A DNA stretch of 64,000 nucleotides from Dehalococcoidia bacterium (GTDB taxonomy: Bacteria; Chloroflexota; Dehalococcoidia; UBA2979), in contig OZ219871.1 of NCBI GenBank assembly GCA_964291495.2, forward strand, positions 1,056,001-1,120,000, read 5' to 3'. The notes under the pieces are model-generated. The model had not been told where the DNA came from. It searched no databases and was given only the letters and a program-made list of their open reading frames with translations. The translations under genes and the position numbers were made by a program. Below, in pieces: positions 1 through 64,000 of the stretch (the first letter of the stretch is position 1; each line of letters starts with the position of its first letter).

Positions 1-822
1 ACGCCCGGCGCGGCGGACTCGGTGCACCTCGAGCCCTGGCCCGAGGCCGACGCGGACGCGATCGACGAGCAGCTTGGGCGCGATATCGCGGTGGTGCAGC
101 GCATGGTCTCGCTCGCCCGCGCCGCCCGCTCGAAGGCGGGCATCAAGGTGCGGCAGCCGCTGGCCTCCGCCGTGCTGACGCCGCGCACGGCTGCCGAGCG
201 CGAGTCGCTGGTCCGCCACACCGAGCAGATCGCCGACGAGTTGAACGTCAAGACCGTGACCATCGAGGAGACGCCCGGAGACCGCGTGCGCTACTCGATC
301 ACGCCCAACCTGCCCGTGCTCGGCCCGATCCACGGCCGCGAGCTGCCGGCCGTGCGCGCCGCCATCGCCGACCTCGACCCTGCCGCCACGGCGGCGACGA
401 TGCGCGCGGGGCAGCCCGTGCAGGCCGGCGAGTACACGATCGAGCCCGGCGGCCTGCGCGTCGCCGTCGAGGCGGCCGAGGGCTGGAGCGCCGCCGAGGA
501 CGGCGGGCACCTCGCGCTCGTCGCGACGGAGCTGAGCGCGGAGCTGGCGGCCGAGGGTCTCGCGCGCGACCTCGTACGCCGCTTGCAGGACCTGCGCCGC
601 GAGACCGGGCTCGACGTGAGCGACCGGATCCACGTCCGCTACGAGGGCGACGACGCGATCGCCGCCGTTGCCGCGGCGCACGGCGACTACGTCGCCGCCG
701 AAACGCTCGCGCTCTCGCTGGAGCGCGCCGCGGACAGCGTGCCCCCGGATGCGACGAGCAGCGAGACGAAGATCGAGGGCCACACCGTCACGCTCGTGCT
801 GTGGAAGGCGGAGCAGGCCTGA
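1..822 (+). CDS. ileS: isoleucyl-tRNA synthetase, C-terminal part (5'-truncated by window edge)
   Basis: VHLEPWP..RSKAGIKVRQPL..IADELNVK..EGLARDLVRRLQDLRRETGLDVSDRI; eukaryote-like (IleRS2) C-terminal domain, no zinc finger. Confidence 0.92.
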   Translation, partial: TPGAADSVHLEPWPEADADAIDEQLGRDIAVVQRMVSLARAARSKAGIKVRQPLASAVLTPRTAAERESLVRHTEQIADELNVKTVTIEETPGDRVRYSITPNLPVLGPIHGRELPAVRAAIADLDPAATAATMRAGQPVQAGEYTIEPGGLRVAVEAAEGWSAAEDGGHLALVATELSAELAAEGLARDLVRRLQDLRRETGLDVSDRIHVRYEGDDAIAAVAAAHGDYVAAETLALSLERAADSVPPDATSSETKIEGHTVTLVLWKAEQA

Positions 823-1934
823 TGGCCGATCCGGCGGACCGGCGCACGCTCGTCTGGTGCACGGGCATCAGCGGCTCGCAGCGCACCGACTACGTCAACG
901 AGGCCGCCGAGGCGATCCGCGCCGAGGGCCGCAGCTGCCTGGTGATCGACATCGGCGATCTGCTGGAGCAGGTGCCGGAGCACCTCAAGGTCGGCACCAG
1001 CCGCACCGAGCTGCTCGACGGCAACGAGGACGTGCTGCGGCTGCACCGGTCCTACGCGCTGCAGAACATGCTGCGCATGATCGAGGAGACCGAGGCCGAC
1101 GTGGTGCTGGTCTCCACTCACGCCTGCTTCCTGCGCAACGGGCGGCTGATGCCCGGTCTCGACATGCACTTCATCAAAGAGCACTTCGCCGGGCGCATCT
1201 CCGCCTTCGTGACGGTGGTGCTCGACACGCCGGACGTCTGGCGGGCGCTCGCGCAGCGGCCGGAGTGGACGGGCCGCCTGCGCCTCGCCGAGGTCGCGCT
1301 CTGGCGCGACTTCGAGGTGGCGCTCACGCGCATGCTCGCCGAGTACGAGGGCGCGCCCTTCTACCTTCTGGCCCGCCGCGATCCCGCCGAGGGCCTGGCG
1401 CGGCTGACGCGGCGCCCGCCCGCGCCCAGCGCCTACCTCAGCTACCCGATCACCGCGATCCTGCAGTCCGGCAGCACCGAGCTGATCGAGGGCGCCCGCA
1501 CGCTGGCCGCGCGGCTGCGCGACGAGGCCGGCCTCGTCGTCTTCGACCCGCTGTCGATCGAGGACCTGCCGCAGACGAAGGAGGGCGTGTCGCCGCACGA
1601 CGCAGGCGAGGAGGACGAGAGTGGGACACCCTCGATCAGCGCCGAGATGGAGGACGAGGCGGAGCCGTACCTCGTGAGCCACACCGTGGCCACGGACCTG
1701 CAGCTGATCGACCAGGCGGACATGGTGGTCGTCTACTACCCGACGGACAAGGTGTCGCCGGGCGTGTTCACGGAGATGTCGCACGCCCGCGACCGCCGCA
1801 AGCCGCTCTACCTCTGCGAGTTCCCCGGCGCGCCGGAGCGCGTCAGCCCCTTCCTCGGCCTCTTCCACACCGCCTCGTTCGAGGCGGTCGACGGCCTGAT
1901 CGCGCACCTGCTGAGCGAGCAGCAGGCGGGCTGA
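822..1934 (+). CDS. archaeal adenylate kinase-like P-loop domain fused to nucleoside 2-deoxyribosyltransferase-like domain
   Basis: ATG overlaps ileS stop (TGATG); N-term TGISGSQRT, IDIGD, VSTHACF, MPGL resemble AdkA; C-term YLSYPI, VFDP, DLQLIDQAD, SPGVFTE resemble the NDT fold. Confidence 0.65.
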   Translation: MADPADRRTLVWCTGISGSQRTDYVNEAAEAIRAEGRSCLVIDIGDLLEQVPEHLKVGTSRTELLDGNEDVLRLHRSYALQNMLRMIEETEADVVLVSTHACFLRNGRLMPGLDMHFIKEHFAGRISAFVTVVLDTPDVWRALAQRPEWTGRLRLAEVALWRDFEVALTRMLAEYEGAPFYLLARRDPAEGLARLTRRPPAPSAYLSYPITAILQSGSTELIEGARTLAARLRDEAGLVVFDPLSIEDLPQTKEGVSPHDAGEEDESGTPSISAEMEDEAEPYLVSHTVATDLQLIDQADMVVVYYPTDKVSPGVFTEMSHARDRRKPLYLCEFPGAPERVSPFLGLFHTASFEAVDGLIAHLLSEQQAG

Positions 1935-1957
1935 GCCGGGAACGAGGCAGGCGGCCG

Positions 1958-2839
1958 TCAGCCGTCGCGGCGGCGCCGCGAGGCCTCGGCGGCGACTTCC
2001 GCGCCGAAGAGCAGGATCAGCGAGCTGACGAAGACCCAGGCGAGCAGCGCGATCACGCCGCCGAGCGAACCGTAGACGATGTCGTAGGCGCCGAAGTTCT
2101 CGAAGTAGATCGCGAAGCCGAACGTGCCGACCTGCAACCCGATGGTCGCGATCAGCGCCCCCGGCCAGAGATCGACCGCACGCAGCGAGCGGTTGGGCAA
2201 GAAGAGGTAGAGCAGCAGCAGCCCCACGAAGCTGAGCAGCGCCGGGATGGCGATCGCGCCGACCTCCCAGAACAGCGTCACCTCACCGAGGAGCGTCGTC
2301 TCGCGGGCAAGCGCCTCAAAGAACCGCCAGACGGTGGAGAGCAAGAGCGAGGCGATGAAAAGCAGGCCGAGCACCGGCAGCACCGTCATGTCGACCAGCC
2401 AGCCGATCAGCAACGGACGCCGGTGCTCGGTACGGAAGATCGCGTTGAGCGAGCCTCGCAACGCGCGAGCGAGGGCGGTGGCCGCGATCAGCGTGCCAAT
2501 CAGGGCGAAGACGCCCATGCTCGCGCCTCGACCCGCGACGTTGCTGACCGCCTCGGAGATCGTCGGCGCCTCGACCGGGAGCGCCGCCACGATCTCGGTC
2601 AACACGCGCTGTTGCAGCTCGTCGTCGCGCAGCACCACGCCGAAGATCGCGAGGGCGAGCAGCAGGAACGGGAAGATCGAGAGCAGCGCGAAGTAGGAGA
2701 TCGCAGCCGCCATCAGGTGCACGCGGTTCCCGCCGAAGTTGAAGGCGGCATGCCAGAGCACGAGCACCCAGTGCACGACCGACGCCGGGAGGCGAACGAA
2801 CCACCGCGCCAGCGCCCGAGCGATCGTCTCGACGGACAC
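1958..2839 (-). CDS. YihY/virulence factor BrkB family membrane protein
   Basis: AAAISYFALLSIFP and YGSLGGVIALLAWVFVSSLILLFGAE motifs; GTG start after GAGG RBS. Confidence 0.88.
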   Translation of the reverse strand: MSVETIARALARWFVRLPASVVHWVLVLWHAAFNFGGNRVHLMAAAISYFALLSIFPFLLLALAIFGVVLRDDELQQRVLTEIVAALPVEAPTISEAVSNVAGRGASMGVFALIGTLIAATALARALRGSLNAIFRTEHRRPLLIGWLVDMTVLPVLGLLFIASLLLSTVWRFFEALARETTLLGEVTLFWEVGAIAIPALLSFVGLLLLYLFLPNRSLRAVDLWPGALIATIGLQVGTFGFAIYFENFGAYDIVYGSLGGVIALLAWVFVSSLILLFGAEVAAEASRRRRDG

Positions 2840-2939
2840 GTGCCCTCCCCTCACCGGCCGGGCGCCACACGAGCCTCGACCCTCGCCGCTCGTGCGGCGA
2901 TCCTATGATCGGAGGGCGTGGCGAGGCCAAGCGAGGAGC

Positions 2940-4130
2940 ATGGTGAGCGAAAGCGGCAGCGAGGGCACGCGCACGGAGGGCGGCGGCGAAGCGCGCGAGC
3001 CGCTGCATCGCCGCGTCGTGCTCAAGGTCGGCACGAACCTGCTGACCGGGGGCGGCGATCACCTCGACCGCGCGATCATGACGACCATCGCCGACCAGCT
3101 CGCCGAGGCGCACGCCGCCGGCTGCGAGATCGTGTTCGTGACCTCGGGAGCAATCGCCGCCGGCCGCGATCGCCTCGCCGCGGCGCGCGGCGGTGACGAG
3201 GCTATCCGGCTGCCGCACCACCTCACGAGGAAGCAGGTGCTGGCCGCGCTCGGCCAGGGACCGCTGCTCTCGCTCTGGGACGAGCTGCTTGCCGCGCGCT
3301 CGATCACCATCGCGCAGGCGCTGCTCGGAGGCTCCGACCTCGCCGACCGGCAGGGCTACCTCAACGCGCGCAACACGCTGCTCGCGCTGCTCGACCTCGG
3401 CGTCGTACCGGTCGTCAACGAGAACGACGTCGTCTCCGTGGAGGAGATCCAGGACGCCACGATCGGCGACAACGACAGTCTCTCCGCGCACGTCGCCAAC
3501 CTCGTCGACGCCGACCTGCTGCTGATGCTGACCGACATCGCCGGCCTCTACAGCGCGGACCCGACACGCGACTCCGGAGCGCGGCTAATCGAGCGCGTCG
3601 ACCACATCGGCGCGGCGATCGAGGCGGCCGCGCGGGGGCCGGGCGCGCGCGGCCGCGGTGGGATGCGCACCAAGGTGGAGGCCGCGCGCCTGGCGACGCA
3701 GTCTGGTGCGCACGCGGTGATCGCCGACGGCCGCCGCCCGCACGTCGTGCGCGACGCCGTGCGCGGCGAGTCGGTCGGTACCTGGTTCGCACCGACCACG
3801 GACCGCCTCGAGAGCCGCCGCCGCTACCTGCTCTCCCCGCTGCACGTGCAGGGCTCGATCACGATCGACGAGGGCGCCGTGCGCGCGCTGGTGCGGCACG
3901 GGCGCTCGCTGCTGCCGGCCGGCATCGTCGCCACCAGCGGCGAGTTCGAGCGCGGCCACGTCGTCCGCATCGAGAGCCGCGAGGGCGAGCACATCGCGAG
4001 CGGCCGCGCGAACTACGGCGCCGAGGCGCTGCGCCGCATCAGCGGCGTGCACTCGGACCGCATCGAGGAGCTGCTCGGCTACGACTACGGAGACGAGGCC
4101 GTGCATCGCGACAACCTGGTGCTGCTGTAG
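2940..4130 (+). CDS. proB: glutamate 5-kinase
   Basis: VVLKVGT, VTSGAIAAG, NENDVV, GDNDSLSA, GGMRTK, C-terminal PUA domain; GAGGAG RBS. Confidence 0.96.
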   Translation: MVSESGSEGTRTEGGGEAREPLHRRVVLKVGTNLLTGGGDHLDRAIMTTIADQLAEAHAAGCEIVFVTSGAIAAGRDRLAAARGGDEAIRLPHHLTRKQVLAALGQGPLLSLWDELLAARSITIAQALLGGSDLADRQGYLNARNTLLALLDLGVVPVVNENDVVSVEEIQDATIGDNDSLSAHVANLVDADLLLMLTDIAGLYSADPTRDSGARLIERVDHIGAAIEAAARGPGARGRGGMRTKVEAARLATQSGAHAVIADGRRPHVVRDAVRGESVGTWFAPTTDRLESRRRYLLSPLHVQGSITIDEGAVRALVRHGRSLLPAGIVATSGEFERGHVVRIESREGEHIASGRANYGAEALRRISGVHSDRIEELLGYDYGDEAVHRDNLVLL

Positions 4131-4397
4131 CGGTCGGACCCCCTCCGTCGTTGCGGATGCGGGCTCCGCGTACGAGGGCTCGCCGGGCGGCGCCCGCCGA
4201 TCAACTCCGTTCCGGGCAACAGAGTGCCGCGGACTGACCGTCCGACCCGCACGAGCGGGGAGCGGCAGACTACGCACGCTATGCTCTCTGCCCACCCCCC
4301 GAAGTCGTGCGCGTGCCGCCGGTGAACCACGTGGCCGGCAGCGCCGTCCGGCGTTACCGGCAGCCCGCGAGCAACTGGAGAGTGATCGGAGGCCATC

Positions 4398-5483
4398 GTG
4401 ATGCTGATGCAAAGAGGGAAGACCGTCGTCATTGGGCTGCTCGTGGCCGTGATCGCGCTCGGCGCGGGGATCGCGGCCGCGCACGACAGCGGCACAGAGG
4501 TGCGAATCACTGCGATGCGCCTCGAAAACGGTCGGATCGAGGTAGCGCTCCAGGAACGCGAGGGCAGCGGTTGGGGCGAGCACATCCTGCCCACGCGCCG
4601 GTTCTTCCCGGCGAGCGGGACGACGGGCCGGTGGCTGAGTTCATCGCCAATCACCGTCGGTATGGTCGAAACGCCAGACCGTGCAGTCACGAACCTCGAG
4701 TCGGCGACCTACCTGACCGAGAACGCCAGCGCAGGCAGCGCCACGCTCGAGGACGGCGAGTTCCGCGAGCAGGCCGCGCCGGGTTCGGCAACCGAAGTCG
4801 TGATCCGGCTCGGCAAGTGGTCGCTCGGCGACATCGACGGGCAGGGCGCCCTCGATGCAGTTGCGATCACCGTCGAGGATCCGGGCGGAAGCGGCACGTT
4901 CCGTTACCTGCACGCGCTGATCAACGAGGATGCCGACCTGCGGGACGCCGGCGTTGCCTTCCTCGGCGACCGCATCCGGATCGAGGGCGTCTCCGTCCAC
5001 GCGGGCCTCATCACCGTCGCCATGCTCGACCGCAGGCCGGACGAGCCCTACGCCGCGCCGCCCACGGTCCCCGTCATCCGCCAGTTCCGTCTGCACGGCG
5101 CCGAACTGACCGAGGTGAGCAACAGTGCCGGCGACAGCGTGTTCGCGTGCGACTCGACGCTGCCGGAGGCCGCGCTGGTCATCGTGCGCTCGCCGGAAAG
5201 CGGGGCCACGGTCGCGAGTGGGTTCGAGGTAAGCGGCTGCTCGCGGACGAACGAGTCGAACGTCGTCTGGCGGCTGCTCGATCGCAGCGGCGCCGTGCTG
5301 ACCGAGGGGTTCACCAGCGGCGGCGGCTTCGACGGCCCGGGCGAGTTCAGCTTCACCGTCGAGTACGAGAGCGCCGAGCGACAGCTCGGGCACCTCGAGG
5401 TGTTCGAGGTCGACGAGTCCGGGGGCCAGGGCTTCCCGCCGCCGCGCGACGTCGTGCCGCTGTGGCTTGAGGCGGCGCCCTGA
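4398..5483 (+). CDS. secreted multidomain protein with C-terminal Gmad2-like Ig domain
   Basis: signal peptide (..LGAGIAAAHD); C-term IVRSPESG..VSGCSRTNESNVVWRL..GEFSFTV..LEVFE pattern; exact start uncertain. Confidence 0.65.
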   Translation: MMLMQRGKTVVIGLLVAVIALGAGIAAAHDSGTEVRITAMRLENGRIEVALQEREGSGWGEHILPTRRFFPASGTTGRWLSSSPITVGMVETPDRAVTNLESATYLTENASAGSATLEDGEFREQAAPGSATEVVIRLGKWSLGDIDGQGALDAVAITVEDPGGSGTFRYLHALINEDADLRDAGVAFLGDRIRIEGVSVHAGLITVAMLDRRPDEPYAAPPTVPVIRQFRLHGAELTEVSNSAGDSVFACDSTLPEAALVIVRSPESGATVASGFEVSGCSRTNESNVVWRLLDRSGAVLTEGFTSGGGFDGPGEFSFTVEYESAERQLGHLEVFEVDESGGQGFPPPRDVVPLWLEAAP

Positions 5484-5526
5484 GCCGGGGGAGACGGTCC
5501 GGCCAGCGGCGGATAGACTCGTTGGC

Positions 5527-6798
5527 ATGACGACGACAACACAATCCGAGGCAGTCGAGCGCGCCACCCGCGTGCGCGAGGCGAGCCGCCGCCTTGGCAC
5601 CACCCCCAGCGCCCGCAGGGACGCGGCCCTCGAGGCGATCGCCGACGCCCTCGAGGCCCAGACCGACGCGATCCTCGCGATCAACGGACCGGAGCTCGAG
5701 CGCGCGGAGGCGAACGGCGTCGCCGGATCGTTCCTCGACCGCATGGCGCTCACGCCGGAGCGCGTCGCCGGAATCGCCGGGGACGTGCGCGCCGTCGCCG
5801 CGCTGCCCGACCCGGTCGGCCAGATCGAGGAGCTGCGGACTCGCCCCAACGGCCTGCAGGTGGGCCGGATGCGCGTGCCGCTCGGCGTGATCGGCGCGAT
5901 CTACGAGTCGCGTCCCAACGTGACGATCGACATCGCCTCGGTCTGCCTCAAGTCCGGCAACGCCGTGCTGCTGCGCTCCGGCAGCGACGCGCACGCAAGC
6001 TCCGGGGCACTGGCCTCGATCGCCGCGCGCGCCGCCGAGGAGGCGGGCCTGCCCGCGCACTGCGTCGAGTTCATCCAGTCCACCGACCGCGCCGAGGTGG
6101 GCGAGATGCTGCGCGCCCATGAGCAGATCGACCTGATGATTCCTCGCGGTGGGTCCGACCTGATCCGCCGCGTCCGCGACGAGGCCACGATGCCCGTCGT
6201 CGCGGGCGGCATTGGCGTCTGCCACACCTACATCGACGCCGACGCCGACCTCGAGATGGCCGAGCCGATCGTCGTCAACGCGAAGACGCAGCGGCCCTCG
6301 GTCTGCAACGCGATGGACACGCTGCTCGTGCATCGCGACGTCGCGGCGCAGTTCGTGCCGCAGATCGTCCGCGTGCTCGGCGATCGCGGCGTCACCGTGC
6401 ACGCCGACGCGCGCGCCGGCGCCCTCGCTGGCGAGGCCCCGAACGCCGTCCCCGTCGCCGAGGAGGACTACGACCGCGAGTGGCTCTCGCTCGACTGCTC
6501 GCTGCGCATCGTCGATTCCCTCGACGACGCGCTCGCGCACATCGAGGAGCACGGCAGCGGGCACTCCGAGGCGATCGTCAGCGACTCGTACGCGGCGGCG
6601 CAGCGCTTCCTGCGCGAGGCGGACGCCTCGGCGGTCTTCGTCAACGCCTCCACCTACTTCAACGACGGCGCGCAGTTCGGCCTCGGCTGCGAGGTCGGCA
6701 TCTCCACGCAGAAGATGCACGCGCGCGGTCCGATGGGGCTGCGCGAGCTGACCTCGTACAAGTGGGTCGTGCTCGGGCGCGGCCAGATCCGCACCTGA
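5527..6798 (+). CDS. proA: gamma-glutamyl phosphate reductase
   Basis: VPLGVIGAIYESRPNVT, SVCNAMDTLL, GCEVGISTQKMHARGPMGLRELT. Confidence 0.97.
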   Translation: MTTTTQSEAVERATRVREASRRLGTTPSARRDAALEAIADALEAQTDAILAINGPELERAEANGVAGSFLDRMALTPERVAGIAGDVRAVAALPDPVGQIEELRTRPNGLQVGRMRVPLGVIGAIYESRPNVTIDIASVCLKSGNAVLLRSGSDAHASSGALASIAARAAEEAGLPAHCVEFIQSTDRAEVGEMLRAHEQIDLMIPRGGSDLIRRVRDEATMPVVAGGIGVCHTYIDADADLEMAEPIVVNAKTQRPSVCNAMDTLLVHRDVAAQFVPQIVRVLGDRGVTVHADARAGALAGEAPNAVPVAEEDYDREWLSLDCSLRIVDSLDDALAHIEEHGSGHSEAIVSDSYAAAQRFLREADASAVFVNASTYFNDGAQFGLGCEVGISTQKMHARGPMGLRELTSYKWVVLGRGQIRT

Positions 6799-6834
6799 CG
6801 CCCGCGCTTCATCCGCGTCACCAAGGAGGGTCAG

Positions 6835-7164
6835 ATGGCTGAGTTCCGGTTCACGCGAGAGGCGCGCACTCCGCACTCCGAGTCCTACCGTGTCGACGAC
6901 GGCGAGCACGCGATCGCCCGCGCCGACATCCACCTCACGGCGGCCGGCGCGCACGCCACCCTCGCCGTCCACCAGTCCGTCTCCGACGACACCCTGCACG
7001 ACCTCCTCGAGGCGCTCGACGACGAGATCGTTTCCACGGCCGACCCCTACCGCGAGGACCTGATCGTCACCGTCTGGCGCGGCGAGGAGGTCGGCGTCTT
7101 CGCCGACGACAGCGACGATGAGGACGAAGACGAAGACGAGGATGCCGACGACGACGAGTCGTAG
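6835..7164 (+). CDS. hypothetical protein with highly acidic C-terminal tail
   Basis: strong AAGGAGG RBS, host-like codon usage, DDSDDEDEDEDEDADDDES tail. Confidence 0.75.
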   Translation: MAEFRFTREARTPHSESYRVDDGEHAIARADIHLTAAGAHATLAVHQSVSDDTLHDLLEALDDEIVSTADPYREDLIVTVWRGEEVGVFADDSDDEDEDEDEDADDDES

Positions 7165-7930
7165 GGCGTCGCTGCCCGCACCCGACCAGATCGAGGCGAT
7201 CCTCTTCGACCTCGACGACACGCTCGTCGACGCGCGCGGTAGCTGGCGCGCCGGCTTCGCCGAGGCGATCGCCGAGCTGCACGCGCGCAGCCCCGTCCTC
7301 CAGCGCCTCGGATCGCCGACGGCAATTTACGACGGCTGGTTCCGCCACTACAGCGAGGACGCGCACCGCGCCGCCGGCTTCGGTGAGTGGCAGGCGCGCT
7401 TCACCATCGAGGCGTTCGAGCGGCTCGTCGCCGAGCACTTGGGCCCGGATCCGGCGCTCACCTCGCGGCTCGTCGCGCGCTACCAGGCGGCCACGCCCGG
7501 ACACCTCGCGATCTTCCCGGACGCCGAGCCGCTGCTCGAACGGCTCGGCGCGCGCTACCCGCTCGGCCTAATCTCGAACGGACCGGGCGAGCTGCAGCGC
7601 CCGAAGATCGAGAAGTTCTCGCTCGAACGCCACTTCGAGGTCGTGCTGGTCTCCGGCGAGTTCGGCGTGCGCAAGCCGGACCCGCGGATCTTCGCGAGCG
7701 CCCTCGAGGCGCTGGACGTCTCGCCGGAGCACGCCGTCTTCATCGGCGACAACCCCACCGACGACGTCGCGGGCGCATGCGCCCTCGGGCTATCGGCAAT
7801 CTGGGTGAACCGCGGCGACTGGCCGGCCCCGGACCCCGGCAATGCAGCCGCGCTGCCCCACGCCGAGGTCCACGAGCTGCGCGAGATACCGGGAGCGCTT
7901 GGCCTCGGAGGCAGCGAGGGCGCGAAGTAG
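7142..7930 (+). CDS. HAD-superfamily hydrolase
   Basis: LFDLDDTL, ISNG, KPDPRIF, FIGDNPTDDVAGA; start codon uncertain. Confidence 0.88.
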   Translation: MPTTTSRRASLPAPDQIEAILFDLDDTLVDARGSWRAGFAEAIAELHARSPVLQRLGSPTAIYDGWFRHYSEDAHRAAGFGEWQARFTIEAFERLVAEHLGPDPALTSRLVARYQAATPGHLAIFPDAEPLLERLGARYPLGLISNGPGELQRPKIEKFSLERHFEVVLVSGEFGVRKPDPRIFASALEALDVSPEHAVFIGDNPTDDVAGACALGLSAIWVNRGDWPAPDPGNAAALPHAEVHELREIPGALGLGGSEGAK

Positions 7931-7937
7931 GGTTCGC

Positions 7938-8888
7938 TTAGCCGGACTTGCGGCCGACGGCGCGCAGCGCGGCGGCGGCGATCGCCTGCGGGGTCAGCCC
8001 GACGATCTCCAGCACCTCGTGCCAGACGCCGGACTCGCCGTAGCGGTTGTCGATGCCGACGAACTCCATCGGCACGGGCGCGCGCGTAGCCAGCGCCTGC
8101 GCGCACATCGCGCCGAGGCCGGAGTGCATCAGGTGCTCCTCGGCGACGACGATCGCCCCCGTCTCGGCGGCGGCGCGGGTCAGCGCCTCCACGTCCAGCG
8201 GGCGGATCGTCGCCATGTTGAGCACGCGCGCCTCGATGCCCCCCGCCGCCAGCGATTCAGCGGCCTCCAGAGTGCGCTCGACCATCAGCCCGTACGAGAT
8301 GAGCGTGACGTCGCCGCCCTCGCGCAACTGGTCGGCGCGGCCCAGCTCGAAGCGCGCGCCGTCGGTGTAGAGCACCGCGTGCTTCGGGCGGTCCGTGCGG
8401 ATGTAGAACGGGCCGGGCGTGCGGATCGCCGCCTCGATCACCGCCTCCGCCTCGACCACGTCGGCCGGCACGACGACGTTGAAGTTGACGAGCGAGGACA
8501 TCACCGCGATGTCCTCGACAGACTGCGCCGAGGCGCCGTCCTCGCCGACGGAGACGCCGCCGTGGGAGGCGATCATCTTGACGCTGAGGTTCGGCTGCGA
8601 GACGGACATGCGCAGCTGGTCGTAGGCGTGCTCGGCGAAGACGGCGAACGTCGTCGCGACGGCGATGCGGCCCATCGCCGCCATCCCCGCTGCGGCCGAG
8701 ATCATGTTCTGCTCCGCAACGCCGAAGCTGAAGAAGCGCTCCGGAAAGCGGTCTCCGAACAGCCGCGCCGAGGTCGACTTCCCGAGGTCGGCGTCGGCCA
8801 CGACGATGTCGTGGCCCTCCTCGTGCAGCCGGATCAGCGTCGGGCCGGTCGCCTCGCGGGTTGCGGCGGGAGCGGGTGCGGTGGTCAT
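7938..8888 (-). CDS. transketolase, C-terminal (pyrimidine-binding) subunit
   Basis: DADLGKST, GVAEQNM, GEDGASAQSVED, TIRPLD; start overlaps stop of upstream subunit (ATGA). Confidence 0.93.
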   Translation of the reverse strand: MTTAPAPAATREATGPTLIRLHEEGHDIVVADADLGKSTSARLFGDRFPERFFSFGVAEQNMISAAAGMAAMGRIAVATTFAVFAEHAYDQLRMSVSQPNLSVKMIASHGGVSVGEDGASAQSVEDIAVMSSLVNFNVVVPADVVEAEAVIEAAIRTPGPFYIRTDRPKHAVLYTDGARFELGRADQLREGGDVTLISYGLMVERTLEAAESLAAGGIEARVLNMATIRPLDVEALTRAAAETGAIVVAEEHLMHSGLGAMCAQALATRAPVPMEFVGIDNRYGESGVWHEVLEIVGLTPQAIAAAALRAVGRKSG

Positions 8889-9763
8889 GCCTGCGCCTCC
8901 GGCGTCACGCCCAGCTCGGCGAGCGCCTGCTCGTACTGCTCCGGGGAGGGCGGCGCGCCGTGGAAGCCGGGGTTGTCCTCCATGAAGGAGACGCCGCGCC
9001 CCTTCACGGTGTCGAAGATCACGCAGGCCGGCTGCCCGCGCACCTCGGTGGCCCAGCGGAGCGCCTCTTCGACGGCGGCCGTGTCGTGTCCGTCCACCCC
9101 GCTGCGCACGGCCCAGCCGAACGACTCGTACTTGCGGTCCAGCGGCTCGGTCACCATCGTCGAGGCGGTGTGGTCGTCGTTCTGGATGCCGTTCTTGTCG
9201 ATCAGCGCGATCAGGCCCTCGGCCGCGTGGTGCGAGGCCGCCATCGCCGCCTCCCAGACCTGGCCCTCGTTCTGCTCGCCGTCGCCCATCAGCACCCACA
9301 CGCGCGTGTCCGCGCCGGCGAGGCGCGCCGAGAGCCGCATGCCGAGGCCGAACGAGAGCCCCATGCCCAGCGAGCCCGCGCTGTTCTCGACACCCGGCGG
9401 CTTGCCGAGGACGGAGTGCCCCTGCAGCCGCGTGCCCTTCGTGCGGAAGGTGTCCAGCTCCTCGACGGGGAAGTAGCCAAGCTCGGCGAGCAGCGCGTAC
9501 TGCACGGGCGTGGCGTGGCCCTTGCTCATCACGAAGCGGTCGCGCTCCGGCCAGTCCGGGCGCTGCGGATCCTGGCGCATGATCCTCGTGTAGAGCACGG
9601 ACATGATCTCGGCGGCGGACATCGAGCCGCCGATGTGGCCGGAGCTGGCCTCGAAGACCATGCGCACGATGTGCCGGCGGACGCGCCGGATCAGCGCATC
9701 GAGATCGGAGTCGTCAGTGGCGGAACTGGTCCCATCGGGACCGCGCTGTGTATCGGTGACCAT
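8885..9763 (-). CDS. transketolase, N-terminal (TPP-binding) subunit
   Basis: SGHIGGSMS, RDRFVMSKGH, GDGEQNEGQVWEA, TVKGRG. Confidence 0.94.
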   Translation of the reverse strand: MVTDTQRGPDGTSSATDDSDLDALIRRVRRHIVRMVFEASSGHIGGSMSAAEIMSVLYTRIMRQDPQRPDWPERDRFVMSKGHATPVQYALLAELGYFPVEELDTFRTKGTRLQGHSVLGKPPGVENSAGSLGMGLSFGLGMRLSARLAGADTRVWVLMGDGEQNEGQVWEAAMAASHHAAEGLIALIDKNGIQNDDHTASTMVTEPLDRKYESFGWAVRSGVDGHDTAAVEEALRWATEVRGQPACVIFDTVKGRGVSFMEDNPGFHGAPPSPEQYEQALAELGVTPEAQA

Positions 9764-9881
9764 CGCGCCCCTGCGTACCGGGGAGGCCCTGCGATCGCAG
9801 GGTGTGGCGCGAGTATACGCACGCGCAATCCGCAGGCGCTACGCCGCCGCGGGCGCGATCCTCAAGCGACCTCCGAGGGCG

Positions 9882-10100
9882 CTACGAGGCGCAGCCGGAG
9901 TAGCCGCAGACGGGGCAGAGCGAGCAGCCCTCGCCGAAAGCGAGGGGACCGGCGCAGTCCGGGCAGCGCGGCCCGAAGGCGGGCATCCGGCGCAGCCGCC
10001 GCAACGGCGCCGCCTCGCCTCCGGCCCGGGCCGCGCCGGCCGCGCCCTCCGCCACCGTGCGATCGACTGGAGCAAGCGTGGTGACCATCTCGGCATCCAA
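9882..10100 (-). CDS. small zinc-ribbon protein resembling the C-terminal Zn finger of class II ribonucleotide reductase
   Basis: CPDCAGPLAFGEGCSLCPVCGYSGC; has its own promoter; start could be TTG 10100 or ATG 10088. Confidence 0.7.
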   Translation of the reverse strand: MDAEMVTTLAPVDRTVAEGAAGAARAGGEAAPLRRLRRMPAFGPRCPDCAGPLAFGEGCSLCPVCGYSGCAS

Positions 10101-10104
10101 GTAG

Positions 10105-10153
10105 CGAACATGCGTTCCGTAGCAAGTATCGCAAGAACGTGTGTGCTAGTCAA
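10105..10153 (-). promoter_or_regulatory. sigma70-type promoter with two LexA (SOS) boxes
   Basis: minus strand TTGACT (10153-10148), 17-bp spacer, GATACT (10130-10125); GAAC-ATGC-GTTC at 10106-10117 and GAAC-GTGT-GTGC at 10135-10146. Confidence 0.8.
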
Positions 10154-10183
10154 GCCGGAACCCCCGCGTCGCGGGGCGACGGT

Positions 10184-10236
10184 CCGGATCCTCCCTCACC
10201 CTAACCCTCTCCCTCAGGGAGAGGGCACCGGATCGG
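10184..10236. repeat. single hairpin unit of dispersed REP/BoxC-like repeat family
   Basis: CCCTCACCCTAACCCTCTCCC-TCA-GGGAGAGGG, shared with copies near 24.5, 41.2, 43.5 and 57.7 kb. Confidence 0.85.
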
Positions 10237-10291
10237 CGCAACAGACGTCCGAGGGCGGGTGCTTGCCGCCACTCTCGGCTAGGATTCGGCC

Positions 10292-10471
10292 ATGGCGCGC
10301 CTCATCTTCTACGCCCTGCTCGCGAGCGCGCTCGCAATCGCCTGGCTGGCGCTCATGCAGCCGAGGCGACTGCGGCTCCTCGGGAAGCACGCGCGCACGC
10401 TCGGCTACGCCTACGTCGCCGCGATCCTGATCGGCTCGGCGCTGCGCCTGCTCTTCGGCTGGGGCACCTGA
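10292..10471 (+). CDS. small two-TM membrane protein (59 aa, below ORF-track cutoff)
   Basis: MARLIFYALLASALAIAWLALMQPRRLRLLGKHARTLGYAYVAAILIGSALRLLFGWGT; TAGGAT -10 six nt upstream; ends 4 nt before glycerate kinase. Confidence 0.75.
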   Translation: MARLIFYALLASALAIAWLALMQPRRLRLLGKHARTLGYAYVAAILIGSALRLLFGWGT

Positions 10472-10475
10472 GCGC

Positions 10476-11615
10476 GTGCGGCTGCTCGTCTGCCCGCAGG
10501 AGTTCAAAGGCTCCCTCACCGCGCCCGAGGCCGCCGCCGCGATCGCCGAGGGCGCTCGTCGCACCTCGGGCATCACCGATGTCCGCACGCTCCCCCTCGC
10601 CGACGGCGGCCCCGGCACGGCGGCGATCGTCGCCGCGGCGACCGGAGGCAAGCTCGTCAGCACCGAGGTGACCGGCCCCCTCGGCGACCGCGTCGAGGCT
10701 CGCTACGCGCTGCTGCCGGCCGCGCCCGGCGGCCCGCCGGCCGCGCTGATCGAGTCCGCCGCCGCAGCGGGTCTCGTGCTCGTCCCGCCCGACCTGCGCG
10801 ACCCCGGCCATGCGACGAGCTACGGCGTCGGCGAGCTGATCCGCGACGCCGTCGACCGCGGAGCGCGCTCGCTCATCGTGGGCGTCGGCGGCACCGCGAC
10901 CAACGAGGGCGGGGCGGGCGCCGCGCAGGCGCTCGGCTACCGCCTGCTCGACCGGGATCGCGATCCGCTGCCGGAGCCGGCGGGCGGCATCCACCTGCTC
11001 AACGTCTTCGCCATCGACAGCTCCGGCGTCGACCGCCGTCTCGCCGACGTCGATCTGCGCGTCGCCGTCGACGTCACGAACGAGCTGCTCGGCGAGGACG
11101 GCGCGACCGCCGTCTACGGCCCGCAGAAGGGCGTCGCCGGTGAGCTGGGCGAGATGCTCGAGGACGCGCTCGGGCGCTGGGCGCGCACCGTGCGCCACGA
11201 CCTCGGAGTCGAGCTCACGGACCTGCCCGGCGGCGGCGCGGGCGGCGGCCTCGCCGCCGGCCTGATCGGCGCGGTCGGGGGCGGAATCGAGTCCGGCGCA
11301 GCGCTCGTCGCAGACGCGGTCGGCCTCGACGCGGCGATCGAGGCCGCCGACCTCGTCGTCACCGGCGAGGGCTCGCTCGACGCACAGACGACCTTCGGCA
11401 AGACCGTCGCGCACGTGATCGAGCGCTGCGCCGCGCTCGGGCGACCCTGCGTCGCGGTCGCCGGCGCGGCGAGCGGCCGCCCCGAGGGCGTCGCCGACCT
11501 CGAGGCCCTCGTGGGCGAGGGCGTCACGGAGGCGGAGGCGATGGCGCGCGCGGCGGAGCTGGTGGCGTACGCCGCCGAGCGGCTGCTGCGCCGCGTCGTC
11601 GCGGGCGGAGCCTAG
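10476..11615 (+). CDS. glxK: glycerate kinase
   Basis: PQEFKGSL, PLADGG, TSYGVGELI, GVGGTATNEGG, VYGPQKG, VTGEGSLDAQT. Confidence 0.93.
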   Translation: MRLLVCPQEFKGSLTAPEAAAAIAEGARRTSGITDVRTLPLADGGPGTAAIVAAATGGKLVSTEVTGPLGDRVEARYALLPAAPGGPPAALIESAAAAGLVLVPPDLRDPGHATSYGVGELIRDAVDRGARSLIVGVGGTATNEGGAGAAQALGYRLLDRDRDPLPEPAGGIHLLNVFAIDSSGVDRRLADVDLRVAVDVTNELLGEDGATAVYGPQKGVAGELGEMLEDALGRWARTVRHDLGVELTDLPGGGAGGGLAAGLIGAVGGGIESGAALVADAVGLDAAIEAADLVVTGEGSLDAQTTFGKTVAHVIERCAALGRPCVAVAGAASGRPEGVADLEALVGEGVTEAEAMARAAELVAYAAERLLRRVVAGGA

Positions 11616-11974
11616 TCGAGGCCGAGCCGCTCCATCTCGCGCTCCTCGAACCCGAAGTGGTGCGCCAGCTCGTGCAGCACCGTGCGCTGCACCTCGTCCG
11701 GGATGTCGCGAGGATGGAAGGCGCGCTCCAGCGGGCCCTGGAAGATCAGGATCCGGTCCGGCAGCGTCATGTGGTACTCGCCGCGGTCGGTGAGCGGCGT
11801 GCCGACGTAGAGGCCGAACAGCGTCGAACCGGGCTCGACGCCCGCGTCCTCGAGATCCTCGCGGCTGGGCTCGCGCTCGATCACGATCGCGACGTTGTCG
11901 AGGTAGGCGTCGATCTCCGGCGGCAGCGCGTCGAGCGCCCGCTGGACGAGGCGGCGAAAGCGGGAACGCTCCAC
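11612..11974 (-). CDS. minimal zincin metallopeptidase (Zincin_1/DUF1025)
   Basis: LFGLYVGTPL, LPDRILIFQGPL, TVLHELAHHFG; leaderless GTG after TAGACT. Confidence 0.88.
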   Translation of the reverse strand: MERSRFRRLVQRALDALPPEIDAYLDNVAIVIEREPSREDLEDAGVEPGSTLFGLYVGTPLTDRGEYHMTLPDRILIFQGPLERAFHPRDIPDEVQRTVLHELAHHFGFEEREMERLGLD

Positions 11975-12061
11975 GCGCCGCAGTCTACAACGGCAGGCCC
12001 GGGCGTCCCTCGCTGGCCGCCGGTTCGCCTTTCCCTGCCCCGACTTGCGACAATCAGGGCG

Positions 12062-13195
12062 ATGAGAGGCCTCCCGCCCGCGCCGCACCCCCGCGTCGCG
12101 CTGCACGCCGCGCTGCTGCTGCTCGCGCTCGCCGCCGCGGGTTGCCGCGTCGAGCGCGTCGACGAGCCCGCCTTCACGGCGACGCCGCTCCCGGAGGCCG
12201 GCGAACCGCGCCCGTTCCGGCTCGGCTTCTCCTCGCTGCCCGCGCGGCTCGACGACGCCGCCTACGTCGAGGCGCTCGACCTTTCGGCGCTGTACGGCGA
12301 CCTGGTGCTGATCCAGCGCAGTCCCTCCTGGGCCGCGTTCCTGCCCGGCGCCGAGCCCTCCGAGGAGTTGCGCGAACTGACGCGGCGCGAGGTGCGCGCC
12401 ATCGAGGAGCGCAAGCTGACGCTCTTCTACGCCATCGATCCGTACAACCCCGCGGACCGGAGCCGCCTCGCGGCGTTGCCGGACGGGTACGCGGGGGCGG
12501 GGATCCTGAACCCCGATCTGCGCGCCGCCCTCGTCGCCGAGGCCCGCTTCGTCGCCGGCGCCTACGAGCCCGCCTACTTCGCGTTCGGGATCGAGGTGAA
12601 CGCGACGTTCGATCGCTCGCCCGCAGAGTACGAGGCCTACCTCGGCGTGTACCGGGAGGTCTACGACGCGGTGAAGGAGATCAGCCCGCGGACGCTGGTC
12701 TTCCCCACCTTCCAGTACGAGCAGCTGCTTGGCGTGACGCCGTGGGAGATCGCGCATCCGCCTCGCTGGGAACGCCTGGCCGAGTTCGGCGAGCGGCTGG
12801 ACCTGGTGGCGATCGCGACGTTCCCCTCGCTGGCCCACGAGGTTGCGAAGGCAATCCCGGCGGACTACTACGCGCAGCTGCGGGACCACACGAACCTGCC
12901 GATCGCCTTCGCGGCGACCGGCTTCTCCTCGGGGACCGGCCCCGGGGGGATCAACTCCTCGACGCCAGACGAGCAGCGCCGCTACCTGGTGCGCCTGCTG
13001 GGAGACGCCGAGGCGCTGCAGTCCCCGTTCGTGATCTGGTACGCCGGCCGCGATCCGGCGTTCGTCTCCGATCTGCCGATCGAGCTGCTGCGGAGCAGCG
13101 GCCTGCAGGACACGGCGGGCCGGCCGAAGGAGGCCTGGCCGGTCTGGGCGGAGGCCGCGCGGCGCCCGTATCGCGCGCCCTCGGCGGCGCCGTAG
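12062..13195 (+). CDS. lipoprotein with glycoside hydrolase clan A-like TIM barrel
   Basis: lipobox LAAAGC; GIEVN, VFPTFQYE, SSGLQD..GRPK motifs. Confidence 0.65.
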   Translation: MRGLPPAPHPRVALHAALLLLALAAAGCRVERVDEPAFTATPLPEAGEPRPFRLGFSSLPARLDDAAYVEALDLSALYGDLVLIQRSPSWAAFLPGAEPSEELRELTRREVRAIEERKLTLFYAIDPYNPADRSRLAALPDGYAGAGILNPDLRAALVAEARFVAGAYEPAYFAFGIEVNATFDRSPAEYEAYLGVYREVYDAVKEISPRTLVFPTFQYEQLLGVTPWEIAHPPRWERLAEFGERLDLVAIATFPSLAHEVAKAIPADYYAQLRDHTNLPIAFAATGFSSGTGPGGINSSTPDEQRRYLVRLLGDAEALQSPFVIWYAGRDPAFVSDLPIELLRSSGLQDTAGRPKEAWPVWAEAARRPYRAPSAAP

Positions 13196-13231
13196 CGCAC
13201 GATGTGCATACAGCGTGCACCAAATGCGGAT

Positions 13232-13288
13232 TTGGCAAAGAATCCGCGGTGCGGTACGCTTTCATATCTGTGCCTTGTGGGGTAAACT
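13232..13288 (+). promoter_or_regulatory. tandem sigma70-type promoters for rpoBC
   Basis: TTGGCA(13232)-17 bp-TACGCT(13255); second TAAACT at 13283 in an AT-richer intergenic stretch. Confidence 0.55.
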
Positions 13289-13440
13289 CGTTGCAGCGTT
13301 GGGCGCGGCAATACCACATCTACTGACCGACATCGAACTCCGGTCACGCCGGGGGCGCACGTGTGCGGCCCCGGTATGTGCGTGTGTCGCGGCCCTGCCA
13401 CGCCCGATCAACCGCGGTGATTAGTCGGAGGAGTCGCCCC

Positions 13441-21607
<8,167 letters not shown>

Positions 21608-21654
21608 CGGCGAACCCCGGGGGCAACCCCGGAGGCATACCGCGCTACGCGCAC

Positions 21655-21684
21655 AACGGGAGGGCTTCGGCCCTCCCGTTTCTC
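21655..21684. terminator. intrinsic terminator after rpoC (probably bidirectional)
   Basis: AACGGGAGGGC-TTCG-GCCCTCCCGTT followed by TCTC, between convergent genes. Confidence 0.8.
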
Positions 21685-21708
21685 GTCCGCGCCGCCGCGC
21701 GGCGCGGG

Positions 21709-22425
21709 TTACAGGTCCTTGCGGCGGAACCAGGAGATGCCGGACACGGTGGCGATCACCGAGAGGGCGCCGAAGACGGCCAGCACCCGAAGCTGCTCGG
21801 CGGCGGACACCTCGCCCCGGAACACCTCGGGCAGTCCGCTGACCACGCCGGTCGTGCTCAGCCAGTCGAGGGCCAGGAACTGGAACACCGCCCCGGATGC
21901 GACGGTGGACACCAGCACCGTCAGCACGGAAGCCAGCATGTTGCGGAAGATCGCCGAGAGCGCGATCCCGAAGGCTGCGAGGAAGACGAGCAGCGAGGCG
22001 ACCGTCAGCAGCCCCCAGACAATCCCTCCGATCGTCGCGTCATCCACCGCGAAGCGGAGCACCAAGTACGCCAGCGGCACGGTCACGGCGACATAGACGG
22101 CCAGGAACACGGCCACGCGCGCCGTGAACTTCGACCAGATGTAGGCCCGGCGCGTGACGGACCTCGAGAGGATCGAGTCGGCGACGACGTCTGCTTCACC
22201 GTTGACCGCGCTCGCCGAGAGCACCGCGACCACGAGCCAGGAGAGCGGCGCAAGCACGGCCGTCACGTAGGCCGCCAGCGTCTCCGAGGCGAGTTCGCGC
22301 TGGTTGGCGGCGACCACCACGAAGAAGCCCGCCGGCCCGATCAGCAGCAGCACCCAGATGCGCACCAACCAGGAGCGCGCCAGTTGCTCCATGTCGAGAC
22401 GAAGCAGGAACAGGTAGGCCTGCAT
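21709..22425 (-). CDS. ABC-2 type transporter permease
   Basis: about 6 TM segments, ILSRSVTRRAYIWSKF, C-terminal FRRKDL. Confidence 0.85.
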   Translation of the reverse strand: MQAYLFLLRLDMEQLARSWLVRIWVLLLIGPAGFFVVVAANQRELASETLAAYVTAVLAPLSWLVVAVLSASAVNGEADVVADSILSRSVTRRAYIWSKFTARVAVFLAVYVAVTVPLAYLVLRFAVDDATIGGIVWGLLTVASLLVFLAAFGIALSAIFRNMLASVLTVLVSTVASGAVFQFLALDWLSTTGVVSGLPEVFRGEVSAAEQLRVLAVFGALSVIATVSGISWFRRKDL

Positions 22426-23616
22426 CTAGGCTGCCCCGCTGCGGGATCCGTCCTCGTGACTCACGGCTTCGGCGCTCGGCTGCCGTCCGCCGTCCTGTGC
22501 GGCCCAGTCCGGAGCGCGCAGCAGGCCGCTCGAACGGTCCTCCTCCAGGCGGCGCAGGAACGCCTCCTCCACCTCGTGGCTGCCGGTATCAAGCCTCAGC
22601 AGCTCGACACCGCTGCGCTCGACGAGCCCGAGCAGGCGCTTGAGGTACTCGGTCACCGCCCCGGTGCCGAGGAAGGTGATCCGAATCTCCGAGCCTACCC
22701 GCTCCCAGCGCACCGCGCCCGGCTCGTCCAGCTCGGAGATCTGCCGCTCGAACGAGGCGACATTGCCCTCGATCTCGACGGTGATCGAGTCCTGCCGCGC
22801 GAGTCGCCGCATCTCCGCCATCGGCCCGTCGTAGATCAGCCGCCCCTGCGCGATCACGCCGACGTCGGTGCAGACGCGCTCCACGTCGTTGAGGATGTGC
22901 GTGGCGATGATGATCGTGCGGTCGCGTCCGGAGAGCTCGCGAATCAGCTCGATCATCTGCCTGCGTCCGGGCGGGTCCAGGCCGTAGGTCGGTTCGTCCA
23001 GCACCAGCAACTCGGGATCGTTCATCAGCGCCGCGGCGATGCCGAGCCGGGTCGCCATGCCGGTCGAGAAGCCCTCGATGCGCTGCGAGGCGACATCGGC
23101 GAGGTCGACCGACTGCAGCAGGGTCGTCATCCGGATCTTCGCGCGCTCGGGCGGCAACCCGACGATGCTGCCGACGAACTCAAGGTAGGAGATCGGCGTC
23201 ATGTGGCGCGGGAACGCGGGAGCCGTCGGCAGGAACCCGATGCGCCGTCGCAGCTCCGCGCTCTCGGCGCGCATCGGGCGGCCGAGCACCCTGATCTCGC
23301 CGGCGGTTGGCCTCTGCAGGCCGAGCATGAGGCGGAACGCCGTCGACTTGCCCGCGCCGTTGGGGCCGACGAGGCCGTACACGGCGTTCTTGCGCACGCG
23401 CATGTTGAGCGCGTTGAGCGCGATGTAGCGGTTCTCGTAGATCTTCGTGAGATCGTGCGCCTCGATGACGTACGCCGGTCCGGGGCGCCGTCCCGACAGC
23501 TCCGTCGTGACGGCGGGCCCGTCCTGGCCCTGGCCACCGTTCTCGCTCTCGCCGTGGCGGATCGCCCTCAGCGATCGCCGCAGGGAGGCTGGCGCAAGCT
23601 TCATCGCACGCTCCAT
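22426..23616 (-). CDS. ABC transporter ATP-binding protein
   Basis: GPNGAGKST, FSTGM, LVLDEPT, ATH; start uncertain. Confidence 0.92.
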   Translation of the reverse strand: MERAMKLAPASLRRSLRAIRHGESENGGQGQDGPAVTTELSGRRPGPAYVIEAHDLTKIYENRYIALNALNMRVRKNAVYGLVGPNGAGKSTAFRLMLGLQRPTAGEIRVLGRPMRAESAELRRRIGFLPTAPAFPRHMTPISYLEFVGSIVGLPPERAKIRMTTLLQSVDLADVASQRIEGFSTGMATRLGIAAALMNDPELLVLDEPTYGLDPPGRRQMIELIRELSGRDRTIIIATHILNDVERVCTDVGVIAQGRLIYDGPMAEMRRLARQDSITVEIEGNVASFERQISELDEPGAVRWERVGSEIRITFLGTGAVTEYLKRLLGLVERSGVELLRLDTGSHEVEEAFLRRLEEDRSSGLLRAPDWAAQDGGRQPSAEAVSHEDGSRSGAA

Positions 23617-23741
23617 ACCCTCGCCGCCGTCGGCGCGCGGCGAGGCGTCGCGGCATCTTACCACCACGCCGCGCCGCTACGGCGGAGCCGGGCGGTGGGG
23701 TTGGCCCCGCACGGCTCGATGTGGTTCCCTACACTGCCACG

Positions 23742-24419
23742 ATGCAATCCGTGCTCCTGATCAGCGACAACGCCGATCACCTGGCGGTCGTGCGCGCGGC
23801 GCTGCGCGGGGACGGCCACGCCCTGCGCAGCGAGCCGACAATCGATCGAGGGCTGATCGCCGCGCGCGAGCAGCAGCCGGATCTGCTCTGCCTGGACCTC
23901 AGCAGCGCGTCCGCCGTGAACGGCCTCAGCGCGCTGCTGCGCGACCCCGATCTGCGGGCCGGGCCGCCGCTGCTTGCAATCGCGGCGCCGGAGCAGTTCT
24001 ACCTCGTCGGTCCCGGCTCCGGCGTGAGCGACGTGATCGTGACGCCGCTCGACCGTGACGAGTTGCAGCTGCGCATCTCGCGCCTGGTCTCGGCGGCAAG
24101 CGCCGAGGACAGCCAGCTGCTGCGCCGCGGCGAGCTGCTGATCGATCAGGAGCGCTATACCGTCCGCCTCGGCGACGCCGCCGTGGACCTCACCTACAAG
24201 GAGTACGAGCTGCTGCGCTTCCTGGCGCAGAACCCCGGCAAGGCCTTCACGCGCGAGATGCTGCTCAACCAGGTGTGGGGCTACGACTACTACGGCGGCG
24301 CCCGCACCGTCGACGTCCACATCCGCCGCATCCGCGCCAAGATCGAGCGGCACGAGCCGTACATCGAGACCGTCCGCAACGTCGGCTATCGCTTCGTCGA
24401 GGAGCCGCGCTCGTACTAG
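23742..24419 (+). CDS. glnR: OmpR-family response regulator, GlnR-like
   Basis: wHTH LTYKEYELLRFLAQNPG..VWGYDYYGGARTVDVHIRRIRAK..TVRNVGYRF closely resembles actinobacterial GlnR; atypical receiver; adjacent to glnA. Confidence 0.75.
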   Translation: MQSVLLISDNADHLAVVRAALRGDGHALRSEPTIDRGLIAAREQQPDLLCLDLSSASAVNGLSALLRDPDLRAGPPLLAIAAPEQFYLVGPGSGVSDVIVTPLDRDELQLRISRLVSAASAEDSQLLRRGELLIDQERYTVRLGDAAVDLTYKEYELLRFLAQNPGKAFTREMLLNQVWGYDYYGGARTVDVHIRRIRAKIERHEPYIETVRNVGYRFVEEPRSY

Positions 24420-24433
24420 CGCGCGCATCCCTT

Positions 24434-24628
24434 CCGGTCCCCTCTCCCCGAGGGAGAGCCAGTGCTTTCTGGGGGGACCCCCCCAACCCCCCGCGGGTGA
24501 GGGAGGATCCGCCCTCCGGGATTGCGTTGCGCCGGCGGGGCCTTCGAAGGGGCGCGGGAGTCCTCCCCCTCACCCCCGCCCTCTCCCCAGGGAGAGGGCG
24601 CCGGGCTTGTGCGAGTTCGCAAGGGCCC
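24434..24628. repeat. composite hairpin repeat / MITE-like element, copy A
   Basis: near-identical over about 160 nt to the reverse complement of 41185-41350. Confidence 0.85.
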
Positions 24629-24663
24629 CATCCCGGTCCGTGCGCGCCCGTTCCGGCCGCCGC

Positions 24664-24717
24664 GAAACATGCCCGAAACGCGGCGGTAATCCGGGGGTAA
24701 TCGTTCGCTCGTACGCT
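24664..24717 (+). promoter_or_regulatory. GlnR-box-like array and -10 element of the glnA promoter
   Basis: GAAAC-n6-GAAAC-n6-GTAAT-n6-GTAAT (11-bp period), then TACGCT at 24712. Confidence 0.72.
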
Positions 24718-24823
24718 CATCCTCGAGCGCCGGGGGGCTTGCGGGCCTCGCGGCGCGGTTCGAGCGGGCCACGAGTGAAGGCAGCGCCAGACGGGCGGCT
24801 GCACGCGAGATTGGAGACGGCGA

Positions 24824-26266
24824 GTGGACCTTCAGGAACTCCAGCAACTGGCGGCCGACAACGGGGTGACCCGGGTCGATCTGCGCGTAACCGACCTGCC
24901 GGGGCGCTGGCAGCACTTCACGCTCCCGCCGGACGCCCTGGACGAGGACCTCTTCCAGAACGGCAACGGCTTCGACGGATCCAGCCTGCGTGGCTTCCAG
25001 GAGATCCACGAGTCCGACATGCTGCTGGTGCCGGACATCAACACCGCCGTGCTCGACCCGATTCCGGATCACTCCACGATCTCCCTGATCTGCAACGTGA
25101 TCGACGCCGTCACGCACGACGCGTACACGCGTGACCCGCGGAACGTCGCCATCAAGGCGGAGGCCTACCTCGCCTCCACGGGCATCGCCGACGAGGCCTT
25201 CTTCGGCCCCGAGCCCGAGTTCTTCCTCTTCGACGACGTCCGCTACCAGCAGGGCCAGCAGACCGCCTTCTACTACATCGACTCGGAGGAGGCGCACTGG
25301 AACTCCGGCAAGGACTACACCGAGGCGTTCCCCGGGGGCTTCAACACCGGCTACAAGATCCCCGGCAAGGAGGGCTACGCGCCGCTCCCACCGTTCGACC
25401 AGACCGCCGGGGTCCGCGCCGATATCGTCGCCGCCATGAACGCCGTCGGTGTCGACACGTTCATCGACCACCACGAGGTCGCGACCGCCGGCCAGGGGGA
25501 GATCGGGCTCGGCAAGGCCACGCTGGTCGACCAGGCGGACCGCGCCCAGTGGTACCGCTACATGGTGCGGAACGTGGCGCACCAGCACGGCAAGGTCGCC
25601 ACCTTCATGCCGAAGCCGATCTTCGAGGACAACGGCTCCGGCATGCACACCCACCAGTCCCTGCGCAAGAACGACGAGCCGCTCTTCTACGACGCCAACG
25701 GCTACGCCGGGCTCTCCCAGCTCGCACGCTGGTACATCGGCGGCTTGCTCAGGCACGCCGCCGCGGTGCTCGCCTTCGCGGCCCCGTCGACCAACTCCTA
25801 CAAGCGACTGGTGCCCGGCTACGAGGCGCCCGTGAACCTCGCCTACTCGATGCGCAACCGCTCGGCGGCGATCCGCATCCCCACCTACCGCATCGGGCAG
25901 CCGAACGAGGCCTCCGACAAGCGCGTCGAGTTCCGCCCGCCGGACCCGACCGCCAACTGCTACCTCGCCTTCTCGGCGATGCTGATGGCCGGCCTGGACG
26001 GCATCCAGAACCAGATCGACCCTGGCGACCCGCTGGACCGCAACATCTACGAACTCCCGCCGGAGGAGGCCGCCGCGGTGCCGACCGTCCCGGGCTCGCT
26101 CGGCGAGGCCCTCGACGCGCTCGAGGCGGACCACGACTTCCTGATGCAGGGCGGCGTGTTCACGCAAGACCTGCTCGACATGTGGCTCGACATGAAGCGC
26201 GACGAGGTCCTGAACGTCTCGCTGCGGCCCACGCCGTACGAGTTCGAGCTCTACTTCAACAACTAG
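24824..26266 (+). CDS. glnA: glutamine synthetase type I (GSI-beta)
   Basis: FDGSSLRGF, HHEVATAGQ, NGSGMHTH, PGYEAP, RNRSAAIRIP, EFRPPD, adenylylation-site motif NIYELP. Confidence 0.97.
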   Translation: MDLQELQQLAADNGVTRVDLRVTDLPGRWQHFTLPPDALDEDLFQNGNGFDGSSLRGFQEIHESDMLLVPDINTAVLDPIPDHSTISLICNVIDAVTHDAYTRDPRNVAIKAEAYLASTGIADEAFFGPEPEFFLFDDVRYQQGQQTAFYYIDSEEAHWNSGKDYTEAFPGGFNTGYKIPGKEGYAPLPPFDQTAGVRADIVAAMNAVGVDTFIDHHEVATAGQGEIGLGKATLVDQADRAQWYRYMVRNVAHQHGKVATFMPKPIFEDNGSGMHTHQSLRKNDEPLFYDANGYAGLSQLARWYIGGLLRHAAAVLAFAAPSTNSYKRLVPGYEAPVNLAYSMRNRSAAIRIPTYRIGQPNEASDKRVEFRPPDPTANCYLAFSAMLMAGLDGIQNQIDPGDPLDRNIYELPPEEAAAVPTVPGSLGEALDALEADHDFLMQGGVFTQDLLDMWLDMKRDEVLNVSLRPTPYEFELYFNN

Positions 26267-26395
26267 CGTCCGCAGCATCAGCGCCGGGCGGCAGGGCGGG
26301 CGGTCCGCGGACCGCCTCCCCGGCCGCCCGGCCTGCGGAATGGAGTCGCACACCGGGCCGATCGCACCGCAGGACACGAGCCCGCGGAGAGCAGC

Positions 26396-27763
26396 ATGAC
26401 CTCAGACGCGAACAACGGCAGCGGCGCCCGCCGGGACAGCATCGATCAGCGGCAGCACGTCATCCAGGCGTGCTACGACCACGACGTCAAGTTCATTCGG
26501 CTCTGGTTCACCGACATCCTCGGCATCCTCAAGTCCGTCGCGATCACCATCGAGGAGCTCGAGCACGCCCTCGACGACGGCGTCACCTTCGACGGCGCCT
26601 CGATCGAGGGCTTCGCGCGCGTCGACGAGGCGGACGTCGTCGCCGTGCCCGACCCTTCGACCTTCCAGCTGCTGCCCTGGCGGCCGCGCGAGCAGGCCGT
26701 GGCGCGCATGTTCTGCGACCTCCGCTCGCCCCTCGGCGAACCATTCGAGGGCGACTCGCGCCAGGTGCTGAAGGACGCGATCGAGCGCGCGGCGAAGCAG
26801 GGCTTCACCTTCTACGTCTCGCCCGAGATCGAGTTCTTCTACTTCCGCGGACCGGACGGCACGGAACCGCTGGACGCTGGCGGCTACTTCGACCTCACGC
26901 CGCTCGACTCCGGGTCCGACCTGCGCCGCGAGACGGTGCTGACGCTGGAAGAGATGGGCATCGGCGTCGCGCTCAGCCACCACGAGGCGGCGCCCAGCCA
27001 GCACGAGATCGACCTGCGCTACACCGACGCGCTGACGATGGCCGACTCGATCATGACCTACCGCCTCGTCGTCAAGGAGGTCGCGCTGCGGCACGGCGCC
27101 TACGCGACCTTCATGCCGAAGCCGAACTCCGACCAGAACGGCTCCGGGATGCACCTCCAGCTCTCGCTGTTCCGGGGCGAGCAGAACGCCTTCGCGGACG
27201 AGTCGGCGCCGCACGAGCTGTCGGCCACGGCGCGCTCGTTCATGGCCGGGCTGCTGCAGCGCACGCCGGAGCTGATGCTGGTCACCAACCAGTGGGCGAA
27301 CTCCTACCGGCGCATCGTCCCCGGCTTCGAGGCGCCCACGCACGCGACCTGGTCCACCACCAACCACGCCGACCTGCTGCGCGTGCCGCAGCACAAGCCG
27401 GGCGAGGCAGTGGCGGCACGCATCGAGTACCGCGCGCCGGACGCCGCCTGCAACCCCTACCTCGCCTTCGCCGCGATCCTCGAGGCCGGCCTCGACGGCG
27501 TCGCCCGCGATGTGGCGCTCCCGGACGAGCTGGAGCGCCATATCGGCGAGCTCCCGGAGGAGGAGATCGCGAGCCGCGGCATCGAGGCGCTGCCCGCCTC
27601 GCTCGGCGACGCGATCGCGGCGTTCTCGGGCTCGGAGTTGATGGCGGACGTGCTCGGCAGCCACATCCGCGACTCGCTGGTCGCGAACAAGCGCCACGAG
27701 TGGTCGGAGTTCCGCGCCCAGGTCTCGGAGTTCGAGCTGCGCCGCTACCTGTCCGTGCTGTAG
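26396..27763 (+). CDS. glutamine synthetase family protein (GSI-alpha/GlnA2-like)
   Basis: IRLWFTDILG, FDGASIEGFAR, HHEAAPSQHEI, TFMPKP, PGFEAP, IEYRAPD. Confidence 0.9.
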   Translation: MTSDANNGSGARRDSIDQRQHVIQACYDHDVKFIRLWFTDILGILKSVAITIEELEHALDDGVTFDGASIEGFARVDEADVVAVPDPSTFQLLPWRPREQAVARMFCDLRSPLGEPFEGDSRQVLKDAIERAAKQGFTFYVSPEIEFFYFRGPDGTEPLDAGGYFDLTPLDSGSDLRRETVLTLEEMGIGVALSHHEAAPSQHEIDLRYTDALTMADSIMTYRLVVKEVALRHGAYATFMPKPNSDQNGSGMHLQLSLFRGEQNAFADESAPHELSATARSFMAGLLQRTPELMLVTNQWANSYRRIVPGFEAPTHATWSTTNHADLLRVPQHKPGEAVAARIEYRAPDAACNPYLAFAAILEAGLDGVARDVALPDELERHIGELPEEEIASRGIEALPASLGDAIAAFSGSELMADVLGSHIRDSLVANKRHEWSEFRAQVSEFELRRYLSVL

Positions 27764-27776
27764 CGGGCGGCCGCCC

Positions 27777-29222
27777 CTACCCGAACAGCACCGCCGAGGC
27801 GTCGTCCGCCACCTCGAGGACCGGCGCGGCCCAGAGGCCGACGACGAAGATGCCGATGAAGAGCACGCCGGTCACGCCGTAGGCGAGCAGCGAGGGCCGC
27901 CAGCGACCCTCCGCGCCCTCGGCCGGCGCGACGACGTACATCACCCGGATCACCTTCAGGTAGTAGTAGAGCGAGACCGTGCTCATGATCACGGCCACGC
28001 CAGAGAGCCAGAGGAAGCCCTCCTCGGCCGCCGCCTGGAAGATGAAGAACTTCGTCACGAAGCCCGCCAGCAGCGGCATCCCGCTCAGCGAGAACAGCCC
28101 CGTCGTGATCACCAGCGCGAGGTACGGCTGCGTCTCCGCCAGGCCGCAGAAGTCCTCGATGCGCTCGCTGCCGATGCGGTTGTAGACCGCGATCACGGCG
28201 ATGAAGACCGCGAGATTGGTGACCAGGTAGCCCGCCAGGTGCAGCAGCAGCGCCGAGCTCGAGGCGTCCGAGACGGTCGTGACCGCCATCAGCATGAAGC
28301 CGACCTGCCCGATCGAGGAGTAGGCGAGCAGCCGCTTGATGTTGGTCTGCACCAGCGCGATCAGGTTGCCCGTCACCATCGTCGCCACGGAGAGCGTGGC
28401 GAGCATCCACTGCCAGTCGTCCTGCACCGGCAGCAGCCCGGTCCCGAACAGCCGCAGCAGCAGCGCAAACGTCGCCGCCTTCGAGGTGGCCGCGATGTAG
28501 GCCGTCACCGGCAGCGGCGCGCCCTCGTAGGCGTCGGGCGTCCACATGTGGAACGGCACCGCCGAGGCCTTGAAGCCGAGCCCGCCGACGAGGAAGGCGA
28601 GGCCGAGCAGCAGCACCGGCGAGCCCTGCACCGAGGAGTCGCTGAGCGCCGCCGCGATGCCCTCGTAGCTCGTCGTGCCGGCTGCGCCGTAGATCAGGCT
28701 GAGGCCGTAGAGCAGCATCGCGGAGGCGACGCCGCCAAGCAGGACGTACTTCAGCCCCGCCTCGCCGGAGCGGCGGTCGTCCTTGGCCAGCGAGACGGCG
28801 ACGTAGAGCGAGAAGGAGAGCAACTCGATCGAGATGTAGGCGGTGAGCAGCTCGCGCGCCCCCGCCATGTAGATCGCGCCGATCGTGGAGACCAGCAGCA
28901 GCGCGTAGAACTCGCCCTGGTGGCGGATGTTGCGCTGGACGAACTCGTGCGAGCCGAGGATCACGACCAGCACCGTCACCGTGAACAGCACGCGGAAGAA
29001 CAGCGTGTAGTCGTCCACGCCGATCAGCCCGGCGAAGTCCGTGCTGCGGTCCGCGTAGAAGAGGCTGGCGATGCCCGCCGCGAGCGCACCGAGGGCGGCG
29101 ATCGCCGGAATGAGGCGCCTCGAGACTCCCAGGTCGCGCCGGAAGGCGTCGACCAGCAGCACGACCGCCGCGGCGCCGGCGAGGATGAACTCCGGAATCA
29201 GCAGCGCGTATTCGAAGTTCAC
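27777..29222 (-). CDS. nuoN: NADH-quinone oxidoreductase subunit N
   Basis: EAGLKY, FKASAVPFHMWTPDAYEGAP, KRLLAYSSI. Confidence 0.95.
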   Translation of the reverse strand: MNFEYALLIPEFILAGAAAVVLLVDAFRRDLGVSRRLIPAIAALGALAAGIASLFYADRSTDFAGLIGVDDYTLFFRVLFTVTVLVVILGSHEFVQRNIRHQGEFYALLLVSTIGAIYMAGARELLTAYISIELLSFSLYVAVSLAKDDRRSGEAGLKYVLLGGVASAMLLYGLSLIYGAAGTTSYEGIAAALSDSSVQGSPVLLLGLAFLVGGLGFKASAVPFHMWTPDAYEGAPLPVTAYIAATSKAATFALLLRLFGTGLLPVQDDWQWMLATLSVATMVTGNLIALVQTNIKRLLAYSSIGQVGFMLMAVTTVSDASSSALLLHLAGYLVTNLAVFIAVIAVYNRIGSERIEDFCGLAETQPYLALVITTGLFSLSGMPLLAGFVTKFFIFQAAAEEGFLWLSGVAVIMSTVSLYYYLKVIRVMYVVAPAEGAEGRWRPSLLAYGVTGVLFIGIFVVGLWAAPVLEVADDASAVLFG

Positions 29223-30709
29223 AGCAGCACCTCGGGGATGCCCGCCTCGAGGCCGGCTGCCACGCGGTCGATCCACGGCGAGGGCCAGAGGCCGAGCGCG
29301 AAGATCGAGATCGCCAGCACGGTCGCGCCGGCGCGCTCGGTCCAGCTGATCTCGCCGACGCTACTCCAGCGCGGGCTCGGCTCGCCGAAGAAGGTCTGGG
29401 CGAACATTCGCAGCAGGTAGGTAGCCGTGATCGCCGCCGTGAGCACCGCGAGCGCCCCGACCAGCGGGTAGGCGCGGAAGGCGCCGATGAAGATGTGCAG
29501 CTCGGCGATGAAGCCGGACAGCCCGGGCAGGCCGAACGAGGCGAGGCCGGCGATCACGAAGAACACCGCCCAGATCGGCATCCGCCGCGCCATGCCGGAG
29601 TAGTGGTTGAACTCGCGGTCGTGCGACTGGTCGTAGAGCGCGCCGATGAGGAGGAAGAAGAGGGCCGTCATCACGCCGTGCGCGAACATCTGCAGCACCG
29701 CGCCGCTCATCCCGATCAGGTTGAGCGTCCCGAGCCCGACGAAGACGTAGCCCATGTGCGAGACCGAGGAGAAACCGGTCATCAGCTTGAAGTCGGTCTG
29801 GCGCAGCGCACCGACCGCCCCGTAGAGCGCGCCGACGATGCCGAGCGTCAGCAGCGCCGGCGCCCAGAACTCCGCGCCCTCGGGCAGCATCTGGAAGCCG
29901 AGGCGGATGATCCCGAACGCGCCGAGCTTCATCAGCACGCCCGCGTGCAGCATCGAGACCGCCGTCGGCGCGGCGGCGTGGCCGTCGGGCGACCAGGGGT
30001 GGAGCGGGAAGATGCCGGCCAGCGTGCCGCAGCCGAGCGCGACCAGCGGGAACATCACCAGCTGGAAGTTGCGCCCGTACTCCGCGTCGAACAGCGCCGG
30101 CATGTCGAACGTCCCGAGGCCGGCTTCCGTGAAGATCCCGAAGATCGGGATGAAGATCAGGATCGAGGCAGCGACGAGCATCATCATCAGCTTCATCGCG
30201 CCGTACTCGCGCCGCCCGGAGCCCCAGACCGCGATCAGCAGGTACATGGGCAGCACCGCGGTCTCGTAGAGCAGGAACCAGAAGAACAGGTCCAGCGCGA
30301 CGAACGTGCCGTAGACGCCGGCGACGAGCACGAACAGCAGGACGAAGAAGTCCTTCAGCCTCTCCTGGATCTTCCAGGACACCCACGTCCCGCTGAGGAT
30401 CACGATCCCCGTTAACAGCACCATTGGCGCCGCGATGCCGTCGACCCCGACCTTGAGCTGGATCCCGTTCTCGCCGAGGAAGCCGGCGTTCTGCAGCCAG
30501 GGCCAGTCGATCACGCCCTGGAACTGGTCGCCGCGGTAGTCGAAGGCGAAGAAGACGTAGACGGAGATGATGAACATCGCGAGGCTCGCGAGGCCGGTGA
30601 TGGCCTTGATCGCGTTGCGCTCGCCGGACGGCGTCAGCATCAGCAGGATCGCGCTGCCCAGCGGGATCAGCGGCAGCGCCAGCAGCAGGTAGCCCTCGCT
30701 CGTGGTCAT
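29219..30709 (-). CDS. nuoM: NADH-quinone oxidoreductase subunit M
   Basis: PLHPWSPDGHAAAPT, FSSVSHMG, GLPGLSGFIAE. Confidence 0.95.
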   Translation of the reverse strand: MTTSEGYLLLALPLIPLGSAILLMLTPSGERNAIKAITGLASLAMFIISVYVFFAFDYRGDQFQGVIDWPWLQNAGFLGENGIQLKVGVDGIAAPMVLLTGIVILSGTWVSWKIQERLKDFFVLLFVLVAGVYGTFVALDLFFWFLLYETAVLPMYLLIAVWGSGRREYGAMKLMMMLVAASILIFIPIFGIFTEAGLGTFDMPALFDAEYGRNFQLVMFPLVALGCGTLAGIFPLHPWSPDGHAAAPTAVSMLHAGVLMKLGAFGIIRLGFQMLPEGAEFWAPALLTLGIVGALYGAVGALRQTDFKLMTGFSSVSHMGYVFVGLGTLNLIGMSGAVLQMFAHGVMTALFFLLIGALYDQSHDREFNHYSGMARRMPIWAVFFVIAGLASFGLPGLSGFIAELHIFIGAFRAYPLVGALAVLTAAITATYLLRMFAQTFFGEPSPRWSSVGEISWTERAGATVLAISIFALGLWPSPWIDRVAAGLEAGIPEVLL

Positions 30710-30721
30710 ACCCCGCCTGCC

Positions 30722-32626
<1,905 letters not shown>

Positions 32627-32655
32627 GCCCACGCGCTAGGCCTCCACTCCCGCGG

Positions 32656-32970
32656 CTACCACTTCAGCTCGCTCGCATCGTCGACGTAGGCGGTGCGGCG
32701 CTCGCGGAAGATGCGCAGCACGATGCCGAGCGCCAGGCCGACCTCGGCCGCGGCGACGGTGATGATGAAGATCGCGAAGATCACGCCCGTGAAGGCTTCA
32801 TGGTCGAAGTAGGCGGCGAACGCGACCATGTTGATCGTGGTCGCGGCCAGCATCAGCTCGACGGAGACGAGGATCAGGATCGCGCTGCGACGGGCGAGCA
32901 CACCGTAAAAGCCGATGCCGAAGAGCACGGCGGAGAGCACGAGGAAGTTCTCGATCGGGATGTCGCTCAC
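32656..32970 (-). CDS. nuoK: NADH-quinone oxidoreductase subunit K
   Basis: SVELML, VAAAEVGLAL. Confidence 0.95.
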   Translation of the reverse strand: MSDIPIENFLVLSAVLFGIGFYGVLARRSAILILVSVELMLAATTINMVAFAAYFDHEAFTGVIFAIFIITVAAAEVGLALGIVLRIFRERRTAYVDDASELKW

Positions 32971-33623
32971 GAGGACTCGCCTTCCTCGACCGCGTCGTCA
33001 TCCTCGTCGCGGTCGCGGCGCGCCACGGCGACGGCGCCGATCAGCGCCACGATCAGCACCAGCGAGGCGATCTCGAAGGGCGCGCCGAAGTCACGGAAGA
33101 GCCGCTCGCCGAGCGTGGTGAAGGGCGCCACGGCGGCCTCGGTCTCCGCCCAGTCCTGGTCGACCAGCGCCACGCCGACGACGGCGGCGAGCAGGATGCC
33201 GACGAGGAAGGCGAACGGCTTCTGCGCGCCGTCTGTGACCTTCGGGTCCTCGCTGGCGTTCGTGAGCATCAGACCGAAGAGCAGCAGCACGGTCACGCCG
33301 CCCCCGTAGATCAGCACCTGGACCAGCGCCAGGAACTCGGAGCCCAGCAGCAGGAAGATGCCGGCCACGCCGAGCAGCGCGATCACGAGCGAGAGCGTCG
33401 CGTGGACGATGTTGGGCAGCAGCACGGCGCCGAGCGCCCCGAGGATGATCACCGCGGCGGCGAGCCAGAAGACCACCTCCGCCGCCGTGATCTCGTCGAA
33501 GATCAGCAGTGCGATCAGGACGATCGCAATCGGCGTGATCAGCGCGCCGGCGACGAGGCCCGTGAAGATGACGATGCGATCGAGTTGCTGGGGGAACGGG
33601 ATGCGTTCTAGCAGTTCAAGCAC
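32967..33623 (-). CDS. nuoJ: NADH-quinone oxidoreductase subunit J (extra N-terminal TM segment)
   Basis: EFLALVQVLIYGGGV, PFEIASLVL; start GTG 33623 or 33635. Confidence 0.92.
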   Translation of the reverse strand: MLELLERIPFPQQLDRIVIFTGLVAGALITPIAIVLIALLIFDEITAAEVVFWLAAAVIILGALGAVLLPNIVHATLSLVIALLGVAGIFLLLGSEFLALVQVLIYGGGVTVLLLFGLMLTNASEDPKVTDGAQKPFAFLVGILLAAVVGVALVDQDWAETEAAVAPFTTLGERLFRDFGAPFEIASLVLIVALIGAVAVARRDRDEDDDAVEEGESS

Positions 33624-33692
33624 CGCGCGCCCCACCGTATCGCCGGGGTCTCCTGCCCTCGGGGCTTGCGCCCCCCGGGACGGGGACCGGCC

Positions 33693-34166
33693 CTAGATAT
33701 CGGCGACCCACTCGTCGAGTTCGCCCGCGCGATGCTGGGCGAGCAACTGCGGCAGGTCCATCACCAGGTCCGACCGGTCGTACACCGACAGCTCGTGGCC
33801 GGTCCAGGTGTTGTTCATGGCGATTGCCTCGAAGTTGCACACCTCGACGCAGATGTTGCAGCGCATGCAGCGCGCGTAGTCGATCCAGAACTTGTCGATG
33901 ATCTTGCGGCGCCGCGAGGTCCCGCCCTGGCTCTCGTGGTTGGGATTGTCCTTCATCAGGACGGTCATGCACTCGACCGGGCAGGCACGCTCGCAGGCGT
34001 GGCAGCCGGTGCAGTAGGGCTCGTCGATGTGGTCGTCCCAGAGCAGGATCGGGAACGCGCGGTCGCGCTCCGGCAGCTCCTTGTGCCCTTCCGGGTACTG
34101 CCGCGTGACCGGACGCCTCGTGAACGTCGAGAGCGTCGTCGCCATGCTCTTGAGGAGGCCCTTCAT
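33693..34166 (-). CDS. nuoI: NADH-quinone oxidoreductase subunit I
   Basis: two ferredoxin motifs CTGCHACERACP and CMRCNICVEVC. Confidence 0.94.
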   Translation of the reverse strand: MKGLLKSMATTLSTFTRRPVTRQYPEGHKELPERDRAFPILLWDDHIDEPYCTGCHACERACPVECMTVLMKDNPNHESQGGTSRRRKIIDKFWIDYARCMRCNICVEVCNFEAIAMNNTWTGHELSVYDRSDLVMDLPQLLAQHRAGELDEWVADI

Positions 34167-34241
34167 GGCCGGAAGCCTTTCACGCCCGCACCTTATGCGG
34201 TAGTGCCCGCAGGCGCGAGTCCGCCGCACCGCCCACGAGGC

Positions 34242-35372
34242 TCACGAGGCCGCCTCCGCCTCCATCGCCGGCCGCGCCAGCTGCCGCGGGCGGCGGCGCG
34301 TGATGCCGTGCTCGACGATCACGTAGAGCAGCACCAGCCCGATCACGTTCGGAATCAGCAGGAACACGTCCGGCCACTCGTAGACGAGGATCAGCCCGTT
34401 CGCGAGGATCAGCGCGAACGAGAGCGGCATCAGCACCTTCCAGGAGAAGCCCATCAGTTGGTCGATGCGCATCCGCGGCACGGTCACCCGCACCCAGAAG
34501 ACGCTGAAGATCAGCAACCCGGTCTTCGCGCTCGTCAGCGCGACCTGCCAGAGGAACCCCGCGTCCTCGCCCAGCGGCCAGGCCCAGCCGCCGAGGAACA
34601 CCGCCGAGGCGAGCAGGCAGAGGATGAACAGCCCCGCGTACTCGGCGAGGAAGAACATCGACCAGCGGATCCCGCTGTACTCGACAAACGGCCCGCCGAC
34701 CACCTCGGACTCCCCAATCGGGATGTCGAAGGGGCTGCGGTTCAGCTCGGCGAGCATCGCGACGTAGAAGATCGCGAACGCCAGCGGCTGCCAGACGATG
34801 TAGGGGATGTGCCCCTGCTGCCCGGTGATCTCGTTGAGGTTGAGGCTGCCCGCGACCATCGCCACGGCCAGCACCGCGAGGATCAGCGGCACCTCGTACG
34901 AGATGCCCTGCGCGGCGGCGCGCAGCGCGCCGATCATCGCGTAGCGGTTGTCCGAGGACCAACCGGCCATCACCCAGCCGACGACGTTCACCGAGCTGAT
35001 CGCGATCACGTAGAACAGGCCGAGCTCCAGCACGCGCACGTTCCAGTCGAACGCGAACGGAATCGCGACGAAGGCCATGAACACGGGCACGAACACGAAG
35101 TAGACGGCCAACTCGAAGATCAGCGGGTCCGCGTTCCGCGGCCGCAGATCCTCCTTGCCGAGCAGCTTGAGCGCGTCGGCGAGGGACTGGAGCAGGCCCA
35201 GCGGCCCGGTCCGCGTCGGGCCGAGGCGCATCTGGAAGCGCGCGATGATCTTGCGCTCGATGTAGATCAGGCCCATCACGACCACGGTCATCAGGCCGAC
35301 GATCAGGTGCAGCCGGATGATCGCGTCCACCCAGACGTTGACCGTCGGGAAGCCGAACAGCTCGGTGTTCAT
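34242..35372 (-). CDS. nuoH: NADH-quinone oxidoreductase subunit H
   Basis: ERKIIARFQMRLGP, ADALKLLGKE, QGISYE, NRSPFD. Confidence 0.96.
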   Translation of the reverse strand: MNTELFGFPTVNVWVDAIIRLHLIVGLMTVVVMGLIYIERKIIARFQMRLGPTRTGPLGLLQSLADALKLLGKEDLRPRNADPLIFELAVYFVFVPVFMAFVAIPFAFDWNVRVLELGLFYVIAISSVNVVGWVMAGWSSDNRYAMIGALRAAAQGISYEVPLILAVLAVAMVAGSLNLNEITGQQGHIPYIVWQPLAFAIFYVAMLAELNRSPFDIPIGESEVVGGPFVEYSGIRWSMFFLAEYAGLFILCLLASAVFLGGWAWPLGEDAGFLWQVALTSAKTGLLIFSVFWVRVTVPRMRIDQLMGFSWKVLMPLSFALILANGLILVYEWPDVFLLIPNVIGLVLLYVIVEHGITRRRPRQLARPAMEAEAAS

Positions 35373-36511
35373 CGGTCGACCTCGCAAAGCACGATGTCGA
35401 GTGAGCCGAGGACGACGACGGCGTCGGCGATGTAGCCGCCGATCGTCATGTCGCGCAGCGCCTGCAGGTTGGAGAGGCAGGCGGAGCGGATCTTGAGCCG
35501 GTGCGGGCGGTTGCCGCCCTTGCTCACCAGGTAGATCCCGTACTCGCCGCGCGGCGCCTCGGTGCGCGTGTAGACCTCGCCCGGCGGGGTGCGCAGCATC
35601 CGAGGCAGCCGGTCCGGCACGATCGGCCCCGGCTCGAGCCGCTCGAGACACTGCTCGATGATGCGGATCGACTGCCACATCTCGTTGATGCGGCACTGGA
35701 AGCGGTCGAACACGTCGCCGTGCTCACCCGTGATCACGTCGAAGTCGACCTGGTCGTAGAAGAGGTAGGGCTCGTCCTTGCGGATGTCCATCGGCACGCC
35801 GCTGGCGCGCAGCGTCGGGCCGCTCGCGCCCCAGTCGAGCGCGTCCTCGGCGCTGAGGTGGCCGACGCCCTCGGTGCGCGCGCGGAAGATCTCGTTCTGA
35901 GTCATCAGGCCGTCGAGGTCCTTGATGCCGCGGCGCGAGAGCTCCAGCGTCTCCCGCACGCGCGCCTCGAAGTTGCCGGGCACCTCCCAGGCGAGACCGC
36001 CCGCGCGGAAGTAGGCGAACATCAGGCGGTCGCCGGCGACCTCCTCGAACAGGTCCTGGATCCACTCGCGCTCGCGGAACGCGTAGGTGAACGCCGTCCC
36101 GAAGACGCCGACGTCCGTCCCGAACGCGCCGAGGAACATGAAGTGGCTGGACAGCCGGTTCAGCTCGCAGAGGATCATGCGAACCCACTGCGCCCGCTCC
36201 GGCACCTCGAGCTCGGCGAGCTGCTCGACGGCCATCACGTAGGAGAGCTCGGCGTTGAAGTTCGCCAGGTACTCGGTGCGGTCCATGTAGCCGATGCCCT
36301 GGCGGTAGTCCATCGTCTCGCAGAGCTTCTCCGCCCCGCGGTGCATGTAGCCGATGTGCGGCGTCACGTCGGTGACGAGCTCGCCGTCGATGGTCAGGAC
36401 CATGCGGAAGACGCCGTGGGTCGAGGGGTGCTGCGGCCCCATGTTGATCATGAGGTCCTGGGTCTCGAACTCGTGATCGAAGGCGGGCGTGTCCGGCACG
36501 GTGGTGGTCAC
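35369..36511 (-). CDS. nuoD: NADH-quinone oxidoreductase subunit D
   Basis: NMGPQHPSTHGVFR, GYMHRGAEK, EAPRGE, DIVLCEVDR. Confidence 0.96.
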   Translation of the reverse strand: MTTTVPDTPAFDHEFETQDLMINMGPQHPSTHGVFRMVLTIDGELVTDVTPHIGYMHRGAEKLCETMDYRQGIGYMDRTEYLANFNAELSYVMAVEQLAELEVPERAQWVRMILCELNRLSSHFMFLGAFGTDVGVFGTAFTYAFREREWIQDLFEEVAGDRLMFAYFRAGGLAWEVPGNFEARVRETLELSRRGIKDLDGLMTQNEIFRARTEGVGHLSAEDALDWGASGPTLRASGVPMDIRKDEPYLFYDQVDFDVITGEHGDVFDRFQCRINEMWQSIRIIEQCLERLEPGPIVPDRLPRMLRTPPGEVYTRTEAPRGEYGIYLVSKGGNRPHRLKIRSACLSNLQALRDMTIGGYIADAVVVLGSLDIVLCEVDR

Positions 36512-37032
36512 GGCTGCACCCCCTCGCCGTAGGCGATGCCCTCGCCCTGCAGCACCTCGATCTCGGCAAGTGGGTGCTCCTTGCGCAGCGGGAAGGTGTC
36601 GTCCATGTCGTCGGGCAGCAGCAGCGTGCGGGGATCGGGGTGACCCTCGAAGCGCACGCCGAACATCTCCGCCGTCTCGCGCTCCAGCCAGTTGGCGGCG
36701 CGCCAGACGGTGGTCGCCGTCTCGACCGTCAGGTCGTCGTTCGGCAGCCGCGTCTTGACCGTGAGGTTGAGCTTCTGCGTGGAGGAGTAGAGGTGGTAGA
36801 CGATCTCGATCCCCTCGTCCTCCCAGTCGACGCCGCTGAGGCAGCGCAGGTAGTCGAAGGCGAGGTCGGCGTTGCCCTTGAGGGCGCGCAGCCCGCGGAC
36901 CAACTCGTCCCTGGGAATCGTGACGATCAGGTCCTGCGCGCCGCGCTCGGGATCGGCGGTGATGCCGGCGAGGCAGGCGTCGACCTGCGGCCAGATGGTG
37001 CCCTCGAGGCGGTCCGCGTCGCCGTTCGTCAT
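36508..37032 (-). CDS. nuoC: NADH-quinone oxidoreductase subunit C
   Basis: [26 protein letters not shown]. Confidence 0.94.
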
Positions 37033-37664
37033 CGGCCGGTCGCTCCGCGCTCCTCCATGATCTTCTCCTGGAGGGCCACGAAGCCGTCGAGCAGCGCCTC
37101 CGGCCGCGGCGGGCAGCCGGGCACGTAGACGTCCACCGGCACGATCTTGTCGACGCCCTGCAGCACGCGGTCGTAGCGGGTGTAGGGGCCGCCGTTGGTG
37201 GCGCAGGCGCCCATCGAGATCACCCACTTGGGATTCGGCATCTGCTCGTAGAGCAGCTTCACCGCCGGCGCCATCTTCTTCGTCACCGTCCCGGCGACGA
37301 TCATCACGTCCGACTGGCGCGGCGAGGGCCACGGCACGATCCCGAAGCGATCGAGGTCGTAGTGCGACATGTAGGTCGCGATCATCTCGATCGCGCAGCA
37401 GGCGAGGCCGAACGTCATCGGCCACAGCGAGGACTTGCGGCAGGCGGCGATGACGAGGTCCGCCGGCGCCTGCATCACGCCCGGCAGCACGATCTTGTAG
37501 AGCGCCTTGCCGGGCGTCGCCTCGACGGGGGTGAGCCTCGGCAGCTCGGCCGGGTGCTCCTGCGGAGGCGAGTACGGCATCAGCGGCAGCGGCGCCGCGT
37601 CGGGTCGTGTCTCCGGCGGAGCGGTGGTCGTCTCGGTGGTCCCGGTCGCCGGTCCTACCGCCAT
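37029..37664 (-). CDS. nuoB: NADH-quinone oxidoreductase subunit B
   Basis: [31 protein letters not shown]. Confidence 0.96.
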
Positions 37665-38020
37665 TGGAGCGCTCCCTTCTTCCAGGCGTAGGCGAAGCCG
37701 ACGCCGAGGATGCCCACGAAGAGCAGCATCTCGTAGTACGCCTGCGGTCCCACGCCCACGAAGGAAAGCGCCCACGGGAAGATGAAGACCGCCTCGACGT
37801 CGAAGATGATAAAGAGGATGGCGTAGAGGTAGAAGCGCATGCCCACGTTGGTGCTCGTGCGCCGTACGGGCAGCATGCCGCACTCGTAGGTCGTGGCCTT
37901 GTGTCGCTCGCTGGAGAAGGGGGCGATCAGGCGGGCGCCGATGAGGGCAGTGATAACGAGGAAGAAGCCCACGCCTGTCGCGATGAGCACGGCCAGATAG
38001 TTGTTGAACAGCGCGTCCAA
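37655..38020 (-). CDS. nuoA: NADH-quinone oxidoreductase subunit A
   Basis: [29 protein letters not shown]; start uncertain. Confidence 0.94.
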
Positions 38021-38089
38021 TGCCTTGTCCCAGCCGCGTGTGCCGGCGCTGGCCGCCACCTGCTGCGGGGCGGATCGAGGCCCTGCGGC

Positions 38090-38118
38090 AACGTAGCAGC
38101 GGCCCCCCGCATGGTCAA
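38090..38118 (-). promoter_or_regulatory. sigma70-type promoter of the nuo operon
   Basis: TTGACC-17 bp-TACGTT with extended TGn. Confidence 0.7.
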
Positions 38119-38151
38119 CGCAGACAGGGTGCGCTCAGGCCAGCAGCAGCG

Positions 38152-38397
38152 TCACTCGATCTGCTGCCCCGCGGCGATCTCGTCGAGCATGTCGTCGATG
38201 TCGGCCGTAGGGAACTGATGCCGCGACGCGTCCTCGATTGCGCGCAACTTCCGGTCGACACGCGAGCCGCGACCCCGGAGCGCATCCCGTACCGCCCGCC
38301 GAACCCACTCGGCCACGGGCATACGCTCCCTGCGGGCCGCATCCCGTACCTCGCGATACTCTTCCTCATCCAGCAGCACCTGGAGTGGCTCCGCCAT
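38152..38397 (-). CDS. ribbon-helix-helix antitoxin (VapB/CopG-like), no adjacent toxin
   Basis: LQVLLDEEEYRE..VAEWVRRA..HQFPTADIDDMLDEI; leaderless ATG after GATACT. Confidence 0.7.
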   Translation of the reverse strand: MAEPLQVLLDEEEYREVRDAARRERMPVAEWVRRAVRDALRGRGSRVDRKLRAIEDASRHQFPTADIDDMLDEIAAGQQIE

Positions 38398-38476
38398 GGG
38401 TGCAGTATCGCCCGGATCGCGTGCGCGAGCACCCCGCATCCTGGGCAGCGCCTGCGCCTCCTGCTCCTAAACCGGC

Positions 38477-40147
38477 TCAGACCAGGCCGCGCACCTCGCC
38501 GTCTGGGCCAAGGTCGAAGCCGAGCGCGTTCGGCTGCGCGGGCAGGCCCGGCAGCGTGATGATCGGCCCCGCGAGCGCGATGATCTGGCGCGCGCCCGCC
38601 GCCACCCGCAGCTCGACAATCGGGAAGGTGTGCCCGACCGGCACCCCGCGCCGGTCCTGGAAGGCCGAGAGCGAGAGGTGCGTCTTCGCGACGCAGATCG
38701 GAAAGTCCCAGCCGTTGCGCTCGAAGCGGCGGGCCGTCGTGCGGGTGAGCGGACCCCAGCTCACCCCGTCGGCGCGATAGATCTCGCGCGCGAGCGTCTC
38801 GATCTTCCCGAACACGCCCGCGTCGTCCTCGTAGAGCAGCCGCACCTGCGAGGGCTGCTCGACCGCCGAGACGACGGCCTCGGCCAACTCGGTCATGCCC
38901 GCGCCGCCCTCGCTGAAGCCCTTCGCCTCGACGGCGGCCAGCGCGCCCGCCTCGAGGGCGACACGCTGCGCGATCGCGATCTCCTCGGCGGTGTCGTTCG
39001 GGTAGCGGTTGATCGCGACGACGGCAGGCAGGCCGTAGTCACGGACGACGCCGACCGCGTTGCGCAGGTTCGCGCTGCCCTCCTCGACGGCCTGCGCGTC
39101 GGGCTCGTCGAGGGCGTCGCGCTGCGCGCCGCCGTGCCAGCGCAGCCCGCGGATCGTCGCGACGACGACCGCCGCCGAGGGCTCCGGGCCGCCCTGGCGG
39201 ATCTTGATGTCCATGAACTTCTCGAAGCCGAGGTCGGCCCCGAAGCCCGCCTCCGTGACCGCGTAGTCGCCCGTGGCCAGCGCCAGCCGGTCGGCGATGA
39301 TCGAGGAGCAGCCGTGCGCGATGTTGCCGAACGGCCCGGTATGCACGATCGCCGGCTGGCCCTCGGCGGTCTGTACGACGTTCGGCTTCAGCGCGTCCTT
39401 GAGCAGCACCATCATCGCGCCCACGCACTGCAGCTCGCCGGCGCGCACCGGCCGGTCGTCGGCGGTCCAGCCGACGACGATCTCGGAGAGCCGCAGCCTG
39501 AGGTCGTCGTAGTCCGAGGCGAGCGCGACGATCGCCATGATCTCCGAGGCCGCCGAGATGTCGAAGCCCGTGTCGCGAAGCGGCCCGTCGGCGCGCCCGC
39601 CGACGCCGGTCACGATCCGGCGCAGCGCGCGGTCCTCGGCGTCCGTCACCCGCCGCCAGGTGATGCCCTGCGGAGCGAAGCCCTCGATGGCGCCGGAGCG
39701 CGCGGCGTTGTCCGCCATCGCAGCGAGGAAGTTGTGCGCGGACTGGATCGCGTGGAAGTCGCCGGTGAAGTGCAGGTTGATGTCGGCCTCGGGTTCGACG
39801 ATGGCGCGCCCGCCGCCGGTGCCCCCGCCCTTCATGCCGAAGAGCGGACCGAGCGAGGGCTGGCGAATCGCGAGGACGGCGCGCTTCCCGATCGCCGCGA
39901 GCCCGTCCGTGAGCCCGATCGAGGTGGTGGTCTTGCCCTCACCGGCCGGTGTCGGAGTGATCGCGGTGACGACGACCAGCTTCCCCGAGGCGCCCCCCTG
40001 CGGGATCGCCTCGAGCGGCACCTTCACCTTGTCGCGGCCGTACGGCTCGAGCGCCTCCGACTCGAGGCCGAGCTGCTCCACTACCTCGCGCATCGCGCGC
40101 ACCATAGCCTCCATCGTCTTGCGCGCCGAGGGTACCGGATCGGGCAT
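38477..40147 (-). CDS. fhs: formate--tetrahydrofolate ligase
   Basis: TPTPAGEGKTT, INLHFTGDFHAI, HTGPFGNIAHG, VTEAGFGADLGFEKF. Confidence 0.96.
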   Translation of the reverse strand: MPDPVPSARKTMEAMVRAMREVVEQLGLESEALEPYGRDKVKVPLEAIPQGGASGKLVVVTAITPTPAGEGKTTTSIGLTDGLAAIGKRAVLAIRQPSLGPLFGMKGGGTGGGRAIVEPEADINLHFTGDFHAIQSAHNFLAAMADNAARSGAIEGFAPQGITWRRVTDAEDRALRRIVTGVGGRADGPLRDTGFDISAASEIMAIVALASDYDDLRLRLSEIVVGWTADDRPVRAGELQCVGAMMVLLKDALKPNVVQTAEGQPAIVHTGPFGNIAHGCSSIIADRLALATGDYAVTEAGFGADLGFEKFMDIKIRQGGPEPSAAVVVATIRGLRWHGGAQRDALDEPDAQAVEEGSANLRNAVGVVRDYGLPAVVAINRYPNDTAEEIAIAQRVALEAGALAAVEAKGFSEGGAGMTELAEAVVSAVEQPSQVRLLYEDDAGVFGKIETLAREIYRADGVSWGPLTRTTARRFERNGWDFPICVAKTHLSLSAFQDRRGVPVGHTFPIVELRVAAGARQIIALAGPIITLPGLPAQPNALGFDLGPDGEVRGLV

Positions 40148-40182
40148 GCGGCCCGCCGGAACGCTGCTGGACCGAGTACGCC

Positions 40183-41142
40183 CTAGCCTCGGCCCACGGC
40201 AGCGTCGATGCGCGTCAGCAGCTCGGCGTCGAGGGGGCCGCGCGCCTCGGCGGCGACGCACTCGCGTAGCTCCTCGCGGTTCTTGACGCCCAGCACGACG
40301 GTGGAAACGCCCGGCATCGACAGCGCGTAGCGGTGCGCGAGGGCGGCCGGCGACTCGCCGAGGTCGCGCGCGAGGTCGCGGAACGGCGCGGCGCGCTCGA
40401 AGTCCGCCGCGTCACCGTGCCCTTCGGGCAGCTCGCGGTCGATTGCGTCGGTCAGGGCGCCCGCCTGCACGGCGCGGATCCCCATCACCGCGACGCCTTG
40501 CTCGCCCGCGGCGGCGATCACCTCGCGCGGGCGCAGCGCGCCCCCGAAGCGCTGGATCGCCCCTGCCGAGTCGAGGAGGTTCGCGATGCACTGCACCGCG
40601 CCGGGCGGCGTCTCGGAGCGGAGCGCCGCGACCACGGCGTCGGGGATGCCGATGCCCGTGATGCCCCACGCCCCCGCCAGCCCCTCCGCCACCAGTCCCT
40701 CCAGCGCCGGGCGCACGGCCTCCTCGAAGAGCGTGAGCGGAGTACCCGCGTAGCGATCGGCGTCGGCATCGGCGACGAGCATGTTGTGCACGATGAACAC
40801 GTCGACGCGTTCGAGGCGCAGCCGCGCCAGGCTCTCGATGAGACTCGAGCGGAGCAGGTCCGCCACCTCGGAGGCCGGGGGCGCGCCGACGCGGCACTTG
40901 GTGGAGACGCGCACGCCGTCCGGGAGCCGCCCGCCGAGCGCCTCACCGACGACGCGTTCGGCCTCGCCGTCACCGTAGGTCGGCGCGACATCGAGCAGGG
41001 TGATGCCGAGCTCGATCGCCTCGCGCGTGGTGGCGACGCACTCCTCGCGAGTCGTCGCGCCCCAGACCTGGCCGATCCCCCCGCCGCCGAGGGTGAGCGC
41101 GCTCACGTCGTATCCGAGGCTGCCGAAGGCACGTTGCTCCAT
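40183..41142 (-). CDS. aldo/keto reductase
   Basis: LGITLLDVAPTYGDG, STK, SLARLRLERVD, STVVLGVKNREEL. Confidence 0.9.
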   Translation of the reverse strand: MEQRAFGSLGYDVSALTLGGGGIGQVWGATTREECVATTREAIELGITLLDVAPTYGDGEAERVVGEALGGRLPDGVRVSTKCRVGAPPASEVADLLRSSLIESLARLRLERVDVFIVHNMLVADADADRYAGTPLTLFEEAVRPALEGLVAEGLAGAWGITGIGIPDAVVAALRSETPPGAVQCIANLLDSAGAIQRFGGALRPREVIAAAGEQGVAVMGIRAVQAGALTDAIDRELPEGHGDAADFERAAPFRDLARDLGESPAALAHRYALSMPGVSTVVLGVKNREELRECVAAEARGPLDAELLTRIDAAVGRG

Positions 41143-41180
41143 GCCGCGAGCGTAGTGCGCGTGAGCGCGGCGAGACAACG

Positions 41181-41383
41181 GAGACCTTTGCGAAACGCGC
41201 ACAAGCCCGATCCGGCCCCCTCTCCCTGGGGAGAGGGCGGGGGTGAGGGGGAGGACTCCCGCGCCCTTCGAAAGCCCCGACGGCGCAACGCAATCCCGGA
41301 GGGCGGCTCCTCCCTCACCCGCGGGGGGTTGGGGGGAGTCCCCCCCACAAAGCGCCTAGAGCAGAGGGCTACGCAGAGGTCAC
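41181..41383. mobile_element. MITE-like element, copy B, with imperfect terminal inverted repeats
   Basis: GAGACCTTTGCGAAAC (41181-96) and GCTACGCAGAGGTCAC (41368-83) flank the hairpin repeat cassette; no coding potential. Confidence 0.6.
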
Positions 41384-41408
41384 CGACGGGCGAGGGGACC
41401 GGCGGCGG

Positions 41409-44171
41409 CTAGCTGATCTCCGCCAGCGACTCCTCAAGGCCTTGGAGGCGCGAGGAGGCGGTCGCGAGGCGCTCCTCCTCGCGGGCGACGACGGCGGCGG
41501 GGGCGCGCGTGCGGAACTGCTCGTTCGCGAGCTTCGCGCCGAGCTTCCGCACCTCGTCCTGCGCCTCGCCGATCTGCTTGCCCAGCCGCGCGCGCTCCGC
41601 CTCGAGGTCGAAGAGGCCCGCCATCGGCAGCACGACGCGGCCGACCGGCAGCACGGCGGTCACGACGCCCTCGGACGGCGCGTCCGAGGAGCCCGCCACG
41701 ACGTGCAGCGGGCGCGCCCGCGCGAGCTGCCCGATCGCCGCCGCGAGGTCGCCCGCCGCCTCCGCCGCGCCGTCGGCGACGACGTAGGCCTCGACCCAGC
41801 GGCCGGCCTCGACGCGCTTGGCGGCGCGCTCGTTGCGGATGGCGCGCACGAAGTCCTGCACCGCCGCGAGGTCGCGCTCGGCAGCCTCGTCGTGGCGAGC
41901 GGTGTCGGCCACGGGGTAGCGCGCGACGATCAGCTGCGGCGCGCCGTCCGGGTCCGGGCGCGCCTCGGCGAGGCGCTGCCAGATCTCCTCGGTGACGAAG
42001 GGCATGAAGGGGTGCAGCAGCCGCAGCACGCGATCGAGGACGTGCGCCGCGACCGCGAGCGGGACGCCGTCGCCCTCGCGCACGCGCAGCTTCGCCAGCT
42101 CCAGGTACCAGTCGGCGAATTCGTCCCAGAAGAAGTCGCGCGTCTGGCGCAGCGCCTCGGCGAGCTGGTAGGAGCGCAGCAACTCGTCGGCGAGCCCGAC
42201 CGTCCGCTCCAGCCGCGAGAGCACCCAGCGGTCCTCGCGCCGCAGCCGCGGGTCGCCCACCGGCGGCAGCTCGAGGTCGGCGTCCGGCCCCGCGAGCGTG
42301 CGCACGAGGCGCGCGGCGTTCCAGAGCTTGTTCGCGAAGTTGCGGCCCGCCTCGACGCGGTCGTCGGTGATGCGCTGATCGTTGCCGGGGCTGGTGCCGG
42401 AGATCAGCGCGTAGCGCAGCGCGTCCGTGCCGTACTGCTCGATCACGCTCAGCGGGTCGACGACGTTGCCGAAGGACTTGGACATCTTGCGCCCGTCGGG
42501 CGCGCGCACCAGGCCGTGCAGGTAGACCGTCTCGAAGGGGATATCGCCGCCCTCGAAGCCGCGCATGTTGTAGAGCGAGAGCATGATCATGCGCGCGACC
42601 CAGAAGAAGATGATGTCGTAGCCCGTCTCCATCACCTGTGTCGGGTAGAAGCGCGCGAGGTCCTCCGCGTCCTCGTCGGGCCAGCCGAGCGTCGAGTGCG
42701 GCCAGAGGCCAGACGAGAACCAGGTGTCGAGGGTGTCCTCGTCCTGGCGCAGCGGGCCGTCGCAGGTTGGGCAGGCGTCGGGGTCCTCGACGGCGGCGAT
42801 GGTCTCGCTGCAGTCCCCGGAGTCGCAGTACCAGACGGGGATGCGGTGGCCCCACCAGATCTGGCGGCTGATGCACCAGTCGCGGATGTTCTCCATCCAG
42901 TGCAGGTAGGTGCGCTCGAAGCGCTTTGGCACGAAGGCGATGCGCCCGTCGCGCACCGCCGCGATCGCCGGCTCGGCCAGCGGCCCGACGTTCACCCACC
43001 ATTGCTCCGAGACGATCGGTTCCACCACCGCGCCCGAGCGCTGCGAGTGTCCGACCGCGTGCGTGTACGGCTCGATCTTCTCGATCAGCCCCTTCGCCTC
43101 GAGGTCCTCGACGACGCGGTCGCGCGCCTCGAAGCGGTCGAGGCCGGCGTAGCGCCCGGCGTGGTCGTTGAGCGTCCCGTCGGGCGCGAGGATGTTGAGC
43201 GTCTCCAGCCCGTGCCGCTCGCCGATCTCGAAGTCGACCTGGTCGTGGCCGGGCGTGACCTTGAGCGCGCCCGACCCGGCCTCGATCTCGATCGCCTCGT
43301 CGGCGATCACGGGGATCGGGCGGTCCGAGGTCGGCTCGAGGACCATGCGCCCGATCAGGTGCCGCCAGCGATCGTCCTCGGGGTGCACGGCCACGGCGGT
43401 GTCGGCCGGGATCGTCTCCGGCCGCGTGGTCGCGATCACGATGTAGTCCTCGGCGGGCGTGGCGGGCTGCGCCCGCTCCCCCTCACCCCGGGCCTCTCCC
43501 TCCGGGGGAGCGGGGGCCGGATCGCCGTCCTCGCGAACGGCTGGGTAGCGCACGTACCAGAACGCGGACTCGACGTCGCGGTACTCGACCTCGAGGTCGG
43601 AGAGCGCGGTCTGGCCGACGGGGTCCCAGTTGATCATCCGCTCGCCGCGGAAGATCAGGCCGTCCTCGTAGAGGTTCACGAAGGTCTGGCGGACGGCCCG
43701 CTGGCGCGCCTCGTCGAGCGTGAAGGCCTCGCGCTCCCAGTCCGCCGAGGCGCCGAGCCGGCGGTGCTGCTCGGCGATGCGCGCGCGCGAGGCGTTGACG
43801 AAGTCCCAGACGCGATCGAGGAAGGCCTCGCGGCCGATGTCGTGGCGGCTCACGCCCTCCTCGTCGAGCTGCCGCTCGACGAGCGCGTTGACGGCGATCG
43901 CGGCGTGGTCGACGCCGGGCACCCAGACGGTGTCGTCGCCGAGCATGCGGTGCCAGCGGATCAGCGCGTCCTCGACGGCGGCGGTGAGGGCGTGGCCCAT
44001 GTGCAGCTCGCCGGTGAGGTTGGGCGGCGGCATGATCACCGTGAACGGCCGCTCGCCGCCCCGCGGCTTGAAGCAGCCGCCGTCCTCCCAGCCGCGGTAG
44101 ATGCGCTCCTCGACCTCCGAGGGGTCGTAGGCGCTGCGCATCTCCTCGCTGGCGCCGTTCTCGCTCGTCAT
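41409..44171 (-). CDS. valS: valyl-tRNA synthetase
   Basis: PPPNLTGELHMGH, TTRPET, DWCISRQIWWGHRIP, KMSKS, C-terminal coiled coil. Confidence 0.98.
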   Translation of the reverse strand: MTSENGASEEMRSAYDPSEVEERIYRGWEDGGCFKPRGGERPFTVIMPPPNLTGELHMGHALTAAVEDALIRWHRMLGDDTVWVPGVDHAAIAVNALVERQLDEEGVSRHDIGREAFLDRVWDFVNASRARIAEQHRRLGASADWEREAFTLDEARQRAVRQTFVNLYEDGLIFRGERMINWDPVGQTALSDLEVEYRDVESAFWYVRYPAVREDGDPAPAPPEGEARGEGERAQPATPAEDYIVIATTRPETIPADTAVAVHPEDDRWRHLIGRMVLEPTSDRPIPVIADEAIEIEAGSGALKVTPGHDQVDFEIGERHGLETLNILAPDGTLNDHAGRYAGLDRFEARDRVVEDLEAKGLIEKIEPYTHAVGHSQRSGAVVEPIVSEQWWVNVGPLAEPAIAAVRDGRIAFVPKRFERTYLHWMENIRDWCISRQIWWGHRIPVWYCDSGDCSETIAAVEDPDACPTCDGPLRQDEDTLDTWFSSGLWPHSTLGWPDEDAEDLARFYPTQVMETGYDIIFFWVARMIMLSLYNMRGFEGGDIPFETVYLHGLVRAPDGRKMSKSFGNVVDPLSVIEQYGTDALRYALISGTSPGNDQRITDDRVEAGRNFANKLWNAARLVRTLAGPDADLELPPVGDPRLRREDRWVLSRLERTVGLADELLRSYQLAEALRQTRDFFWDEFADWYLELAKLRVREGDGVPLAVAAHVLDRVLRLLHPFMPFVTEEIWQRLAEARPDPDGAPQLIVARYPVADTARHDEAAERDLAAVQDFVRAIRNERAAKRVEAGRWVEAYVVADGAAEAAGDLAAAIGQLARARPLHVVAGSSDAPSEGVVTAVLPVGRVVLPMAGLFDLEAERARLGKQIGEAQDEVRKLGAKLANEQFRTRAPAAVVAREEERLATASSRLQGLEESLAEIS
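43476..43524. repeat. degenerate hairpin-repeat copy lying in-frame inside valS
   Basis: CTCCCCCTCACCCCGGGCCTCTCCCTCCGGGGGAGCGGGGGCCGGATCG vs intergenic CTCCCCCTCACCCCCGCCCTCTCCCCAGGGAGAGGGGGCCGGATCG. Confidence 0.8.
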
Positions 44172-44207
44172 CGCGCGCTCCTCGGGCAGCCGTCCGGTTC
44201 GCCGGGC

Positions 44208-44232
44208 AAGCAAAACCCCGCCGAAGCGGGGC
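44208..44232 (-). terminator. attenuator-type terminator in the valS leader
   Basis: minus strand GCCCCGC-TTCG-GCGGGGT followed by TTTGCTT. Confidence 0.7.
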
Positions 44233-44264
44233 GTGGGCGACCGGCACGGCCCTCGCTGGGCCGG

Positions 44265-44300
44265 CTAGCCGCCGCTGGCTACAGCTACGTTCCCGTTCAC
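44265..44300 (-). CDS. putative valS leader peptide (MNGNVAVASGG)
   Basis: GTG AAC GGG AAC GTA GCT GTA GCC AGC GGC GGC TAG, starting 7 nt after -10; two rare GTA Val codons. Confidence 0.62.
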   Translation of the reverse strand: MNGNVAVASGG

Positions 44301-44307
44301 GCCCTCG

Positions 44308-44337
44308 ATGGTAGGCAGCGGTCGGCGGAGGGGTCAA
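44308..44337 (-). promoter_or_regulatory. sigma70-type promoter of the valS leader
   Basis: TTGACC-18 bp-TACCAT. Confidence 0.72.
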
Positions 44338-44354
44338 CGCACGCCCCGCGGCTA

Positions 44355-44900
44355 TCACTCCCCCAGCCGCCGCCCCACCTCCTCCACCACCCGCGCTACG
44401 TACCGCGCGCGCGTCTCCGCTGTCCGAGCGCGATCGAGGAAGGCAACCATGCCCTCGCGCTGCGCCTCGGTCAGCGACCCGAACGCCTCGAGGCCGCCGG
44501 GGAGGGCTCCGAGGGCGCTCGAGAGGTCAGCGGGGAGGGCAAGCGCGGGTTCGGGCTCGGCGGGCCAGACTTCGAGGTCGACGGTGTCGCCGAGGCCGAT
44601 GCCCGCGGCGGCGCGTACCTCGCCGTTGAGGAAGAGGCGATGGGCGCCGCCGCCGCGCGGGGTGAGGCGCGTGCGGAACGGGTGGCCGTTCGCAAGGCCC
44701 TCGACGCGGGGGTGGCGCGCCGGCGGATCGCCGGCGAGGGCGCGGCTCGCCTCGGCGGGCACGTCGACGCAGTAGTTCGGGCCGACGCGGTAGATCGCGG
44801 CGCTGAAGCGCCGACGTTCGGACGAGGCGCCGTGCGCGGCGGGCTGCGCGGGGGCGGCCGAGCGCCTACTCTCGTCGGAGTGCGAACGGGGGGACGGCAT
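44355..44900 (-). CDS. YdeI/OmpD-associated (DUF1905 + OmdA) family protein
   Basis: VDVP..VEGLANGHPFRTRL..VRAAAGIGLGDTVDLE..LPADL..ARTAETRARY; start uncertain. Confidence 0.8.
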   Translation of the reverse strand: MPSPRSHSDESRRSAAPAQPAAHGASSERRRFSAAIYRVGPNYCVDVPAEASRALAGDPPARHPRVEGLANGHPFRTRLTPRGGGAHRLFLNGEVRAAAGIGLGDTVDLEVWPAEPEPALALPADLSSALGALPGGLEAFGSLTEAQREGMVAFLDRARTAETRARYVARVVEEVGRRLGE

Positions 44901-45420
44901 GGAGCTGCGCGGCCTCGGCTACCCGGCCATCATCTGCAAGGACATGCAGCGGAGCATAGAGTTCTACTCCAAGCTCGGCATGCGCCACCTCTACACCGAG
45001 CCCAACCGCGACGACGCCGAGTCCGTCCAGGCCCTGCTCCACGCCGGCGGCGACGCCTACCTGCTGCTCGTCGGACCGACCCACGAGGGCGTCCGCATCG
45101 CCGAGGCCAGCCTCGGCGTCGGCTCGATGCAGTACCTCACGCTGCAGGTCTCCGCCGCCTTCATGGACCAGGCCTACTTCGAGCTCTCCACCGCCGGCGT
45201 GCGCGGCAGCGAGGAGATCCGGCGAGGCTACGAGCGGCTCGTCTTCCTCGAGGACCCGGACAACGTCCTGATCGCGCTCGTCGCCTGGTCGACCGAGCCT
45301 CCGGCCGGCCTCGACCGCGCCGAGGTGCTCGCGCGCGCCGGTGAGATCAAGGACGCCGAGGGCGCGCCGTTCGTCGAGGACGAGCACATCCAGCAGGCGA
45401 TCGCCGCGCTGAGCGGCTGA
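44899..45420 (+). CDS. VOC/glyoxalase family protein
   Basis: KDMQRSIEFYSKLG, GSMQYLTL, VFLEDPDN. Confidence 0.78.
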   Translation: MELRGLGYPAIICKDMQRSIEFYSKLGMRHLYTEPNRDDAESVQALLHAGGDAYLLLVGPTHEGVRIAEASLGVGSMQYLTLQVSAAFMDQAYFELSTAGVRGSEEIRRGYERLVFLEDPDNVLIALVAWSTEPPAGLDRAEVLARAGEIKDAEGAPFVEDEHIQQAIAALSG

Positions 45421-45442
45421 TCGCCGGACGAGGAGCGCGCCG

Positions 45443-46228
45443 ATGCCGTATGCCGAGGTCCGCGACACCCGCACCTGGTACGAGCTGCGCGGCGAGGGCC
45501 CGCCGCTGCTCTTCATCAGCGGCAGCGGCGGCCCGCTCTGGTCGATGCCCGGCACGCTCGACCCGCTGATCGAGCGCTTCCGCGTGCTCGCCTACGACAA
45601 GCGCGGCCTCGGACGCTGCGAGGCGCCCGCGACCGTCTGGGAGATGGCGGACTTCGCCGACGACGCCGCGGCGCTGCTCGACGTCGTCGGCTGGGAGCGC
45701 TGCGACGTGGTTGGCGCCTCGTTCGGCGGGATGATCGCGCAGGAGCTGGCGCTGCGGCACCCGCAGCGCGTCGCGAAGCTGGTGCTGTGCTGTACCTCGC
45801 CCGGCGGCGGGTACGCCTCCTACCCGCTGCACACGCTGCTCGACCTGCCTCCCGCCGAGCGCGCCGCGCGGCGCGTCGCGGTCAACGACCTGCGCCACGA
45901 CGCCGCCTGGCAGGCCGCGCACCCCGAGGAGTACGCCGAGCTCGCGGAGCGCTCGATCGGCGGCTACGCGAGCGAGGATGACGCGGCTCGCCACCGCCGC
46001 CTGCTCGCGGCGCGCTCGCGCCTCGACACGATCGAGCGCCTGCCGCGGATCGCGAGCCCGACGCTGATCGCGGGTGGACGCCACGACGGCATAGCGCCGC
46101 TGCGCAACCAGCAGCTGCTGCACGAGCGCATCCCCGGCTCGCGCCTCGAGCTGTTCGAGGGCGGACACGGCTTCATGCGCGAGGACCCGCGCGCCCTCGA
46201 GGTGATCGCGGACTGGCTTACCGCCTAG
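45443..46228 (+). CDS. alpha/beta hydrolase
   Basis: YDKRGLG, GASFGG nucleophile, GRHDGIAP, GGHGF. Confidence 0.9.
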   Translation: MPYAEVRDTRTWYELRGEGPPLLFISGSGGPLWSMPGTLDPLIERFRVLAYDKRGLGRCEAPATVWEMADFADDAAALLDVVGWERCDVVGASFGGMIAQELALRHPQRVAKLVLCCTSPGGGYASYPLHTLLDLPPAERAARRVAVNDLRHDAAWQAAHPEEYAELAERSIGGYASEDDAARHRRLLAARSRLDTIERLPRIASPTLIAGGRHDGIAPLRNQQLLHERIPGSRLELFEGGHGFMREDPRALEVIADWLTA

Positions 46229-46260
46229 CATCGCGGCAGGCGAGCGAACGGAGGGCCGCG

Positions 46261-47469
46261 ATGCGCATCGCCGAGGCGAAGACCTGGGCCGTCGCCAACC
46301 CCGCGCCGCAGCGCGGCGGGCCGTGCTGGATCTTCCTCAAGCTCACCACCGACGACGGCATCGTTGGTTACGGCGAGGCCTACGGTGTGCCGTTCGGCAC
46401 CAGCAAGGTGCGCGGCCTGATCGAGGATGTCGCCGAGCGGCACGCGATCGGCCGCAGCCCATTCGACATCGAGGCGTTGTGGCGCATCGCCTACTCGAGC
46501 GGCTTCGCGCAGCGGCCGGAGCTGACCATGGGCTCCGTGATCAGCGCGATCGAGATGGCCTGCTGGGACATCGTCGGCAAGGCGCTCGGCCAGCCCGTCT
46601 ACAACCTCCTCGGCGGGCGCGTGCACGAGACGCTGCGCTCCTACACCTACCTCTACCCGGCCGAGTCCAGCGCGGACGGCATGCGCTACGCCGACGCCTT
46701 CGACGACCCCGACGCCGCCCCGGCGCGCACCGCCGCCTACATGGAGCAGGGCTTCACCGCCGTCGGCTTCGACCCGGTGATGCCCTACGGCTCGTTCGAC
46801 CCCCGGCAGATCTCGCTCGCGGCGCTCGACAACATCGAGGAGGTCGTGAGGCGGATGCGCGAGGTGGCCGGGAGCCGCTGCGACCTGCTGATCAAGATGC
46901 ATGGCCAGCTCACGACCGCCGCCGTGATCCGCCTCGCCCGCCGCCTCGAGCCCTACGAGCCGCTCTGGATCGAGGAGCCGGTGCCGCCGGAGAACCCGCG
47001 CGAGATGGCCCGCGTCGCGCGCGCGACCTCGATCCCGATCGCCACCGGCGAGCGCCTCGTCACGCGCCATGAGTTCGTCGACGTGCTGCGCTACGGCAGC
47101 GCCTCGATCCTGCAACCCGCTCCGGCGCGCGTCGGCGGCGTCTTCGAGACGAAGAAGATCGCGGCGATGGCCGAGGCGCACTACGCGCAGCTGGCGCCGC
47201 ACCTCTACGCCGGGCCGATCGAGGCGGCCGCCAACATCCAGCTCGGCGTCTGCTGCCCCAACTTCCTGATCCAGGAGAGCATCGAGAACTTCAGCGGCTT
47301 CGACGCCGAGCTGCTGAAGGAGCCGATCGTCTGGCAGGACGGCTACATCATCCCCTCGGACCGGCCGGGCCTCGGCTACGAGCTGGACGAGGCGGTCGCC
47401 GACGCGCATCCCTACGAGGGCGACGACGTCTTCCCGCACATGGAGGAGACCCCGACGCCGACCGTCTGA
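46261..47469 (+). CDS. mandelate racemase/muconate lactonizing enzyme (enolase superfamily) protein
   Basis: ISAIEMACWDIVGK..QPVYNLLGG, WIEEP, IATGER, PSDRPGLG. Confidence 0.92.
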   Translation: MRIAEAKTWAVANPAPQRGGPCWIFLKLTTDDGIVGYGEAYGVPFGTSKVRGLIEDVAERHAIGRSPFDIEALWRIAYSSGFAQRPELTMGSVISAIEMACWDIVGKALGQPVYNLLGGRVHETLRSYTYLYPAESSADGMRYADAFDDPDAAPARTAAYMEQGFTAVGFDPVMPYGSFDPRQISLAALDNIEEVVRRMREVAGSRCDLLIKMHGQLTTAAVIRLARRLEPYEPLWIEEPVPPENPREMARVARATSIPIATGERLVTRHEFVDVLRYGSASILQPAPARVGGVFETKKIAAMAEAHYAQLAPHLYAGPIEAAANIQLGVCCPNFLIQESIENFSGFDAELLKEPIVWQDGYIIPSDRPGLGYELDEAVADAHPYEGDDVFPHMEETPTPTV

Positions 47470-47476
47470 GCAGCGC

Positions 47477-47941
47477 CTACGGCTCGGCGGCCCAGCGCGC
47501 GAGCGCCTTGTCCGGCGCCCCGATCTCCTCGAGCGAGGTGTAGTACCAGTCCTCCCAGCCGTCCTCGGGGAGGCCGGTGAAGAGCATCAGGTTGAGCGGG
47601 TAGTGCTCGCTGTCCGTGGCGCGGCGCAGGTCGTCGCGGAAGAGGAACGTGGGCTTGCCGAGGGCGATCGCGATGCCCAGCTCCACCATGACGCCCTCGT
47701 CCGGCGGGACGCCGTTGACCACGGCGAAGATGGCGTCGGCGTCGACCACGTCGCGGACGTCGGCCTGCCCGATCCGGTAGGCCCAGCCCTGCTCCATGAG
47801 GTCCTGCTGGTTGTTGCGCGCGAACGGCTCCCAGACCTCCAGCCCCAGCGCCTCGAGGGCGGCGATGAACGGCGGCAGCAGCGTCGCCTTCTGCTGCGCG
47901 GAGAAGCCGTACGGGTTCGCGAGGTAGATGGTCTTCGTCAC
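47477..47941 (-). CDS. nucleoside 2-deoxyribosyltransferase family protein
   Basis: IYLANPYGF, DADAIFAVVNG..DEGVMVELG, YPLNLM. Confidence 0.88.
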   Translation of the reverse strand: MTKTIYLANPYGFSAQQKATLLPPFIAALEALGLEVWEPFARNNQQDLMEQGWAYRIGQADVRDVVDADAIFAVVNGVPPDEGVMVELGIAIALGKPTFLFRDDLRRATDSEHYPLNLMLFTGLPEDGWEDWYYTSLEEIGAPDKALARWAAEP

Positions 47942-47943
47942 GG

Positions 47944-48711
47944 CTACATGGACGAGTAGCCGCCGTCCACGGCGAGCACCGCGCCGGTGACGTAGTCGGA
48001 TGCGGAGCTCGCGAGGAACACCGCAGCTCCGTGCAACTCCTCGGGCTCACCCCAGCGGCCTGTCGGGATGCGGCGGTTGATCAGGTCGTACCGCTCCGGC
48101 TGGATGGTGGCAATCGGGGCGGTCAGCTCGGTCATGAACCAGCCGGGGAGGATCGCGTTCGATTGGATGTTGTCCCCTGCCCAGGCCACGGCCAGGCTCT
48201 TCGACAGTTGCACGATCCCTCCCTTGCTGGAGGAATACGGCGCACCGCTCCCGCCGCCGCCGAAGATCGAGAACATCGATCCGATGTGAATCAGCTTCCC
48301 CCCGCCCTGGGCCTTCATCGACGGATACACCGCCCTGGAGGCCAGGAAGGCCGCCCGCAGGTTGACGTCCAGCACGTGATCCCACTCGTCCGCCGGCAGG
48401 TCCTCGGGCTCCTTGCGCACGGTGACGCCCGCGTTGTTCACGAGGATGTCGACGCGCCCGAAGGCGTCCAGCGTCTGCGTCACCATGCCCTCGATCTCCG
48501 ACTCCTCGGTGACGTCGACGGCGATGCCCAGCGCCTGTGCGCCCGCTGCTTCGATTTGAGCCAGCGCCGCGGCCGTCTTGCCGGGATTGCGGGCCGCCAC
48601 GACGATGTTGGCCCCGGCGGCGGCCAGCCCGGTGGCCATTGCGAGGCCCAGCCCACCGTTACCGCCGGTGACGATCGCGACCTTGCCCTCGAGATCGAAC
48701 AACTGCTTCAT
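47944..48711 (-). CDS. SDR oxidoreductase (KduD/gluconate 5-dehydrogenase-like)
   Basis: TGGNGGLG, NNAG, YSSSKGG, VDGG. Confidence 0.9.
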   Translation of the reverse strand: MKQLFDLEGKVAIVTGGNGGLGLAMATGLAAAGANIVVAARNPGKTAAALAQIEAAGAQALGIAVDVTEESEIEGMVTQTLDAFGRVDILVNNAGVTVRKEPEDLPADEWDHVLDVNLRAAFLASRAVYPSMKAQGGGKLIHIGSMFSIFGGGGSGAPYSSSKGGIVQLSKSLAVAWAGDNIQSNAILPGWFMTELTAPIATIQPERYDLINRRIPTGRWGEPEELHGAAVFLASSASDYVTGAVLAVDGGYSSM

Positions 48712-48800
48712 GCGCACCTGCCTGTCTCCCGAGTGGCGACGAGGTCTTATCGCACAGCTGGACGAACGCCCGGCGGCGACGGCCAGAGCGGGGGTGAGGC

Positions 48801-49286
48801 TCAGTCGGCCTCCCAGGGCGCGCGGGTCGGCTTCGGCAGGCGCTCCTCGATCTCGCTGCCCGCGGCGTCAAGCTCCTCGTCCCGCAGCGTGTCCTGCAGC
48901 GTCTCGAAGAAGGTGCGCTCCTCCCAGCGGATGTGGGAGCGCAGCGACTCGCCGAAGAGCATGAGCGCCTCGCGCCGCGCCCTGGGGTTGCCCTCGTTGT
49001 CGCGCATCCAGGCGACGAGCGCCTCCATGCCGACGTGGTCGCGCAGCAGGCGCCGCACCCGCCGGTCGTCCGGCCCCGTGTGCCGCATCAACCGCGCGAG
49101 CAGGCACTCCGATTCGGCGTGGAAGTGCGGAAGCAAGCCGCGCGTCCAGAAGCGCAACAGATCGGCGTACAGCTCGCCGAGCGCGGCGTCGTCCGCCTCC
49201 GGCAACTCGCGCTCGATGCGCAGCGCAAAGGCGAGTCCGTGGTGGTGCTCCTCGGACAGTCGCCGCAGCCGCGAATCGCGCTCCAT
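48801..49286 (-). CDS. hemerythrin/HHE domain protein
   Basis: SEEHHHGL, HFHAESE, RDH, HIRWEER. Confidence 0.8.
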   Translation of the reverse strand: MERDSRLRRLSEEHHHGLAFALRIERELPEADDAALGELYADLLRFWTRGLLPHFHAESECLLARLMRHTGPDDRRVRRLLRDHVGMEALVAWMRDNEGNPRARREALMLFGESLRSHIRWEERTFFETLQDTLRDEELDAAGSEIEERLPKPTRAPWEAD

Positions 49287-49295
49287 CGGGTCTCC

Positions 49296-49778
49296 CTACT
49301 CTCGGTCGAGGTCGAAGGCGGCGTGGAGCGCCCGGACGGCTTCCCCCACCTGCGCCTCCCGCACGATACACGTAATCCGGATCTCCGAGGTGGAGATCAG
49401 CTCGATGTTGATGCCGTGCTCGAACAGCGTGCGGAACATCCGCGCGGCGAAGCCCGGACTCGTGCTCATCCCCGTGCCGACGATCGAGACGGATCCGAGG
49501 TCGGCGTCCGCCACCACCTCGCTGGCCTCGAGTTGGGGGAGGATCGATTCGACCACGCGCAGCGCCGGCTCGGCGTCTCCGCGATCGACGGTGAAGGTCA
49601 TGTCCGTGAGGTTCTCCACGCTCGCGTTCTGCACGATCGTATCGACCGAGACGCCGGCCTCGGCGAGCGGGGTGAAGAGCTGCGCCGCGATGCCGGGGCG
49701 GTCCGGCACCCCGCGCACCGTGATCTTCGCGATCGCCTGCTCGTGTGCGATGCCGCGCACCTTGTCGGCCTGCTCCAT
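49296..49778 (-). CDS. lysC: aspartate kinase regulatory (beta, ACT-ACT) portion
   Basis: VRGIA, VPDRPGIAA, VSIVGTGM, ISTSEIRI; own GAGGAG RBS and ATG. Confidence 0.88.
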   Translation of the reverse strand: MEQADKVRGIAHEQAIAKITVRGVPDRPGIAAQLFTPLAEAGVSVDTIVQNASVENLTDMTFTVDRGDAEPALRVVESILPQLEASEVVADADLGSVSIVGTGMSTSPGFAARMFRTLFEHGINIELISTSEIRITCIVREAQVGEAVRALHAAFDLDRE

Positions 49779-49795
49779 CGTGCTCTCCTCGTGGA

Positions 49796-50533
49796 TCAGC
49801 GTACCGGCGCGTCGACCTCGAAGCTGCTGGCGACGAGGATACGCACCCCGTAGAGCGCGCCTACCTCGACGGCCCGGGCGTGCATCACGCGCGCGCCCGT
49901 TGCCGCCAGCTCCAGCATCTCCTCGTAGCCGATGTCGCGCAGCGGGCGCGCCTGCGGGCAGATGCGCGGATCGGCCGTGTAGATGCCGGCGACGTCCGTG
50001 TAGATCTCGCAGCGATCGGCGCGCAGCGCCGCCGCCAGCGCCACCGCTGTCGTGTCGCTCCCGCCACGTCCCAGCGTCGTGATGTCGAAGTCGTCCGAGG
50101 CGCCCTGGAACCCGGCCACGATCACGATCCGCCCGGCCGCCAGCTCGCGCTCGATCCGCCCCGTCTCGATGTCCGCGATGCGCGCACGCCCGTAGACGGC
50201 GTCCGTGCGGATGCCGGCCTGCATGCCGCTCAGGCTGATCGCGTCGCGCCCCAGCTCGTGCAGCGCCATCGAGAGCAGCGTCGAGGAGACCGCCTCGCCC
50301 GTGGAGAACAGCATGTCCATCTCGCGCGGGCGCGGGCTGCTCGTAATCTCGTTCGCCAGCGCGATCAGCCGGTCCGTCGTGTCGCCCATCGCGGAGACGA
50401 CGGCGACGACGCGCTCGCCGCCCTCGGCGCGGGCGGCGATGCGGCTCGCGACGTGCGTGATGCGCGACGCGTCGGCGACGGAGCTGCCGCCGTACTTCTG
50501 GACCACCAGCGCGCCCGACGCGTCCGGCGCCAT
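49796..50533 (-). CDS. lysC: aspartate kinase catalytic portion, separated from the ACT part by a 1-nt frameshift
   Basis: [38 protein letters not shown]; stops at APVR* where PGTLI is expected. Confidence 0.88.
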
Positions 50534-51435
50534 CAGTCTCCGTCCGTCGAGACGACCTCGGCGCCCGCCGCCCGCGGCGCGCAGACGCGCGTGACGGCCT
50601 CGACGCCGCGAGCGGCGGCGGCGGCCCGCATGGCGCCCGCGATCTCCTCGAAGCGATCGGTCGCGAGGGCGGCGATCGTGGGGCCGCCGCCGGAGAGATA
50701 GACGCCGTGCGCGCCCGCGTCCCGCGCCGCCTGGAAGATCTGGTACATCGGCTCGAAGATCGTCGCGCGCGCCGGCTGGTGCAGCACGTCCTCCGTGGCG
50801 ATCTGCAGCAGGTCGTAGCGGCGCGCCTGCAAGGCCGCAAGCAGCAGCGCCGCGCGGCCGATGTTGTGCACCGCCTGGTTGCGCGTCAGCCGCTCCGGCA
50901 GTCTGCGCCGCGTCTCCTCGGTCGGCATCGAGAACGCCGGGATCAGCAGCACGAGCTGCAGCTCCTCCGGCAACTCGACGCCGATCTGCGTCACGCCCTT
51001 GCCTTCGTCCGTCTCGACGATCACGCGCAGCCCGCCGAACATCGCCGGCACGGCGTTGTCGGCGTGGCGTTCGAGCTGCACGGCCAGCGGCAGCAACACG
51101 TCCGGGTCGTACTCGCTGCCGATCAGCGCGTCGGCGGCCAGCAGCCCGCCGACGCGCGCGGCAGCCGAGATCCCGAGCCCGCGCCCCACCGGCAAGTCGG
51201 ACTCGTACGTCACCTCGATGCCTGCGGGCAGCGGGAGCGCGGCGCGCTCGTAGAGCAGCATCGCGGCGCGGGCCGCCATCGCGGGGATCGGGTCGGCGGG
51301 TGTATCGACGGGCTCATCGCTGAGCCGGAATTGCAGGCGCAGCGTCCAGTCGAGCGCGACGCCCAGGCTGTCGAAGCCCGGCCCGAGGTTCGCGGAGGTT
51401 GCGGGAACCTCGACGACGACTTCCCGGGCGACCAT
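50533..51435 (-). CDS. thrB: homoserine kinase
   Basis: [34 protein letters not shown]. Confidence 0.94.
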
Positions 51436-51448
51436 TGCCGCCCCGGAC

Positions 51449-52624
51449 CTAGTTCAGCCGCTCGAAGATCGAGGCGATGCCCTGGCCGCCACCGATGCAG
51501 AGCGTGACGAGGCCGTAGCGGCCGCCGCTGCGCTCCAGTTCGTGCATCGCCTTCACGGTCAGGATCGTGCCGCTCGCGCCCACGGGGTGCCCGAGGGCGA
51601 TCGCCCCGCCGTTCGGGTTCGTACGCTCGTCCGGCAGCCCGAGCGAGGTGCTGCACGCAGCCGCGACGGCCGCGAACGCCTCGTTCAGCTCGATCGTGTC
51701 GAGGTCGTCGACGCTGAGACCGGCCCGCTCGAGCGCGCGCTCGGAGGCCGGGATCGGGCCTGAGCCCATGATCCGGCCCTCGACGCCCGCCTCGGCGCGG
51801 GAGACGAGGCGCAGCCGCGGCGTCAGGCCCAGCTCGGCGGCCTTGCGTGCGGTGGTGACGACCACGGCCGCCGCGCCGTCGTTGATGCCGGAGGCGTTGC
51901 CGGCGGTGACGGCACCGTCCGCCTTGAAGGCCGGGCGCAGCCTGCCAAGCGCCTCGAGGTCCGTGCCGCGAGGGTGCTCGTCCGTGTCGAAGGTCACGGT
52001 GTTGCGGCCCTGGCGCACCTCCAGCGGGAGGATCTGGTCCTTGAAGCGGCCAGCCTCGATCGCCGCGAGCGCGCGCTCCTGCGACTTCAGCGCGTACTCG
52101 TCCTGGACCGTGCGGGACACCTCGAACTGCTCGGCGAGGTTCTCCGCGGTGATGCCCATGTGGCACTGCTCGTGCGGGTCCGAGATGAGGTGCAGCAGGT
52201 TGTCCTCGAGCGTGTCGTGACCGAGGCGGTAGCCGGTGCGGCCCTTGCGCAGCAGGTAGGGCGCCATGCTCATGTTCTCGGCGCCACCCGCGACGATGAT
52301 CTCGGCGTCGCCGGTCTGCAGCCAGCGGGCGGCGGTGTTGATCGCCTCGAGCCCGGAGCCGCAGATGCGGTTCACGGTGTAGGCCGGCGTGTCGATCGGC
52401 AGCCCCGCCTTGAGCGTGGCGACGCGCGAGATGTAGCCGTCCTCGGCGACCTGCCCGACGCAGCCGAGGATCACCTGATCGACCTGCTCGCCCTCGATGC
52501 CGGCGCGGGCTACGGCCTCCCTGATCACCGCCGCAGCGAGGTCCGAGGCGGGAGTCTGGCTGAGCGTCCCGTTCATCGTGCCGATGGCGGTGCGGACACC
52601 GCTGATGATGACAACGTCATCCAT
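51449..52624 (-). CDS. acetyl-CoA C-acyltransferase (thiolase)
   Basis: NRICGSGL, NEAFA, GHPVGASG, LCIGGGQG. Confidence 0.95.
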   Translation of the reverse strand: MDDVVIISGVRTAIGTMNGTLSQTPASDLAAAVIREAVARAGIEGEQVDQVILGCVGQVAEDGYISRVATLKAGLPIDTPAYTVNRICGSGLEAINTAARWLQTGDAEIIVAGGAENMSMAPYLLRKGRTGYRLGHDTLEDNLLHLISDPHEQCHMGITAENLAEQFEVSRTVQDEYALKSQERALAAIEAGRFKDQILPLEVRQGRNTVTFDTDEHPRGTDLEALGRLRPAFKADGAVTAGNASGINDGAAAVVVTTARKAAELGLTPRLRLVSRAEAGVEGRIMGSGPIPASERALERAGLSVDDLDTIELNEAFAAVAAACSTSLGLPDERTNPNGGAIALGHPVGASGTILTVKAMHELERSGGRYGLVTLCIGGGQGIASIFERLN

Positions 52625-52760
52625 GCCGAGGCCCCCTTTTTGGGTACGCCGCTGCGATTCCGGCGCAGTCTACATGAGCAATACGCAGAGATCGCCCCAT
52701 CCGGATGCACAAGCCGTGCACAGATCGCCAGCTATTCCGGAGGGATTCCAGCCCGGCGGC

Positions 52761-53453
52761 TCACGCCTCGGCGAGTCGCTCCACGCTCTCCCACGCCGCC
52801 TCGGCGAGCGCGTCCGGCGGCTGGGTTGCGTCCAGCACGAGCCAGCGCCCGGAGCCGGCCTCCGCCTCGGCCAGGTAGCCGGTGCGGACGCGGCGATGGA
52901 AGTCCAGCGGCTCCCGCTCCAGGTAGTCGGTCACGCGGCCGACCCGGCGCAACCCCTCGAACGGCGGCAGGTCCAGCAACACCGTCAGATCGGGCATCAG
53001 CCCGCCCGTGGCGACCGCGTTCGCGGCGTCCACCGCCTCGCGCTCGATGCCGCGGCCGTAGTGCTGGTAGGCGACCGTCGAGTCGGCGTAGCGGTCGCAG
53101 AGCACGAGCGCACCGCGCTCGAGGGCCGGGCGGATCACTTCCGCGACGATCTGCGCGCGCGCCGCCGCGAACACCAGCAGCTCAGCTCGTGCGTCCGGCG
53201 GCTCGGTGGAGGGCGCGCCCAGCAGCGCCTCGCGCAGCCGCTCGCCCAGCCACGTGCCTCCGGGCTCCCGGCACGTCACCACCTGGTCGCCGGTGTCGTT
53301 CGTTCGGGCCTGGAGGAGGGGCAGCAGCCGTGAACCGCCCGTGCTCCCGTCATCCCCGCGAGCGCGCTCCGCGAGCGTGGCCAGCAGTGTGGACTTGCCG
53401 GCACCCTCGCCGCCCTCGAACGTGACGAAGCAGCCTGCCCGTGGTCCGCTCAT
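52761..53453 (-). CDS. tmk: thymidylate kinase
   Basis: [37 protein letters not shown]. Confidence 0.94.
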
Positions 53454-55078
53454 CGGCTCTCCTCCAGGATCTGGGCGCCGCGCGGCCAGGGCGGGGGAGC
53501 CCCGGCGCCGGGCCCAGGCCCGACGAGCACCCGCCGGTAGGGCTCGCGCCCGCGCGAGGACGAACTCGCCCCGTGGCGCGCCGCCAGCTCGTGCTGCAGG
53601 CGGCGGATGTAGGAGTTCTGCGGCGTCAGCTCGATGCGCTGCTCGCCGCCATGGCTGACCGCGGCGATCGCGTCCTCGGCCTCGCGCAGCGCCGCCGTCG
53701 TCGGGTCGGCGCCCTCGCCGTCGCCGCGCATGCGCAGCAGCGCGCCGGCCATCTGCGTCACGGTGTTGTTGCGCAGCACCAGCACCGGGACGCCGCGCGC
53801 CTCCGCCTCGCGCAGCGGACCGCTGCGCCGCCGGTAGTAGGGGCGCAACGTCAGCACCGCGTCCGCGTCGGCGAGGCGATCGACCACCTCGGCCTGCGAT
53901 CGCGTCGAGGTGATCGCCTCCTCCAGCCGCGCCCGGCTCACGCCGAAGGGCAACAGCCGCCGCGGTGGACCGCCGGGGGCGGGGGTGAGCAGGCGCGGCT
54001 CCCGAGGCGACTCGTCGCGCTCGCTCGCCAGTGATTCGTGCGCACTCGGCGTGACGCTGACGCGCTCGACCTGCGCCACCTCGCCGACGCTGCCCAGCGT
54101 ACGCACCTCGGCGTCCGCATCGAAGCCGCGCAGCAGCTTGTCCACCGTCGCGCCGATGTCCTCGTGCACCGCGACTCGCACGAACGACTGGATCTCGACG
54201 AGCGAGTTGAAGGTCGGCGGCGCGCGGCGCTCCAGCACCGTCTTCTGCGTGCCGCGCCGGCGCGCCTCCTCGTCGCCGAGCGTGACCGATTCGATGCCGC
54301 CGATCAGGTCGGACAGCGTCGGGTTCTGCATCAGGTTGTGCAGCGTGTTGCCGTGCGCCGTGCCGATCAGCTGCACCCCGCGCTCGGCGATCGTGCGCGC
54401 CGCCGTCGCCTCGAGGCTGGCGCCGATCTCGTCGATCACGATCACCTCGGGCATGTGGTTCTCGACCGCCTCGATCATCACCTGGTGTTGCAGCTCCGGC
54501 TTCGGCACCTGCATCCGCCGCGCGCTGCCGATGCCGTGGTGCGGGATGTCGCCGTCGCCGCCGATCTCGTTCGAGGTGTCGACGATCACGACGCGGCGGC
54601 CCAGCTCGTCGGCGAGCACGCGCGCCGCCTCGCGCAGCATCGTCGTCTTCCCGACCCCCGGCGCGCCGAGCAGGAGCACGCTGCGGCCGGACTCGACGAG
54701 ATCGAGGATTGCGCCAGCCGATCCGGTGACGGCGCGCCCGACCCGGCAGGTCAGCCCGACGATCCGGCCGCGGCGATTGCGGATCGCCGAGATGCGGTGC
54801 AGCGTCCTCGGAATCCCCGCGCGGTTGTCGTCGCCGAACTCGGAGACCGAGGCGACGACGTGGTCGATGTCCTGCTCCGTGACTTCGCCCTCGTCGAGCG
54901 CCAGCTCGCGGTCGCTGTAGCGCGCCGTCGGCGGCCGCCCGAGGTCGAGCACCACCTCGAGCAGCCCGTCGCCGTCCGCGGCGCCGTCGTCCTGGGCGGT
55001 CAGCGCCGTGGCGACGCGCGGCGGCAGCGCCGCGACCAGCAGCTCGCGCTCGATGCGGTCGTCGAAGCCGTCGGCCAC
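53450..55078 (-). CDS. Ycf45/SpoIIIAA-like AAA ATPase with C-terminal R3H domain
   Basis: [48 protein letters not shown]. Confidence 0.9.
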
Positions 55079-55082
55079 CTCG

Positions 55083-56018
55083 TTACCCTCCGGCCGGCGC
55101 GGCCACGCCCACGGTGGCGGGCACGGCCTCCTCAACGGGCTGCGTGAGCCGGCGGCTCAGCAGCACGTACTCCTCCTGCAGCTCGAAGCCCACGCCCGCG
55201 AGCGCGCCCTCGACGGCGGTCGAACCCGCAGGCGTGAGCGCGAACAGCGGCTCGCCCTGCGTCAGGCGCGGCCAGGCGCTGCGCAGCAGCGCGCTCGCCG
55301 CCTCGCCGCTCGCGGCCTGCAGCTCGAGCTGCTCGCCGCCCTGGCAGCGACCGAGGCTGAGGCAGCCGGCGATGCGTCCACCCTCGATTGCCACGGTCTC
55401 GCGCGGGCGGCGGCTCAGCCACTGCTGCTCGAGCATCGCGCGCCACTGCTCGTAGGTCGGCGCGAGCACGCGCCGGGCGGCCGGCGGCAGCAGGCGCTGG
55501 CAGAGCTGGAAGCGCCCAAACCAGTCGCTCTCCCCGGCCTCGCGCACGTCCAGCGAGGACTGCCGCGCGGAGGCCGGCATCCGCCCCGCCGTCGGGGCGC
55601 GCCAGAGCCGCTCGGCGAGCACCGGATCGAAGCCGTGCGCGCGCACCTCGGCGACCGCGTCGCCGAACGCCGCCGGCATGCGCAGCAGCAGCATGCGCAC
55701 CTCGGAGCGCAGCGCCTCTTCCTCGGCCTGCGCGAGCAGCGCGCCGAGCACCGCGCCGTCCCCGTCGCCGGCGTCGATCAGCGTGTCGATCTGCCAGGCG
55801 TCCGGCCCGGCGAGTGGGCGCGCAGTGGCGATCCCGTGGATCTGCCTGCCGCGCACCTCGAGCCAGAGGTCGCGCCGCCGCAGCCAGTGCGTGAGCGCCG
55901 CGGCGAGGGCGTGCGGGGCCTGCTGCGGCTTGCCCAGCCGCTCGCGCGTGATCGCGAGGTTCGGGTAGACCGCTCCCTCGAACGTAACGAGGGCAATCAG
56001 ATCGCCGGGGCCGATCAC
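55083..56018 (-). CDS. hypothetical protein, probable tandem GNAT-like fold
   Basis: [17 protein letters not shown] and AGVGF repeats; fits the pdxST-ycf45-tmk operon. Confidence 0.6.
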
Positions 56019-56665
56019 GCGCTCAGCTCCTCCGCCCGCACGCGGCGCTCGTGCGCCACGTCTAGCCGTTCTCCCACCATCGCGGCGAACATCGCGTGCA
56101 GCCGCGGGTCGTCCGTCAGCTCCGGGTGGAACGTCGTCGCCAGCAATGCGCCCGCGCGGCAGGCCGCGATCGAGCCGTCATCGAGGCGCGCGAGCACTTC
56201 AACGCCCGGACCGGTCTCGACAATCGCCGGGGCGCGGATGAAGACGCCGCGGAAGGGGCCGCCCTCGAGGCCGGCGATCTCGAGGTCGGCCTCGAAGGAG
56301 TCGAGCTGCCGCCCGAAGGCGTTGCGCTCGACGGTGATGTCGAGCACGCCGAGCGTCGGGCGGTCCAGCCCCGGCGCGCGCTCGGCGAGCAAGATCGCGC
56401 CCGCGCAGGTGCCCCAGACCGGCAGGCCCGAGGCGATCCGCTCGCGCAGCGGCTCGCGCAGCCCGAAGGCGAGCAGCAGCCGCGCGATCGTCGTGCTCTC
56501 GCCGCCGGGGATGATCAGCCCGTCGGCAGCGTCCAGCTGCTCCAGCGTGCGCACCTCGAACGCGGGCAGGTCGAGCGCGGCGAGGCTGGCGACGTGCTCG
56601 CGGAAGTCGCCCTGCAGGGCGAGTACGCCGATCCGGGGACGCCTGGCGCTCGCTGGTGCGGCCAC
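56015..56665 (-). CDS. pdxT: PLP synthase glutaminase subunit
   Basis: GVLALQGDFREH, PGGEST, GTCAG, RNAFGRQ, FHPELT. Confidence 0.95.
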   Translation of the reverse strand: MAAPASARRPRIGVLALQGDFREHVASLAALDLPAFEVRTLEQLDAADGLIIPGGESTTIARLLLAFGLREPLRERIASGLPVWGTCAGAILLAERAPGLDRPTLGVLDITVERNAFGRQLDSFEADLEIAGLEGGPFRGVFIRAPAIVETGPGVEVLARLDDGSIAACRAGALLATTFHPELTDDPRLHAMFAAMVGERLDVAHERRVRAEELSA

Positions 56666-56673
56666 GGCTGGTC

Positions 56674-57600
56674 CTAGTTGCCGCGGACCGCCAGCTGCTC
56701 CGCCGGCGGCAACGCGGACGCGGACTGCCCGCGCATCGGCTCGCCAATCTCGCGCGAGACCTCCGCGAGCATCGCGGGATCCTCGAAGTGGGTCACGGCC
56801 TTCACGATCGCCGCCGCCATCTCCGCCGGCTGCTCCGACTTGAAGATGCCGGAGCCGACGAAGACGCCGTCCGCGCCGAGCTGCATCATCAGTGCGGCGT
56901 CGGCCGGCGTGGCGACGCCGCCCGCCGAGAAGTTGACGACGGGCAGGCGGCCGAGCCGCCTGACCTCCTCCACCAGCTCCAGCGGCGCGCCGAGTTCCTT
57001 GGCGTGCGAGGCCAGCTCCTCGTCGCGCAGGCCCTCGATGCGGCGGATGCCGCCCCAGACGGCGCGCATGTGGCGCACCGCCTCCACGATGTCGCCGGTG
57101 CCGGCCTCGCCCTTGGTGCGGATCATCGCTGCGCCCTCGGCGATCCGGCGCAGCGCCTCGCCCAGGTCGCGGCAGCCGCAGACGAAGGGCACGCGAAAGC
57201 CGCGCTTGTCGATGTGATGGGCCTCGTCCGCCGGGGTCAGCACCTCCGACTCGTCGATGTAGTCCACGCCGATCGCCTCGAGGATCTGCGCCTCGACGAA
57301 GTGGCCGATGCGCGCCTTGGCCATGACGGGGATCGTGACGGACTGGCAGATCTCCTCGATCAGCGCGACGTGGCTCATGCGCGCGACGCCGCCGGCGGCG
57401 CGGATGTCGCTCGGCACGCGCTCGAGGGCCATCACCGCCGCCGCGCCCGCCTCCTCGGCGATGCGCGCGTGCTCGGCCGTGACCACGTCCATGATCACGC
57501 CGCCCTTGAGCATCTGCGCGAGCCCGGCCTTCACGCGCCAGGTAGCCGTCTCGCCTCGCTCGTTCGCCTCGTCGACGCGGTTTCCGTTGGTGGTCGCCAT
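56674..57600 (-). CDS. pdxS: PLP synthase subunit
   Basis: [39 protein letters not shown]. Confidence 0.97.
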
Positions 57601-57671
57601 GACGCTCCCGTACGCCGTCGCGTAGTTGCGCCCTCCATTGTAGCCGAGGACTCCGCGCTGTCGGGGGCCGA

Positions 57672-57866
57672 CCAAGCCCGATCCGGCCCCCTCTCCCTGG
57701 GGAGAGGGCGGGGGTGAGGGGGAAGACTCCCGCGCCCCTTCGAGAGCCCCGACGGCGCAACGAACTCCAGAGGGCGGATCCTCCCTCACCCTGACCCTCT
57801 CCTCGGGGAGAGGGGACCGGAGGCGATGCGCTCGCTGCCCCGAGGAGAGGGTTACGCGAAGGTCAC
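57672..57866. repeat. composite hairpin repeat / MITE-like element, copy C
   Basis: two inverted CCCTCACCC..CTCTCC..GGGAGAGG units around the shared spacer; ends with GTTACGCGAAGGTCAC. Confidence 0.85.
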
Positions 57867-57956
57867 CTTCGCAGCGCCCCGAACGCGGTCCGCGCCGCGC
57901 AGGCGGCGATTCGGACGTAGAATGGGCGGAGGCCGCGATCGACGCCTCGCGACACG

Positions 57957-58367
57957 TTGCGAGGGGAGGACGCCACGGCACAGCACCCCGACGCACCGTC
58001 CGCGCAGCCTGCGCCCAACGATCCGGAACCGGACGAGGCCGCGCCGCTGCGCCCTCCGGCGCCGCTGATCCCGCGCGCCGCGGCGTCCCCGGACGACGCC
58101 CCCGAGGACGAGCCGCCCGCCGGCGCGCCCTACGCGGACCTCGTCGCCGCCGCCGAGGACACCGACCCCGAGCCGCAGCCAGCGGCGCAGCCGGACCCGG
58201 GGCAGCGCAGGCGACACCTGATCGTGGCGTCGCTGGCTACGGGCGTGGGCGCGGCGGCGATCGTCTCCAGCGTCGCGGCCGGCGACATCGTCTCGATCAC
58301 CTCGTTCGCCGGGGTGCTGTTCCTCGCGGTTGCCGCCGCGCGCTACAGTCTGGCGCGCAGCGCCTGA
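57957..58367 (+). CDS. hypothetical membrane protein (Pro/acidic N-terminus, two C-terminal TM helices)
   Basis: composition and position at the head of the USP-trkA operon; start uncertain. Confidence 0.6.
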
Positions 58368-58386
58368 CCGGACGCGGGGAGACAGC

Positions 58387-58860
58387 GTGGCCAGACCCGA
58401 GAGCACCCGCCGCGTCGAGCAACTGCTCGTACCCCTCGACGGCTCGGAGGCCGCCTACCAGGCGCTCGGCGCCGCCTGCGACATCGCCCGGATCCATCGC
58501 GCCAGCGTCACCTCGCTGTACGTGATCGAGGTGCCGCGCACGCTCCCCCTCGACGCCGAACTCGCGCGCGACTTCGACCGCGGGGAGGCGATCCTCTCGC
58601 GGGCCGAGGAGGTCGCCCGCGACCACCGGGTTCCGCTGGAAGGCTCGATGTGCCAGGCGCGCCAGGCCGGCCACGCCGTCGTCGACGAGGCGATCGAGCG
58701 CAACTCCGACGCGATCGTCGTCGGCGTCGGGTACGAGCGGCCCTACGGCCGCTTCCGCCTGGGACGCCTGCCGCAGTACGTGCTCGCGCACGCGCCCTGC
58801 GAGGTCTGGCTCTTCCGCTACACGCCGGAGGAGGCAGCCGACGGGAGCGGCTTGGCGTAG
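58387..58860 (+). CDS. universal stress protein
   Basis: LLVPLDGSE, DAIVVG, LGRLPQYVLAHAPCEV. Confidence 0.9.
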   Translation: MARPESTRRVEQLLVPLDGSEAAYQALGAACDIARIHRASVTSLYVIEVPRTLPLDAELARDFDRGEAILSRAEEVARDHRVPLEGSMCQARQAGHAVVDEAIERNSDAIVVGVGYERPYGRFRLGRLPQYVLAHAPCEVWLFRYTPEEAADGSGLA

Positions 58861-58869
58861 GCTACAGCC

Positions 58870-59274
58870 ATGAAGATCGTGATCATGGGCTGCGGCCGCG
58901 TCGGCTCGACCGTCGCCACGCGTCTCGACGCCGAGGGCCACGACGTGACGATCGTGGACCTCGAGACGCAGGCGTTCCGCCGCCTCCCGGACAGCTTCGG
59001 CGGCGAGCGCTTCGCGGGCTCGGGCGTGGACGACCGCGTGCTGATCGCCGCCGGCATCCGCGAGGCCGACGCCTTCATCGCACTGACGCAGGGCGACAAC
59101 CGCAACCTCTTCGCCTCGCAGCTGGCGAAGCACCTCTTCCGCGTCGAGACGGTGGTCACGAGGGTCTACGACCCCTTGCGCGCCGAGCTGTTCGCCGATC
59201 TCGGGCTGCGCACGTTCAGCCCCACGAGGATCAGCGGCGACCTCGCCTACGACTCGCTGTTCGAGGGCCGCTAG
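58870..59274 (+). CDS. trkA: TrkA-N (RCK_N only) potassium-uptake regulator
   Basis: MKIVIMGCGRVG, AGIREAD, GDNRN, RVYDP. Confidence 0.85.
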   Translation: MKIVIMGCGRVGSTVATRLDAEGHDVTIVDLETQAFRRLPDSFGGERFAGSGVDDRVLIAAGIREADAFIALTQGDNRNLFASQLAKHLFRVETVVTRVYDPLRAELFADLGLRTFSPTRISGDLAYDSLFEGR

Positions 59275-59276
59275 CC

Positions 59277-59975
59277 GTGTACATCATCATCGTCGGCGCC
59301 GGGAACGTCGGCTACGGACTCGCGCTCGAGCTCTACGGCAACACGGACTACGAGGTGCTGCTGGTCGAGCGCCAGCGCCAGCGCGCGCTGCTGCTGCGCG
59401 AGGAGCTCGGCGAACTCGTCGTCGAGGGCGACGGCACGGAGGTCACCTTCCTGGAGCGCATCGGGGCGCGGCGGGCGGATCTGGTGATCGCGGTCACCGG
59501 CGACGACGCGCACAACCTCATCGCCTGCCAGGTGGCGCGGCACTACTTCGGAATCGGCCGCACGATCGCGCGCGTCAACAACCCCCGTAACGAGCGCCTC
59601 TTCCAGCTGCTCGGCATCGAGGCGACCGTCTCCGCGGCCGCCGCCGTCCTCGCCCAGATCGAGGTCGACCTGCCGGAGCAGGCCCTCATCCCGCTGGTCA
59701 AGCTGCGCGCGAGCGGCCTCGAGGTGGTCGACCTGCACGTGCAGGAGGACGCCTCGGCGGCGGGCGTGCCGCTGCGCGATCTCGAGCTTCCGGAGCGCAC
59801 CACAATCTCGCTCGTGATCAGCGGCGAGGGCGCCAACGTGCCGGACGGCGACACCGTGCTGCGGCCCGGCGACGAGATCATCGCGATCATCGACCAGCAG
59901 GCGGAGCCGCAGATGCGGGCGCTGGTGAGCGCGCCGCTGCCGCCCGGCGCAGAGCCGAGGGAGCCGGCGCCGTGA
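59277..59975 (+). CDS. trkA: TrkA (RCK_N + RCK_C) potassium-uptake regulator
   Basis: IIVGAGNVG, AVTGDD.HNL, ARVNNPRN, PDGDTVLRPGD. Confidence 0.87.
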   Translation: MYIIIVGAGNVGYGLALELYGNTDYEVLLVERQRQRALLLREELGELVVEGDGTEVTFLERIGARRADLVIAVTGDDAHNLIACQVARHYFGIGRTIARVNNPRNERLFQLLGIEATVSAAAAVLAQIEVDLPEQALIPLVKLRASGLEVVDLHVQEDASAAGVPLRDLELPERTTISLVISGEGANVPDGDTVLRPGDEIIAIIDQQAEPQMRALVSAPLPPGAEPREPAP

Positions 59976-60805
59976 GCCGCATCGCGCACCTCGGCCCGCG
60001 CGGCACCTACACCGAGGCCGCCGCGCTCGCCTGGGATCCCGACGCCGAGCTGCTGCCGCTGCCCAGCGTCGCGGCCGCCGCGGCGGCGGTGGAGCGCGGT
60101 GAGGCGGACGCCGCCGTGTGCGCCATCGAGAACTCGATCGAGGGCAGCGTGCGGGAGACCGTCGACCTGCTGCTGCAGGAGGACACAACGCTCCAGATGC
60201 GCGGCGAGATCGTGATCGGCATCCGCCACGCCCTCGTCGGCGCCCCCGGGGTCGACCCCGCCGAGGCGTCCGTCGTCTACTCGCACCCGCAGGCGCTCGC
60301 GCAGTGCCGGGGGCGGCTCGCCGCGCTGGCCCCGAATGCCCAGCCCATGGCGGCGCTGTCCACCGCGGGCGCGATCGAGTCCGCGGTCAACGAACCCGGC
60401 ACGCTCGCCGTGGGCAATACGCTCGCCGCCGCGATCTACGGCGCGACCGTCTATGCCGAGGACATCGCCGACGCGCCCGGCAACGAGACACGCTTTGCGA
60501 TCCTCGCGCCGGAGGACCACCCACCCAGCGGCGACGACAAGACCTCGATCGCCTTCACCACCCATCACGACCGCCCCGGCACGCTCGTCGGCGTGATGCA
60601 GGAGTTCGGGACGCGCGGGCTCAACCTCACGCACATCGAGTCCCGCCCCACGCGGCAGGCCCTCGGCACCTACGTCTTCCTGCTGGACCTGCAGGGCCAC
60701 CGCCTCGACGGGCTGGTGCAGGACGCCCTCGCCAGCGTCGAGGAGCTGACGATGTGGCTGCGCGTGCTCGGCTCCTACCCGCGCTGGACCGCGGGCGCCA
60801 CCTGA
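59972..60805 (+). CDS. pheA: prephenate dehydratase
   Basis: LGPRGTYTE, IENSIEG, SHPQALAQC, NETRF, IESRP, LGSYP. Confidence 0.95.
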   Translation: MSRIAHLGPRGTYTEAAALAWDPDAELLPLPSVAAAAAAVERGEADAAVCAIENSIEGSVRETVDLLLQEDTTLQMRGEIVIGIRHALVGAPGVDPAEASVVYSHPQALAQCRGRLAALAPNAQPMAALSTAGAIESAVNEPGTLAVGNTLAAAIYGATVYAEDIADAPGNETRFAILAPEDHPPSGDDKTSIAFTTHHDRPGTLVGVMQEFGTRGLNLTHIESRPTRQALGTYVFLLDLQGHRLDGLVQDALASVEELTMWLRVLGSYPRWTAGAT

Positions 60806-60861
60806 GGCGGCCGGCAGGGCCTCCCGGGGCGAACACGACGGGGGCAACGCAGGAGGGCGCC

Positions 60862-61674
60862 ATGCAGCTTGAGGACAAGGTCGCGATCGTGACCGGGGCC
60901 GGGCGCGGGATGGGCAGGGCCATCGCCCTGCACCTCGCCCGCGAGGGCGCGCACGTCGCCGCCGCCGACATCGACGGCTCCACCGCCGAGGAGACCAGCA
61001 GCGCCGTGCAGGAGCTGGGACGACACAGCCTCGCCATCGAGGCCGACGTGGGGGAGCTGGCCGACATCGACCGCATGGTGCAGCAGACCGTGGAGACCCT
61101 CGGCAGGATCGATATCGGCGTCAACAACGCCGGCGTGACCCGGCGTGGGGTCAACGCTCCCGGTGTGACCCGCCGCCTGATCGTCACCGACGTGACCGAG
61201 GAGGACTGGGACCTCTTCAACCGGGTCAACGCGAAAGGCGTCTTCTTCTGCATGCAGCGCATGGCCCGGGAGATGATCCGGCAAGGCGGCGGGGCACGGA
61301 TCATCAACGTCGCCTCGATCGCCGGGAAGGGCTACACGGGCACCTCGAACGCCGCCTATGCGGCAACCAAGGGCGCGGTGATCGCGATGACCCAGATCGC
61401 CGCGCACCAGCTGGCGCAGTTCGATATCAACGTCAACTCGATCTGCCCGGGCGCGACCCGCACGGGCCTCGGCGGCACCAGCTGGGAGGAGCGGGCGGAG
61501 GAGCAGGGCCTCTCCCTGCAGGAGTACGAGCAGCAGCGAGCGGCCGGCATCCCGATCGGGCGCTTCAACGAGCCGGAGGACATCGCCGAGCTGGCCGTGT
61601 TTCTCGCGGGGCCGGGTTCGCGCAACATCACGGGCCAGGCGTACAACGTCGACGGCGGCCTGGTGATGCACTGA
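60862..61674 (+). CDS. SDR oxidoreductase
   Basis: TGAGRGMG, NNAG, YAATKG, NVDGG. Confidence 0.92.
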   Translation: MQLEDKVAIVTGAGRGMGRAIALHLAREGAHVAAADIDGSTAEETSSAVQELGRHSLAIEADVGELADIDRMVQQTVETLGRIDIGVNNAGVTRRGVNAPGVTRRLIVTDVTEEDWDLFNRVNAKGVFFCMQRMAREMIRQGGGARIINVASIAGKGYTGTSNAAYAATKGAVIAMTQIAAHQLAQFDINVNSICPGATRTGLGGTSWEERAEEQGLSLQEYEQQRAAGIPIGRFNEPEDIAELAVFLAGPGSRNITGQAYNVDGGLVMH

Positions 61675-61680
61675 TCAGAG

Positions 61681-62544
61681 ATGCCTGAGATACCCGACCT
61701 CGAGGTGATCCGCGGCTTCCTGACGCCGGCGCTGCGCGACAATCCCGTGCGCGGCGTCGAGGCGCGCCTGCCCTGGCTCGTGCGCACCGGCGCGCAGGAG
61801 CTGGAGACGCTGGAGGGCCACGCCTTCGGCGAGGTGCTGCGCCACGGCAAGTTCCTGCTCTTCCCCTCGGACGACGGCCGCGTGCTGGTGGTCAACCCGA
61901 TGCTCACCGGCCGCTTCCACTGGGCCGAGGCCTCCGAGGCGCGCCGCCCCGCGCCGGCGCTGACGCTCGCCTTCGAGGACGGCCACGAACTGCGCTACGC
62001 CGACGAGCGCCGCATGGGCCGCCTCTACCTCGTGCATACGGACGACCTCGGCAGCGTGCCGCAGTTCGCCGAGCTCGGCCCGGACGCGCTGGCGATCGAC
62101 GAGGACGAGTTCGCCGAGCGGCTGCGCAAGCGCCGCGGTCAACTCAAGAACACGCTCACCAACCAGGCCTTCATCGCCGGCATCGGCAACGCCTACGCCG
62201 ACGAGATCCTCTGGGAGGCGGGCCTGCACCCGCACCGCCGCGGCGCGACACTGGGCGACGCTGACCGCCGCGCGCTGTACCGTGCGATGCACGCCGTCTT
62301 CGATCGGGCACGCCCGATCCTCGAGGAACACGTCCGGGACGGCCTGAAACAACGCAAGGAGGAGTGGCGCGAGCATCTCCGCGTTCACCGCCGCGCGGGC
62401 GAGGACTGCCCCCGCTGCGGACGCGAGGTGCGAGGTCGCACATCAGGCAGCCGCGAGACGAACTTCTGCCTCGGCTGCCAGCCGCTCGACCTCGGACAGC
62501 GGGGCGCCGTCCCCGCAGCCGCCGGCGGGGCGGCGGAGGCCTGA
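61681..62544 (+). CDS. mutM: Fpg/Nei family DNA glycosylase
   Basis: N-terminal MPEIPD, HGKFL, AGIGNAYADE, C-terminal CPRCG..FCLGCQ zinc finger. Confidence 0.88.
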   Translation: MPEIPDLEVIRGFLTPALRDNPVRGVEARLPWLVRTGAQELETLEGHAFGEVLRHGKFLLFPSDDGRVLVVNPMLTGRFHWAEASEARRPAPALTLAFEDGHELRYADERRMGRLYLVHTDDLGSVPQFAELGPDALAIDEDEFAERLRKRRGQLKNTLTNQAFIAGIGNAYADEILWEAGLHPHRRGATLGDADRRALYRAMHAVFDRARPILEEHVRDGLKQRKEEWREHLRVHRRAGEDCPRCGREVRGRTSGSRETNFCLGCQPLDLGQRGAVPAAAGGAAEA

Positions 62545-62574
62545 GCGGAAGACACGGAAGAGGGAGGAAGCCAC

Positions 62575-63294
62575 GTGAAAGTCATCGGCCGTGACATCGG
62601 CGACGTCCTCGACGGGCTCTACGAGGAGATCAGCAACCGCGTGAGCGAGGAAGCCGCGCGCGAGTTGCAGGTCGACAAGTTCGACGGCGACGCGTTCTCG
62701 CGCGTGCGCTGGAGCGCCGAGACCCCGTCCGTGCTGATCTTCGTGCACGAGCAGCTGCCGACGCACGCGATCCCGCACGTCCTCGGCGTCGCGCTGCAGC
62801 ACATCCGGCAGCGCCTCGACCGCTACCCCGACGTCCGCACCCCGAGCGGGCGGCAGGCCGCCGCAGGCGCGGGCCCGCTACGCACGATGCTGCGCGAGCT
62901 GGTGATGGCGCCGGAGGCCGAGTCGCACCTCGCCGACCTCGGCCTCGACAGCGAGTGGGAGACGGAGCAGCGCCACGAGGCGATGAAGCAGATCCTGCGC
63001 GCGCCGCCTTCCGATTGGACGCGCGACGGCACGCTCGGCAACAAGTTCGCCGCGCTGCAGTACGCGCGCTTCGAGCTCGAGCACCCCTCGGCGATGTGGA
63101 AGAGCCTGCGCGAAGACATGGAGAACGCGCTGCCGATCGCAGCGGAGCGCGGCAAGCGCGCCGTCGCCACCGTGCAGGAGCACGGCTGGGACTCGCCCGA
63201 CGCCTGCTTGCAGTCGCTGCTCGGCGTGCGCGACAGCATGGGCATGGAGTACATCGCCTGGATCGAGGACCGGCGCAACGGCGAGATCATCTGA
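62575..63294 (+). CDS. hypothetical protein
   Basis: GGGAGG RBS and GTG, globular composition, host-like codon usage. Confidence 0.72.
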   Translation: MKVIGRDIGDVLDGLYEEISNRVSEEAARELQVDKFDGDAFSRVRWSAETPSVLIFVHEQLPTHAIPHVLGVALQHIRQRLDRYPDVRTPSGRQAAAGAGPLRTMLRELVMAPEAESHLADLGLDSEWETEQRHEAMKQILRAPPSDWTRDGTLGNKFAALQYARFELEHPSAMWKSLREDMENALPIAAERGKRAVATVQEHGWDSPDACLQSLLGVRDSMGMEYIAWIEDRRNGEII

Positions 63295-63323
63295 CACCTG
63301 GCGCAGCGCCCGGAGCGCCCTCG

Positions 63324-64000
63324 ATGCCGCCGCCCGCTGACCCGCCCGACCCGCCGCTGCGGGGCAAGGTCGCCGTCGTCACCGGCGGCGGACGCGGCAT
63401 CGGGCGCGCCGTCGCCTCCCGCCTCGCGCGCGAGGGCGCGGCCGTCGTCATCGCCGACTACGGCGGCAGTGTCGACACGAGCGCCGACCCGCAGGCCGCC
63501 GTCGCCGAGGCGGCCGCCGAGGCGATTCGCGCCGAGGGCGGCCAGGCCTCGGCCTGCTTCGCCGACATCTCGACGATGGAGGGCGGCCGCCGCGCCGTGC
63601 AGCAGGCGCTCGACGACTTCGGTCGCCTCGACGCGATGGTCTGCTGCGCGGGCATCATCCCGCAGGGCACGGTGCTGACCGCCTCCGAGGAGGACTGGGA
63701 CCGCACGATCGCCACGCACCTCAAGGGCCACTTCTCCTGCGCGCAGGCGGCGGCGCGGGTGATGGTCGAGCAGGGCGGCGGGCGGATCGTCTTCTTCGCC
63801 TCGCGCGCCTCGTTCGGCAGCGCCAGCGGGACCATCGCCTACAGCGCCGCGAAGGCCGGCATCCTCGGCCTCACCTTCACCGCCGCGACCGAGCTGATCG
63901 CGCACGGCGTCACGACAAACTGCATCGTGCCGCGCGCCTCCACGCGGATGATCGACTACATCGCGGAGACGACCGGGCGCAGCGAGGGCCGCCCCGCCTC
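63324..64000 (+). CDS. SDR oxidoreductase (3'-truncated by window edge)
   Basis: ATG 63324; GKVAVVTGGGRGIG, HLKGHF, YSAAKAG. Confidence 0.88.
   Translation, partial: MPPPADPPDPPLRGKVAVVTGGGRGIGRAVASRLAREGAAVVIADYGGSVDTSADPQAAVAEAAAEAIRAEGGQASACFADISTMEGGRRAVQQALDDFGRLDAMVCCAGIIPQGTVLTASEEDWDRTIATHLKGHFSCAQAAARVMVEQGGGRIVFFASRASFGSASGTIAYSAAKAGILGLTFTAATELIAHGVTTNCIVPRASTRMIDYIAETTGRSEGRPA

Follow-up and report, generated by a model that had tools for sequence, protein, structure and literature searches.

A probable valine leader-peptide attenuator of atypical two-hairpin build upstream of valS in a family of Dehalococcoidia

The valyl-tRNA synthetase gene valS of an uncultured Dehalococcoidia bacterium (phylum Chloroflexota) is probably controlled by its own transcription attenuator, in which a ribosome translating a short leader peptide would sense charged Val-tRNA. 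This reading comes from sequence comparison, and the build of the candidate attenuator, with two hairpins, is atypical. Valine leader-peptide attenuation of valS was the core idea of a preliminary description of this DNA, and is supported by a conserved promoter, upstream ORF (uORF), GTA codons, hairpin and terminator. The window, i.e. the whole stretch analysed, is 64 000 nt of contig OZ219871.1, and the features are given below in its coordinates.

44332..44337, minus strand: −35 hexamer TTGACC of the leader promoter (sequence reading and consensus scan)
44308..44313, minus strand: −10 hexamer TACCAT (TANNNT type), separated from the −35 by an 18-nt spacer (reading and scan)
44265..44300, minus strand: leader uORF MNGNVAVASGG, 11 codons plus TAG, with a GTG start 7 nt past the −10
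44280..44288, minus strand: putative regulatory codons GTA-GCT-GTA (Val-Ala-Val), the GTA codons at 44288-44286 and 44282-44280
44236..44273, minus strand: hairpin A, 38 nt (minimum free energy (MFE) folds, covariation, arm complementarity against shuffles)
44211..44232, minus strand: intrinsic terminator GCCCCGC-TTCG-GCGGGGT plus TTTG, stem-loop at 44232-44215
44178..44183, minus strand: Shine-Dalgarno (SD) sequence GAGGAG of valS, 6 nt before the ATG
41409..44171, minus strand: valS, valyl-tRNA synthetase, 920 aa, ATG at 44171 (translation and Pfam)

The uORF reads GTG AAC GGG AAC GTA GCT GTA GCC AGC GGC GGC TAG and, with its GTG start directly at promoter distance, is probably leaderless. 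Promoter, uORF and terminator with its TTTG had all been placed at these positions in the preliminary description, and all were recovered there. Consensus scans of 43000-46000 gave exactly one promoter-like site, the leader promoter (shuffle mean 0.1), and exactly one terminator-like site, the leader terminator (shuffle mean 0.4). Since valS lacks a promoter of its own, it would be produced only by read-through of this terminator, the end of which lies 28 nt ahead of the valS SD. The valS product carries the Pfam domains tRNA-synt_1, Anticodon_1 and Val_tRNA-synt_C.

Public RNA data covering small shares of the window were taken from three runs as low-depth Logan contigs, which cannot show transcript starts, ends or levels. 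A few pieces in one run lie over 44252-44439 of the leader region, and none over 44111-44251.

Distribution was searched with a covariance model of the leader, R1, in 99 genomes of this Dehalococcoidia family and 144 of other families. The model matches 70 of the 99 family genomes, in 17 of 21 genera and with one copy per genome, and every match with E < 1e-4 is directly upstream of valS; the 144 genomes from other families of the class gave no true match. Among 54 matches whose surroundings were fetched, 51 have the valS N-terminus just downstream, and the remaining three are weak second matches at gene ends or within a coding region. A further 17 same-genus matches, besides the window's own, adjoin valS matches by coordinates. 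Weak matches rejected as spurious (L061, L105, L107, L194 and L195) lie at the ends of genes or inside GGCGGC-rich coding sequence of dehydrogenases. Of the 99 family genomes 29 gave no match, among them every searched member of four genera; in three of these genera the genomes are small or of low GC.

The gene upstream varies among relatives, while the unit of promoter, uORF, hairpin, terminator and valS is kept intact. Most relatives retain the TTGACC −35; TANNNT stands 4-10 nt (mostly 6-7) before the uORF start in 58 of 59 distinct uORFs, and none of the 70 aligned leaders lacks the terminator stem. One genus (L099, L226) has weakened leaders with a single GTA. Leader geometry was tabulated for 68 of the 70 leaders, leaving out L056 and L073, whose terminators were missed by the pattern used; Val-run uORFs are present in these two nonetheless. 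The check proposed at the outset, for conserved Val codons and helix covariation across Dehalococcoidia, thus finds a unit maintained in 17 genera whose peptide, Val codons aside, drifts.

Codon choice in the leader is strongly biased. The 59 distinct uORFs hold 214 Val codons, of which 196 are GTA, 12 GTC, 4 GTG and 2 GTT. GTA makes up 2.9% of Val codons genome-wide (1626 of 55398, counted in 1704 long ORFs), which bears out its claimed rarity, and 10 of 1517 in the valS genes of 21 relatives read in the true frame. Relatives' uORFs have two to five consecutive GTA codons. In all 66 testable leaders the GTA pair is in frame with, and open from, a start codon 5-9 nt past the −10, and 67 of the 69 combinations of a −10, a 5-9 nt gap and a start are in frame with the Val run, where one third would be expected. 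Outside that run the peptide varies freely: the first GTA is preceded by 1-13 codons, and 1-10 sense codons follow the last Val. For GUA, the rarest Val codon, the matching anticodon is that of tRNA-Val(UAC), which is encoded by one gene only in this genome. The near-exclusive use of this codon suggests a sensor tuned to one minor tRNA.

Hairpin A begins just beyond the Val codons. In MFE folds it consists of an outer helix GGCGGCT/GGTCGCC, an inner helix CCGGCCC/GGGCCG and a loop AGCGA; the outer helix is built from the last two Gly codons of the uORF and the T of its TAG, so that the hairpin contains the last codons and the stop. The helix CGGCCC/GGGCCG of the preliminary description does exist, as no more than the inner portion of a larger hairpin (44273-44236) whose outer helix, GGCGGCU/GGUCGCC in the RNA, had been missed. 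On an alignment fitted to the covariance model itself, 96.2% of cells are paired and 15 of 20 pairs change on both sides, a level reached by none of 500 shuffles and compared with 40-52% in slid controls; over 69 distinct sequences all 13 pairs of hairpin A have changed on both sides. Arm complementarity, used as the control helix below, has z −3.45 against shuffles. A motif CGAGG recurs where the loop meets the 3′ arm. The 141-nt leader as a whole does not fold with unusual stability (z −1.0 against shuffles).

The spacings around hairpin A are also conserved. In the distinct leaders the last Val codon comes 3-10 nt before the hairpin, and the linker from hairpin to terminator is 0-5 nt in 58 of 59. 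The uORF stop codon wanders, from 6 to 33 nt past the last Val; its distance to the terminator is 23-54 nt in 58 of 59, the single larger value (68 nt) being due to a mis-parsed terminator in L022. Hairpin A and the terminator are the conserved structures of the leader, and no conserved pairing with the SD stood out beside them. The closest relatives have, immediately ahead of the valS SD, a GCTAC that is complementary to GTAGC of the Val codons.

We propose that transcription begins at or just before the uORF start codon and that a ribosome translating the 11 codons would have to decode the GUA codons, directly after which come the foot of the stable hairpin A and then, 0-5 nt on from the hairpin, the terminator. 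With charged tRNA-Val plentiful, the ribosome would finish and depart, hairpin A and the terminator would fold, and most transcripts would stop. Were charged tRNA-Val scarce, the ribosome would park on the run of GUA codons, at hairpin A's foot; termination would weaken and more ValRS would be made. This response logic is drawn by analogy with the pheST, trp and his attenuators and with the valS T-box of a relative.

How a parked ribosome might defeat the terminator is a separate matter. Mutually exclusive helices had been proposed, with an antiterminator AGCG(A)GGGC(C)GTG pairing with CACGCCCCGCT. The letters are present in the window and able to pair, but the complementarity is at the level of dinucleotide shuffles and is not conserved: the 2x3 gain, from pairing the hairpin half with the terminator 5′ arm has z −0.01 in the window and mean z −0.01 over the 59 distinct leaders (15% below −1, 14% above +1). 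In the same shuffle-controlled comparison no other alternative helix rises above chance (1x3, z −0.37; 2x4, z −0.25). When parts of the leader are masked as by a ribosome, the terminator remains in the minimum-energy fold whichever part is masked, and the pairing probability of its 5′ arm barely shifts (0.42 free, 0.47 stalled, 0.52 with the ribosome at the stop). Masked folds, pairing probabilities and complementarity thus all speak against a three-helix switch, and with no detectable alternative helix the RNA itself does not tell which way valS would respond. Other candidate devices were tried and rejected. The L012 group alone, and not the window, could form an extended terminator stem that overlaps hairpin A; a kissing interaction of the CGAGG loop motif with the terminator loop fits L001 and L048 and fails in L012, L021 and L058; and for a second ORF started by the GAGG motif, the L012 group has no start codon.

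Among possible mechanisms the guess we favour is a steric, hairpin-bridged antitermination that would need no antiterminator helix. Because hairpin A joins its two strands, a ribosome at its 5′ foot would stand a few nucleotides from the terminator 5′ arm; folding of the terminator in RNA polymerase would then pull polymerase and ribosome closer together than is possible, and the terminator hairpin, with too little room, would give way to read-through into valS. The model would explain the conserved spacings alongside the absence of an alternative helix. The nearest precedent is the pyrBI and pyrE attenuators of E. coli, which likewise control a terminator with no antiterminator, a ribosome close behind the polymerase blocking the terminator hairpin. 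There the leader ORF extends to the terminator or into it, whereas the valS leader stops short of it by the distance given above, so that closeness of the ribosome could come only via hairpin A. Outright we hold the steric model unlikely, and somewhat less so once the attenuator reading is granted. If true, it would be a new, purely steric way of coupling ribosome stalling to termination.

A classical three-helix attenuator, in which the stalled ribosome frees the loop and 3′ half of the hairpin to pair with the terminator 5′ arm, seems to us quite improbable. Besides the pairing available in the window, it can draw on weak folds of the 2:3 type that appear once the whole 5′ arm is masked, whose −4 to −16 kcal/mol lie in the range of the E. 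coli trp antiterminator, and on a His leader of the same family, which has a clear antiterminator copy of the terminator 3′ arm and so shows the classical design to be in use in this clade. From the last Val codon, however, a ribosome reaches the outer helix only, and the inner hairpin holding the antiterminator strand stays folded, being better by ~9 kcal/mol; the counterpart of that strand in some lineages, e.g. L058 and L077, is unable to pair with the terminator arm, and complementarity overall equals that of shuffles. Reversed logic, by which read-through needs a ribosome that translates through and unfolds hairpin A as the terminator is being transcribed, valS output follows translation capacity, and a GUA stall lowers it, would agree with an untranslated default fold that holds both hairpins and with a pairing of the terminator 5′ arm with upstream RNA that peaks, if at all, when the ribosome stands at the stop codon. 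That effect is small and inconsistent between leaders, and since the stop position varies, so does the extent to which hairpin A would be unfolded; it is the position of the Val run relative to hairpin A that is fixed, which points to the stalled state as the one selected. Making less ValRS in a shortage of charged Val-tRNA would also be a self-reinforcing loss, opposite to the logic of the relative's valS T-box, and we regard this reading as very unlikely.

The leader might instead hold no sensor at all, being a separate small transcript or a gene for a small peptide, or simply a leaky terminator by which valS is kept constantly low, with the GTA run serving some other purpose, e.g. as an RNA motif or for slow translation. 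The fold of the whole leader, no better than that of shuffles, would suit such a view, which is nevertheless highly improbable given a peptide unconserved outside the Val run, a Val run that invariably shares its frame with a start codon at promoter distance, and an element seen at valS and nowhere else; nor does that view readily account for a codon at 0.7-2.9% elsewhere being used at 92% here, for the very amino acid that the downstream synthetase attaches. A protein operator is scarcely credible. Here hairpin A, or the hairpin pair, would mimic tRNA-Val and bind ValRS for autoregulation, as the operator of E. coli thrS does with its synthetase. In its favour stands a hairpin that is large, covaries and carries the recurrent CGAGG where loop and 3′ arm meet; yet the loops vary in length and sequence and hold no conserved Val anticodon, the leader does not resemble the three genuine tRNA-Val genes in sequence (z −0.24 to 0.02), and the in-frame GTA run would be left unexplained.

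The valS gene of Firmicutes is usually controlled by a T-box riboswitch (RF00230). With it the attenuator proposed here shares the target gene, the terminator output and tRNA-Val charging as the signal; it differs in length (a leader of 130 nt versus about 220-260 nt) and in the proposed sensor, a translating ribosome rather than direct tRNA binding. A T-box had been claimed to be absent from the leader, and indeed 43800-44800 gives no RF00230 match at E<=10. An Rfam scan of the leader at E<=10 returned chance-level matches only, and a scan of 12 relatives' loci at gathering thresholds returned none. T-boxes do occur in the class. One stands at valS in another Dehalococcoidia family (L027; 81.3 bits, E 3e-16), and this genome has weak T-box matches at ileS, thrS and trpE. 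The suggestion that analogous leaders might precede ileS, leuS and ilvB was not borne out in this genome, where ileS has one of these weak T-box matches. The only sibling leader found in it is His-rich and precedes a hisZ-like gene; within the family, a leaderless uORF with His codons, followed by a terminator, stands before the hisZ-like gene at 26 of 30 loci. When the whole genome was scanned, anchored on promoters, for short ORFs in which rare codons cluster, three sites came out, two of which are the Val leader of valS and the His leader of the hisZ-like gene.

Leader-peptide attenuators of synthetase genes are described for pheST of gamma-proteobacteria (the pheM leader) and predicted for leuS and trpS2 of Streptomyces (Seliverstov et al. 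2005, PMC1262725). As in these, a short ORF rich in cognate codons is followed here by an intrinsic terminator before the synthetase gene, and read-through would be expected when charged tRNA runs short. The present case differs from them in its gene, valS, in its phylum, Chloroflexota, in the seemingly leaderless uORF and in using almost only the rarest synonymous codon; antiterminator and terminator hairpins are described there for the Streptomyces leuS leaders, while here an antiterminator is undetectable. The attenuators of trp, his, leu and ilv share with the valS leader a promoter-proximal leader peptide, a hairpin overlapping the end of the uORF and a terminator. They serve biosynthetic operons, however, with overlapping terminator and antiterminator, as in the three-hairpin model for the leaderless leader of Corynebacterium glutamicum ilvBNC (PMC11857589), whereas here two tandem, non-overlapping hairpins are found with no third pairing. 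Mycobacterial polycysteine short ORFs are likewise leaderless and sensory, with a run of one amino acid's codons on which ribosome pausing is the signal (Canestrari et al., bioRxiv 10.1101/834739). In translational attenuators of that type the downstream gene's ribosome-binding site is sequestered in a duplex, which the stalled ribosome opens. What sets the present leader apart is a conserved intrinsic terminator between uORF and valS.

We found no description in print, the supplements of papers apart, of a leader-peptide attenuator for valS or in Chloroflexota, which agrees with the earlier remark that it is not known as a described valS control system. Synthetase genes are textbook T-box targets in Firmicutes, and leader peptides are known for few of them (pheST, with leuS and trpS predicted). 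If the attenuator reading is right, valS and the phylum Chloroflexota would join the leader-peptide-controlled synthetase genes, and the rarest Val codon, used almost exclusively, would suggest a sensor listening to a single minor tRNA. Rfam has no family naming this leader, and the covariance model could annotate it in ~70 genomes. The two-hairpin layout without antiterminator, beside a classical His leader in the same family, raises the question of how a stalled ribosome would act on a terminator ~50 nt away. And since one bacterial class apparently entrusts the control of valS to a T-box in one family and to a leader peptide in another, valS of the Dehalococcoidia would be a clean case of regulatory replacement.

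The leader lies between a small upstream gene and valS, and all of its parts are on the minus strand of the window:

44355-44900, minus: upstream gene, a 181-aa protein with DUF1905 and OmdA/YdeI-type domains, ending 18 nt before the -35 box
44337-44332, minus: -35 box TTGACC, 18-nt spacer to the -10 box
44313-44308, minus: -10 box TACCAT, 7 nt before the uORF start
44300-44265, minus: uORF GTG AAC GGG AAC GTA GCT GTA GCC AGC GGC GGC TAG
44273-44236, minus: hairpin A, 38 nt, 3 nt before the terminator
44232-44215, minus: terminator stem-loop GCCCCGC-TTCG-GCGGGGT, then TTTG
44183-44178, minus: valS Shine-Dalgarno sequence GAGGAG
ATG at 44171, minus: valS, 920-aa ORF with Pfam domains tRNA-synt_1, Anticodon_1 and Val_tRNA-synt_C

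Consensus scans of 3 kb on both strands found exactly one promoter-like site (shuffle mean 0.1) and exactly one terminator-like site (shuffle mean 0.4), in each case the leader's own. Since the leader promoter is the only one in the 3-kb scan, no separate valS promoter can be recognised between the terminator and the gene. The gene 5′ of the leader unit varies among relatives (DUF1905/OmdA in the window, other genes or repeats elsewhere), the DUF1905/OmdA gene not being retained beside valS in all of them, and the terminator is therefore not part of that gene. In five same-genus relatives (L004, L005, L006, L008 and L009) the place of the upstream gene, over the 150-300 nt that precede the valS promoter, is taken by at least two tandem units of ~65 nt (with ...gtaagtgcgagcccgatgactaacaaat...), resembling a family of small repeats or mobile elements.

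The uORF was compared across 68 leaders with 59 distinct uORF sequences, two of 70 being left out because the terminator pattern missed theirs. Its Val codons are GTA 196 times, GTC 12, GTG four and GTT two, at one to eight per uORF (mode three). GTA makes up 1626 of 55398 Val codons (2.9%) in 1704 long ORFs of the window's own genome (3.08 Mb in eight contigs, 71% G+C), which bears out the rarity asserted in the preliminary description, and 10 of 1517 in the valS genes of 21 relatives, counted in the true frame. The first GTA stands anywhere from codon 3 to codon 15 and the last Val is followed by 1-10 sense codons; outside the Val run the peptides drift, from MNLEVVR to MDIQRIRVAAAPVTLVLVVVR. 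To avoid presupposing an ORF, a GTA pair was located by its letters alone, and the sequence was then searched for every TANNNT with ATG, GTG or TTG 5-9 nt beyond it. Such combinations are in frame with the pair in 67 of 69 cases (one third expected), and the in-frame path from start to GTA pair is open in all 66 leaders that have a combination; L052, with no TANNNT, and L099, with no GTA pair, gave no verdict. In 41 of the 59 distinct uORFs, 6 or 7 nt separate the -10 box from the start. Leaderless transcripts typically show such spacing, and by it the uORF would be of leaderless type, with a predicted transcription start.

ARAGORN calls four tRNA-Val genes, one each with anticodon CAC and TAC and two with GAC. 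One of the GAC calls, 92 nt at C5:318040-318131 (a contig of the own genome), is GC-rich, resembles neither a tRNA nor the other tRNA-Val genes and is probably a false positive within coding sequence. tRNA-Val(UAC) has one gene, on which the reading of GUA would mainly depend.

ValRS is present in 40 of 41 relatives, and the region upstream of valS was inspected at 29 of 30 loci, L011 ending at its contig end. Promoter, GTA short ORF, hairpin and terminator occur together at all 17 same-genus loci inspected and at three of five from other genera of the family; the unit is absent from the inspected upstream regions of other families. Within the order (a single family), a covariance model built from 21 leaders has matches in 70 of 99 genomes and 17 of 21 genera, with one strong match in each of the 70 and no second copy found by this search in the own genome. 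The valS N-terminus lies ≤420 nt downstream in 51 of 54 retrieved matches; the remaining three of the 54 are weak secondary hits that fall at gene ends or within a dehydrogenase gene. By coordinates, valS also adjoins 17 further matches in the same genus, the window's own not counted. Among 151 genomes sampled across the class, all seven family members match; the 144 from other families gave two weak matches, both rejected as falling in dehydrogenase coding regions. Four genera of the family have no match, and two of these that were inspected have 31-45% G+C and no visible leader. In g35, a high-GC genus, the leader is weakened, with a single GTA. The leader is missing from the low-GC genera g33 and g26; at L024, a locus from low-GC genus g7, a TATATA box stands 8 nt before the valS start and neither a Shine-Dalgarno sequence nor a leader can be seen, so that valS may itself be leaderless in this streamlined relative. 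The element is thus real, strongly conserved and valS-specific, as judged from sequence comparison.

Covariation was assessed in 70 leaders (69 distinct); their alignment had been fitted to the model and is thereby biased towards the structure. Standard pairs fill 96.2% of the 1329 cells of the complete structure, and 15 of 20 pairs change on both sides, including all 13 pairs of hairpin A; none of 500 shuffles reached the observed values, and sliding the partners by 1-3 columns lowers pairing to 40-52%. An independent test agrees: complementarity between the two arms of A greatly exceeds that of shuffles (mean z -3.45, n=58). In the outer helix of A, GGCGGCT/GGTCGCC, the 5′ strand consists of the two final Gly codons plus the T of TAG, and the CGGCCC/GGGCCG helix of the preliminary description is present, merely as the inner part of this larger hairpin. 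Folding stability of the leader as a whole is not unusual (z -1.0). The terminator stem is nearly invariant among leaders and probably represents a local terminator consensus, because its core CCCCGC...GCGGGG also occurs in other terminators of these genomes (L105, L107).

Spacing is conserved at two points: from the start of the last Val codon to the first paired base of A there are 3-10 nt (5-9 in most leaders), and in 58 of the 59 distinct leaders A and the terminator are 0-5 nt apart. The stop codon wanders, at 6, 15, 18, 21, 27 or 33 nt after the last Val, and so lies, depending on the leader, at the base of A, within the 5′ arm or close to the loop. What is conserved is therefore the stand of a ribosome waiting for Val-tRNA relative to A, and not the end point of a finishing ribosome.

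Two further sequence features were noted. A Shine-Dalgarno-like CGAGG or GAGG at the junction of loop and 3′ arm of A (44247-44257 in the window, minus strand) recurs in roughly two thirds of distinct leaders as counted by eye, is often paired with CCTC in the 5′ arm and has no consistent start codon after it. GCTAC, complementary to the GTAGC of the Val codons, stands just before the valS Shine-Dalgarno sequence in the closest relatives (L003-L009); the window has GCTGC (44184-44190, minus strand), and the feature was not seen in the L012 group. In those closest relatives, long-range pairing between uORF and valS ribosome-binding region is possible.

The preliminary description had the loop and 3′ side of the first helix act as antiterminator against the terminator 5′ arm. 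In folds with the RNA masked as by a ribosome whose footprint reaches 14 nt downstream of the A-site codon's first base, the minimum-energy structure kept the terminator in all 14 leaders with the ribosome stalled at the first or last Val or standing at the stop. In nascent RNA lacking the terminator 3′ arm, the 5′ arm pairs with a mean probability of 0.42 when no ribosome is present, 0.47 with one stalled and 0.52 with one at the stop codon (59 leaders). Pairing of the loop and 3′ arm of A with the terminator 5′ arm gains no more than dinucleotide shuffles do (mean z -0.01; window -0.01), and complementarity is at chance level for the 5′ arm of A with the terminator 5′ arm (z -0.37) and for the two 3′ arms (z -0.25). 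The 3′ arm of A and the terminator 5′ arm are both C-rich. Since shuffles pair equally well, the proposed antiterminator is chance complementarity in GC-rich RNA; the core idea of a Val leader peptide with attenuator holds and the three-helix mechanism fails.

These features fit a leader-peptide attenuator that sets valS transcription in response to charged tRNA-Val, with the UAC isoacceptor as its probable signal. An established case of synthetase genes under leader-peptide attenuation is pheST, and because all known synthetase leaders follow the same logic and another family has a T-box before valS, we infer that stalling would lead to read-through. Our best guess is that the stalled ribosome would weaken the terminator sterically, a model that covers both the lack of an alternative helix and the conservation of the spacings: the halted ribosome, at the 5′ foot of A, would lie, via the hairpin, 0-5 nt plus a helix width from the terminator 5′ arm. 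Folding of the terminator in the polymerase exit channel would need a polymerase-ribosome gap near or below the minimal spacing of collided complexes, ~34 nt.

Four rival readings of the leader are each much less likely than the attenuator one. A weak classical antiterminator would be the conventional design, and has to be reconciled with the shuffle and masked-fold results. Reverse logic, in which stalling would favour termination, runs against the known synthetase leaders. A leaky terminator that senses nothing would leave the concentration of GTA in an open frame to be explained; the same codons weigh on a ValRS operator, for which the covarying hairpin A could serve as binding site.

Two whole-genome scans for promoter-proximal short ORFs with clustered codons, one terminator-anchored and one promoter-anchored, both returned, besides the valS leader, one His-codon uORF; each gave one further site, different between scans and probably spurious. 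The His leader lies outside the window (L191:2150-2540, C6 about 532750-533140, minus strand) in the order promoter-like site TTGCCC-17-TACGAT, uORF, terminator and a gene that we call hisZ-like because its 342-aa tRNA-synt_His family product has no anticodon-binding domain. The uORF has 30 codons, with His spaced HAHSH and all four His codons CAT (11.8% of His codons), and His-rich leaderless-type uORFs precede the hisZ-like gene at 26 of 30 family loci. The terminator 3′ arm is duplicated in these uORFs by conserved Pro-Ser-Arg codons, which can pair with the 5′ arm, a classical antiterminator design on sequence grounds, in contrast to the valS leader.

Rfam has no family for the valS leader, and the absence of a T-box match there upholds the earlier claim on this point. 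The own genome has three weak T-box matches, all below the Rfam cut-off of 93: 35.8 bits upstream of an anthranilate synthase gene (L188:1501-1599), 27.8 bits upstream of a class-I synthetase gene (L189:1501-1798, C5:1053171-1053468) and 24.4 bits upstream of a ThrRS-like gene (L190:1501-1612). The second is ~2.5 kb before the window start, and its gene, probably ileS, reaches window positions 1-336 with its 3′ end. In another Dehalococcoidia family a T-box leader (L027:4303-4562, minus strand; 81.3 bits, E 3.3e-16, just under the gathering cut-off of 93) lies directly upstream of valS and is the counterpart of the valS leader peptide.

Full-text literature search, with most subscription journals outside its coverage, found no description of a valS leader peptide and none of leader-peptide attenuation in Chloroflexi. 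Leader-peptide attenuators have been predicted for leuS and trpS2 in Streptomyces, in a paper with no occurrence of valS (PMC1262725). Leaderless sensory short ORFs are described at mycobacterial cysteine genes, acting on translation (10.1101/834739), and the C. glutamicum ilvBNC leader has overlapping terminator and antiterminator hairpins (PMC11857589). The Dehalococcoidia valS attenuator would be leaderless, written in the rarest Val codon and built of two tandem hairpins with no detectable antiterminator, its response to Val-tRNA being predicted, in a genome that seems to mix T-boxes and leader peptides.
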